Assembly: GCF_963921235.1 (NCBI RefSeq)
Contig: NC_086097.1
Coordinates: forward strand, 115,694,001 to 115,758,000
Length of the DNA stretch: 64,000 nt
Reading direction: 5' to 3'
DNA from: Mobula hypostoma
Lineage: Eukaryota
In this document: positions 1 to 64,000 of the stretch, in pieces
How the letters are laid out: every line of letters begins with the position of its first letter
Position numbering within the stretch: the first letter of the stretch is position 1
The notes under the pieces: model-generated
The model's database searches: none
What the model saw: the letters and a program-made list of their open reading frames with translations, nothing else
What the model was told of the DNA's origin: nothing
Program-made: the position numbers and the translations under genes

Positions 1-605
1 ATATACTGGTGATATTAAACTTGATTCTGATAGACCAGGGAGCCATTCAAACTTGTTCTGCCATTTACCATGATTATGGATGTTTAAAATTTCATAACCA
101 CTTTCCTGGCCAATCAGTACATTCCTTGGTAACCAATAGGAGTTGCAGAATCAGCAATACCAACAAGAAATATTTATCAGGTGAGGCAGCATCAGTGCAC
201 CATAAAGCCAATATTGCCTTCCAACCAACCTTTCGGTTTCATAAAAAAAATGTTTAATCAAATACTTTCCAGAATAGATCACGTTCTGAATTTGATGTGT
301 GGTAATATACATTTCACCATAAACTTCATGAGTTTTCCAATGTTATATCACTTAATTGCTTTGTTAGCTGTTTCAGAAGTGTTAAAAGCACATTATCTCT
401 ATGTGTCATGATAAGTTGCTGGTATTTCATTACTGCAAACATATTTTCTCAATACGTAGTTTCATTTGTGTTCATCATCAGCTTCATTTTTCTCTGTGGT
501 TCTGGCAGCATGTACTGGAAATAATCAGACATTTAAATTTTCAGTGCAGACTTTATTTTTACAATGCAGATGATCAGTTCTTACGACACAGGAAGATTCA
601 AGATT

Positions 606-889
606 GTTTATTTATGGAGATACAATGCAGAAAAGGCCCTTCTGGCCCTCTGAGCCATGCTGCCCAGCAATCCCCTGATTAAATCCTAGCATAGTCATGG
701 GATAGTTTACAATGACTGCAACCTACCAGCCGGTTCATCTGTGGAATGTGGGAGAAATCAGAGCAGCTAGAGGAAACCCATGTGGTCACAGGGAGAACTT
801 ACAAACCTCTTACAGGCAGCAGCAGGAATGGAACCCGTGTGGCCTGCACGGTAAAGCATTGTGCTAACCACTATGCTACCGCACCACCC
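606..889 (-). mobile_element. tRNA-derived SINE, V-SINE/HE1-like
   Basis: Head gggtggtgcggtagcatagtggttagcacaatgctttac on the minus strand and a V-domain-like core gaggaaacccatgtggtcacagggagaac; several paralogues in the window. Confidence 0.7.
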
Positions 890-1026
890 TAGTGTTGTCA
901 ACCTTTAGTACACAACTGTAAAAGGGAGTGAACTGATTGTAGTCCTGTATCCAGTGCAGCATGAAAAACACAATAAGCATAAAGTACACAAAAAACAATA
1001 AATATAAATATAAAAGCTATCCTTTA

Positions 1027-1876
1027 TGTGACAAGAATACACATAGATTAAGATGTTAGCTATCCTGTGTGATCAGCAGTTGGTCTGCCACCTGTCTTCA
1101 GGAGAGAAAGAGATAAGGAAAACAATGGAGCAGCATTTGGAGATGTGTAATAAAGGGACGGGAGAGAGAGTAACAGAAGGCGGAAGCTGTCAAGAGCGGC
1201 TTCCCCTTTGAACCCTGAACTGTTTGAAGTGATGGACAGGCGATACCCCAGCAGGGGGATAAAAAGGGACAGGTTTGCTAAGGCAGGACACACACGACAC
1301 CCGAGGTAACAAGACCCTAGAAGCGGTGCGTCTCTCACAAGTCAGTGGGAAGTACCGGGCCATAAACGCACAGGGTGGAAAGGCACGATCGGCGGGAACC
1401 TGGTGTGTGTCCACCCTTGCCTGGGTGCCAGGTTCAGCGCAGAGAAACGGTTGTATCTGGAAACGGAGGGGTCATGGTCGGTGACCTCAGATGACATCAC
1501 AAAGGGCTCGCCCGACAGCTGACTGCGAAGGTCTATGTGTGGAAGCTGTTTTGAATATCCATTCGTTTTGCTCTCTCTCCTTCCCCCACACTGTCCATCT
1601 CCCACTGCAGTGATTACTGCGAACTGAACTGAACTTTCCGTCACTTTGAAACTGGTCATTTGCCCCTAGACAACGATAGAGCTTGATTGATCCTGTTATC
1701 TGAATTCTGTGTACATGTATGTTTATCATTGCTGAACTGTTGCATTCATTATCCTTTTGATTAGATTACTGTGTTGCTTGTTTCTTTAATAAAACTTTCT
1801 TAGTTCTAGTAATCCAGACTCCAACTGAGTGATCCATTTCTGCTGGTTTGGCAACCCAGTTACGGGGTACGTAACA
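1027..1876 (+). mobile_element. Solo LTR (850 bp) of an LTR retroelement
   Basis: TGTGAC...GTAACA termini; 4-bp TSD ttta/tata (the empty site cctataaaac is seen at 3179-3188); TATA-like gataaaaa near 1258; AATAAA near 1788. Confidence 0.8.
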
Positions 1877-1966
1877 TATAAAACACAATATGCAAGTAAC
1901 TATTAGATACATAGACTCACGGTATGTAAGTAAAGCGACGCTAGGTGATGTGTATGTAGTGGTAGT

Positions 1967-3166
1967 CATGGCTTGGCTTCGCGAATGAAGATTTAGGAAG
2001 GGGGCTGCCCACATCTGCTGCAGGCTCGCTGGTGGCTGATGAGGCCAATATGGAACAGGCAGGCCCGGCCATAGCGGCTGCAAGAGAAATTCTGTTCTGG
2101 GTTTGGTGCTGCTGTGTTACGGTTCTTCCTCCTCCTCCTTTTGACCTCAATGCCAGTCCTGCATGTGTTCTCTAAGGAGGAGACAGACTGGTGAATGGTG
2201 TGTCGCCAGGCCTCGCGATCAGAGGCTAGATTAGATCACTGGCAGCGGTCAATGTGACAGGCACCAAGGGATTTCTTCAGAGAGCCCTTGTACCTCTTCG
2301 CTGCCCCTCTGTCACAGTGGCCAGTGGAGAGTTTGCCATACAGCACAATCTTGGGCAGGCTGTGATCCTCCAGTCTAGAGATGTGCCCTGCAGAGCGCAT
2401 CTGCATCTTCAACAGCATGGCCTCAATACTGGTAACCTCCGCCTGTTCGAGGACTTTGATGTTGGTGACGAAGTCACTCCAATGGATGCTAAGGATGGTG
2501 CGGAGGCTGCGCTGATGGAAATGCTCAAGGAGTCGTAGGTGGTGACGGTAGGTGACCCACCACTCGGAGCTGTACAGGAGGGTGGTCAGTACAACGGCTC
2601 TGTACATGCTGATATTTGTGCCTTTCTTCAAATGCTTGTTGTTCCAGACTCTTTTGTACAGTCTGCTGAATGCGCTGTTTGCCTTTGTCAGTTGGTTGTC
2701 AATCTGTTTGTCCATCTTAGCATCTGACGAGACGGTGCACCCCAGGTAGCTGGACTGGTGAACTGTCTTCAGCTCTACCTCACCGATGGTGATGTGGGGA
2801 GGATGGTAATCTTCCTGAGGTGCGGGCTGATGGAGAACTTCTGTCTTCTTCAAGCTGACTTCCAGTCCGAAGAGCTCGGCAGCCTCTGCGAAGCAGGATG
2901 TTATACGCTGCAGGGCTGTCTCTGTGTGGGCAACAAGGGCAGCATCATCGGCGAAGAGCAGCTCTCGGATGAGTTGCTCCGATGTCTTGTTGTGGGACCG
3001 TAGTCGCCTCAGGTTGAACTGGCTGCCATCGATGCGGATTGGATGTAGACTCCATCCTCGTCATCAAGGTCTTTTGTGGCCCTTTCGAGCATCATGCTGA
3101 AGAAGATGGTGAAGAGAGTTGGTGTGAGGATGCAGCCTTGCTTTATTCCATTTACTCCATTACTCC
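1967..3166 (-). mobile_element. 5'-truncated RTE-clade (BovB-like) LINE
   Basis: ORF 2236..2853(-) KKTEVLHQPAP...YLG...YRAVVLTTLLY...RYKGSLKKSL matches the RTE RT C-terminus; LLFADD motif upstream near 2945-2965; flanked by a 104-bp direct duplication. Confidence 0.9.
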
Positions 3167-4049
3167 TATAAAAGCTATCCTATAAAACACAACGTACAAG
3201 TAACTATTAGATACACAGACTCATTGTATGTAAGTAAAGTGACGCGAGGTGATGTGTACGTAGTGGTAGTGGGGGTTGGGTCAATGGGTGGAGGTGTTGA
3301 TCAGCCTGATGGCTTGAGGAAAGTAACTGTTTTTGAGTCTGGTGGTCCTTGCATGGAAGATGCGTAGCCTTTTCACTGATGGAAGTGGGACTAACAGTCC
3401 ATAACCAGGGTGGATTTATGATATTGCCAGCCTTTTCCTGACACTTTTCTCTATATGTGTCCTTGTTGGTGGTTAGGCTGGTGCCAGTGATGTGTTGGGC
3501 AGTTTTATCTATCCATTGTAAAGCCCCCCTGAATGATGCAGTGCATTTTCCATACCACACAGTGATGTAGCATGTTAGGGTGTTCTCCACTGCACATCCG
3601 TGGAATGTCATGAGTATTCAGCCTCCTTAGAAATTAGAGGGATTGGTGAGTTTTCTTCACTTGTGTAGGATGTGTTCTGGGACCAGGAGAGGTTGTGTGA
3701 GATGTGCACTCCCAGGGATTTGAAACCGTTCACATTTTCCTCTGCTGTGCCACCGATGTCAAGAGGTGTGTGAGTGGTGTGAGATTTTTCACTTTCTTCA
3801 CAAATCTGGTTTAGCTTTTTGATGTTACCTTCTTCATATATTTGTTGATGACAATAAAGATATTTATTCTTAGACTGACAGACTTTCAGACGATTCTAGT
3901 TTATTTATTTTGAGCTATATATTGTACTTTATTATGTACTATACATTATATATTTTTGCATTAAGCACGTTTGACGAGTGTTGAATCTAGCAAGGCTCCA
4001 TATGATTCCCGTTGGTAAGTGCGGAGAAGGAACCCTTTATTCATTTCCA

Positions 4050-4748
4050 GATTCCTCTGCCACCAATGCTGGTTCTCACCACTCTGGACACCTTCAGACT
4101 GTGAACTGCATGGCCTCTAGCTACACCTCGAACCTGGATCTCAACTACCAGCACCTCCAGGCCGAGACTTCCCTCACTGCCACTGGGCCCCCAGGCTCCT
4201 TTTCCCCCACTACCACTCTCCTACCTCCTGTCTCACAGGCTCCACCGTCACCTCTTCGGTCTTTGGAGCCTCCGTCTTCCTCCATGAACACCTCATCCCT
4301 CCTCTCTCCTCTAACACCACCAAAACTCTCCCTCCCTCTGATGTCAGCCCTAATCCTTGCTGAGCACCATTCTCTCTGACCTGCCCCTCTCTGTCCTTTG
4401 CGAGCGCCTTACCTTTATCCCCCTTTGCCTGCACCTCAGTGAGTTCTGTGCCCACCATAGCACCAAGCTCTTCTTCCATCGCCTCTGCCTCCGAGCCCAC
4501 TTCCTCAGCAAAAATTACCCACCTCACACCGATGACTCCTTCCGCTGTCTCCAACTCTCCTTCTCTTCTTGGACACCCTGCTCTGGTTCTCTGCCTGCTC
4601 TGGATCTTTTCATCTCAAATTGATGAAGAGACTTCAACCATCTCGACTTCAGCACTCCTCTCTCTTCCTTGGACTTTGACCCCTCTGAACGCACTGTCCA
4701 ACACTCTCCCTGCATCAATTCCAACTCCACAATCAAACCTGCAGACAA
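4050..4748 (+). mobile_element. Penelope-like element fragment, N-terminal region upstream of the RT core
   Basis: Frameshifted ORF pieces LTFIP...FFHRLCLRAHF...SSWTP...LPALDLFISN ending in IKPAD (atcaaacctgcagac, ~4732-4746), typical of vertebrate PLE pre-RT regions. Confidence 0.7.
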
Positions 4749-5854
4749 TTCTTAGTGATGTAGTGAGCTTGGGGTACATGTTCAGAAGCAACAGTGGTGA
4801 CATGCTGTTGCAGTGTTTAGAAGAGTGCTGGATAAAAAATCTGAAAAGTAAGAATTTGTGTGACTGTCGGGAGATAATAGGTTGTGAGACTAGCTGGAGT
4901 CTTATATAGAACCAGTACAAGCTTGATGGGCTGAACAGCCTCATTCCATGCTGTAATAGATCTGTGGCTCTGTGAAGTAAGGTAAACTTTGTACTCAATA
5001 TGTGGATATGAGAGTCAATAACTTGGTTAACCAATATTATCTTCAGTTGCCATATGAACACCATATTAATTTTGTGTGCTTAGCAAGTTGAGTTTGGATT
5101 AATCTTATTTTCCCACACAGTCAAATTGTCATGGTTCAATCCTTTTTATAAGACTTAGTTGCACAATCTAGACTTGCAGTTCCATACTCTACTCGAACAG
5201 CAGCCAGTTTTATCTTGAAATATGATTCCATGACATGATCCGGTTGCTCTGCTGGGTGTAAATGACTTCTCAGTTGCAAAGGATCAATGAACCTTTCTCC
5301 TCAGGTAACTTGCCTCATACAATGCTTCTCGGACCTCTCTGTCTGCAAGTCTGCGGGCATGTTTCTTGGATTGGTGATTGATAATTGGTAAATGTTTTAA
5401 TATTGTCACATCGACCAAGACACTGTGGAAAGATTTTGTTTGCATGCCCTACTGGCGGATCATTCCATTCATAATTACACTGAGGTGGTACAGGAAGTTT
5501 AAAGAACACAGAATGTAATGTAAAGATTACTGAGAAAGGGCAATGGAGGTGGGCTAATAAAGTGTAAGGGCCATGGTAAAGTAGACTGAAAAATCAGAGT
5601 TCATCTTTATCGTGTCATCATGACGATGTCTGACCTGTTGAGTTCCTTCAGCACTTCGTTTGTGTTTCTCCAGATTTCCACCTTCTGCAGAGTGTTTACT
5701 TTAATCATGTGAAGGGTCCATTCAAGAATGAAAACTGAAGATAATCAATTAACTAAATAGTGCTCTGGAACAACAAAAAAAAATGAAATGCATTCCATGA
5801 ATGGAAACCAAAATACTGCAAATGCTAAATAACTGAAATTAAATCAGATGACAT

Positions 5855-6630
5855 AAACAGGAGGAAGTTTGCAGATGTTGGAAAGCCAAAGCAACACACA
5901 CAAAATGCTGGAGAAACTAAAAAAATGCAAATGCAAAAAAAGTTAATGTTTCAGGCCGAGATACTTCTTCAGGATGGAGAAGAAAGGGGTAAGATATCAG
6001 AATAAAAAGATCGAGAGAGGGGAAGGAGGATAGCTGGTTAAGTCAGGTAGGTGGGAAAGGTGAAGGGCTGGAGAACAAGGAATCTGATAGGACAGGAGAA
6101 TGGACCATAGGAGCAGGGGAAGGAGAAAGGGTACCAAGGGAAAGTAATAGACAGGTGAGAAGAGGTAAAGGGTCAGAGCGAGGAATAAAGGGCAGGGGGG
6201 AAATTGTTTACTGGAAGGAGAAATCGATATTCATGCCACCAGGGCTGGAAGCTACCCAGATGGAATATATAGTGTTGCTCCTCCACTTTGAGGGCAGCCT
6301 CATCTTGGCACAAGAGGAGGCCAAGGACCGACATGTTGGAATGGGAATGGAGTGGGAATTAAAATATTTGGCCACCAGCAAGTACTCTTGTGGCAAACTT
6401 CGGTAGGTGCTCGACGAAGCGGTCCGCCAATTTAGAAAGGGTCTCACCGATAAAGAGGTGGCCACATCAGGAGCACCGGACACAATAGGTGACCCCAGCA
6501 GTTTCAAAAGGTGAAGTGTTGCCTCACCTGGAAAGAAATCGGAAGATGTTGGTAACACTCCCCAGTTCAGGCAGCATCCATGTAAGAGGGAACAAATTTA
6601 ATGTTTCAGACTGAAAACTCTTCATTATTG
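5855..6630 (-). mobile_element. Old Penelope-like element 3' part (GIY-YIG remnant plus 3' UTR with degenerate hammerhead)
   Basis: ORF 6208..6558(-) ends ...PGGMNIDFS, as in the GIY-YIG copy at 9921-10207; degenerate hammerhead near 5941-5975; a second short tail copy near 6570-6628. Confidence 0.75.
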
Positions 6631-6874
6631 AAAGGAAATCACAGCTTACATTAAAACAAATGCATTTGCTAACTTTGTTTTTTTTTCATTCCGCATTAGC
6701 TACCTGACCTGCAGTCATGAAATCAAAAGATGTTTCCACCATTTTCTGATTCTATGAATGAAACTGTTTCTTCCTTCTTACCAAATGCTTTAGGAGCAGA
6801 TAGACTTGAGTATTCAAATTTTACTGCTTAATATTGCTGCAGTTCTGTGATTCACATATGTGGATCACAAAAAA

Positions 6875-7435
6875 TATAACGTAGAACATTACAGCACAGT
6901 TCAGGCCCTTCACCTCGCCCTGTTGTGTCAACTCTAAGATCAAGCTACCCTTTCTCTCCCACATAGTCCTCCATTTTTCTATCATCTATGTGCCCATCAA
7001 AGATTTTCTGAAATGTACCTTATGTATCTGTCTCTACCATCACCCTGGCAGTGCATTCCATGCAACCACCACTCTCTGTGTACAAAAACTTAACTCTGAC
7101 ATTAGCCATTCCCACCTTGGGGGAAAGTGTCTTGCTATTCACTTGATCAATACTCTTATTATCATATATACCTCTATCAAGTCACCTCTTATCCCCCTTC
7201 ACTCCAAAGAGAAAAGTGTTAGCTCTCCTAAAGCTATCCTCATATTCTTTAATCCAGGCAGCATTCTGGTAAATCTCCTCTGCACCCACTCAAAAGCTCC
7301 CACATCCTACCCACAATGAGGCAACCAGATATGAACACAATATTCCAACTGTGGTCTAATTTGAGTTTTATAGAGCTGCAACTTTATCTCGTGGCTCTTG
7401 AATTCAACCCTACACGCCTTCTCAACAACTCTATC
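6875..7435 (-). mobile_element. CR1 LINE 3' fragment (decayed)
   Basis: Similar to the CR1 3' end at 59148-60071 (RPHLEY/VQFW and LRGDL regions; tail tagaacattacagcacag). Confidence 0.75.
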
Positions 7436-9163
7436 TCGTTACTAATTGAATTGTGAGGTACTGTCATCTACCAAACAGCATCACAGTATAAGTGAGCATG
7501 GTCAGAAAATTATGTCAATTGAGAAGAAAGGGAAAGACACGCTAAGAAAGGGATAAATTAATTAAACTTCTTTACTTATATGAAATGCTGGTGGAAAGAT
7601 AATTTGCACACTTCCAGAAAGTTCATGGCATATCTTTTATTCCTTCTCCCAAAGGCAAAGAAGCTAAGAATAAAATTTTCTGCCTTTGAACGCTTTTCCA
7701 GTGATTTTTTTTTCCTACTGCATTTACCCCTAAGCTGTCATCCTTCTCTACCCTTTTCTTTTCATGGTATGTCCCTGTGGAGAGAACGTACATTGGACTA
7801 GATTTGGAGGTTTAAATATCACATAATTGGTGGGTGAGGAGAAAATAAATGTCCACCTCAAGTGGGAACACTGCAGAAAACAACCTTTAAGAAATACAAA
7901 TTTTCCATTGAAACCTCTATTAATACTGATCTATGTGTAAGCTGGGAATAGATTGGTTAAACTTTCAGATCAAAAATGATGCCGGCAAATTCCAGTCTTG
8001 TAGGGTTGTTTGTCTGACAAACAATGAGATGATTGACAGTCAAACAGTTGAACAAATAGCTCAGCTTATGAATGTGGCAAATTAGTTGTGAATACATTGA
8101 AACCAATTGGAAAGGCAGTGAGAAATCGTTTCTTTTTATTGAAACCACACAGTGATATGACCACAAAAACAAAACCAACACAATGCAGCTTTGCAGGGAT
8201 AATCCCATAATATCAGTTGCTTCTGAGTCCAAACAACAGCAGAGGCCAAACCTATGCCATGGATGCTCTTTGAGGGTGAGAGAGGTGGGCTTTGGATTGC
8301 TAGGAGCTGGCCTACAACAACGCATGAAAATGTGTATAAAAATAGTCAGTTTTTGGTAATTATAGAAATCTGTCTGCTTGTTCCTTTTCCAAAGGGACAC
8401 AGAAGGCAATTGAAAATAGTCTATCTTGTGAGCAAAAATATACCTTTATTATTTTTCTCCATTTCATTTCTACATCATTCAGGATTCCAGGTTTACAGCT
8501 GTATATAATGGGTATTCTTCTCCTCATGTTTCTATGGCCTGTAGCTTTGGAACAGTGAGAACATACAGCAGTACAATATGTATATCTTCTATGATAATAC
8601 CATAGATGCAATAGTTATTCTTTGCAGTACACGGCTCTAACATGAGGCAAAAATTACGGGTCACTGGAGGTAAAATAAAAGCTGAAGATTAAATCATCAC
8701 TAATTTTGATTATTCCCACAATATACTGTAGGCTTTATTCAATTAATGTTCTGTATATTTTTGCATATCCCTTTGTAATCTAAATTCTTGCCCATGTCTT
8801 TTACTTCTGTTGCTATTCATTGACAATTGTGACTCAGCTGATAGCATTCTTGACTTTGGGCAAGAAGGTGATGGGCTCATGAACTCCTCCACGCACTAGA
8901 GCTCAAACATGTAGATGGACTTTCCTGTGATATATTGAATAAGTGCTGCTCAGCTGAAGTTTTATCTACTCTCTCAGGGGAGAGTAGAGATTTCTATGTG
9001 GTGACTATCATTTTTCAATCACAAAAATGGTGATTGTACTCTACTCTATCTGTCTTTAAGATACTGGTGAAGATGGTGAACACAAGGACTCACAGAATCA
9101 TGCAACACACATCAAAGTTGCTGGTGAATGCAGCAGGCCAGGCAGCATCTCTAGGAAGAGGTA

Positions 9164-9201
9164 CAGTCGACATTTCAGGCCGAGACCCTTCATCAGGACT
9201 A
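9164..9201 (-). ncRNA. Minimal type-I hammerhead ribozyme motif (PLE-associated)
   Basis: Minus strand tagtc CTGATGA agg gtctcgg cct GAAA tg TC gactg; stem I tagtc/gactg, stem II agg/cct. Confidence 0.75.
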
Positions 9202-9920
9202 ACTGAAGGAAGAGTGAGTAAGAGATTTGAAAGCTGGAGGGGGAGATCCAAAATGATAGGAGAAGACAGGAGGGGGTGGGATGGAGTCAACAGCTGGACA
9301 GGTGATTGGCAAAGGGGATACGAGAGGATCATGGGACAGGAGGTCCGGGAAGAAAGACAAGTGGGGGGGGGGAACCCAGAGGATGTACAAGGGGTATATT
9401 CAGAGGGACAGAGGGAGAAAAAGGAGAGTGAGAGAAAGAATGTGTGTATAAAAATAAGTAACAGATGGGGTACGAGGGGGAGGTGGGGCGTTAGCGGAAG
9501 TTAGAGAAGTCGATGTTCATGCCATCACGTTGGAGGCTACCCAGACGGAATATAAGGTGTTGTTCCTCCAACCTGAGCGTGGCTTCATCTTTACAGTAGA
9601 GGAGGCCGTGGATAGACATACCAGAATGGGAATGGGATGTGGAATTAAAATGTGTGGCCACTGGGAGATCCTGCTTTCTCTGGCGGACAGAGCGTAGGTG
9701 TTCAGCAAAGCGGTCTCCCAGTCTGCGTCAGGTCTCTCCAATATATAAAAGGCCACATCGGGAGCACCGGACGCAGTATATCACCCCAGTCGACTCACAG
9801 GTGAAGTGTTGCCTCACCTGGAAGGACTGTTTGGGGCCCTGAATGGTGGTAAGGGAGGAAGTGTAAGGGCATGTGTAGCACTTGTTCCACTTACACGGTT
9901 GTCTTTTATATATTGGCGAG

Positions 9921-10207
9921 ACTGCGTCTGGTGCTCCCGATGTGGCCTTTTATATATTGGCGAGACCCGACGCAGACTGGGAGACCGCTTTGCTGAACAC
10001 CTACGCTCTGTCCACCAGAGAAAGCAGGATCTCCCAGTGGCCACACATTTTAATTCCACATCCCATTCCCATTCTGACATGTCTATCCACTGCCTCCTCT
10101 ACTGTAAAGATGAAGCCACACTCAGGTTGGAGGAACAACACCTTACATTTCGTCTGGGTAGCCACCAACCTGATGGCATGAACATCGACTTCTCTAACTT
10201 CCGCTAA
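9921..10207 (+). pseudogene. PLE GIY-YIG endonuclease C-terminal coding fragment (no RT, no true start)
   Basis: CVWCSRCGLLYIGETRRRLGDRFAEH...HFN...EQHL...LGSHQPDGMN; the mirror copy on the minus strand (~9491-9890) has a CGA>TGA stop. Confidence 0.9.
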
Positions 10208-10500
10208 TGCCCCACCTCCCCCTCGTACCCCATCTGTTACTTATTTTTATACACACATTCTTTCTCTCACTCTCCTTTTTCTCCCTCTGTCCCTCTGAAT
10301 ATACCTCTTGCCCATCCTCTGGGTCACCCCCCCCCCGTCTTTCTTCCTGGACCTCCTGTCCCATGATCCTCTCGTATCCGCTTTTGCCTATCACCTGTCC
10401 AGCTCTTGGCTCCATCCCTCCCCCTCCTGTCGTCTCCTATCATTTTGGATCTCCCCCTCCCCCTCCAACTTTCAAATCCCTTACTCACTCTTCCTTCAGT

Positions 10501-10538
10501 TAGTCCTGACGAAGGGTCTCGGCCTGAAATGTCGACTG
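10501..10538 (+). ncRNA. Minimal type-I hammerhead ribozyme motif (PLE-associated)
   Basis: tagtc CTGACGA agg gtctcgg cct GAAA tg TC^gactg; predicted cleavage after C10533. Confidence 0.75.
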
Positions 10539-10659
10539 TACCTCTTCCTAGAGATGCTGCCTGGCCTGCTGCGTTCACCAGCAACTTTGATGTGTGTTGC
10601 TTGAATTTCCAGCATCTGCAGAATTCCTGTTGTTTGCGTTTTTAAACTCACAGAATTAT

Positions 10660-11045
10660 GGCAGCTTCATCATCGGCACTAGCCTCCCTAGCATGAAGGA
10701 TATCTTCAAAAGGTGATGCCTCAAAAATGCAGCATCCATCATTAAGGACCTCCATCGCCCAGGACACGTCCTCCACTGATTGTTACAATGAGGGAGAAGG
10801 TACTGAAGCTTGAAGACACACATTGAATGTTTCAGTAGCAGCTTCTTCCCCTCTACCTTCAGATTTCTGCATGGTCCATGAACCCCTGAACACTACTGTT
10901 GTCCTCTTGTTGCACTATTTACTGATATTGTTTATATACCTGTCTATATTGTATTGCAGTTTATAGTATATTTTCTGTACTTCATTATACTGCTGCCACA
11001 AAATGACAATTTCCATGACATTTGTCTGTGATGATTCTGATTCTC
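10660..11045 (+). mobile_element. Rex1/Babar LINE 3' fragment
   Basis: Degenerate IIKD..HP and FFP region (catcattaaggacc, cagcttcttcccc) followed by a gattctgattct tail. Confidence 0.65.
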
Positions 11046-11240
11046 TGTGTGTAAGATGAGACAAAACGTCAGTGTTGTTGAAGGGTGATAGGATGAGCAG
11101 CTGAACTCACAAATTAGTCTGGGGAATGATGCATAGATTATATCTAAAAGTAAAGATAGAAGGTTTGGAGCCATGGCCGTAGACTGATTTAGGTGACCTA
11201 CCATGATGTGATTTGCTCATTCATGCGCTGATTGGCTCAT

Positions 11241-11488
11241 AGGCCGGCTGGTGGTGCAGTGAGATCAGCACCGGACTCCAGAGCGAAGGTTCCTGAGTTC
11301 GAATCCAGATCAGGCCACCCCCGAGCACTCTTTCCAACCATGCGGGGTTGAGTATCGAGTTAGCCATTCGGCCTCGTAAAATATACAAGGGTCGAGTCAG
11401 GAACATTTGTAACGTGACCCAGTTAATCCTGACACCACGTGCCAGACAAGAATGGTTGAATGGCTGGTACGACATGCTTAAAAAAAAT
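11241..11488 (+). mobile_element. tRNA-derived SINE
   Basis: A-box-like tggtgcagtgag and B-box gagttcgaatcc; A-rich end; paralogue at 58072-58275. Confidence 0.7.
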
Positions 11489-11734
11489 TCATCCACTTAT
11501 AAGAATCGGTGGATCCACACTCCTGCTGCCCACTTCTGAGGCCTCCAACATACTCTAATTGAGGTGACTGCTAGCTTCCCCTTCCAATCAGCATGAACAG
11601 GAAGTTTGCTGAAGAACCTCGTATTCCTAGCCCTGAACTCGGACAAGGATACGAGAAGCAGCCTCTGCCTGCCTGCTGTCCAATCAATATAGGTGTGCAG
11701 CTAAATCCAGTTTCCATAAATTTTCTTTTCCATA

Positions 11735-12810
11735 AATATTGTGATGAAATTGAGCTATACATGATGGCAACATGTGGTAGAACAAAGGGATCTGGGAATA
11801 CAGATCCATAATTCCTGGAAAGTGGCATCACAGGTAGATAGGGTCATAAAGAGAGCTTTTACCACACTGCCTTCATTAATCAATGTATTGACTATAGGAG
11901 GTGGGATGTTACGAAATCATATAAGACATTAGTGAGGTCTAATCTGGCAGTGTTGTGTACACTTCTGGGTCACCTACCTACAGGAAAGATATCAATATGA
12001 TTGAAATAGTACAGAGGAAATTTACAAGGATAGTGCTGGGACTTGAGAACCTGAGTTACAGGGAGAGGTTGAACAGGACTTTATTCTTTGGAGTGTAGGA
12101 GAATGAGGGGAGGTTTGATAGAGGTACACAAAACTTTGAGGAATATTATTTATCTGTCGTGTCATATGACATTGGCCATGATTGCTCTTGGCAAATTTTT
12201 CTACAGAAGTGCTTTGCCATTGCCTTCTTCTGGGCAGTGTCTTTACAAGATTGGTAACCTCAGCCATTATCAATACACTTCAGAGATTGTCTGCCTAGTG
12301 TCAGTGGTCACATAACCAGGGCTTGTGATATGGCCATCAACCACCTGCTCTCATGGCTTCACCTGACACCGATTGGGTGGGGTGGGGGATGCTAAGCAGG
12401 TACTCCACCTTGCCCAAGCATGATCTGCAGGGCAAAGGAGTGTCTTACATTTCCTTTGGTAGAGACGTATCTCTACCCTGCCACCCAACTGAGCATTATA
12501 GATAGGGTAAATGCAAGCAGGCTTTTCCCACTGAGGTTGGGTGAGATTAGAACTAGAGGTCAGAGGTTAAAGATGAAAGGTGAAATGTTTGAGGGGTACA
12601 TAAGGAGGAACTTCTTCACTCAGAAGGTGGTGTGATTGTGGTGAGGTGCCAGTAGAAGTAGTTCTGTGGTTTTGATTACAATATTTAAGTTTTGAGAAAC
12701 GTATCAATGGGATGGCATTGAGGCCTATGGTCCAGGTGTATGTCAATGGGTATAGGCTGACATGGACTAGAAAGGGCCTGTTTCTGTGCTGTAGTGCTCT
12801 ATGACTCTAT
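11735..12810 (+). mobile_element. Old CR1 3' fragment, interrupted at ~12145-12488
   Basis: RRMRGGLIEV (ORF 12088) resumes as IDRVNASRLFP...RTRG...RNFFTQKVV (ORF 12420); ctatgactctatg tail. Confidence 0.8.
12145..12488 (-). mobile_element. Non-autonomous interspersed repeat, probably RTE-related
   Basis: Near-identical paralogue at 45085-45447; RTE-like ttctacagaagtggtttgccattgccttc segment. Confidence 0.55.
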
Positions 12811-13269
12811 GCTTTTATGCCTGCACAGTCTAAAGAGGCAAGAAACTGAGGAACAAACGCTACACATGTGGCAATGTTGAAGTGACTACAAAAACCATGC
12901 TGTAAAAGACTTGTTCTGCTGTACACTAGCAGCCTATCCTCATTAACCCACTAGTCCAGATGTCTGGGTATAAGGAAGCTGATGTTCAGTCTTGGCTCTT
13001 TTGAGCAGGGTCTCACTGAAAAAGACTGTGAAGGTTTCTATGAAGAAGTTGTCAATAGGGAATCTATGAAGTGTTGTGTTAGTGGGCAGATGTCACTGAA
13101 ACTCAAGGCAACTCACTAACCAGTGGGAAATTCTGGACCACAATGTTTGAATAATGTAACATCTGTTGTGTAATTGTGAAACACTATTTCACAAGCCAGG
13201 GATTATTTTCATTCTGTTAATTGCAATCACTGGTGAAGTTGTCCTTCTTGTGGGAAAAAAATATAAAGA

Positions 13270-13565
13270 TTGAAAGATGAACTTTATTTATCACATGTGC
13301 ATTAAAACATATACAATGTAATGCATCATTTGTGTCAAATCAAATCAGTAATAACTGTGCCGGGCAGCCTGCAAGTGACACCCCAATTCTAGTGGCAATG
13401 TAGCTTGCCCACAAGTCACTATCCCTAACCTGTACGTCTTTGGAATGTGGGTGGAAACCAGAGCACCTGGAGGTCATAAATAGAACATGCAATCTCTTTA
13501 TCCCCGATCTTACAGCTAGTACACTGTAAAGCATTGCACTAATCGCTTTGCTACTGTGCTGTCCA
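13270..13565 (-). mobile_element. V-SINE/HE1-like SINE (decayed)
   Basis: cctgtacgtctttggaatgtgggtggaaaccagagcacctggagg core and ctgtaaagcattgcactaa head; paralogue at 36845-37090. Confidence 0.6.
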
Positions 13566-15139
13566 ATCAACCCATATTTAAACATACATGGCCTGAAATC
13601 CTCAACAAAAATTTCTATTGTGTGGTGAGGGCAGTAGCAGAATGAGTGAGGGATAAGTAATATTGCAGGTTGACCTTAAATAACCCTTCAATAATATCAG
13701 AACCAACAGAGCAGATTTTGTTAGTCTCCCAATCACATGTATACTTGGCTCATTGATTACACCTGCCTTTTACACATATTTTCAATAAATATATATAACA
13801 TCTGTGCCCAATCAAATATGTTCATTGCTAAGCAATCTCCAGGTTGCATGTGATCTAATATTCCACACGATCAACATCTTGAATGTAAACCAAATGTACT
13901 GTCTTCAGACAAGCAGCCCCAGGTGCGGATTAAACTCAGGACTCAGCTGTAGGCCTGAATGATGCAGATTTATTTCGAGAATAATACAAGGAATAATTAA
14001 TCTGAGAACTCACTTACTCAGGACTTGGACAGAATGGTAGTTTACACAGAACTTGAATCCAGGACTTGGTGATGATCACTGGCCCAGAATAGTCTTAAAT
14101 AGAGCATAACACACAGGAAATCCGTGTGGGTTGAAATCAAAAGCTAATCACTTAAGAATGAGAAGCATAAGGGAACAGTATTCACATATTGAGCGTCACA
14201 AAAAGCACAGTGGCAGCTTAATGATAAAACAACTCTGATAAACTCAAATAAATAGCATTCAGGTGTGTCAAGACCTACGACTACCCATCACCCCTTGCTG
14301 GTCTGAAGGGTTCATAATGCCAATTTTTCATGATACGTTCTGACAGATTTTGGATTCTTTGGCAGACTGTGTTGTACTTGATATTAGCTGAAATCTGAAA
14401 GTTGTACTTGAAATTAGCTGAAATCTCGATGGCAATATCTTTATGCAAGCTCAGAGTTCAGAAGATATAATGATCTTTTCATAGTTTCAAAGTACCAGTG
14501 AATCCTTTCTTCCTGTGAAGGAGCCAGCAATCAGTAAAGCCATCAAATCTGAATACAGATTTTCCTCTATAAAATACTATGCAGTACATTTTCTATAAAA
14601 GTTATTTTCACCTTTGTTGTACCGTTTTTAGCCAAGGTTCTAACCAGTGTTTGATTTGGAATAAATCAAAGGTAGACTGGATTTTTTGTTGCATTGATTG
14701 ATTGCAGAAAATTGCACATTCAGCAGTTCTCTGGCTTGACAGGCACTGAAGGCCACATAAATCATTTTTTGTAATAAATCTGTTACTCCATGAAAACTTT
14801 AAAAAACATTTATTGAAATCAAGTCAATTTCATTTAAAATAAAGGTAAAATGAAGAGCCTTGCGCTTTAATGCAGGTGTTGCGGAATTTTGCAAATTTGA
14901 GAATAGGTAGGACTTCCTGCGAGCTCAAAATTCCTCATTCAAACAAATTAAGCCAATAAAATAGTTCAGAGTAGATAATTGAGCTCATAATGAATGGTCA
15001 ACACCATTACGTGTTTACATCAACTTTGTCCAAAGGCTAGCTTGTATTTTGGCTATAGAATCATCTTTTAAGATGAATTTTAGTTCGAGGATGATTAAGC
15101 ATTTACACGATCAATCACTCCATCCAGAGAACTAAAATA

Positions 15140-15347
15140 TGCCTTTTGATTTTCTATTTATATTCTGTGTTTTCTTGTTGCTGTTTACACAATTTTCTTT
15201 GTGTATGGGGGTTGCGGGTTTGATATTTTTCATTGAACAGGCTAGTTCCATGGTTTTTATTGTTCTGTGGCTGTCCATGGGAAGACGAATTTCAGGGTTT
15301 TATGCTGCATACATATTTTGACAATAAATGTGCTTTGGATCTTTGAA
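15140..15347 (+). mobile_element. LINE-tailed non-autonomous repeat, 3' end
   Basis: Tail caataaatgtgctttggatctttgaa and upstream body shared with 27820-28030(-), 29870-30220(-) and 59040-60125(+). Confidence 0.5.
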
Positions 15348-15377
15348 TCATGAATGTGAGAGGAGTATCTCTAGAGA

Positions 15378-17617
15378 GGAGTTCAAAGGTTTCAGAAGTA
15401 CTTTTAATGTCAGAGAAATGTGCACAATATTCATCCTGAAATTCTTTTTTCTTTGCAAATATCCATGAAAACAGACGAGTGCCCCAAAAGATGAATGACA
15501 GTTAAATGTTAGAACCCCAAAGACCCCCCCAGCTCCCCCCCCACACATAATCAGCAGCAAAGCAATGACCCCACCTCCCCACCAGTAAAAAGCATTGGCG
15601 CCCACCACCGAGCACTCAAGCGTGCAGCAAAGCATCAATAAAGACACATACTTGCAATACCCCAAAGTCTACTCATTCACCCAGTATTTGACATACCATA
15701 GGCTCTCTCCCTCTGTCCCCCTAATTAGGGAAAAGAGGTGTCGAATGTATTCCATCTAATCAAGCAGTGTAGACTGGAGCCCTGAAAGAACTAAGAACAA
15801 ACTTCCCCACCCTAAACACCTTTAAAATGAATATTAATGAAAAAGAGCACTGTTACACAAATCCAGTGCATGGCTGTTCCATCTACCTAACACGACATGG
15901 AGACCTGAAAAATACTAAGAAGGTGACTGATTCCCACCCTAAACCCCCTTAAATTGTTTTAATTAGAAGAGTCAGCACCTACTGGAAGACTGTCCAACGC
16001 AGCAAATCCACTGGCCAATAGAGGAATGCTGAAAAACTAAGACTGGCTGCGTCCTTAAACCCGTCAATGCATACTTTAAAGTTTGCAGGTCTATTCTGAG
16101 CAACAAGGATGGAAATCTGGGGAGAAAGAAGAGTGCTGTTTCATAGCCCTAACCCCCCACCACCCATCACTAGTGAAATTAATGAAAAGCTCCAGTAGTG
16201 ATTTACACACCACACCCCCCAAAAAAATCATTTACAACCAAAGTGGGAAACTAATCTCATGGGAAAATAGAAATGAAATCCATACCTCTCTGAAACACCA
16301 GTTTAATTTGCTTCCCAGATGTACATTAGTGCAGTCCTTGGTAGATCAAGCCTTCTAACTTTGTAGCCCATTCAAGTAATGCTACTTTGTTAGCTCACTT
16401 CCTCCTGTATTTTACTTTTCCAATATTATTTACAGCTATGGTTCGGTTTTATCTTGGATTAATTTCTATAGATCAGTGGGACTAGGCAGAAAATGGTTCG
16501 GCACAGCCAAGAAGGGCCAAAAGGCCTGTTTCTGTGCTGTAGTTTCTATGGTTCTATGGTGTCCCCATTTAGCGAGAGAGGAGATATAACAAAGTAACTC
16601 ACTGATTTATGGTGTTTAAAGTCTGTTGCGTCGCTTTTTCCGAGCTCTGTATCGAAAGAACTTGGGTCTCTGGGCACACAACCAGCAGCCAGCTCGCTGT
16701 TTACGATTTTCCGTCTCCCATGATGCATCAGGCAGCGGCGCCGGCCTTGAGTCCGCCCGCCTCCAGAGTCATGAAAATCCATCCAGCACCCTGAAGGTGC
16801 GCTTGTCTTCCAGGCCGCATCCTTGCCACATCAAACAGCAGCCGGTCGTGAGGCCCTGAGAGCGGGGCTCATTTCCACAAAGAACTGAAGACAGCATGTA
16901 ACTCCAGATCAGGGTCTTTAAAAGAACCTTGAAAAGGAAATAAAAAGAGACCCCACCCCCAGCTCCCCCCTCTCATGCATAAGCAGTAGAAAGGCAATGA
17001 CACCCCCACCTCCATCAGCAAAAAAAGCATTGGCACACCCCCCACCTAGCACTCAAGCATGCAGCAAAGCATCAATGAAGACACAGAGTTGCAGTACCCC
17101 AAAGACTACTCAATCACCTGGTATTCGACATACCACAGGCTCTCCCTAATAAGGGAAAAAAGAAGTGACCCTGTTTCGCAGCGAGAGAGGAGACATAACA
17201 AGCAACTCACTGATTTATGATGTTAAAAGTCTGTTGCGTCGCTTTTCTGATCTCTGTGCCCAAAGAATTCGGGTCTCTGGGCACACAGCCAGCAGCCAGC
17301 TTGCTGCTTTCGATCTTCTGTCTCCCATGACACATAAGACGGAGGCACTGACCTCAAGCCCACCTGCCTCCAGAGCCATGAAATCCTGGAACCCTGAAGG
17401 TGCAGTAGTCTTCTACGCCGCAACCTTGGTATGTCGAATAGCAGCCAGTCGTGAGACCCCAAGAGCCGGTCCCATTCCCGCAAAGAACCTAAGTCAGTGT
17501 GTAACTGCAGGTCAAGGTCTTCAAAAAAACCTTGTAAGGCGAAAATAGAGATATTAAAAATAGAAACTGAGCTGTTTCCAAAGATGCAAGCAAAGGAGTT
17601 GCCGTCAGCCGCCATTG
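15378..17617 (-). mobile_element. Non-autonomous LINE-like element with internal tandem duplication and an 815-bp insert
   Basis: 15520-15742 plus 16558-16950 is repeated at 16948-17560; minus-strand 5' end caatggcggctgacggc; a plus-strand relative lies at 40575-41280. Confidence 0.6.
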
Positions 17618-18814
17618 CCATGGCCACTGTTCGTGAGTTGCGCCAGCTGTAGAACTTGCAGCAGGTATGGAAGACCATGACATTTAGACACACAAAAGTT
17701 ATTATTATTGAAGGAAATAGTTTTTAAAAATATCTGAAATAAACCAAAACAGCCTAAACTGAAAACTCTAAAGTAAAGTAAAATGAAATAAAAATATGTA
17801 CTTAGTCTTTCTCTCCTCTGGCGCCAGGGCCAAGTTTAAAAAGCTGCGGGGACTGAGATGCAATGCATACAGTAAGCATAACACTGTGAAATGCCATCAC
17901 AACTGTTCACTGGAGTCCCCATGGAATTCTGTGCCAGAGTAAACTTATTGATTTAGTCATCAGATTTCTGACATCTTGCATCAGAAATGGGAAAACAGAG
18001 AGACAGAAAAAATAAAATGAACTACACTGCATGGTTGTTAAATTTCTGCAGCTGTGTGATTCGTGAAGGACTGCTGGTGTCACCATCGTGGTCTTTCTCA
18101 AGCTGCAATGGGCCACCAGTACTGATGAGGCCAACAGCAGCAGCAATTAAGGTCCTGCCCATGGGCCACACTGATGATTTTCTGACAGCTCTTGTTATCA
18201 GTGTCTCCAAATTGTCCGATCACAGCAAATGAAAACTGCCACCCTGTTGAACTTCCTGCATTTTCTGAGATTTTGATTTCATATCTGGAATGTTTAAGAA
18301 AAAGAAAAGGCTTCTGCAGTCAATAAACTTGTCCTCTTTTCAATCAAATCCAAAGCAACTTGACTCCACTCATTTTCAGATTTGATAGAGATCTTCAAAT
18401 TCAGAAATTGTTTTCATAGACTAAATGTTTTTAGTGGCAGATGAGTTAATAATCTGAAATAATTGGGAAATACATCAGAGTTAATACAAAATATTTTTAT
18501 ATATGATCTGGTCAAGGGTGAAATTCAATGAGGCAGGTTTATTGGTAATTTTCAAACGGGAGAATTCGTTGAAAATTGGAAAGGAAACAGATATAGAACC
18601 AAGGATAGAAGAAGGTGCTGCAATTAATGGATACCTCCATCGAATGTGATGATATAGAAACAAAATAGTCAAATGAGCTTGGCCTCATCTTGCATGTCTA
18701 GGGCTAGATGCTGCCTTTGGACACCTTGTATTTTATCAAGAGTTGACAAGGCTGTTTCTGTCTCTGCAGTAATCCTGACAGTTCCATTGGGCTATAATAA
18801 AACACCACATAAAG

Positions 18815-19400
18815 ATTCAAGATTCAATATTGTTTAATATCATTTCCAGTACACAAGTGTAAAGGAGAATGAAATAAATGTTACTCCAGATCCAATGCGG
18901 CACAAAAAAACAGTAAGATGGAGAACACAATAATAAAAAACCCAATAAATATAAATACTTATAGCTTTGATTGATTGTATGTCCATAAAGTGTTTGTACA
19001 CAAGGTGACACAGTCAGGTAATGATAAAGTAGTGATGGTTGTGGTGGGATTCGTGGTTGGGGTTATGGTGAGGTGGGTTAGTGGGTCGTGTTGTTCAGCC
19101 TGACTGCTTGAGGAAAATAACTGTTTTTGAATCTGATAGTCCTTGCACAGATGCTGCGTAGCATCCTCTCTGGTGGGAGTGGGACAAACAACCCATGAGC
19201 AGGGTGGGTGCATCCTTCATGATATTTCCAGCTTATTTCTGGCACCTTTCTGTATATATGCCCTTGTTGGTGGATAGGCTGGTGCCGGCAATGCATTGGA
19301 CACCTGTTGTAGAGCCTTCTGGTTCACTGCAGTGCAATTTCCGTACCATGCAGTGACACAGCATGTTAGGATGCTCTCTACTCAGCATCTGCAGAAGATG
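18815..19400 (-). mobile_element. Rex1/Babar LINE 3' fragment
   Basis: ORF 19078..19296(-) HPAHGLFVPLP...RTIRFKNSYFPQAVRLNN; attcaagattcaa tail. Confidence 0.8.
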
Positions 19401-19934
19401 CGCTGCCCTTAACTGAGGCCTCTGATCATTAGGCAGACCACCTTCATGTTTATCATTGCAAAGATAGAGGAAAATATTATCTTAACTATCCTCAGCAGTA
19501 AGTGAAGCCAATAGCCAAGTCATGCAAATACCAGAAACCAGACTTTTGAATTATCTTAGAACAATGAAGGTCACTGAACCACATAAAAGTTGAGCAATTC
19601 TAACAGTTCGGCCTGGATATGAAGGGCCTGTTTCTGTGGTGTAGTGTCTATGCCTTTATATGTCAATGAGAAAGATCAGTTAACCATATTATCTGTCAGA
19701 CAGAGGCAACTGATAATGAAGGATAACATGGGCTGTGATCAATAAGACAAGCAGAGCGGGACCATATTGAGATAAGACAACCATTAAATGTCAATTAGTA
19801 ACTTCACTTTCAATTTAAACCCCCTAAAATGTGATTCAGGCCTGCATAATTATAGTTAAGGACAAACCTGTATCATTGATTGTGTACGTTATAATGAAGA
19901 GAAGAAGAATAATACCAATAATTAAAACCTAGGT

Positions 19935-20045
19935 ATCCTGGTGAAGGGTCTCGGCCTGATATGCCAACTCTTTATTCCTTTCCATAAATGCTGCCTAACT
20001 TCCAGCATTCTGTGTGTGTCAGTATCTGCAGAATCTCTGCTGTTT
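19935..20045 (+). mobile_element. PLE 3' terminal fragment with degenerate hammerhead
   Basis: cctggtgaagggtctcggcctgatatg...atgctgcct...tctgcagaatct. Confidence 0.65.
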
Positions 20046-20314
20046 ATAATTAGAATCTGGCTTATTCATCGCAGTTGATTTAACCTGATGGAGAGAGGTT
20101 GGTTGGGAATTCAGAAGATTTCATGGGATTGCTGATGTTAGCCTTCAGGCACTTGAAGATTCTTCGTCAGGTCAAAGTCTGTTTCTTACTTAATCAGATT
20201 ATTAAATAAAGATAACCTATATAAAAGTTGCCTAAAATTATAGTTCTCGATGGTACACCGAGTGAAATGTATAGTAATAGAAATACATTGAAGTATGACT
20301 CCTGTATTCAGCTA

Positions 20315-21590
20315 CATGCACAAAATGCTGGAGGAGCTCAGTAGGTCTGGCAGCATCTATGAGGGGAAATGAACAGTCACCATTTTGAGCTGAGACCCTT
20401 CATCACGACTGGAAAGGAAGAGAAAAAAAGCCGGAATACAAAGGCAGGGAGAGAGCAAGGAGGACAAGGTGGCATGTGACAAGTTAGTCCGGTCAAGGTG
20501 GGGGAAGGGGGAAGGAAAGGAAATGATATGAGAAACTGGGAGGTGATAAGTGGAAGAGGTGAAGGGCTGAAGAAGAAAGAGACAGTAGGTCATGGAATAA
20601 AGGGAAGGAAGTTGGACGTAGGTGATGGGCAGGTCATGAAGACAGAGGAGGTGAGGGAAAAGGACAAGGTCCACAGGAATGAGAGAAAACAAAGGGGAGT
20701 AGTTAACAGAGTTAGAGAAATTGATGTTGATGTTGTTAGTCTCTCTCTCAGCACCATTCAGGGCCCAAATCAGTCGTTCCAGGTGAGGTGGCACTTCAGG
20801 TGTGTAGATCTTACGGTGTTATTTATTGTATCCAATGCTCCTGGTGGGGCCTCCTCTACATCTGTGAACACTAACGCAAATTGGGCTCTGCTTCACCAAG
20901 CACCTTGTCTCCATCCACCACAACTGCTAGGATCTCCTGGGGACCACCCATTTTATTTGCACTCCTTATTTCCACTTCGGCATGTCAGTCCATGGCCTCT
21001 GCTTCTGCCGTGCAGAGGTCAGATGCAAGTTGGGGGAGCAAAACCTCATGTTTTTTGTTGATCATCTCCAACATGACTTATGGTTTTATGGTCCAAATAT
21101 GACAGCATCAGCATCAATTTTTCTGTCTTCTGGTAACAATTGCCCTCTGTTTTCTGCTATTTCCATGGCCCACTCACCCTTTCTCTCCCCTTCTCATGCT
21201 CTCATAACCTGCCCATCACTTCCTTCTGAATCTAGGCCCTCAAATTCTTCCCTTCATGTCATTCTTTCTCCTACCAGATTCCTCCTTCTTCAACCACTTA
21301 CCTCTTCTACCTATTGCCTTCCAGTTTCTCACATCATTCCCTTTCATCCCTTCTCCCCCACCCACATTCCTCTCTTCCTCACCTATCATCTGCCAGCTTG
21401 ATCTTCTCCCTCTCCCTCTCCCCCTATCTTTTGTTTCTGGCTTCCACCCTTTTCCTTTCCAGTCCTGAAGAAAGCTCTCAGCCTAAAATGCCAATTGTTT
21501 CTTTCCCTCCATAGGTGCTGCTTGACCTGTTGAGATCCCCCAGCATTTTGTGTGTTGGAGATTTCCAGCGTCTGCAGAATCCTTTCTGTC
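20315..21590. mobile_element. Old Penelope-like element, inverted arrangement
   Basis: Minus-strand 3' UTR ~20315-20735, then plus-strand degenerate GIY-YIG (TIQGPNQSFQVRWHF...) and 3' UTR; degenerate hammerheads near 20374-20411(-) and 21460-21498(+). Confidence 0.75.
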
Positions 21591-23078
21591 TCCAGTATTT
21601 AGCTCCATTGACTCCAAAATTAAAAAAAAAACAAGAAAAGAATGCGATAGGTGTTGCTACTGTACATCACACTTCACAGCTCACGTATCCCCAAGTTTCT
21701 GTCAAGACAGATTGCGGTTCATGTACTTGACCTAAACTGTCAATGTAGAAGCTATGAAAGACATATATATTCTTTACTAAGGTTCACACTGTTTATTAAC
21801 AGGAAATTGGCCTCAGGCTTCCCGGATCAAGAGTGTTTTGACCCAGCTGCATCTTCACCTTTGAAACAAATTTCTAGCTCCTTCCACTCTCCAATATTTC
21901 TTTAATTCATACAGGCAGTGTGTTAATCAGTTAGTCAAACATAAAGCAAAGTGATAACCTTAGATCTGGGATTTCAAATCTAAATAACAGAACAAGTGCT
22001 TATTATTGGACAAGAAGCTGTTTCCAATAATGAAGAGGTGTAGGCCGAAGAATTCTTTGAGTGTTCAATTAAGAAATAGTTGTTGATTTTTACCTCTGTT
22101 CTTCCTGTTTTCATTTTTGAATGTTCTGGAAGTAATCTGAAGTCTGGAACTCGTTAATCCTGGAAAAATCAAAACTGAGTACTGATGACAATATTATTGT
22201 ATTGATTTTGCTGCATCTTGATTTATCTTTATATATCCTATTTGTGTTCTTCTTTCTACCAACTTTCACCTATTGGTCCTGTCTCCCTCACCAAGACCTA
22301 TCTTTTGTTTTCTAGTGTATTTTTTTTAGTCTAAAGTTGCACCCTTCCACTTTAGTTATTCAGTTATTCATTTTTTTTTTTGCAAGGACAGATCTTGTCT
22401 CTTGAGGTTAAACTAATTCTACATCACATTAAATTCTTTTTTTAACCTCCCATTGCTCTCCTGACATTTCTTCCTATTATCAGGCTTGCTCAGTTTACTG
22501 CCAGCATTCATTGGGGAGTTAGCATTATCTGAATCTCAGAAATTATTCTGCAGTTCTTGCTTGGAATAGCACACTAAACTCTCATAGTGAGTTATGTTTC
22601 CCTGAACTCCAGGCCTGTAAACAGATGCAAGAAAAGGTGAAATTATTGCTGACCTCTCCAGTGGCATCCACATCCAGTGGGTGAATGAGAAGAATGGACA
22701 TGAAAACCTTTACTGTCTCTGGTGATCTTGTGGTGCAGAAGAACTTCAGAAATATAATTGCAGTTATTCTGCAGGAATTAAAGGTTGCTTGGAAACAAAG
22801 AATGCAAGCTTCTTGCTTCACCCAGTGTGGAAACTTAAGCAATGAACAATTAGGGTCATTTAAAAAACTCTTAGATAGACACATGGAATTGTAGAGAGCT
22901 GTATAGGAGGGAAGGGTTAGATTGATTTCAGAGCAGATTGAAAAGTTGGCACTGTTGTGACTATGGGTGAAGTCACCAGAAGGACACTGAAGCTGGTGAA
23001 TATGGAGGTCTTTATTCAGCAGACGTGCAGGCGTCATACCAGTGACACTCTTAGAAGCAGCTCCCTGATCCAATAATA

Positions 23079-23392
23079 ATAAAGGCATCCATTAGTAATG
23101 CGAGACCATGGATCTGCACCTGGAAAGTCTTCACTCTCCAGGGTGCAGGCCTGGGCAAGGTTGTATGGAAGACCAGCAGTTGCCCATGCTGCAAGTCTCC
23201 CCTCCCCACGACACCAATGTTGTCCAAGGGAAGGGCATTAGGACCCATACAGCTTGGCACCAGTGTCGTCGCAGAACAGTGTGTGATTAAGTACCTTGCT
23301 CAAGGACACAACACGTTCCCTCAGCTGGGGCTTGAACTCATGACCTTCAGGTCGCTAGTCCAATGCCTTAAACCACTTGGCCACGTGCCACA
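23079..23392 (-). mobile_element. tRNA-derived SINE with 15-bp TSD
   Basis: TSD cctgatccaataata at 23064-23078 and 23393-23407; head ggcacgtggccaagtgg and B-box gagttcaagcc on the minus strand; paralogue at 44097-44416. Confidence 0.85.
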
Positions 23393-23744
23393 CCTGATCC
23401 AATAATACATGATATTTTTATATGCTAAATATCAAAGGTAACAGCAGGATAATTCTAAGGTTACAATCTAACCACAAAGCTTCCTTTGAATTACGTATAG
23501 TTTTCAAACACCTCCATCTTCACACCAACACTCCGGACATCCAAAATGGATATTAATCCCCTGAATCTATGCTGCAAACATACATATGCAGAATCTCAGG
23601 CCAATGCTGTGTTTCTTTATTGCAGTCAACCGCAGTCTGCAGATCCAGGAGGACCATTGTTCTGGGCTGCATTTTAAACTCAAACTACAATCCATGTTCA
23701 GATCTGAAGACTGGTTGCTGTTGAAATTAACATTTGCTATATGT

Positions 23745-26700
23745 CACATCTGCGCCAGGTGCGCCGAGATGCAGCTCCAAAGGGACTGCGTTAGGGAACT
23801 GGAGCTGCAGCTCGATGACCTTCGTCTGGTCAGGAAGAGTGAGGAGTTGATAGAGAGGAGTTACAGGCAGGTGGTCACACCGGGTCACGGGAGGCAGACA
23901 AGTGGGTCACGGTTAGGAGGGGGAAGGGGAAAAGTCAGGTAATAGAGAGTACCCCAGTGGCTGTACCCCTTGACAATAAGTACTCCTGTTTGAGTACTGT
24001 TGGGAGGGACAGTTTACCTGGGGGAAGCAACAGTGGCCGTGCCTCTGGCACAGAGTCCGGCCCTGTAGCTCAGAAGGGTAGGGAAAGGAAGAGGAGGGCA
24101 GTTGTGATAGGGGACTCGATAGTAAGGGGGTCAGATAGGCGATTCTGTGGACGCAGTCCAGAGACCCGGATGGTAGTTTGCCTTCCTGGTGCCAGGGTCC
24201 AGGATATTTCTGATCATGTCCGGGATGTCCTGAAGTGGGAGGGTGAGGAGCCAGAGGTCGTGGTACATTTAGGTACCAATGAAATAAGTAGAAAAAGGGA
24301 AGAGGTCCTGAAAGGAGAATATAGGGAGTTAGGAAGGGAGTTGAGAAAAAGGACTGCAAAGGTAGTAATCTCAGGATTACTGCCTGTGCCACGCGACAGT
24401 GAGAGTAGGAATGCAATGAGGTGGAGGATAAATGCGTGGCTGAGGGATTGGAGCAGGGGGCAGGGATTCAAGTTTTTGGATCATTGGGACCTCTTTTAGC
24501 GCAGGTGTGACCTGTACAAAAAGGACGGGTTACACTTGAATCCTAGGGGGACCAATATCCTGGCAGGGAGATTAGCGGGGGCTACTGAGGTGACTTTAAA
24601 CTAGAATGGTTGGGGAGTGGGAATCAAATTAAAGAAACTAGGAGAGAGGAGGTTAGTTCACAACAGGGGGATGGGAATCAGTGCAGAGAGACAGAGGGGT
24701 GTAAAATGAGGGTAGAAGCAAAAAGTAGTAAGGTGAAAAGTAAGCGTGGCAGGCCGACAAATCCAGGGCAAAAATCAAAAAGGGCCACTTTTCAACATAA
24801 TTGTATAAGGGCTAAGAATGTTGTAAAAGCGAGCCTGAAGGTTTTGTGTGCCAATGCAAGGAGAGAAAACTGGCAGGGAACATAAAAACTGACTGTAAAA
24901 GCTTTTATAGATATGCAAAAAGAAAAAGATTGGTTAAGACAAATGTATGTCCCCTACAGACAGAAATAGGTGAACTGATTATGGGGAGCAAGGACATGGC
25001 AGACCAATTGAATAACTACTTTTGTTCTGTCTTCACTAAGGAGGACATAAATAATCTTCCAGAAATAGTAGGGGACAGAGGGTCCAGTGAGATGGAGGAA
25101 CTGAGGGAAATACATGTTAGTAGGGAAGTGGTGTTAGGTAAATTGAAGGGATTAAAGGCAGATAAATCCCCAAGGCCAGATGGTCTGCATCCCAGATTGG
25201 TTAAGGAAGTATCCCAAAAATTAATGGATGCATTAGTGATAATTTTTCAAAACTCTTTAGATTCTGGACTAGTTCCTGAGGATTGGAGGGTGGCTAATGT
25301 AACGCCACTTTTTGAAAAAGGAGGGAGAGAGAAACCGGGAAATTATAGACCAGTTAGCCTAACATCAGTGGTGGGGAAAATGCTAGAGTCAGTTATCAAA
25401 GATGTGATAACAGCACATTTGGAAAGCGGTGAAATGATCGGACAAAGTCAGCATGGATTTGTGAAAGGAAAATCATGTCTGACAAATCTCATAGAATTTT
25501 TTGAGGATGTAACTAGTAGAGTGGATAGGGGAGAACCAGTGGATGTGGTATATTTGAATTTTCAAAAGGCTTTTGACAAGGTCCCACACAGGAGATTAGT
25601 GTGCAAACTTAAAGCACACGGTATTGGGGGTAAGGTATTGATGTAGATGGAGAATTGGTTGGCAGACAGGAAGCAAAGAGTGGGAATAAACGGGGCCTTT
25701 CCAGAATGGCAGGCAGTGACTAGTGGGGTACTGCAAGGCTCAGTGCTGGGACCCCAGTTGTTTACAATATATATTAATGACTTAGATGAGGGAATTAAAT
25801 GCAGCATTTCCAAGTTTGCGGATGACACGAAGCTGGGTGGCAGTGTTAGCAGTGAGGAGGATGCTAAGAGGTTGCAGGGTGACTTGGATAGGTTATATGA
25901 GTGGGCAAATTCATAGCAGATGCAATTTAATGTGGATAAATGTGAAGTTAACCACTTTGGTGGCAAAAACAGGAAAACAGATTACTATCTGAATGGTGGC
26001 CGATTAGGAAAAGGGGAGGTGCAACGAGATCTGAGTGTCATTATTCACCAGTCATTGAAAATGGGCATGCAGGTACAGCAGGCGGTGAAAAAGGCAAATG
26101 GTATGCTGGTATTCATAGCAAGAGGATTTGAGTACAGGAGCAGGAAGGTACTACTGCAGTTGTACAAGGCCTTGGTGAGACCACATCTAGAGTATTGTGT
26201 GCAGTTTTGGTCCCCTAATCTGAGGAAAGACATCCTTGCCATAGAGGGAGTACAAAGAAGGTTCACCAGATTGATTCCTGGGATGGTAGGACTTTCATAA
26301 GATGAAAGATTGGATCGACTAGGCTTATGCTCGTTGGAATTTAGAAGATTGAGGGGGGATCTTATTGAAACATATAAAATCCTAAAGCGATTGGACAAGC
26401 TAGATGCAGGAAGATTGTTCCTGATGTTGGAGAAGTCCAGAATGTGGGGTCACAGTTTGAGGATAAAGGGGAAGCCTTTTAGGACCGAGATGAGGAAAAA
26501 CTTCTTCACACAGAGAGTGGTGAATCTGTGGAATTCTCTGCCACAGGAAACAGTTGAGGCCAGTTCATTGGCTATATTTAAGAGGGAGTTAGATATAGCC
26601 CTTGTGGCTAAAGGGATCGGGGGTATGGAGGGAAGGCTGGTACAGGGTTCTGAGTTGGATGATCAGCCATGATCCTACTGAATGGCGGTGCAGGCTCGAA

Positions 26701-26751
26701 GGGCCGAATGGCCTACTCCTGCACCTATTTTCTATGTTTCTATGTTTCTAT
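23745..26751 (+). mobile_element. CR1 LINE: ORF1 (SGNH esterase) plus ORF2 RT, with APE endonuclease deleted
   Basis: ORF1 HICARC...VIGDSIVRG...CLPGARV...VHLGTN...DGLHLN; ORF2 NYRPVSLTS, QHGF, QGSVLGP, KFADD; stops at 24499, 25646, 25916 and 26300; (TTCTATGT)n tail. Confidence 0.95.
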
Positions 26752-27234
26752 AACTCTAGAGTACACCCCGAGCTGGCACAAGATTCTGGACTGAAGGGCA
26801 TTTACTGTGCTGTAATGTTCTATATTCTATAAAACTGGAATGGTGGGACAGAGTCACTCTGGATATTCAACTGATCATAATTCTGCCTTGTGCACTCAGC
26901 ATAGTTCTGGTTAGTTGCACACAAGATGACATTGTGGCCAGAGACCTCTTCATCACCATGACCGCTCTCAGAACTGTGAGCTGATAATTCTGTTCTGGCA
27001 GTACCTGTGAGCTCAAGACTTCTTGGTGCTTCGAAACCCAGATTTGCAAAGACAGTACAATTTATTCGGCACCAACCTCACGAAGATTACAAAGAATCTG
27101 GCAGGATCAATTAGAAAGTGAATGTGAAAATTATAACTTCAAAAAAAAGATTACGAATGTACAGATACTATGAAAGCCCTCTTGAATTTCCAAAATGTAA
27201 GCTGTTCTTAGATCTTTTCATTGCCTAAAGTTGC

Positions 27235-27530
27235 AAAGAAAAATTAAATAATACTGAGTGCACTGAGTAGCAAAGTCCTTGAAAGTGAGACTACTGGCTG
27301 TAGAGCCATTTCAGTGTTAAAGTGAGTGCAGTTCTCCATGGTGGTTCAGGAGCCTGATGGTTGCAGGGTAATAACTGTTCCTGAACATGCTGGTGTGGGA
27401 CCTGAGACTCCTGCTCTCCTGCTTGATGGTAATAGCAGAAGGAGCGTGTGGCCTGGATAGTGGGGGGTCTTGATGATTGTTGCTGCTTTCTTGTGGCAGC
27501 GCTCCTTGTAGCTGTGCTCAATGCTGGGGA
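27235..27530 (-). mobile_element. Rex1/Babar 3' fragment
   Basis: ttcaggagcctgatggttgcagggtaataactgttcctgaac motif, shared with other Rex1 3' ends. Confidence 0.55.
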
Positions 27531-28039
27531 CTGATCACAGTAAACGAGTGACAATCCATTCTGTTGTTAGTCCAGTGTGGTTGAAACCACCCATGTTGTC
27601 ATGCATCAGCACAGGAATGTGACGTTACATATTCTAGGCTCTGGTGACCTGTACACATGACCTTACAGCTGCCAAAGTGCAAACTTTGCCATGGGGAGCT
27701 CTGTGCTGAGCATCAATTCACTATGATCATCTAAATGGTCATCTGAAGTTTATATAATCTTCCGAAGTGTCAAAAAACTGGCAGCTACAATGCTTACCAT
27801 GAAATTACAAGAAAAAACAGAGTTCAAAGTACATTTATTATCAATGTATGTATGCAGCATTCAATCCTGAAATTCACCTTCTCTGCAGATAGCCAAGAAA
27901 CAAAGAAAGCAATGAAACCCATTCAAAGAAAAATACCCCCCCCATAAAAAAGAAATTTGCGAATGGCAACAAGAAAGAATGAGCAAAAGCACAGAATATA
28001 AAAATGGATGTTAGCTGACAAAATTTTCTCTGAATCATT

Positions 28040-28505
28040 TTATAGTTACTTAATCTATCAGTAACATTTGAACAATATTGTAAATACTGTATATTGTTTG
28101 AGTAAGCATTCTTTGTTGTATAGATAATACAAAAAATATCAGTAAAGATATATGAATGACAAATGGCATCGCGCCAGCATGTCACATGCACGCACCTCGC
28201 TTAAAGTTTTTGCTTTCAATTAGTTTTATGTCTTGGAGATAAAAAACATAACAGTGGCAATGAGTAAGTTTTAAATAAACCCAAGATGACTACCTACCTG
28301 CTGAAGCACAGCGAGGCGTTCAAGTTTTGGAACTAAAGCCGCATAGCGATTCTTCGGGAAGGGGCAGAAATGGTCAAGATAATCAAAGGGCAGCAAACGG
28401 AATAAATTTATGGGTGCATAAACAGTGAGTACTGGATGATAATGATCATAAATAAAAAAGCAGAAATTGTTGGCTATATGGGAAAGGTAGATGTGTAATT
28501 GGATT
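28040..28505 (+). mobile_element. Gypsy-type LTR element 5' remnant (LTR end, PBS-like site, gag start)
   Basis: ...aaacataaca followed by tggcaatgag (~28255, resembles a TGGCGACGAG-type PBS) and a degenerate GYMGKVD gag-like start near 28470-28492. Confidence 0.45.
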
Positions 28506-29200
28506 GTAAGTTCGTTGATGTCACGACAGTGGTGAGACTCATCACCAACAACGAAGAGACTGCTTACAGAGAGGAGGTGGATGAGCTCAAGGACTACTGC
28601 CAGGCAAATAACCTCTTCCTCAACATCAACAAGAAAAAGGAGATGATTACCGACTTCAGGAGAACTTGCTCCACTCTCACCCCTCTTCACGTAAGTGGCA
28701 CAGCAGTGGAAACTGAGAACAGATTCACACTCGTGGGCGTGCACATCTCGTACAACCTCACCAAGTCCCAGAACACATCCTCCACAGTCAAGAAAGCTTA
28801 CCGATGCCTCTACTTTCCAAAGGCGGCTCGGCTGAAGAGTGCAGGTGTATGCATTCCAATACTCACAACCTGCTTCATATGTATAGTGGAGAGCTTCCCA
28901 ACACGTTGCATCACTACATGGTACAGAAACTGCACTGTGGTGGTTAGGAGGGCTCTACAGCAGAGAGATGAAACTGCCCAACACATCACTGGCACCAGTC
29001 TACCCATCATCAAAGCACATACAGAGAGAAAGTTGCTGGAAGAAGGCCAGCAATATCATGAAGGATCCCACTTTCATCAGGGAAGAGGCTACACAGCATC
29101 CACACCAGGACCATTAGACTCAAAAACAGTGACTTTTCCCTAGTCGTTAGGGTGATCAGGACCTCCACCCACTAACCCAGCCCACCATCCCCCTCCACCA
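28505..29200 (+). mobile_element. Rex1/Babar LINE RT fragment
   Basis: ORF 28499..29143 KFVDVTTVV...ETAYREEV...NNLFLN..K.KEMITDFRR...KKAYRCLYF. Confidence 0.85.
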
Positions 29201-29239
29201 CAATATTCAAATCATCCAGTCTGTCTGAGACCTCCATCC

Positions 29240-29735
29240 GTCAGAGTTAACCATGGATATTGTGTTCTGGCTGTCTAGATATGCAAGCCTGGGCAGTACA
29301 ATATGAAGAGCAAGCTATTACCCCCTCCCCACGCATCTGATGAACCCAAAGGAAACACAGTCAGCATTGAACTCAATGTAGGACTGCCTTAGGGATTCCA
29401 GCCCCTGTTTTTCCCTTTGGGGTTTTCTCCCGAAGCATTTCCCATCAGTGTGTATAGCCACAAGGCAGCGGAGGTTTGAGATCAGAGTTTTCCTTCTTCT
29501 AGATGAACTGCCAATCATGGCTGACGAGACCCATCTGCCCAAAGCGACTGGTTTTAAAGCACCAGCAGCCTGTCTTTGCCCCTTTCGCTGTCTCTTGAAG
29601 TGCTTCTGATGGGCTTAGTAGCTAAGCCACTCATGAAGGCCAGTAGCTGGACTTGGTTGTCAGAGGCTATTTGAGACGCATTTAATAGGTAGTGGGAGCT
29701 TGTCCCCATTACCATCCCTGGCTATAACAACCTTA
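29240..29735 (-). mobile_element. RTE-related non-autonomous repeat inserted in the Rex1 3' UTR
   Basis: Interrupts the Rex1 tail, which resumes near 29745; agagttttccttcttctagatg motif resembles RTE 5' regions. Confidence 0.4.
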
Positions 29736-30224
29736 ATAAACTCAATCATCTAGTGTCACTTTATGTACATACAGTAATGTATATAACAATTTCTTGAACA
29801 AACGTTTGTACCTTATGTTTCAGAGGAATGTTTTTATATTTACATGTGTTTTTTTGTTTTTTTATTGTATTCAGAGTTGTATTTATTATCGAAGTATGTA
29901 TACAGTATACAACCTTTAGATTTGTCTTCTTGCAGGCAGCCACAAAACAAAGAAACACAATAGAAATGGTTTAAAGAACCGTCAAACTTGTGAGAAAAGA
30001 ACAAATCGTACAAACAACAAAAAGTGAACAAATAACACATAGGACATTAAAAATCAAACCACAGAATCCTCAAAAGTGAGTCGACAGCCATGAGCCACTG
30101 AGGTGATTGAATCTAACAATGTGGAACCCAAGCTCCTACACCTTCTGCTGGCAGCAGCGAACGGGAGACCAGTCAAATGCAGGTAGATGGCACTGAACGC
30201 CATTCATTTTCCACTCTCGTCCTC

Positions 30225-30490
30225 TTTCACCAATCAACTTCCCAGTTCTTTACTTCATCCCATTCCCCTCTCCCAATTTCTCCTATCATCTAACACCTTA
30301 TACTTCTTTCTCCTGTTCCCCCACCTTCTTCTTTGACTTCTTCTCTTTCTTCTCAGTCCTGGTGAAGGGTCCAGGTCCAAAATGTTGACTGTTGACTTTT
30401 TTCCATAGATGCTGCCTGGCCTGCTGAGTTCCTCCAGCATTTTGTATGCATAGCTTTTGATTTCTGACATCTGTAGATTTTCTCTCTGTT
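30225..30490 (+). mobile_element. PLE 3' fragment with degenerate hammerhead (30354-30391)
   Basis: cagtcctggtgaagggtccaggtccaaaatgttgactg...gatgctgcctggcctgctgagttcctccagc. Confidence 0.7.
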
Positions 30491-31494
30491 TTATGATTTC
30501 CTCTCTAAGTTTCATCTCATAGATCAGCATTCTAATATTTTCAGTTTTGAAGTTTTCCAAAATATTTATTTTCTCTATTCAAAATCAAACAAATTTTCTA
30601 ATCATCTCCTATTTTAAATCCATTTTTTGGATTGCTTGTACAAATTGTTTATTTCTACTCTAGATTCCTTAAGCCCTACAGGTTTAGTTGAGCAAAAAAA
30701 GCAGATTATGCAATTTATCAAGTAAATCCTCTCCTACAGGAAGTTGTCCTGTTGGAGGGGAAATTAGAAATAATTTCATTTTATGTCAGCCAGTAAGAAT
30801 AGATCAGAAGAAAAGCGGCTCGGCTCTAAGCTTAAAGCTCAACAACAGCTCATAATGGATAGATTGATTACCAGAAATTAATTTGTATTTTTGAAAACAA
30901 AACTGCCTTGAAGCAAAAGTTAGAATGATCAACAAAGCTCATGGGGCACATAAGGATCTTTTCCTACCTGACAGCTGCCAAGTCTTATTCTGTAATCATT
31001 CTAATTCTCCACAGCAGCTTGTGCAGGGAAAAGCTGTATATATCAGGGGAAGATCCTTGACAGGATGTTACCTTCAGCTTTGTGTTCACGTTCTCCACCA
31101 TGGAAAGAAAGAAAAGTACACCAAAACCATTTTGGCTCTTCCAGAGATGTTGTGTTAACATTCGCAGCCAAGGACTGGGTGTGGACCCTTTCTTCCTGAA
31201 TCAAGTTGTGGTCATATTGTGCATCTTGCCTTTCTGTGGATGAAACCACAAATTGACAAAACAGCAAGATAAAATGTATATATTTTCATGTAAAAACCAC
31301 AGAAACATGGAGCAATGTAGCAGAGAAGAGGGCTTTTCAATCCACCATGTCCCTACCAATCATGCATAGCATTCAATACACTGAAAATTGAAGTGCATTT
31401 CTGATTCTTCTGAAATTATGTTATGGTCTCTGCTTTCACCAGGGCAGTTCAGCAAGGGTTCTGCACTCATTGACCATTTTATTAAATACAGATA

Positions 31495-31765
31495 CAACTG
31501 TACACCTGCTTGTTAGGGCAATTATCTAATCAGCCAATCATATGACAGCAAATCAAAGCATAAAAGCATGCATACGTGGTCAAGAGGTTCAGTTGTTGCT
31601 CAGATCAAACACCATAATAGGAAGAATGTAATCTAAGTGATTTTGACTAGGAAATGATTGTGGTGCCAGACAAGGTTTCTTGAGTATCTCAGAAGCTGCT
31701 GATAGTCCAGGATTTTCATGCACAACAGTCTCTATACTTTATAGAGAATGATGCAAAAAAAAACC
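31495..31765 (+). mobile_element. Tc1-type transposon fragment
   Basis: Matches the left half of the copies at 43253, 53972 and 60140. Confidence 0.75.
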
Positions 31766-31777
31766 CAAAAAAGACAC

Positions 31778-34700
31778 TGACTACCAATAAATAGGTTTAC
31801 TATTTAACAGGACAAGGTAAACACTAAACATTCAGTTACAAATACTTTTCTGAAGTGTGCGCTCAGAGTGCCAGGACAAAACAGTCACTAAACCTACACA
31901 GTGGTAAATACTCACCTGAAGTGTGCACCCGGGCCCTCTTTACAGCAGCACACCTCAAATGTTAACTGTTCCACAACACTGGTCGCAACCTGGTCCATTC
32001 CTGTGGTGACCCAGAGAATGAAAATAGAGTGCGTCATTTCTGCGTGCTAGATTTAAACTCTATTGGCATCGTGGTGTCATCAGTTAAGCACCAGCTAGTG
32101 GAAGGGGCTGCAGTACTCCTTAAAAGGCCCATCCGTAGCTAGAACAGAGGGGTGGCTTTCAACAAACAGGTAAAGTTGACACTTACTGCAACATTTCATG
32201 CCTTGAAAGATGCAACACCGTGACACCCAGTTCACAGGATAGTATAATCCCCATGGGCACCCTAGTATACTGCATACAAAACATTGCACTGCGATACCCA
32301 GAATGTTCAAAGTTGCTAACACGTACACCACCAACCTCCCATAGTCCCATTGTCATAACACGTGGCTGATGCATACGTGAACATCTTACTGCTTAGACGT
32401 TTGCAGTTTATCTTAAAAACTGAAGACTGGTTTGTGCTTGACTGAGAATAAGCAGAGATGGCAACAAAACATTCCAGAAATTTGATCGCATCCTCTTCAC
32501 CCCTTCAACCTCTGACAGCGAAAATTATCAGTAGTGGCTGTCAGTAGTTACTCTGTGGGCAGGGTCACAACAAGGTAACTTTGTCTCACGTTCTCAGCCA
32601 ATAGTTCATATTCCATACCATACCAGAAGATGATCAGAATCATCTTGACAATCAGTCCTTCGATCGATCTACAGGAGGGTTTGGACCAACCACTGAAAGA
32701 GGGCTCATTGGCGTTCACTTCCCGTTCAGACTGGGTTTGCTGCCTTGAGTTGCTGTGCGCAATTTTTCCTCTTTCTCCGTCTGCCTTGCCTTGGAGGCCA
32801 TGGAATGAATGAGGGGTGGAACCTGATGACTCTGCCATAACTCAAATCCTTCCCTTCTATTTTCTTAATATCTTTCTATTTTGATCTATATGACTAATCA
32901 TCCGCCTTCATGAACCAGCCCTCATTACAATGTACCATTACCATTATACTTACCATGTCATTCATGGCTTGCTGTCACATTCGCTCTGTGTCTTTTCCAT
33001 TGGTATTTCTGTTCCTCTTCATTCGCAGGTCTTCTTCGGTCGGGAGGCTGATGGTCATTATTTAAGTTTCCTGTAATAAGATTGTTTGTGAGCTGACTCA
33101 CTCGCTCTGCCTTCTCCCTCTGGTTGTCCGTGGTCAGCAATGGTGAACTCTCATTTGCATTTTACCTGACACATGCTGGACTACAATGTTTCAGATCACT
33201 CCCCAAGAGTTTCAATCTCTCTCCAACAACATAAATTTCAAATTTCCAGTGATTATTCACAAATCACCAATTTCCCCAAATGCCAATTTCTTTCTGAATT
33301 TGCATTCCACATGGACAGTGTGGAATCTGGTTCTTTTTCCAAGACCCATTCCAAAGCAAAGAAGTAATTAGACACAAACTTAAAACTCAGACAAGACAAA
33401 ACAAAAATCTAAGCTTGCACTTTTCTTCCTTTTGAAGCTTCACAAACTGACCTGAAAATCTTGGAACAAATATTTAATGCACAGTGAACACCTAAATTGC
33501 ACAGTAAAGAACAAAGAAAGAGAAAAAATAGATGGGGCCCCCACCAATGCACATTCATACTATTTCTTTGAGACTTCTTAAGATAAGGCTTAATATTGAA
33601 TAATAAGATCTTTCTCTTGGATTGATTCAAACACCCTTTTGATACGCATTTTACAAACGCATAACAAAATATGCTTTCCCTCACCGGCACACACATGCAC
33701 ACTCTCCTTGTCTCTCACTCACTCAAGCAAACTCACATATGGCCTCATCACACTCAACAATTTTCAAATTCAGTCCATTCACACCTTATTATGGGGGAAA
33801 GACATTGCAGGGTGAATGCAGGGGTGAGGTGTAAAGCCCCACTCACTGTCTGACCCCTACTGCTGCTGAAGGTCCACCAGTGCCTTTTCTAGAGCCTCCA
33901 GGGAGAGATATAGGGAACCCTGAGCAGAATGCAAAGAATCCTACAGAAGCCAGAAGGAGCATTCATCGGAGGAGGACTTGAAGAATGACCCTTCTCCCTT
34001 AACAGCCTTTTTGCCTCTCTACCCCTGGCAGTGTTCCCTCCACATGGCAGGCAGTGTGGCATATGGAACCTCATTTTCCTACTCTTTCAGGACCCTGGCT
34101 CTGAGCCATGCCTTGAACTTCTCCTTATGGGCCACACAGTGCCCCCCAGCCCCAGGCTGCTTGTCTAAGTTGCACACCCGTCACGGGGACCTCTGGTTAG
34201 ATATGATGGTACCCTGTGATACGAGCCCTTGGAGAAAGGCTCTGGTCACTTTCTCTACTATACTCCACTCCATCCGGGGCTTCAATTTTCACTGGAAGAG
34301 TGAGGGCTATCTGAACCTTTTCACTGCTATCACTCTGCCCAATAACGATTCATCACTATCATGGAAAGCGGGTGGCACTCTCAGGATGTTGTTAATCACA
34401 TGGTTGAACAACAATCCATCCCTTTTAGATAAGCTCACTTTAGTACCACTTCCCCAACCCCCCACCCCCCATATCCCAGATCCTCAGCAGCCACATGGGC
34501 AGAGACTCCCTGGTTTCTGCCTGTACCTGTCTCCAAACTCTGCCAGATCCTTAGCAGAGGACTCCCTTATGACAGTAGTCTTGGTAAGGTACATTGTGTT
34601 AGCTTCTCCAAGTCTCTCTGGTACAGCCTGATGCTCTTCCTCACCCTGTTACATGAAGGCTGGAGGGGCTATCGTGCAGCAGCCGCCTTGCTGGGTCTGG

Positions 34701-35545
34701 GATGTTCAGTCACCGGTTTGACCTGTACTGGCCTGGGTGCATAGGAGAGAGGGCAGACGCTTTGAAGGGGAACCCTGAGGCTCTCTTCTAACCACTCTTC
34801 TCCATCCTCACTATCTAACCAAATGTTCCCATCCCCCATCCACTTGTTGAGTTTACCACCCTGTAACATCTGGGGTTAGACTTGAACACAGTCTAGTTGA
34901 CATTTAGCCCTGCAGGTAACCTCCAGCTGCTGCACCTTTAGTATCCAACAGGCCATTTCTGTGCTCCTGTCCTCTAACTCGTTAGCCCGAGCCTTAGCCC
35001 AAGCCTCCCCAAGTTTAACACTTCGCTGGTTCTTCCCTTCTACTTTATTTCTCAAACTATCTACGCTACCTCTTTCTCTTTCTGTGAAATTGTCTTGTAC
35101 TGCTGTTTTGCTAAGGCTGCCAGCTGTCTGAAAGCACCAGTCTGGACTCCTTCCTTTTGGAAACCCTACCTTTACAGCACAAGACAGGCAATAAACATAC
35201 AGTAAATCCTTCAAGTTACACTCAGCTACAAATACTTATCTAAAGTGTGCATTCAAATTGGTAGGACAAGACAGACTCTAAACTGACAGTGGCAAATACT
35301 TATCTAACATGTGCACCCAGGCCCTCTTTACTGCAGCACAACTCCATTGATCACTGTTTCCACGGCACAAGTCATGACCTGGTCCATGGCCAGTGGTGAC
35401 CCAGAGAGCGAAAAGCGAGCGCATAGTTTTCCCGGGCGGGATTTAAACTCTGCTAGCATTGTGACATCATCAGCCAAGTGGCAGCTAGTGAGAGGGGCTG
35501 CATTCCCTAGCGAGGATGGGGGAGTGGCTTTCAATGAACAGGTAA
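31778..35545 (-). mobile_element. Ancient endogenous retrovirus remnant: ERV-L/Fv1-like gag between two diverged direct repeats
   Basis: Direct repeats ~31830-32172 and ~35220-35545; minus-strand SAKDLAEFGDRYRQKPG/(frameshift)PMWLLRIWDMG at ~34467-34558. Confidence 0.55.
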
Positions 35546-35559
35546 GATGGAACAGCTAC

Positions 35560-36045
35560 AGCATAGTCTGGTATGGCAGTTGAAATATGCAGGAACATCT
35601 GAATAAGAGTAGTGGGCTTGGCCCAATGCATCTCCAGGAGCTGCTGTCTCAAGAAGGAAGATTCATCATCGAAGTTCCATGCTATCTTCCCGCTGCTGCC
35701 ATCGGGCAGGAGGTACAGACGCTTGAAGTCCCACACCACCAGGTTAAAGAACGGCTACTTCCCTTCAACCAGTCATTTTTTAAATGAACCAGAATTTTTC
35801 ATCACTGGAATTTAGAAATATTATGACTACTTTGATCGTTTTGCACGACAATGGACTTTTTGATGTTTTTATTGTCTTCTTTCTGAAAAAAAACTGTGCA
35901 CCATTTATGTTTTTCTTGCAAATGCCACTTATATGATTCTCTGTACCTTTGATGCTGCTGCACGTAAGACTTACATTAATGTACAGTATACATAGATACA
36001 TGTATGGACAAACACAATAAACTTAGCTTTGACTTTGACTTTGAA
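35560..36045 (+). mobile_element. Rex1/Babar 3' fragment
   Basis: ORF 35612 [29 protein letters not shown]; ctttgactttgactttga tail. Confidence 0.8.
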
Positions 36046-36329
36046 CATTTTATCCAAAGAATAAGTTTGAGGGATTACACCTTGGAGGTGAAATTGTTTT
36101 CTATGTGGGGACTGGACTAGCTAGGGAAACTGAAATTAAAACCGTGACAAAACTTTCTGCTCGTAAGCTCTTATGAAAGAAAATGTGTTTGTTCAAGAAA
36201 ACAAACATGCAAAAAAATTGATGATTTGCTCACAATAAAATCAATTGAAGAAATAGAGTCCAGATAAAAAGCATGCAATGTGATAGAGTTGCAATGTCTG
36301 TCTGACCAAACATAGTGGGAAATAGAAAT

Positions 36330-36842
36330 AAATATAGATTCTGCAGATGCTGGAGATCCAGAGCAACTCACACAGAATGCAGGAGGAACTCAGCAGGTCA
36401 GGCAGCATCTACGGAAATGAATAGATATCTAAGGCTGAGACCTACTTCAGGACTGAAAAGGAAGGGGGAAGATGCCAGAATAAAGAGATGGGGGTAGGGG
36501 AAGGAGGCTAGCTGGAAAGTGATAGGTGAAGCCGGGTGGATGGGAAAGGTAAAGGGCTAGAGAAGAAGGCATCTGATAGGAGAGGAGAGTGAATCATAGG
36601 AGAGAGGGAAGGATGAGGAGACCCAGGGGGAAGTGATAGGCAGGTAAGAAAAGGTAAAAGGCTAGAGTGGGGAATTGGAAGAGGGGAGGAGAGGATTTTT
36701 ATTACCAGAAGGAGATATCAATATTCATGCCATCAGATTGGAGGCTATCCAGATGGAATATGAAGTGTTGCTACTCCACCCTGAAGGTGGCCTCTTCTTG
36801 GCACAAGAGGAGGCCATCGACCAACATGTTGAAGTGGGAATT
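36330..36842 (-). mobile_element. PLE 3' fragment
   Basis: Colinear with 5855-6360; end of GIY-YIG plus 3' UTR with a decayed hammerhead near 36425-36456. Confidence 0.75.
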
Positions 36843-36844
36843 AA

Positions 36845-37690
36845 GATTGATTAATTTCATTTATCACATCGAAACATACTGTGAAATGCGTCATTGATGT
36901 AAAGTCAATTCTGTGAGGGTATGCTGGTAGCAGCCTGCAAGTGTTGCTATGCTTCAAGTGCTAATGTAGCATGCCCACAACTCACTGACCATAACCCTAA
37001 CCACATATCTTTGGTATGTGTGAGGAAGCCAGAGCACCTGATTACAGGGAGAACGTACAAACTCCTTACAGGCAACAACGGGAATTGGAGTCATAAACTC
37101 ATCGAGAACTACATCTTAGAGCAAGGCCCTTTGGCCTATCTAGTCAATGCTGAAATATTATTCTGCCTAGTCCCATCAACCTGCACCTGGACCATAGTCC
37201 TCCATATCATTGCTATCCATGTACATATCTAGACTTCTCTTAAATGTTGAAATCTAACCCTTCACTGGCCACTTCCAATGGCAGCTCATTCCACACTCTC
37301 ACCAACATCTAAATGAAGAAGTTTCCCTCACCTTCCCCTTAAACATTTCACCTTTTACTCTTAACCCATGATCTCTAGCTCTAATCTCACCCAACCTCAG
37401 TGGGAAAAAGCCTGCTTGCGTTTATTCTATCTATGCCCCTCATGATTTTTGTACACCTCTTTCAAATCTCCCCTCATTCTCCTCCCCTCCAGGGAACAAA
37501 GTCCGAACCTGTTCAGCCTTTCACCATAACTCAGTTCCCCAGGTCCTGGCAACATCTTTGTAAATTTTCTCCACACTTTTTCTATCTTATCATTGTCTTG
37601 CCTGTAGGTAGGCGACCAGAACTGCACACAATACAGAACATTATGTCTCACTGCTGTCTTATACAATTTCAACATAACACCCCATTGAAC
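36845..37690 (-). mobile_element. V-SINE-like fragment (36845-37090) followed by a CR1 3' fragment (37095-37690)
   Basis: ORF 37427..37753(-) LYK...YCVQFWSP...RRMRGDL; SINE core tggtatgtgtgaggaagccagagcacc. Confidence 0.75.
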
Positions 37691-40410
37691 CCTGATTAGT
37701 GATTGCCATTGCAGTAATAGTGTTACTCTAGCCGGTCCATCACAAGTCAGCATTTAGAAGTGCTGATATATCAGGTAAATGGATCTGATGGTAGTAATGA
37801 GAAGAGGGCATATCCTGAGTGGTGGGGGTCCTTAATGATGGATCCTGTCTTTTTTAGGCATTGCATTTTAAAGATGTCCTCGATGCTGGGGAGGCTACTG
37901 CCCATGATGCATTAACAGTTACCAAAGAATTTACCTTAAGTTTCTTACAAAATTAGAGTACAATTTCTTTTTAAAATGAGCAGAAGACTGATATATCAGA
38001 AAAGAATATTGGTCTTTGTTAGAGAAGGCAGCAGAAGATAAGCTGGTGAAAGTCAGCGTATTCATGTTCACAACTCACCAGCAGGCAATGAATTTTGAAT
38101 ACTCACTTGTCTTTTGATATTTTTAGCCAGAGTCTATTTCTTTCTTTCTGCACAATTAATCCACTGACAATTATCCTTGACGTGTTAAGTTTCATATATT
38201 GATTCCTGCGCACATGATGTTTAAGTATTTAATAAACTGCTAGTCAGTGCAATTGTTTCAGTGTCTGCCACTGTCATATCTCAACTGACAGCCATGTAAC
38301 AAAAAGGAAAGGAATAAATTCAAATTTATCATTAATTTGCAATCAGTTACAAAACCAATTGACCCTGTAATACCATGAAATAGAGCATAAAGAGACAAGT
38401 AATAAATCATGCCGCAGACTAATTAACAAATTCAAGGATACGTCATGCAAATTACAGGTAAGACCCCAACATTGTAAGAGATGATTGTGATCATAGCCAA
38501 GATAAATTCAGTAATAAAAAAATTGGAACAAAGTATCAATAAATCAAGTTCAAGTTCATTGTCTTTCTACCGTATACATGTATACCACCAAATGAAAACA
38601 ATTTTCCACTGGACCAAGGTGCACAACATAGTACGTATAACTCACACACAACGCATAAGGTAATATTACCACAAGTAAATCAACAAGTAATGAAATATAT
38701 TCCAGAAGATTGACGTTTAGCATAAGGTGCCTCTTTGACAAAAGTCAAAAAGCTAACAGTATAGAACTAATGTTACTTCATACAAGATGAGACCTGGATG
38801 TTGGCAGGCAGTAGCCTCGTGGTCTAATACTAATACTATGGTAGCTCCTGCCGGATGATCAGGGGTCAAAGGGACTGTGGGACAGATGGGAAGGATCCTT
38901 AACAATATTAAGGGCCCTGTGTACACTGTGCTCCTGATAAGCCAATCAAATAACAACAGTTGTCAATTATAAAACAACTCTACTGGATCAAAATACAAGC
39001 AGCTGACTGCTGCAAAATAAAGTTTGATGTCAAGACATTCAAGGAGATGTTAGGACAGGTGGACAGAATACTAATGAAAGAAATAAGTTTGATATGAGTC
39101 TCAAGAGAGGAAAAAAAAGTCAAAATATATTTCTCCCCTCATTCTTGCAATATATCGTATCCTTTTTGAGAACATCCTTGACTGATTTCTGCTGTCCACC
39201 TGCCATGAAAGAACACAGAATAAGGTGCCTGCTTTGGGAGAGTAGTGGCTGCTTGCTCATCAGTCAACCAAATATAATTGGATGCTCAAAGTTTGAGATA
39301 TTGGGCTGAGAGAATAGGTTGATGTTGATTTGCTTATGCTACTTTGGGATTTGGAGGACGAAGTGGAGATATGGTTGTTTTTACTTCTGCAGTGTGCTAA
39401 TTTTGTTATTTTTTTAAAGAGCAAGGTAGTTTACCAATCAATAATTATGGCTAATTCTGCTGTTAAAAGTGTGCTTGCACCTCATGCAAATGTTGTGTAA
39501 GTTGTGCTGCAGATGTTCTTGGTAAGTATCTGCAGAGTTGTTCCAAGGGTTTCCTTTAATTGAGAGGTTGCAATACATAGTCTTTGAAGGTTAATATTTA
39601 TCTTGTGGATTGTGAATAAAATTACAAACACTTTACTCTGGCCAAAGAGACTGAAGGGTAACCTTTCGTTTCAACAGAAGAATTAAACCTTATAAAAATA
39701 ATGGTGGTACTATATTCCATATGAAAATGATACAATTTTTTGGGTTATTATACGAGAGGAAGAGAAAATCATTTTGAAAAGCAAACACTCAGGAAAGGCT
39801 TTGGATCTTTAAAATAAAGAAGTTGACACCTGAATTCAAATAGTAGACTGAGTACTGTCATATCAATAAATTCATGGCTGAAGATTGGTGTTTATTGTCC
39901 ACCTCAAATTGCTTTTGAAGTGATGAAGTGCATGTGGTGAACTGCAGAATATTGACCCAGGGACAATGAGAGAAATGCTGATATATATTTCAATGTTTGA
40001 TAATGTAAAGAATCTTGCAGGTGGTTGTATGCCATATACTGCGCCTGCTGCCCATGCGCATTCTAATTTGCATGGAAAGTGGATTCGATTGAAGAGGCCC
40101 TAATGTGTTGCAGTACTTATATATCAGTGGTGGAGCTGCTGAGACCTCAGGATAGTAGGAAGCATGCCAGTCGAGTAGACTGCCTTGTGCATAAGACTGT
40201 CCAAATCTCTTGAAAAGTGTGAGAGTTCACTCATCAAGACATCTCAATGAATTTATCAACTAACAGCAAAAGTGCTTTGCAGACTGCAGAATGAACTAAA
40301 AAAATTAGGAGGTGTATCAGTATCTAACTTTAGATCTTCTATAGTATCATTAGGATATACCTGGCTAACCCTGTTAAGTTTCAGGTCAGTGTTGAAACCA
40401 AGATACCAAG

Positions 40411-40532
40411 TGAGTTGGTATAACAATGATGAAATATAATGAATTGGTATAACAATGATGAAACATAATGAATTGGTAAAACAATAATGAAACATAATGA
40501 GTTGGTATAACAATGATGAAACATAATGAATT
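40411..40532. repeat. Minisatellite, 4.2 x 29 bp
   Basis: Unit tga(g/a)ttggtataacaatgatgaaacataa starting at 40411, 40440, 40469 and 40498. Confidence 0.95.
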
Positions 40533-40574
40533 AGGGAGGAGCTAAGGTGGTGTCTGAGGGCAACTTCTTCGATT

Positions 40575-41280
40575 TCTTCTGCAAAACAACTTAAATTCCA
40601 CTCTTTAATGTCTCTTTTCATCCCTTGCAAAGTGGCTGGGGTCTTTTCGGAGTCCACGATCGACAGCTGTACTCAAACTGAGGTTCTTCACAGCGGTGTG
40701 TTCCCGGTCCTGGGGCTTGCTGACTGCCCAGTTTTGACATCTCTGGCAGTGGACTGAAGACGTGAAACTTCAGGGCCCAATTTCCCACCAGTGTCACCAA
40801 CTGAAGCAGTGCAGGTGACTGGAACGTCGAGACGGCGGGTGCGGCTGTCGGAGGCCTTTGCACTCAGGCGGGCGACCGCTCTTTTCCTCCCTCTCGCTCA
40901 GAGGTGAAGTAGAGTTTGCTGCTGATTCTTGAGTCAGAGAAAGTCAAAATGAAGCGATGCTGCAGAATCGAAACAGCGACTGTAATATCAAAAATTTGTC
41001 TCCCCTCTCACTGTGGAAGGGCTGACACCTCTCTCTCCTTTGTTGGTGAGAGAGAGAGCCTACGGCATGTTGAGGTAACACACATCAAAGTTGCTGGTGA
41101 ACGCAGCAGGCCAAGCAGTTTGCTGCGGCTTGTGCATGGGAGGGGGAGGAAGGCTTTGGGGTTACAGGTTTTTCTGTCATTCATTTGTTGGGTTTTTCTG
41201 TTTTGTGGATGTCTGGAAAGAGTAAGAATTTTAGGTTGTACACTGTATACATTCTCCGATATCAAATGAAACCATTAAAG
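40575..41280 (+). mobile_element. Non-autonomous LINE-like element related to 15378-17617, containing a 42-bp PLE fragment
   Basis: gacacctctctctcc...gagagagcct and the 3' tail match the reverse complement of 15378-15742. Confidence 0.5.
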
Positions 41281-41969
41281 TCAATAGTGTTGCTGAAAAA
41301 AACTGGAATTTGCACTTCAATGAACAGGAGTAACACAGGACAGTGGAAGCAGAGAAAGCAAATGTGTTTGCTTTTGCTGTGTGGCTGAAGGAATGGAGGC
41401 TGTCAGTTTTGCGAGAATATTCTTGCAGCCACCATTTTGTGAACTGGTTCTTGCTCAGGGATGGCTCAATCAGAGCAACTGAAAATGGCCACAATGACTT
41501 TCCAGCTGATGGCCTGCTAAACCTGAGACTGTTCCCAGATAAGGATCTTATTGGGTTGTGCAAAAATGGCAGGCTTGTAGAAAGAACAGCCTGTAATCTG
41601 AAGTAGCCTGAGCCCAGTGTTTGGCTGAACTGGTGTCAGTTGGCAAGAACACAAGAAGTCACCTGAGGCACAAGTCTGGGTGAAAGAGCCATACTGCAAC
41701 ATTACTTGCAGCCTTGGGCCAGATCCAATGCGAAGCTGACTCACGTCACTCAGATGAGTTTGAACACACAAAATGGAAATATAATAGATTGATCTGATAG
41801 GGAAATGAATGAGAATGGAGGATTTTGGGAGTACAGACAGCGACAACTTTGTGCAGACTAGCCAACACAGAAGTGATGATCTTTACATCAGAAACATGGA
41901 AATTACATCAAGAGGAATGCCTGGCCAGTAAATTTGCATGTCCCTGCTGACTCTTACTAATTAACATTA

Positions 41970-42480
41970 AAACACTATAGAAAGCATTCTGTCTGGGTGC
42001 ATAACAGTTTGGTATAGCAACCGCTCTGCGCGTGACTACAAGAAACTGCAGAGCATCCTGGACACAGTTAGCACATCACAGGAGAAAGCCTCCCCTCAGT
42101 AGACTCTGCCCATATTTCTCACTGCGTCAGTCAGCACATTCAAAGACTCCACCCATGGTGGACTTTCTCTCTTCTCCTCTCTCCTATCTGGGAGAAGATA
42201 CAAAACCCTGAAAACATATAACATTAGGCTCAAGGGCAGCTTCTAACCCACTGTTATCATGCACTTGATTGGACCTCCTGGACTCCTAGCCTTACAATCG
42301 ACTTCTTTTTGATCTTGCACTTAATCGTTTATCTGCACTGCACTCTTTCACTAGCAGCTTCACTTCATTATGCATTGTTCTTGTTTTACCTAACGCACTG
42401 TGTGATGATTTGATCTGTAGAAACAATATGCAAGACAAACCTCTCACTGTATCATGATATATGTGACAACAGTAAGTCAA
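41970..42480 (+). mobile_element. Rex1/Babar 3' fragment
   Basis: Degenerate ESILSGCITVWY...KKLQ and LLSGRRY motifs. Confidence 0.75.
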
Positions 42481-42774
42481 GAACTAATACCAATAGTAAT
42501 ACATTAAAGATGCCATTGTAGGTGGACTGACATCTTGGACTTGGCCACTTATCGCTTGCACTCATTTGGAAGATGATTCTGATTGGGAGTAGGGAAACGT
42601 AGCTGGTCTATGAGCAGGTTGGTTGGCTCAAAGTGTTTCCATTATCTATGTTTCCCTCACCTCACAGCTTGGTGCACAAAGACTAAGTCGAGGCCCATTG
42701 GGTTCATCTGTCCCTGCAGTGTATAGGCAGCAATCTGTGTTTATATGATACAAAGGATCTCTCCTTTGTACCTT

Positions 42775-42975
42775 ATAAACACAAGAGATTCTGCAGATTC
42801 TGGAAATCCAGAGTAACATACACAAACTCATTGGGTCAGGCAGCATCTATGGAGAGGAATAAACAGTAGACATTTCAGGCTGATGAAGGGTCTCATCCCA
42901 AAGCATCAACTGTTTATTCCTCTCCATAGATGCTGCCTGACTTGCTGAGTTCCTCCAGAATTTTGTGTGTGTTTC
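42775..42975. mobile_element. Miniature inverted PLE remnant
   Basis: Perfect 33-bp arms 42835-42867 and 42909-42941 around fused hammerhead halves (catttcaggCTGATGAagggtctc). Confidence 0.8.
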
Positions 42976-43252
42976 TCCTTTGTAGTTTATTCATTCTGCA
43001 TGTGCAGATCTGGCAGCCATGTTGTTTTTCAAGCACACCACAACCAGCTGAAAGTTCTGGCAGGTCAAAACTACAGAGTATCCTTAGGTTATCCTTGGCA
43101 TCTGAGCTCACCTACAGCACAACACTGCCCCTTTCAATGAGACATCTGGTGCCAAATGACATTTTGTTTTATATGAGTTTGACGCTGGGAAGAATACTGA
43201 GAGATTGCAAAACCCAAACACCTGTTGCAGAGTTGTACTGTCCTAAATTCTA

Positions 43253-43776
43253 CACTCAGTGGCCACTTATTAGGTACACCAGTACACCATTCGTTAATGC
43301 AGATATCTAATCAGCCAATCATGTGGCAGCAACTCAATGCATAAACGCACCAGCTGTTTCTCAGACCGTACATCAGAAATGTGATTGAATTGAATTTCAC
43401 CATGGAATGATGCTTGCTGCCAGACGGGGCAGTTTGAGTAACTCAGAAACTGCAGTTCTGGGATTTTCATGCACACCAGTTTCTAGGGTATGGTGCATGA
43501 AGCAAAAAATATCCAGTAAGTGGCAGTTCTACGGGCAAAAACGCCTTTTTAATAACAGAAGTCGGAGGATAATGGTCAGACTGGTTCAAGTCGACAGGAA
43601 GGCAACAGTAATACAAATAGCCACGTTTTATCACAGTGGTGTGTGTAGAGCATCTCTGAATGCACAACATGCAAAACCTTGAAGTGGTTGGGCTACAGCA
43701 GCTGAAGAGTACAAACATACACCCGATGACCACTTTATTATGTACAGGAGGTATCTAATAAAGTGGCCAGTGAGTG
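43253..43776 (+). mobile_element. Non-autonomous Tc1/mariner element
   Basis: TA then TIR cactcagtggccacttattaggtac; right TIR gtatctaataaagtggccagtgagtg; decayed transposase N-terminal region. Confidence 0.85.
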
Positions 43777-44096
43777 CATGCTCTTATGTAATCAATAGCA
43801 ATATAGGAGAGAATGACATCATACTAAAAAGGTATGTCAGAGAGAATTATAAAAAAAATTATAGCGAACAGAGGAGAACACACAAGCTCAGAGCTTGAGT
43901 GATAATTAATTGAATTTAAATGACCTAAGCACAAGCAAATTCAGAGCTACTATTAAATCTATCTGCTTTGTACATACCTTATAATTCAAGCTATCCAGAT
44001 AATATTCCCCGAATATGGCCGCTGAAGACAGGTAGATTGCAGCCTTTCTGTGTTTTTGTCTGCACCATCCGCATACCGCAGTACCCTTGCTATAGT

Positions 44097-44416
44097 TTTT
44101 TTTTATATAGGCATTGTTAGTCTCATGAGACCATGGATTTGTGCCTCAGAAGGTTTCCAGGGCGCATGCCTGGGCAAGGCTGTATGGAAGACCAGCAGTT
44201 GCCTGTGCTGCATGTCTCCCCTCTCCAAGCCACCGATGTTGTCCAAGGGAAGGGCATTAGGACCCATACAGCTTGGCACCGGTGTTGTCGCAGAACAATG
44301 TGTGGTTAAGTGCCTTGCTCAAGGACACACACACTGCATCAGCCAAACTCGGACTAGCGACCTTCAAATCACTAGACGAATGCCTTAACCACTTGGCCAC
44401 GCACCAACACTTATAG
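44097..44416 (-). mobile_element. tRNA-derived SINE with 12-bp TSD
   Basis: TSD ccttgctatagt at 44085-44096 and 44417-44428; same family as 23079-23392. Confidence 0.85.
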
Positions 44417-44454
44417 CCTTGCTATAGTACTGTAGCCAAAACTATATAATATTT

Positions 44455-44585
44455 GAAGCAACACAAAGAAGATACTGGAGGGACTCAGCAAGTCAGGCAG
44501 CATCTATAGAAATGAATAGATAGTCGATGTTTTGGGCCAAGATCCTTCTTTAGGACTGAGAAGGAAGGGGGAAGATGCCAGAATA
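44455..44585 (-). mobile_element. PLE terminal fragment with decayed hammerhead
   Basis: gcaacac...caggcagcatctatag...agtcgatgttttgggccaagatccttctttaggactg. Confidence 0.65.
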
Positions 44586-45084
44586 TAATATTTGGTTTGG
44601 TTTCCTTCTCATTTCTGAACACTGCCAACCTGGTTTCAGTGAGATGTCTAATAACTTAGCCCTATATCATGTTTTATTACAATAGTGATAAATTCCAGCT
44701 GTTAATTTCACTTTATTAATCTCTATTAATCTCATTTTCTTCCACTTATCCACAATAAATTCTTTTTATATGCCTTTAGCCTTATTTGCAGAGTCTCATG
44801 CCTATGGTTAATCTGCTTGCAATATTAGATTCCTTCTCTCAAGGGTCTCCTATTGGAAAATCTCCTTTTTAGAGCAATATAAACAGCAACAGCTTCAGCA
44901 CAGGTCCCCTCACACACCGCTGGTATCTCTTTCCAAAGCAATTTTGTCCCAATCACCATCAACCTTTAATTTCTTTCATTCTGTTTTCCTGCTCTTGGAA
45001 GTAATTGCTTGCATGATGCCTTTTGATATCATCATCATGCCTCATACGTGCCCCTAAATCTTTGAAATATTTCGTTCATTCCAT

Positions 45085-45447
45085 TGTTATCATCAATATG
45101 TGCCGTGTCATATAACGTGGATGATCATGGTGATTGTTCTCGGCCAATTTTTCTACAGAAGTGGTTTGCCATTGCCTTCTTCCATCTTTACAAGATGGCT
45201 GAATCCAACCATTATCAATACTCTTTAGAGGTTGCCTGCCTGGTGTCAGAGGTCACATAACCAGGACTTGTGATGTGCAGCAGCTACTCACAGGACCATC
45301 CACTACCTGCTCCTATGGCTTCACGTGACCCTGATCGAAGGGCTAAGCAGGTGCTACACTTTGCTCAAAGATGACCTGTAGGTCTAGTGGAGGGAAGGAG
45401 TGCCTTACATCTCATTTAGTAGAGATGTATCTCCACCCTGCCACCCA
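45085..45447 (-). mobile_element. Non-autonomous repeat, paralogue of 12145-12488
   Basis: Shared sequence ending gtagagatgtatctccaccctgccaccca. Confidence 0.55.
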
Positions 45448-47595
45448 CTCCGGGTTTTAATACTTTAAAGAAAGTGAAAAAATATGCTGTGAATTTTGTT
45501 CTTCATTTCCTTGTCTGAATCTGCCTGGGCCTTTGGTGTTGTTTTAATTTCCTCAGTAGCAGTAGCGCAATCACTTGAATCGAGTATGAAGTTCTCCTAA
45601 GGATTTCCTTAATGGAGAACACCTGTGCATGACTTTGTTTAATATGGGGAGGCTGATGCATGGGCAGACACCACACGGTCCCTGACAGAAAAGGATCTCC
45701 AGTGGCACGTCATGCAAGATCATGCTGCAGCTTTCCTTCACCTTTGCTGCCAACGTGATGTGTCACCATCTTCCACCATCTCCACAGCTGAGATCTTTGC
45801 TGGATTGTGCTTTGCCTAGAACCTCCCTCTTGACCTTACCACCATGGGTGATCCTACCAGGGCCTAAGCTTCAGATGGCATCGTTCTTGGGATCTCAGGA
45901 ACTCACAAGCTTTTTCACCACATGGTGGTCTGCAGAAAGGAATCGTCAGTGGTCAGTTTTTGCTTTATCTGAACTTATTTCTTTTAGACATATTCCAGAA
46001 ATCCCAACTCTGGACTATATTCTTTGTATACATGAACATGGAAAGAAGAATTAATTTGATTTTGTTTCATATGCCCTGTCTTATTTCTTAGTTACTTATG
46101 GATCGTTTGAGCATACCATTTTATTACTTTCCTTCTGTTGTTAACTATATAAATGTATAAATTAATAACAGGTATATATTGAGGATTGTATTCTTAAAGA
46201 ATGTATCATTAAGCAAGATTTTATATATCAGCTATTGGCTAGATAAAATTAATTATTGGTATTTTGGTAATGGATCTTCCTATACATAGAGAATGTATAT
46301 TGTTCATTATAGTAAAATATAGATGCACAAATCAAAGTCAAGTGCCCCACAGAGGTAATGCAGATTTAGCAAAACTTCACAAATCAGATCTTGGCAAAAT
46401 GAGGAATACCTTCATGCTGAGATGTACTTTTATACTCTCTCCCTTCTTAGCCTGGTTATTAATTTCATTTCTTACTATAGATTAATCAATTTGCTTTTTC
46501 AATTTGCAATTTGTAATTCTTACTATAGATTAATCAATTTACTTTTTGCTTTTTTGTCATTATCCATTGTTCTAACCAAAGGAGAAATACAGTTTTTAAT
46601 GCCTTGAGCATTATTTTCCGTGTACTGAAGCTATTGGTAAGAAAATTAATAGGGTTATAGCACCATGGAAATGAGAGAAATGTGGAGTGAAATATCATTT
46701 CCATTATCTCTTTCCCTTCTTATTCTTTTTATCTTATGATGTATACCTATTCCAAATACCATGCCCAGTAGAAATCATCCTTAATTTTATATTGTCCTCA
46801 ATAAGATTTCCATCTTCCTTTCCTTGGTTTCCTCTACAAAACACATCAAGGAAGCTGCAAGTACAAATCAGAACATGAGCTGCAGCAAATAAGCTACAGA
46901 ACGATACAAAGCAAGACTTCTGGCTGCCAGCAAGGCATTGCACCACAGTAGGAGCACAGTAGACATGCTCAACACAAGGGATTCTGCAAATGCTTGTGGA
47001 GACATTGAGTCATAAAACATCAGCCTATCTAGTCTGTGCTGAAAAATTAACTTTCCTAATCGCACTGATCTGCACCCGGAGCACAGCCCTCCGTCTCCCT
47101 CTCATCCATATACCTATCCAAATTGCTCTTAAAGGTTGAAATTGAATCTGCAGCCACCACATACGGTGGCAGCTCACTTCACGTTCGCACGACCCTCGAG
47201 GGAAGAAGTTTCCCCTCATGTTCCACTTAAACATTTAACCTTTCACCCTTAACCCATGACTTCAAGTTGTAGTTTCACCGAATCTCAGTTAAGAAACCTA
47301 CTTGCATTTATCCTGTCTATACCCCTCATAATTTTGTATACCTCTATCAAATCTCCCCTCAATCTTCTATGTTATATGGATTAAAGTCCTAAACTACTTA
47401 ACCTTTCCCTGTTACTCAGGTTCTCAAGTCCTGGCAATGTTCTTGTAGATTTTCTCTGCATTCTTTCAATCTTGCTGCATATTTTTGCTCTAGGTAGGTG
47501 ACCAAAGCTGCATACAGTACTCCAAGTAAGACCTCACCAACGTCTTATACTTAAACATAACATCCTAACTCCAGTACTCAGTATATTGATTTATT

Positions 47596-48755
47596 AGATT
47601 AGATTAGATAAGATTCAACTTTATTGTCATTGTGTTGAGTACAGTTACAAAGCCAATGAAATGCAATTAGCATCTGACCAGAAGTGCAAAAGAATAGTAT
47701 TATTTACAAAATTACTGCGAATGAAGAGTAAGTGCTACAGCATACAAATATAAAAGTACTGAGACAGTACAATATGGGTGCAATACTGCTTAGCGCTGTG
47801 ATATGAAGTTCAGCAGGGTCACAGCCTCAGGGAAGAAGCTCTTCCTGAGCCTGCTGGTGTGGGAACAGAGGCTCCTGTATCGCCTACCGGATGGGAGGAG
47901 AGTAAAAAGTCCATGGTCAGGGTGAGATGCATCCTTGATAATGCTTATCGCCCTGCCCAGGCAGCGTTTATGGTCCATGTTCTCAATCGACAACTGGGTG
48001 CCGATAATCCACTGGGCAGTTTTCACCACCCGCTGGAGTGTTTTGCGGTCCGATATGGGACAAGTGCCATACCACACTGAGATGCAGTTGGTGAGTATGC
48101 TCTCACTGGTACAACGGTAAAAGTCCATCAGTATCCTGGGACAGAGGTGAGCTTTCTTCATGCTCCACAGGAAATAAAGGCACTGTTGCGCCTTTTTGAC
48201 CAGGATGGAGGAGTTCAGGGACCAGGTGAGATCCTCGGAAATGTGGACACCAAGGAATTTGAAGCTTGATACAAGCTCCACTACAGCTCCGTTGATGTAG
48301 ATGGGGACATGAGTGTGGCTCCTAGCATGCTTGAAGTCCACAATAATCTCCTTGGTCTTCTGGGTGTTAAGAGCCAGGTTGTTATTGGCACAGTATGCGG
48401 CCAGGGTCTGGACCGTGCCCCTGTAGGCTGTCTCGTCATCCCCTCTGATCAGGCCAAGCACCATGGTGTCATCTGCGAACTTGATTATGGAGTTAGAACC
48501 GTGTTCAGGAACGCAGTCATAGGTGAAAAAGGAGTACAGAAGAGGGCTCAGCACACAGCCTTGAGGTACGCGCGTGTACGTGGAGGAGAAGAAGTTGTCT
48601 AACTTAACAGATTGGAGTCTGTTAGTCAGAAGGTCCAAGGTCCAATTGCTGAGGGATGAGTTAATACCAAACAGGTGAAGTTTGGCGATCAGCTTGGAGG
48701 GGATCATGGTGTTGTATGACGAACTAAAGTCAATGAACAGCATTCTAACATAAGA
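47596..48755 (-). mobile_element. Rex1/Babar LINE, 5'-truncated, inserted in the old CR1
   Basis: Uninterrupted 317-aa ORF 47790..48743 ([42 protein letters not shown]); (TAATC)n tail. Confidence 0.92.
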
Positions 48756-49857
48756 GTTATGAAGGCCAACGTGCTAAAAGTGTTTTTTCACAAACCTATT
48801 TACCTGTGATGCAAGGAATTATGGGTCTATATTCCCAGATCCCTTTGTTCTTCCACAGTCCTCAGAGCCCTACCACTCACCATGAAACGTTCCCTGGTTG
48901 GTCCTACTGAAGTACAACACTGCATACCTGCTGCATTAAATTCCATCTGCCATTTTTCAGCCCATCTCACCAGCTAGTCCACATCCCGCTGCAATCTTTG
49001 ATAGTCATCTTCACCATCCATTATACCCCTAATCGTGGTATCATTCGCAAATTCACTGATCCAGTTTATCAAATTATCATCCAGATCATTGATACAGATG
49101 ACAAGCAACAATGGACACAGCACTGATCTCTGTGGCACACCACAGGCTTCCAGTCAGAGATGCAACCATCTACAACCACTCTCTGGCTTCTTCTGTACAG
49201 TCAATGTCTAATCTAATATACCATGTGCTCTTGAATACCAAGTGATTGAAACTTCTTGACTCAACCTCCCAAGCAAGACCAATGTCAAATGCCTTGATGA
49301 AGTCCATATAGACAACATTCACTGCCTTGCCTTCATCAACTTTCCTAGTAACTTCTTCAAAACGCTCTATAGGATTGGATTCACATAATTTACCGTGCAC
49401 AAGGCCATATTGACTATTCCTAATCAGTCTCTGTCCATCCAAATACTTATATATCCAGTCCCTTAGAATATCTTCCAATAATTTTCCCACTATTGATGTC
49501 ATGCTCACTGGCCTTTAACTTCCTGGCATATCCAAAGAGCCTTTCTTAAACAACAGAGAAACATAAGCTATCCTTCAATCCTCTGACACCTCAACTGTGG
49601 CTAATGATGATCTAAGTATCTCTGATAGGGCCCTTGTAATTTCTGCACTAGCCTTCCAAATGGTCAGAAGGAATGCATTGTCAGGCCCTGGGGATTTATC
49701 CACCCTAATTAGCCTCAAGACTGCAAAGCCCTCCTTATCTGTAATCTGTATATTGTCCATAACCTCTCTACTAGATCCCTGTGTCCATCTCCTGAGTATA
49801 TACAGATACATAAAATCTATTTAAGATCTTTCTCATCTCTTTCAGCTCCACTCATAA

Positions 49858-50543
49858 ATTAGATTTAGATTTAGATTATGAGGACATGCAGTCCTCTTTT
49901 ATTGTCATTTAGCAATGCATGCATTAAGAAATGATACAATGTTCCTCCAGTGTGATATCACAGAAACACAAGACAAACCAACACTGAAAAACTGACAAAA
50001 ACCACATAACTATAACATATAGTTACAACAGTGCAAGCAATACCGTAATTTGATAGAAGAACAGACCATGGGTATGGTTAAAAAAAAGTCTCAAAGTCTC
50101 TTGAAAGTCCTAACATCTCACGCAGACGGTAGAAGGAAGAAAACTCCTTGAGCTCCTAGCGCCGCAAACTTGCCGATGCAGCATTCTGGAAGCACCCGAT
50201 CACAGTCCAACTCTCAGTCCGTCTGAAAGCTTCGAGCCTCCGATCAGCCCTCTGACACCGAGTACCAAGCACCACTTCTACCGAGTGCTTCAACCCCAGC
50301 CCTGGCCGCCAGCACCAGGCAAAGCCGAGGATTTGGGGCCTTCCCCTCTGGAGATTCTCGATCGCACAGTAGCAACGGCAGTGAACTGGTCATTTCAGAA
50401 ATTTCTCCAGATGTTCCTCTGTGCTTTTCACGTCCGTCTCCAGCATATCAGGATTGTGCACGACCTCTATTTAACAAATACAATATCATTTCACTGCAGA
50501 GGCCACTCGCGCGCTGCGTCACGCCACCATCTTCTACTCCCTC
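49858..50543 (-). mobile_element. ~680-bp non-autonomous retroelement, copy 1, inserted in the old CR1
   Basis: Highly similar to 53145-53822 and 55838-56498; (TAATC)n-type tail. Confidence 0.8.
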
Positions 50544-52339
50544 TGAATCAGAATTACCACTCTGATCTTGCAGAGGACCAGTTTTTATCACTTGCTATCC
50601 TTTTGCTCTTAATATATCTGTAGAAACCCTTATAATTCTCTTCCACCTTTTCTCCTAGAACAACATCTTGTCTTCCTTTAGGCCCCCTGATGTCCTTCTT
50701 AAGTGTTATCTTTCATTTCTTATATTCCTCAATAACTCATTTATTCATGTCTGCCTATACCTGCTATGCACCTCCTTCTTTTTCTTAACCAGGACCTCAA
50801 TACATCTCAAAAAACAAATTTCACTATTGAAGGCTTCCCATTCACCTTTACTAGAAAACACTTGCCAGTTCCTTTCTGATGCCATCAAAACTGGCCCTTC
50901 TCCAATTTAGAATCTCAGTCCAAGGACCAGACCCATCCTTTTCCATAATTACCTTGAAAGTAATGGCATTATGATCACTGGATGCAATGTCTTCCTCTAC
51001 ACAAACTTCTGACCTTACTCTTACCCTACTAAGAGATCTAATAACATACTCTCTGTAGTTGGGTCTTCAATGTATTGATTAAGGAAACTTTCCTGAACAC
51101 ATTTGACAAACTGTTTCCCATCCAGCCTTTTTACAGTATTGGAATTCCACTCAAGATCTGGAAAGTTGAAATCACATGCTGTCACAAATCTTATGTTGCT
51201 TGCAACGGTCTGCAATCTCTCTACAAGTTTGCTTCTCTGGATCCTGCACCCATAGTCATATCGATCTTATTCCTCAGTTCAACCCCTAAAGCCTCACTAG
51301 ATGAGCTCTCCTGTCTGTCCTGACCGAGCACTGCCATGAAATTTTCCTTGACTAATAACACATCCACTTCCCCTTGAATCCCTCTCACTCTATCACAACT
51401 AAAATAATGAAACCCCAGACTGTTCAGCTGCCTGTCCTTCTCCTCCTGCAACCAAGTCTCACTAATGGCTATAATGTCGTAATTCTACGTGCCAATCCAT
51501 TCCTCATCTGCCTTTCCTACAATACTCTTTGCATTGAAATGTATGCAGCTCAGAACATTGGCCCACCATGCTCAACCTTTTGATCCTTGTCTTTGTATGT
51601 AGGCTTAACAATGTCTTTCTCCACAACCACCTCCACTATCTGTTTGAGCAGTCTAGTTCCCATCCCCCTGCAACTTTAGTTTAAACTCTACCCCCTCCCC
51701 CCACTGCTGTGCAGCACTAGCAGCCTTCCTGCTAGGATATTAGTCACCCTTCAGTTCAGAAGCAAGCCATCCCTTTTATGAAGGTCACACCTTCCCTGGA
51801 AGACAGCCTAATGATCCAAAAATCTGAAGCCCTCTCTCTCACACCATTTCTTAACCACATGTTTAACTGTATGATCTTCCTATTTCTGGCCTCACTAATA
51901 CATGGCACAGGTAGCAATCCTGAAATCCCAACCCTGGAGGTCCTGTCCTTTAATTTAGCACCTAACTCCATGAGCTCACTTTGCAGGACCTCGTCACCCA
52001 TCCTACCCATGTTACTGTTACCAACATGAAGCACAACTTCTTGCTGCTCACCCTTCCAATTATGAATGCTGTGGTCTCGATCCAAGATGTCCCTGACACA
52101 GGCACCCAGGAGGCAACAAACCATTCGCGAATCTTGTTCTCATCCACAGAATCTCCTTTTTGTTCCCCTAACCAACGAAACTTCCATCACTACATCTTGC
52201 ATCTTCTCCCCCTTCCCTTCTGAGCCACAGATCCAAACTCAGTGTCAGAGACCTGCTGGCTGACGCTCCCCCCAACAATATCCAAAGTGGTGCACATGTT
52301 ATTGAGAGAAATGGCCACAGAAGTGCTTTGCACTGGGTA

Positions 52340-52742
52340 ATCCAGAATAACACACACAAAATGCTGGAGGAACCCAGCAGGACAGGCAGCATCTATGGAA
52401 AGGAATAAACAGTCAACATTTCAGGCTGAGACTCTTCATCAGGACTGGAAAGGAAAGGGGAAGAAGCCAGAATAAGAAGGTAGGAGGAGTTCCATTCTCC
52501 ACTCTCCTCTCCCATCAGATTTCTTCTTCTTCAGCACTTTACTTTCTCCACCAATCACCTCCCAGCTTTTCACTTCATCCGTCCTTGTACTCCTTGCCTC
52601 TCCCCCACACCTTTTATTCTGGCTCCTTCCACCTTCTTTTCCAGTCCTGCTGAAGGGTCTCGGCTGAAATGCTGACTCTTTATACTTTTCCATGGATGAT
52701 GCCTGACCTGCTGAGCTCCTCTAGCATTCTGTATGTGTTGCT
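52340..52742. mobile_element. Short inverted PLE (3' UTR only)
   Basis: Minus arm 52340-52488, plus arm 52490-52742; hammerhead-like motifs at 52410-52447(-) and ~52642-52677(+). Confidence 0.8.
52410..52447 (-). ncRNA. Minimal hammerhead motif, older PLE subfamily, partly decayed
   Basis: cagtc CTGATGA agagtctcagcct GAAA tg TT gactg; 5-bp stem I intact, stem II mismatched. Confidence 0.55.
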
Positions 52743-52888
52743 AAAGATATGATCGTGGATTTCCACTTACTTTAGTATTAGGCATCTCTCGCAGAATTTT
52801 AAATTTATGAGTGTTTTTTTTATTATTGCTTCTCCTGGAAAAGACATCAGAAATTACCAAACTGAAAAGAACAGACTGTTTGAAGGAT

Positions 52889-53015
52889 TTAGAAACATAG
52901 AAACATAGAAACATAGAAAATAGGTGCAGGAGTAGGTCATTCGGCCCTTCGAGCCTGCACCGCCATTTATTATGATCATGGCTGATCATCCAACTCAGAA
53001 CCCAGCCTTCCCTCC
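52889..53015 (-). mobile_element. Severely 5'-truncated young CR1 (tail only)
   Basis: Nearly identical to 63002-63118; (AGAAACAT)3. Confidence 0.9.
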
Positions 53016-53144
53016 TTTTACTCTGCTTATGATGAAGCCAAGTTGGATTCCTGTCATAGAGGTTCTACAATATCCCCGACTTTCAGGCTTTCCCCTACTC
53101 CTGTTAGGGCTTACACAATGAATACGTCCTAATGGGTTGGATTC

Positions 53145-53822
53145 GATTAGATTAGATTAGATTATGAGGACACGCAGTCCTCTTTTATTGTCATTTAGTA
53201 ATGCATGCATTAAGAAATGATACAATGTTCCTCCAGAATGATATCACAGAAACACAAGACAAACCAAGACTAAAAAAACTGACAAAAACCACATAACTAT
53301 AACATATAGTTGCAACAGTGCAAAGCAATACCGTAATTTGATAAAGAGTAGACCATGGGCACGGTAAAAAAAAAGTCTCAAAGTCTCTCATAAATCCCAT
53401 CATCTCACGCAGGTGGTAAAAGGAAGAAAAATTCTCCCTGCCATGAGCTTCCAGCGTTACAAACTTGCCGATGCAGCACCCTGGAAGCACCCAACCACAG
53501 CCAACTCTTGAGTCCATCCGAAAACTTCGAGCCTCTGACACCGAGCACTGAGCACCATCTCTGCCGAGCACTTCGACCCCGGCCCTGGCAACAGGCAATA
53601 GGCAAAGCCAAGGATTTGGGGCGTTCCCCTCCTGAGATTCTCAATCGCACAATAGCAGCGGCAGCAAAACGGGCATTTCAGAAGTTTCTCCAGATGTTCC
53701 TCCATGCTGCTCACATCTGTCTCCATCAAATCAGGCTTGTGCACGGCACCTACTTGCAAACACGATATCATTTCGGAGCGGCCGCACGCGCTGCGTCGCG
53801 CTGCCATCTTCTCCTCCCCTCC
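53145..53822 (-). mobile_element. ~680-bp non-autonomous retroelement, copy 2
   Basis: 5' ggaggagaagatggcagcgcgacgcagcg; (TAATC)n tail. Confidence 0.8.
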
Positions 53823-53971
53823 AGGTGGCCTGAAATTAAACACTTGGAAGTTACAGATTGTTTCTGGCAACTAAGCAAAGGAACTCTAAGAGAGTGCTGC
53901 ACAAGTTCTATTTAGGACAAACCCAGTTTCAATGAGGACTGTGTACAGCGCCTGTTATGCACAAAGGTAAA

Positions 53972-54489
53972 CAGTCAGTGGCCACTTTATTAGGTACACC
54001 TGCTCATTAATCATCTGGCAGCAGCTCAATGCAGATAAACATACAGACATGGTCAAGAGGTTTAGTTGCTGTTCGCATCTTGTTTAAACATCTGAATGGG
54101 GAAGGAATGTGATCTAAGTGACTTTGACCATGGAATGATGGTTGATGCCAGATAGGTTGGGTTGAGTATCTCAGAAACCATTGATCTAGGATTTTCACAC
54201 ACAACGACCTCTGGAGTTTATGGAAAATGGTGCAAGAAGCAAAAGAAATTGAGTGAGTGGTAACTCTGTGGGTGAAAATGACTTGTTAATGAGCGAGACC
54301 AGAGGAGATGGCCAGACTGTTTCAAGCTGACAGGAAGGTGACAGTAACTCAGATAAACAGGTTACAACAGTGGTGTGCAGAAGAGCATCTCTGAATGCAC
54401 AACACATTGAACATTGAAGTGGATAGGCTAGAGCAGCAGAAGACCACACTGGGTTCCACTCCTGTACATAATAAAGTGGCCACTGAGAG
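53972..54489 (+). mobile_element. Non-autonomous Tc1/mariner element
   Basis: TIRs cagtcagtggccactttattaggtac and gtacataataaagtggccactgagag followed by TA. Confidence 0.85.
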
Positions 54490-54554
54490 TACATCATTGG
54501 TAGTTTCAGACCGCTCACAATTTACAGTCTCTGTTGATGTCATTTGCTTGCCGA

Positions 54555-55637
54555 TTGATTGATTGAGGTACAACATAGAATAGGCCTTTCCGGCCAGTCA
54601 AGCCACACCACCCACAATCCCCCAATTAAAAGGTTGGAGGTGTTGTGGATAATGTGGAGGGCTGTCAGGGGTTACAGCAGGACATCGATAGGATACAAAA
54701 CTGGGCTGAGAAGTAGCAGATGGAGTTCAACCCAGATAAGTGTGAGGTGGTTCATTTTGGTAGGTCAAATATGATGGCAGAATATAGTATTAATGGTAAG
54801 ACTCCTGGAAGTATGGAGGATCAGAGGGATCTTGAGGTTCGTGTCCATAGGACATTCAAAGCTGCTGCGCAGGTTGACTCTGTGGTTAAGAAGGCAGACA
54901 GTGCAATGGCCTTCATCAATCGTGGGATTGAGTTTAAGAGCTGAGAGCTAAACTCAGTGCAGCTATATAGGATCCTAGTTAGACCCCACTTGGAGTACTG
55001 TAGGTTGAGTGAACTTGGCCTTTTCTCCTTGGAGTGACAGAGGATGAGAGGTGACCTGATAGAGGTGTATAGGATGATGAGAGGCATTGATCGTGTGGAC
55101 AGTCAGAGGCTTTTTCCTAGGGCTGAAATGGCTGGCACGAGAGGGCACAGTTTTAAGGTGCTTGGAAATAGGTACAGAGGAGATATCAGGGTAAGTTTTT
55201 GATGCAGAAAGTGGTGAGTGCATGGAATGGGCTGCCAGTGATGGTGGTGGAGGTGGATATGATAGGGTCTTTTAAGAATCACCTGGACAGGTACATGGAG
55301 CTCAGAAAAATAGAGGGCTATGGGTAAACCTAGGTAATTTCTAAGGTAAGGACATGTTCGGCACAGCTTTGTGGGCCAAAGGGCCTGTGTGGTGTTGTAG
55401 GGTTTCTGTTTCCATGTTAATCCTAGCCTAATCACTGGACAATTTACAATGACAACTTACAATTTACAACTTACCAATCGGTATGTCTTTGGACTGTGTG
55501 GGGAGTCTGGAGCACCCAGAGGAAACTCGTGCGGACATGGGGGAACATGCAAACTCCTTACAGGCAGTGGTGGGGATTGAACCAGATCACAGGTACTGTA
55601 AAGCATTGTGCTAACCACTAAACTACCGTGCCATCCC
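54555..55637 (-). mobile_element. V-SINE/HE1-like SINE split by a CR1 insertion
   Basis: Pieces 54555-54628 and 55416-55637 join to match the copy at 606-889. Confidence 0.7.
54630..55415 (+). mobile_element. CR1 3' fragment
   Basis: MEFNPDKCEVVHFGRSN...QRDL...RPHLEY, with an internal deletion near 55000. Confidence 0.88.
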
Positions 55638-55837
55638 ATCTTGTTTACTAATTTACTGATCTTGCAATATAACTACTACTACAAACTTTGCACCAGGATT
55701 AGCATTATCTCTGGGCAGTTCAATGAAATGCCGACCAGCTGCACATTGGCTCTGCTTATTAATTCTCACTGCTTCATTTTTCCTTTAGTTACTGATCTAC
55801 AAACCATGCTGCACTGATCAGGAATGATGGACTATAA

Positions 55838-56498
55838 GGAGGGAGGAGAAGATGGCGACGCGACGCAGCGCACGCGACCGTTCCAAATGATATCATATGT
55901 GTTAACTAGGGGCCATGCACAATCCTGATTTGATGGAGACAGCCGAGAGAAGCACGGAGGATCACCTGGAGAAACTTCTGAAATGCCCACTTCGTTGCCG
56001 CTGCTACTGTGCGATCGAGAATCTCCGGAGGGGAAGGCCCCAAATCCTCAGCTTTGCCTATTGCATGTTGCCGGGGCCGGGCTCGAAGCGCTCGGCAGAG
56101 ATGGTGCTCTGTGCTCAGTGTCGGAGAGCTGGTCGGAGGCTCGGAGTTTTCAGACGGACTCGGAGTCGGAATGTGGTTGGATGCTTCCAGGATGCTGCAT
56201 CGGCAAGTTTGCGGCGCTGGAGGTTCACTGTCTGCGTGAGGTGATGGGACTTTCGAGAGACTTTCAGATTTTTTACCGTGCCCATGGTCTGTTCTTAATC
56301 AAATTACGGTATTGCTTTGCACTGTTGTAACTATATGTTATATTTATGTGTTTTTGTTAGTTTTTCAGTTGCTTTGTCATGTGTTTATGTGATATCATTC
56401 TGGAGAAACATTGTATCATTTCTTAATGCATGCGTTACTAAATGACAATAAAAGAGGACTGCGTGTCCTTATAATCTAATAATCTAATCTAATCTAAT
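55838..56498 (+). mobile_element. ~660-bp non-autonomous retroelement, copy 3
   Basis: ggaggagaagatggcgacgcgacgcagcg start; aataaaagagg...taatctaatctaatct end. Confidence 0.8.
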
Positions 56499-56981
56499 TT
56501 TATACAAAACCTTTTGAAATACAATGGATATGGTTCATGAATTTTAATTTGCGTTCCCTCAGAATAATCTAAAATTAGTCAACTGTGATTTGTTTCTTTG
56601 AAAGCCTTGTTACCTGTCATTTTTTCTGCTACTGTTATACATTGATATTTTAAAGAACAAAATCACAACAAATTTATAGTACAGAAGGAAACCATCCAGT
56701 CCATAGCGCCTGAACTATCAAAAAAAATCTATCCAACATAACCCCATTTTTCAAAACATCCAGAGCTGCAGATCGTGCCTTTTTAAGTACACATCCACGT
56801 GGTAGATGTTTCTACTTCAATCACCCTGTCAGACTGTATGTTTCTAACCCATTCTACATTCCGGCCGAAAAAAGTAATACCTGCATTGGCTTTGTAATCT
56901 TCAGTTACCAGTTCAGGGAATTACTTGACCCTATTTAATTTATTGGTGGGCCCTATTTATTCTACTTAGACCCCACATAAT

Positions 56982-57265
56982 GGGGGTGGCACAGGAGCAT
57001 ACTGACTAACGCAACACTTTACAGTGCGGCTGATCTGGATTCAGTTCTTGCTGCAGCCTGCAAGGAGTTTGTACTTCCTCCCCATGATCGCGTGTTTCCT
57101 CTGGGTACTCTGGTTTCCTCCCACAGGCCAAAGGCACACTGGTTGGGAGGTAAGTTGGCCTTTGTAAGTTGCCCTGTGATCAGACTAGGGTTAAATCAGA
57201 GGTTGCTGGGCAACATGACCCAAAGAGCTGGAAAGGCCTATTCTGCGCTGTATCTCAAATAAGTA
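56982..57265 (+). mobile_element. V-SINE/HE1-like SINE
   Basis: aaggagtttgtacttcctccccatg...tttcctctgggtactctggtttcctcccaca core; gctgtatctcaaataagtaa tail. Confidence 0.7.
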
Positions 57266-57766
57266 AATTTATACTCCAGTAAACTTCTTTTCAGAAGATT
57301 ACAACTCGCAATTAACCAATCCTATCCTATATTACTACTGAAGTTTGCTAGACTCGTAAACTTCTCTGCAATTCTGTAAGCTTTTATCCCATCATATATA
57401 AAATACCGAGCTGTGCCTAAAACCTGTTCCATGCAATTTTCCTCCAATCTCCCTATTCATGTATTCTATGACTTGATTAGCAAAGTAAAGCATTCCCTTT
57501 GACCTTTAGTCAGTTTATAGATCTGTCCTGTGTCCTCACTATGAACTGGACTCTGACAACTTGCACTCGTTCCAAAATCACACTTTATTTACTTGTGCAC
57601 TAAGAGAACGGCAAGGCCTCTGTCACCACTCTGTTTTGAAGTTTGAGAAAACAAATGACATTTTTAGACAGAAAATGGCTAATTGTATACAAATATCGAT
57701 CCAACCAACACACATCAAAGTTGCTGGTGAATGCAGCAGGCCAAGCAGCATCTATAGGAAGAGGCG

Positions 57767-57804
57767 CAGTCGACGTTTCAGGCCGAGACCCTTCGTCAGG
57801 ACTA
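57767..57804 (-). ncRNA. Minimal type-I hammerhead ribozyme, intact consensus
   Basis: Exact reverse complement of 57913-57950. Confidence 0.85.
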
Positions 57805-57912
57805 ACTGAAGGAAGAGTGAGTAAGGGATTTGAAAGCTGGAGGGGGAGGAGGAGATCAAAATCTCCTCCTCCCCCTCCAGCTTTCAAATCCCTTACTCAC
57901 TCTTCCTTCAGT

Positions 57913-57950
57913 TAGTCCTGACGAAGGGTCTCGGCCTGAAACGTCGACTG
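57913..57950 (+). ncRNA. Minimal type-I hammerhead ribozyme, intact consensus
   Basis: tagtc CTGACGA(57918-24) agg gtctcgg cct GAAA(57938-41) CG TC^ gactg; palindromic ACGT stands in for stem III. Confidence 0.85.
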
Positions 57951-58071
57951 CGCCTCTTCCTATAGATGCTGCTTGGCCTGCTGCGTTCACCAGCAACTTT
58001 GATGTGTGTTGCTTGAATTTCCAGCATCTGCAGAATTCCTGTTGTTTGCAAATATCGATCCAATAGTTTTG

Positions 58072-58275
58072 TGCCGGTGGTGTAGTGGTATCCACACCCA
58101 GACTTTGGAACAAGGGGTCCTGGTTCAAATCTGGCTGGCTTCTTGCACGCTTTCCATTCATGCTGGTAGAGTTTTGAGCTAGAAACTCGGCTTTGTAAAA
58201 CAGACAAAACACTAAAGAAGCAGCAAGTTTACTGCCCAATGTGCCAAATGAGGTGTGAGAGGAGCTTAACCTTTT
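58072..58275 (+). mobile_element. tRNA-derived SINE
   Basis: A-box tggtgtagtgg, B-box ggttcaaatc; related to 11241-11488. Confidence 0.65.
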
Positions 58276-58717
58276 TTATCTTTCATTCATTCAGTAGAAA
58301 CTTTGTGCACTTCAGAATTCCATCATTTGCACACTTAAATTCCAATCAATACATGTACAGAGTGGATTCCAGTTAATTGGACCATTAGTTAATCAGGGCA
58401 GCCACTTAGTTTGGACAACTGTGAACAAAAACTAATCCAGAAAATATCTGGAATTCCCTTCATTTATCTGGGAAACTATACCCCTTATTTGGGACACGAG
58501 ACTGTTGCTGTATAGCTTCTAGCTAGTATCTGCCACATCTATTTGTGTGGCCGTTAGACACTACACCATGCTTCGAGCAAAGAGTCTATAGAACTGAGGC
58601 AAAATGTTAGTGAGGTCATGGACAATACTGTCTGCAAGGAAACAAATCTCAAGGTTGTATAATGTATAAATACCTGGATAATAAATGTACTTTGAACTTT
58701 GATGTACACTTGCATTA

Positions 58718-58995
58718 CACTCAGTGGTTACTTTATTAGGTACACTTGCCCGTTAATGCAAATATCTAATCAGCCAATCAGGCGACAGCAACTCAATGCA
58801 TAAAAAGCATGTAGACATGGTCAAGAGGTTCAGAACAAACATCAGAATGGGGAAGGAATGTGAGCTAAGTGACTTTGACTGTGGAATGGCTGTTGGTGCC
58901 AGACAGGGTAGTTTGAGTATCTCAGAAACTGCTGATCTCCCTGGATTTTCACACATTACAGTCTCCGGAGTTTACAGAGACCACTGAAAATAAAA
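58718..58995 (+). mobile_element. Tc1 left half, part of a local duplication
   Basis: TA plus left TIR; MGKECELSDFDCGMAVGARQGSLSISETADLPGFS (Tc1 HTH-like); near-identical to 60140-60420. Confidence 0.85.
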
Positions 58996-59147
58996 TTTAA
59001 AATTTAGAAATAAAATTAAAAACAATTAAAATTGTTTTTTTTTTCTCTCTCTGCACTCTTTTTTCACTCTGTCAAGGTTTTTTTATGGGTTCTTTTGGTT
59101 TTCTTGTTTTTGTGGCTGCCTGCAAGGAAACGAATCTCAAGGTTGTA

Positions 59148-60071
59148 TAGAACATAAAACATAGAATAGTACAGCACAGTACAGGCCCTTCAGCCCACAA
59201 TGTTGTGCCGACCCTCAAACCCTGCCTCCCATATAACCCTCCACCTTAAATTCCTCCATATACATGGGTCTAGTAGTCTCTTAAATTTCACTAGTGTATC
59301 TGCCTCCACCACTGACTCAGGCAGTGTATTCCATGCACCAACCACTCTCTGAGTAAAAAACCTTCCTCTAATATCCCCCTTGAACTTCCCACCACTTACC
59401 TTAAAGCCATGTCCTCTTGTATTGAGCAGTGGTGCCCTGGGGAAGGGGCACTGGCTATCCACTCTATCTACTCCTCTTATTATCCTGTAAACCCCTATCA
59501 CGTCTTGTCTCATCCCCCTTCTCTCCAAAGAGTAAAGCCCTAGTTCCCTTAATCTCTGATCATAATGCATACTCTCTAAACCAGGCAGCATCCTGGTAAA
59601 TCTCCTCTGTACCCTTTCCAATGCTTCCACATCCTTCCTATAGTGAGGCGACCAGAACTGGACACAATACTCCAAGTGTGGCCTAACCAGAATTTTATAG
59701 AACTGCATCATTACATCACGACTCTTAAACTCTATCCCTTGACTTATGAAAGCTAACACCCCGTAAGCTTTCTTAACTACCCTATCCACCTGTGAGGCAA
59801 CTTTCAGGGATCTGTGGACATGTACCCCCAGATCCCTCTGCTCCTCCACACTACCAAGTATCCTGCCATTTACTTTGTACTCTGCCTTGGAGTTTGTCCT
59901 TCCAAAGTGTACCACCTCACACTTTTCCGGGTTGAACTCCATCTACCACTTCTCAGCCCACTTCTTCATCTTATCAATGTCTCTATGGAATCTTTGACAA
60001 TCCTCTACACTATCTACAACACCACCAACCTTTGTGTCGTCTGCAAACTTGCCAACCCACCCTTCTACCCT
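59148..60071 (-). mobile_element. 5'-truncated CR1
   Basis: ORFs 59943..60137 (KFADDTK) and 59190..59942 (MEFNPEKC...RPHLEYCVQFWSP...RTRGH-like). Confidence 0.95.
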
Positions 60072-60139
60072 TATACATTTATAATGTATAAATACCTGGA
60101 TTATAAATGTACTTTGAACTTTGATGTACACTTCCATTA

Positions 60140-60668
60140 CACTCAGTGGCTACTTTATTAGGTACACTTGCCCGTTAATGCAAATATCTAATCAGCCAAT
60201 CAGGCGACAGCAACTCAATGCATAAAATGCATGTAGACACGGTCAAGAGGTTCAGAACAAACATCAGAATGGGGAAGGAATGTGAGCTAAGTGACTTTGA
60301 CTGTGGAATGGCTGTTGGTGCCAGACAGGGTAGTTTGAGTATCTCAGAAACTGCTGATCTCCCTGGATTTTCACACATTACAGTCTCTGGAGTTTACAGA
60401 GACCACCAAAAATAAAATTTTAAAAAATCCAGTGAGCGGCAGTTCTGTGGACAAAAGTGCCTTTTTAATGAGAGAGTCAGTGGAGAATGATCACACTGGT
60501 TCAAGTTGGCAGGAAGGAGACAGTAACTCAATCATCCATTACAACAGTTGTGTGCAGCAGAGCATCCCTGAATGCACAAGGTATTGACCTGTGAAGTGGA
60601 TGAGCTACAGCAGCAGAAGGCCACATCGGGTACCACTCCTGTACCAAATAAATTGGGGCCGCTGAGTG
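60140..60668 (+). mobile_element. Non-autonomous Tc1/mariner element
   Basis: Both TIRs present; transposase N-terminal remnant ORF 60218..60415. Confidence 0.85.
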
Positions 60669-61424
60669 CAGGTGATGTTAGAAAGACACTAATTCCCTTT
60701 TTTTCTTAAGCTGTAACGAAGAGAACCAGTCAAAAACCCATCCTCCAAGAAGAAAGTCTAAACTATGTGGGTGAAAGGTGTTGCCACCTTAGCAGACCTC
60801 ATGTTTTTTTCTCTATATACACTGAACAGAATATGTTATTGTTTATCCCCCTCTGAAATCTGCAGGGCATAAGCATAGAAACCATTGGAAAACAGCCTTG
60901 GGCATTATGCTGAATGCTTCAGTGAATATTCCATGCACTTCAGGTGGAAAGCTAATTTTCTGCCGCTCCCTCAGTATAACCATGTTGGTTTCAAACCAGC
61001 ACTGTTCAGCAGGAAGACATGTCGTGAGTGGCTAGCACCAAATAAATCTAGTCTGCATTTCTTAAGAAGGAGTGCAAAGATGGTGAATCTGACCTGGCAA
61101 TTTGTGAAAAGAAAATGTCATACTGAGGGGAATGCAGGCACCACCCATTTGGATACCACACAAGATGCATGGTAAGGCAGATGCTTCACATGCCCCACTG
61201 TCCCCATGACAAGTGAAGAAAGCACTGGAGTTCATTGCCAGGGGATAAACCTCATGAAACTGGACAGAGTGCCTCAAGGTGTTTGATGATCTCACATGTG
61301 TGGTCAAAGTCTGAGAAGCATCTTCATATACATTGCTGACCCTAGACAACTGCCACAGTCCATATGCAATCACTTTCTAATATCTTCTGTTAGTCGGGAG
61401 CTCTGAATTACTTTGAAGTGAATC

Positions 61425-61558
61425 CGTACACAGTGCTGTGCAGTGGAACATCTCTGAAAGCACAACACGTCGAACTTTGAAGTGGCAGAAGACACGAACA
61501 TACACTCAGTAACCCTTTTTTTAGGTACAGATATGTCTAATAAAGTGGCCTTTGAGAG
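61425..61558 (+). mobile_element. Tc1 right-end fragment with doubled TIR
   Basis: catctctgaaagcacaacacgtcgaac...tacactcagt...taggtacag...ctaataaagtggcc. Confidence 0.65.
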
Positions 61559-61729
61559 CATATCCCTTCTTACAAGCTGTAATTAGTTATGTAAATCAGA
61601 CTTACGATGCAATGCAGGGGAAATGTATAACGCAATATTAGAATGCAAGGCCATACACAAGTATGATTGGACAGCAGAGAAAGAAAATGAAGAAAATCCA
61701 TTTGCAAATTCAACATAATTCCTCGTAAA

Positions 61730-62680
61730 AAGCTTGAGTTAAACTGTTACACAAGTGCAATAAACTTCATTTGACTAAATGGTTGAAAACTGTGTTAAGG
61801 GAAGGAAGCAGAGCGTTATGGTAATTGGCTGTTGTTTGCATTGGAGAATGGCTGGCATTAATGTTCCACAGGGATTAATACCAGGACCCACTGAACTTTG
61901 TAATATGTTATTGAGTTAGATACGTATTTGTCTGTTAGATATTTTGCTAACCATATCAAACGTGGAGAGGTGGTAAACACTGAAGGAAGATAGCAACAGA
62001 CTGCTGGGAACATAAAAAAGTTGTCAAAGATGTAGCACATGAAATATATACAGGGAAGTGCAAGTGATGCATTTTGGCAGAAAAAAATAAATGATGTTGA
62101 TATTGTAATGCAGTATTCTAGAGAAGAGTGGGACCAGAACTGTATGTGTATAAATCTTTGAGAATGGCAATACAAGGGACCCTGTGCTTATTTATAAAGT
62201 TGTTAAAACAAAAGAGGGAAGTTTTACTAAATACTCAAATAAAATCATTAGTAAGTCTATGGTTGGGCTACTGCATTCAATTGTTATCATCTGATGTCAA
62301 GAAGTATTTGAATGTTCTGCAGAAGAGATTAATGATTTTAATCAAAGGTTAATCTGGGAAACTAGGTAGATAACTTGTTTAGGATAAAGGTTCGGGGCAG
62401 ATTTGTCAGAGTTGTACACAATCATGGTAAATTTAAGAAAGGTAAATTAAACTGACCATTTCATTTGTATTCAAGGAGACATAGACTTAAATAATGGACA
62501 AGTAATACAGGACAGATTTGAGGAACAAACAAAATCCAAAGTTGGACCGACCTGAAATCACTGCTGGTAAGAATTACAGAAGCAGAAATAGACAAACTCT
62601 TCAGTGGAAATAATTTACAGAGCGACAGGGAAACGTACAATATGAGAATGGAATGAACAGATTGCCCTATAGGGAGTTGA
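61730..62680 (+). mobile_element. Very old CR1 RT/3' remnant
   Basis: Degenerate aagcagagcgttatggtaattgg (KQRV..NG-like), gttccacaggga (VPQG) and LGYCIQL motifs. Confidence 0.55.
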
Positions 62681-62999
62681 CGCAGAGTCAATTTGTCATA
62701 GCAATTCTACAATTTGCTGACAGAGGACTCAGATGATGACTTAAATGAGACAGCCTAAGTGATACAAAATCAAATGTTTAGTAAATTGGGAAGCTGGTTG
62801 AAAATGACAAGGAGGAGGGTTATCTCTATATTAACAATTTGGCAAAGGGCTTGTGAAAACTCTGGCCTGTCCAATACAAGTGGTGACCTACTTCATTCAA
62901 CATAATACGATGGATGATATATGGCATCACAATGCTGCAGTGGAAGCTCAGACTACTGCCGCTATCCTGCACATTGCAATGAGTAAAGGGGCTTGCAGT

Positions 63000-64000
63000 A
63001 TAGAAACATAGAAACATAGAAAATAGGTGCAGGAGTAGGCCATTCGGCCCTTCGAGCCTGCACCGCCATTTATTATGATCATGGCTGATCATCCAACTCA
63101 GAACCCAGCCTTCCCTCCATACCCCCTGACCCCTGTAGCCACAAGGGCCATATCTAACTTCCTTTTAAACATAGCTAATGAACTGGCCTCAACAGTTTGC
63201 TGTGGCAGAGAATTCCACAGATTCACCACTCTCTGTGTGAAGAAGTTTTTCCTAATCTCGGTCCTAAAAGGCTTCCCCTCTATCCTCAAACTGTGACCCC
63301 TCGTTCTAGACCTCCCCAACATCGGGAACAATCTTCCCGCATCTAGCCTGTCCAATCCCTTTAGGATCTTATACGTTTCAATCAGATCCCCCCTCAATCT
63401 TCTAAATTCCAACGAGTACAAGCCCAGTTCATCCAGTCTTTCTTCATATGAAAGACCTGCCATCCCAGGAATCAATCTGGTGAACCTTCTTTGTACTCCC
63501 TCTATGGCAAAGATGTCTTTCCTCAGATTAGCGGACCAAAACTGCACACAATACTCCAGGTGTGGTCTCACCAAGGCCTTGTACAACTGCAGTAGTACCT
63601 CCCTGCTCCTGTACTCGAATCCTCTCGCTATAAATGCCAGCATACCGTTCGCCTTTTTCACCGCCTGCTGTACCTGCATGCCCACTTTCAATGACTGGTG
63701 TATAATGACACCCAGGTCTCGTTGCACCTCCCCTTTTCCTAATCGGCCACCGTTCAGATAATAATCTGTTTTCCTATTTTTGCCACCAAAGTGGATAACT
63801 TCACATTTATCCACATTAAATTGCATCTGCCATGAGTTTGCCCACTCACCCAACCTATCCAAGTCACCCTGCATCCTCTTAGCATCCTCCTCACTGCTAC
63901 CACTGCCACCCAGCTTTGTGTCATCCGCAAACTTGGAGATGCTGCATTTAATTCCCTCATCCAAGTCATTAATATATATTGTAAACAACTGGGGTCCCAG
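63000..64000 (-). mobile_element. Young CR1 ORF2 C-terminus, runs off the window
   Basis: Uninterrupted ORF 63098..63988 (KFADDTK...RPHLEYCVQFW...RTRGH); (AGAAACAT)n tail; same family as 23745-26751. Confidence 0.97.

What the first reader, a model, noticed from the sequence alone, without database searches (positions are those of the whole stretch)
57690..58063. 343-bp non-coding palindromic retro-insertion with an intact hammerhead ribozyme on each strand
Seen: 151-bp inverted arms (1 mismatch) around a 4-nt spacer, a 37-nt one-sided extension and a perfect 15-bp TSD. Each arm holds a complete minimal hammerhead (CTGACGA, 3-bp stem II, GAAA, GTC site, stem I agtc/gact) with palindromic ACGT in place of stem III. 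Established: PLEs encode such minimal type-I hammerheads, thought to act as dimers, and can form inverted terminal repeats. Inference: this is a ribozyme-only, retrozyme-like miniature made by PLE machinery. A transcript from either strand carries one ribozyme plus its antisense, so it would either self-cleave or fold into a ~150-bp dsRNA that masks the ribozyme and could feed siRNA or ADAR pathways.
Basis: partly seen in the sequence, partly recalled or inferred. Interest (0 to 1): 0.8.

Follow-up and report, generated by a model that had tools for sequence, protein, structure and literature searches.

The report
Short head-to-head Penelope retroelement insertion
The palindrome is real but ordinary: it is two short end-pieces of a very abundant Penelope-like jumping gene inserted back to back, one of more than a thousand such stubs in this genome, and its two small ribozyme motifs are predicted to be locked shut rather than to drive a separate mini-element family.

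Summary
In detail: 151-bp arms with 1 mismatch, a 37-nt one-sided extension, a 15-bp TSD and a minimal hammerhead on each strand. The insert is 344 bp, not 343. A related organism carries the empty site. The retrozyme reading does not hold. The arms are the last ~190 nt of a high-copy RT + GIY-YIG Penelope-like element (PLE), with 26,387 exact copies of the 42-nt ribozyme core. The genome holds 1,377 similar short palindromes, and the layout runs from 0.2 to 6.2 kb, including a second case in this window. The exact turn is unique. Inverted copy + one-sided 30-40-bp tail + TSD, and opposite-strand minimal hammerheads, are published PLE features; this scan also met them before on other DNA. On either strand the ribozyme is transcribed after its antisense, so it is predicted to stay paired. 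Mechanistic side results: 78 of 80 inverted elements have the tail on exactly one arm, and the two arms share haplotype, which favours priming from both target nicks followed by end-joining (inferred). Some other palindromes share one junction at two sites 0.2-3 Mb apart.

The parts
57690..57704 (+). left copy of 15-bp target-site duplication
   Evidence: empty site with a single copy in organism B contig
57706..57862 (-). tail-less arm: inverted copy of the PLE 3' end, about -193 to -35 relative to the element end; includes the central CAAA and the 2-nt AT overlap
57767..57804 (-). minimal type-I hammerhead motif, minus strand (C17 equivalent at 57772)
57861..58048 (+). tail-bearing arm: PLE 3' end, -186 to the element end
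57913..57950 (+). minimal type-I hammerhead motif, plus strand (C17 = 57945; U at 11.1)
58012..58048 (+). 37-nt PLE 'tail' present on one arm only
   Evidence: defined in PMC8557442 and PMC11167929
58049..58063 (+). right copy of 15-bp target-site duplication
9098..10635 (.). second, 1.5-kb head-to-head insertion of the same PLE family in this window, with GIY-YIG fragment, one-sided tail and TSD (comparison case)

Best explanation
This is a heavily 5'-truncated, head-to-head insertion of an abundant endonuclease-bearing Penelope-like retroelement, likely built in one event by reverse transcription from both nicks of a staggered cut followed by end-joining, and its hammerheads are likely passengers predicted to be locked in a 151-bp hairpin. 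Shown: PLE identity of both arms, TSD, empty site, unique junction, tail on one arm, and a rare variant shared by both arms. Inferred steps: (1) the element's GIY-YIG nuclease cuts both strands about 15 nt apart; (2) each 3'-OH primes cDNA on the same (or a sibling) element RNA, one at the tail end (about -1) and one at the inner start site (about -35); (3) both cDNAs stop after 150-190 nt; (4) they are joined through the 2-nt AT microhomology and filled in; (5) any read-through RNA makes the antisense arm first, so the hammerhead pairs as it emerges and does not cleave.
For: Both arms map at 95-98% onto the 3' end of a full-length copy that encodes a 974-aa ORF (RVT_1 E=5e-5, GIY-YIG E=1e-3; DKG, YIDD and CX4CX2C motifs) and is itself a 6.2-kb head-to-head insertion with a 14-bp TSD and one-sided tail. 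Copy number: 26,387 exact 42-nt cores; 1,377 short palindromes turning just upstream of the ribozyme; at least 14 of the first 26 elements on contig C1 are inverted (counted by eye). Exact turn: 1 match. Turns occur all along the element (52, 25, 26, 12, 14 and 23 matches at six anchors), mostly with different junctions. The same breakpoints as here recur in L016 and L068 on another haplotype and other contigs. Tail on exactly one arm in 78 of 80 inverted elements (binomial p=5e-21 against 50%), tail-less end at median -34.5, TSD median 14 bp. Arms of one element differ at 27 of 406 polymorphic-site comparisons (6.7%) against 50% for shuffled pairs. The rare -180 T variant (53 matches genome-wide) is on both arms here. 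In 14 of 23 simple asymmetric elements the shorter arm carries the tail, which plain cDNA fold-back cannot give. In vitro, a PLE protein nicks and extends both strands from two internal start sites that bracket the tail (PMC11167929). Hairpin MFE is about -330 kcal/mol and the hammerhead is paired in every transcript prefix tested; the isolated motif has P<0.001 for the hammerhead fold.
Against: Twin priming is inferred from genome patterns only; PMC3846280 proposes self-priming on an antisense template for the same structures. Shared haplotype could also come from arm-to-arm gene conversion. The 80 elements were picked as inverted loci, not at random. Seven pairs of other palindromes share a junction at nearby sites with unrelated flanks, so not every junction is made afresh. 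Folding calculations ignore protein assistance, which PMC11167929 found necessary for a PLE hammerhead.
Confidence: 0.88

Rival explanations
1. Same PLE origin, but the inverted arm arises by self-priming or fold-back on one strand (cDNA or antisense RNA) rather than by priming from both nicks.
For: Proposed in PMC3846280 (passages). Turns recur at self-complementary words (ATGCAT in 6 of 50 listed, also GATC). Arms share haplotype.
Against: cDNA fold-back cannot put a tail on the shorter, second-made arm when the first lacks it, yet 14 of 23 asymmetric elements and this one look so. Arm asymmetries reach more than 1 kb. Short palindromic words are also natural microhomologies for joining two cDNAs.
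Confidence: 0.2
2. A non-autonomous, retrozyme-like palindromic mini-element that is re-mobilised as a unit through RNA.
For: Intact cores, tail and TSD. Some other palindromes have junction twins with their own TSDs. Cis-acting pLTRs can be mobilised in trans (PMC3846280).
Against: The turn is unique. The length continuum runs to 6.2 kb and no modal mini-element is seen. The layout is not tandem, unlike the retrozyme definition (bioRxiv 10.64898/2026.07.22.740005). In at least two twin pairs both outer arms differ in haplotype while the centre matches (L124/L125, L128/L129), which fits DNA-templated copying better than RNA copying.
Confidence: 0.06
3. The palindrome is kept because it yields dsRNA for siRNA/piRNA or ADAR control.
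For: A read-through transcript would form a 151-bp near-perfect hairpin. PLEs give antisense small RNAs in a rotifer (PMC3846280).
Against: The insertion is young (1 arm mismatch, perfect TSD) and absent from a related organism. It is one of more than a thousand alike, so no locus-specific selection is needed.
Confidence: 0.04
4. The central turn is an assembly artefact.
For: Perfect palindromes are a known assembly risk (noted in PMC8557442 for short reads).
Against: Both outer junctions are in organism A contigs, and the empty site in organism B fits exactly. The arms differ (one mismatch, tail, 7-nt asymmetry). Hundreds of loci show the same rule-bound layout with TSDs.
Confidence: 0.02

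Closest known systems
Inverted-pLTR insertions of EN+ Penelope-like elements (Craig et al. 2021 PMC8557442; Arkhipova et al. 2013 PMC3846280, e.g. Pen2a_Av)
   Same: Inverted 5'-truncated copy joined at the 5' end, 30-40-bp tail at one end only, TSD, microhomology or palindrome at the inverted junction.
   Different: Both copies are truncated to under 200 nt, so no ORF is left. The TSD is longer (median 14 bp here, 8-10 bp in the A. vaga examples read). Copy number is in the tens of thousands.
Minimal type-I hammerheads of metazoan PLEs (Cervera and de la Pena 2014, PMC4209133)
   Same: Core boxes, short stem I, extra base before stem II, palindromic 15.2-16.2. That paper already reports dual min-HHRs 100-700 bp apart on opposite strands in Schistosoma, and no cleavage by a monomer.
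   Different: U at 11.1 instead of the conserved G10.1-C11.1 pair; stem II is short (3-4 bp). Activity not tested here.
Poseidon element of Anolis (Frangieh et al. 2024, PMC11167929)
   Same: Tail = stretch between two RT start sites; both strands cut and extended; the hammerhead is dispensable for insertion in vitro.
   Different: The parent here has the CX2-5CxxC linker (Neptune/Nematis type). That paper does not derive inverted insertions from the two start sites in the parts I read.
Non-LTR retrozymes (bioRxiv 10.64898/2026.07.22.740005)
   Same: Non-coding, about 300-400 nt, PLE-derived type-I hammerhead.
   Different: Retrozymes are tandem direct repeats with at least two same-strand ribozymes and fixed-length monomers. 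This is a single head-to-head pair with a unique junction.

Membership tests
EN+ Penelope-like element insertion | derived from an element encoding telomerase-like RT plus C-terminal GIY-YIG | tested here: met
   arms 95-98% identical to the 3' end of L099, whose 974-aa ORF has RVT_1 and GIY-YIG hits, both below curated cut-offs but with DKG, YIDD and YIG motifs
EN+ Penelope-like element insertion | inverted 5'-truncated copy adjacent at the 5' end | tested here: met
EN+ Penelope-like element insertion | 30-40-bp tail at one end only | tested here: met
   37 nt here; 78 of 80 inverted loci
EN+ Penelope-like element insertion | target-site duplication and empty site | tested here: met
Neptune/Nematis clades | CX2-5CxxC zinc-finger linker between RT and EN | tested here: met
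   motif at residue 841 of the L099 ORF; criterion from PMC8557442
Neptune/Nematis clades | RT phylogeny placing it in Neptune rather than Nematis | not tested
   no tree was built
minimal type-I hammerhead (min-HHR) | CUGANGA, GAAA, NUH, stem I, palindromic stem III substitute | tested here: met
minimal type-I hammerhead (min-HHR) | G10.1-C11.1 pair | tested here: not met
   U precedes GAAA in this subfamily
minimal type-I hammerhead (min-HHR) | self-cleavage as a dimer | not testable with these tools
   needs an in vitro assay
non-LTR retrozyme | tandem direct repeats with at least two same-strand hammerheads | tested here: not met
   one hammerhead per strand, head to head
non-LTR retrozyme | multi-copy family of one unit | tested here: not met
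   exact turn found once; junctions heterogeneous
non-LTR retrozyme | self-cleaved, circular monomer RNA | not testable with these tools
   needs raw RNA reads

The most novel reading that the evidence does not exclude
These palindromes are a genome-wide record of how PLEs insert. One dimeric enzyme primes both target nicks at the two internal start sites of one RNA and the two cDNAs are then joined. In a few percent of cases the join is copied from a neighbouring palindrome within 0.2-3 Mb, so junctions spread locally by DNA-templated repair without any mini-element RNA.
Probability: 0.45. Interest if true: 0.5.

Novelty: already known. Interest (0 to 1): 0.2.

Why it matters
The locus itself matters little: it is a routine insertion product. 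The population matters more. PLE integration is still unresolved, and a genome with thousands of young head-to-head insertions makes models testable: tail on exactly one arm, shared haplotype, and independent arm lengths. Locally shared junctions would add a DNA-templated step that I did not find in my searches. Any dsRNA effect would be a genome-wide load from many copies, not a property of this one.

Tried and rejected
Rfam scan: no hammerhead family hit, only generic hairpin matches. DNA search of the genome with the arm returned nothing because common words are skipped, so patterns were used. Exact left-arm haplotype with the 1-nt deletion: only this locus. No RNA holder listed for the locus; this says nothing about expression. 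The run guessed to be RNA covered only the repeat, not the flanks. Short-read contigs of X1-X3 gave no cover over 57857-57859; a hole proves nothing, so the centre still lacks read-level confirmation. Organism C contigs stop at the site and are uninformative. Segmental duplication as the cause of junction twins was rejected because flanks do not align. The centre-versus-edge mismatch profile of twins was inconclusive: the script stopped after 6 pairs and the centre was selected to be identical. A favoured turn position specific to this finding was not supported, since turns occur at all six anchors tried. Literature: no paper held all of Penelope/shark/ray/Neptune/retrotransposon; searches found no paper stating twin priming or local junction copying for PLEs. 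The library lacks most subscription papers, and I opened no supplements.

Full report
Observation. The anatomy is as described, with small corrections. The arms are 57706-57856 and 57861-58011 with one mismatch at a CpG, the one-sided extension is 58012-58048, and an exact 15-bp repeat flanks a 344-bp insert. A contig from a related organism joins 57689 to 58049, giving the empty site with one copy of the repeat, and both outer junctions are in contigs of the same organism as the window. Each arm holds a minimal hammerhead core with C17 at 57945 on the plus strand. U stands before GAAA, so the G10.1-C11.1 pair is missing. Rfam does not detect the motif.

What it is. The window has a second element with the same ends at 9098-10635: 1.5 kb, head to head, with a GIY-YIG fragment, the extension on one arm and a TSD. 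Searching the 3.48-Gb genome with that fragment led to near-full-length copies. L099 encodes a 974-aa ORF with RT and GIY-YIG hits (below curated cut-offs) and DKG, YIDD and CX4CX2C motifs. It is itself a 6.2-kb head-to-head insertion with a 14-bp TSD. The linker motif points to Neptune or Nematis (PMC8557442, passages); no tree was built. Mapped on L099, the finding's arms are positions -193 to about -35 and -186 to the end. The '4-nt spacer' is part of the longer arm, and the arms overlap by AT.

How common. The 42-nt ribozyme core has 26,387 exact matches. Short palindromes that turn within 150 nt between the two ribozyme-proximal anchors number 1,377. Of the first 26 elements on contig C1, at least 14 are inverted (counted by eye, and two-core elements are hit more often). 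Turns occur at all six anchors tried, from -178 to -619: 52, 25, 26, 12, 14 and 23 loci. The same breakpoints recur in L016 and L068 on a different haplotype and other contigs, as expected for a microhomology site used independently.

How it likely forms. I analysed 80 inverted elements: the finding plus 49 others from the 50 of 52 loci listed, and 30 further inverted loci picked whose two ends lay within the fetched DNA. In 78 of 80 exactly one arm has the tail. The other arm ends at a median of -34.5, nine end further in, TSDs have a median of 14 bp, and lengths run from 198 to 6,219 bp. The two arms of one element differ at 27 of 406 polymorphic-site comparisons, against 50% for shuffled pairs. 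The finding carries a rare variant (53 matches genome-wide) on both arms. So both arms come from one source, or were homogenised afterwards. In 14 of 23 simple asymmetric elements the shorter arm has the tail, which fold-back of a single cDNA cannot produce. PMC11167929 (parts 1-2 of 4 read) shows a PLE protein cutting and extending both strands from two internal start sites that bracket the tail, with a predicted dimer. Together these favour priming from both nicks followed by microhomology joining. This is inference; PMC3846280 (passages) proposes self-priming on an antisense template instead.

The ribozyme. On either strand the antisense arm is transcribed first. In every plus-strand prefix folded, the hammerhead is already paired; the full hairpin is about -330 kcal/mol, and the isolated 38-nt motif has a probability below 0.001 for the hammerhead secondary structure. 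The two motifs are on opposite strands and cannot form the same-transcript dimer. PMC4209133 (parts 1-2 of 4) found no cleavage by a monomeric min-HHR and low cleavage by dimers, and it already notes dual min-HHRs 100-700 bp apart on opposite strands. PMC11167929 found the PLE hammerhead protein-assisted and not needed for insertion in vitro. A dsRNA role is possible if the site is transcribed, but it was not tested.

Against my reading. Some palindromes do share a junction. By eye, 4 pairs among the 150 loci listed in the six genome-wide sets, and 3 pairs among the first 50, lie 0.18-3.2 Mb apart with unrelated flanks. Five of these seven pairs have clear 13-16-bp TSDs at both sites; one has weak ones and one has a truncated arm. 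A random partner would fall within 1.3 Mb with probability below 0.001; the list covers only part of one contig and favours local pairs. The tail sits on the opposite arm in 3 of 6 scorable pairs. In L124/L125 and L128/L129 the outer arms differ in haplotype while the centre matches, which fits DNA-templated copying from a neighbour better than RNA copying of the whole palindrome. Dispersed twins were seen only at simple microhomologies such as ATGCAT. The finding has no twin, so this does not rescue the retrozyme reading, but it is the most interesting lead here.

Comparison and verdict. PMC8557442 (passages) describes the inverted 5'-truncated copy and the one-sided 30-40-bp tail as typical of PLEs, and PMC3846280 gives a worked example with TSD. 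Non-LTR retrozymes are defined as tandem repeats with at least two consecutive hammerhead units (bioRxiv 10.64898/2026.07.22.740005, part 1 of 5 and passages), which is not met. Earlier notes of this scan reached the same reading for similar palindromes in this and other genomes; they are unchecked AI notes, and one calls the organism a stingray, which I did not test. Supplements of the papers were not opened and may hold closer examples. Verdict: a real, young, ordinary PLE insertion product; already known in kind; interest 0.2.

Noticed in passing
L120/L121, L122/L123, L124/L125, L128/L129, L130/L131, L160/L161, L162/L163 (G000 C1, C52, C18, C9): Pairs of head-to-head PLE palindromes 0.18-3.2 Mb apart share the same junction but have unrelated flanks, mostly their own TSDs, and in 3 of 6 the tail on the opposite arm; suggests local DNA-templated copying of the centre.
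   Followed up: partly
window 9098-10635: 1.5-kb head-to-head insertion of the same PLE with GIY-YIG fragment, TSD, and a short duplicated piece at the junction (9898-9922).
   Followed up: yes
L099:906-7124: 6.2-kb near-perfect PLE palindrome (98.7% over 2.9 kb) with long open RT-EN frames on both arms.
   Followed up: partly
L004, L010, L012, L058, L063, L064, L068, L076, L078: 9 of 50 short palindromes have the tail-less arm ending at -59 to -115 with intact TSDs, suggesting extra internal priming sites; not seen among the 30 other inverted loci.
   Followed up: partly
L052, L069, L076, L041, L100: A minority of inverted elements have arms that differ at subfamily-diagnostic sites, hinting at two templates or later conversion.
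   Followed up: partly
window 58658-58957 and 60080-60379: 300-bp direct repeat at 98% identity, 1,422 bp apart, flanking a LINE fragment (ORF 59190-59942).
   Followed up: no
window 5946, 19938, 21461, 30343, 36338, 42880, 44453, 52416: Older, 70-80% identical relatives of the same hammerhead-bearing PLE end, many with C at 11.1.
   Followed up: no
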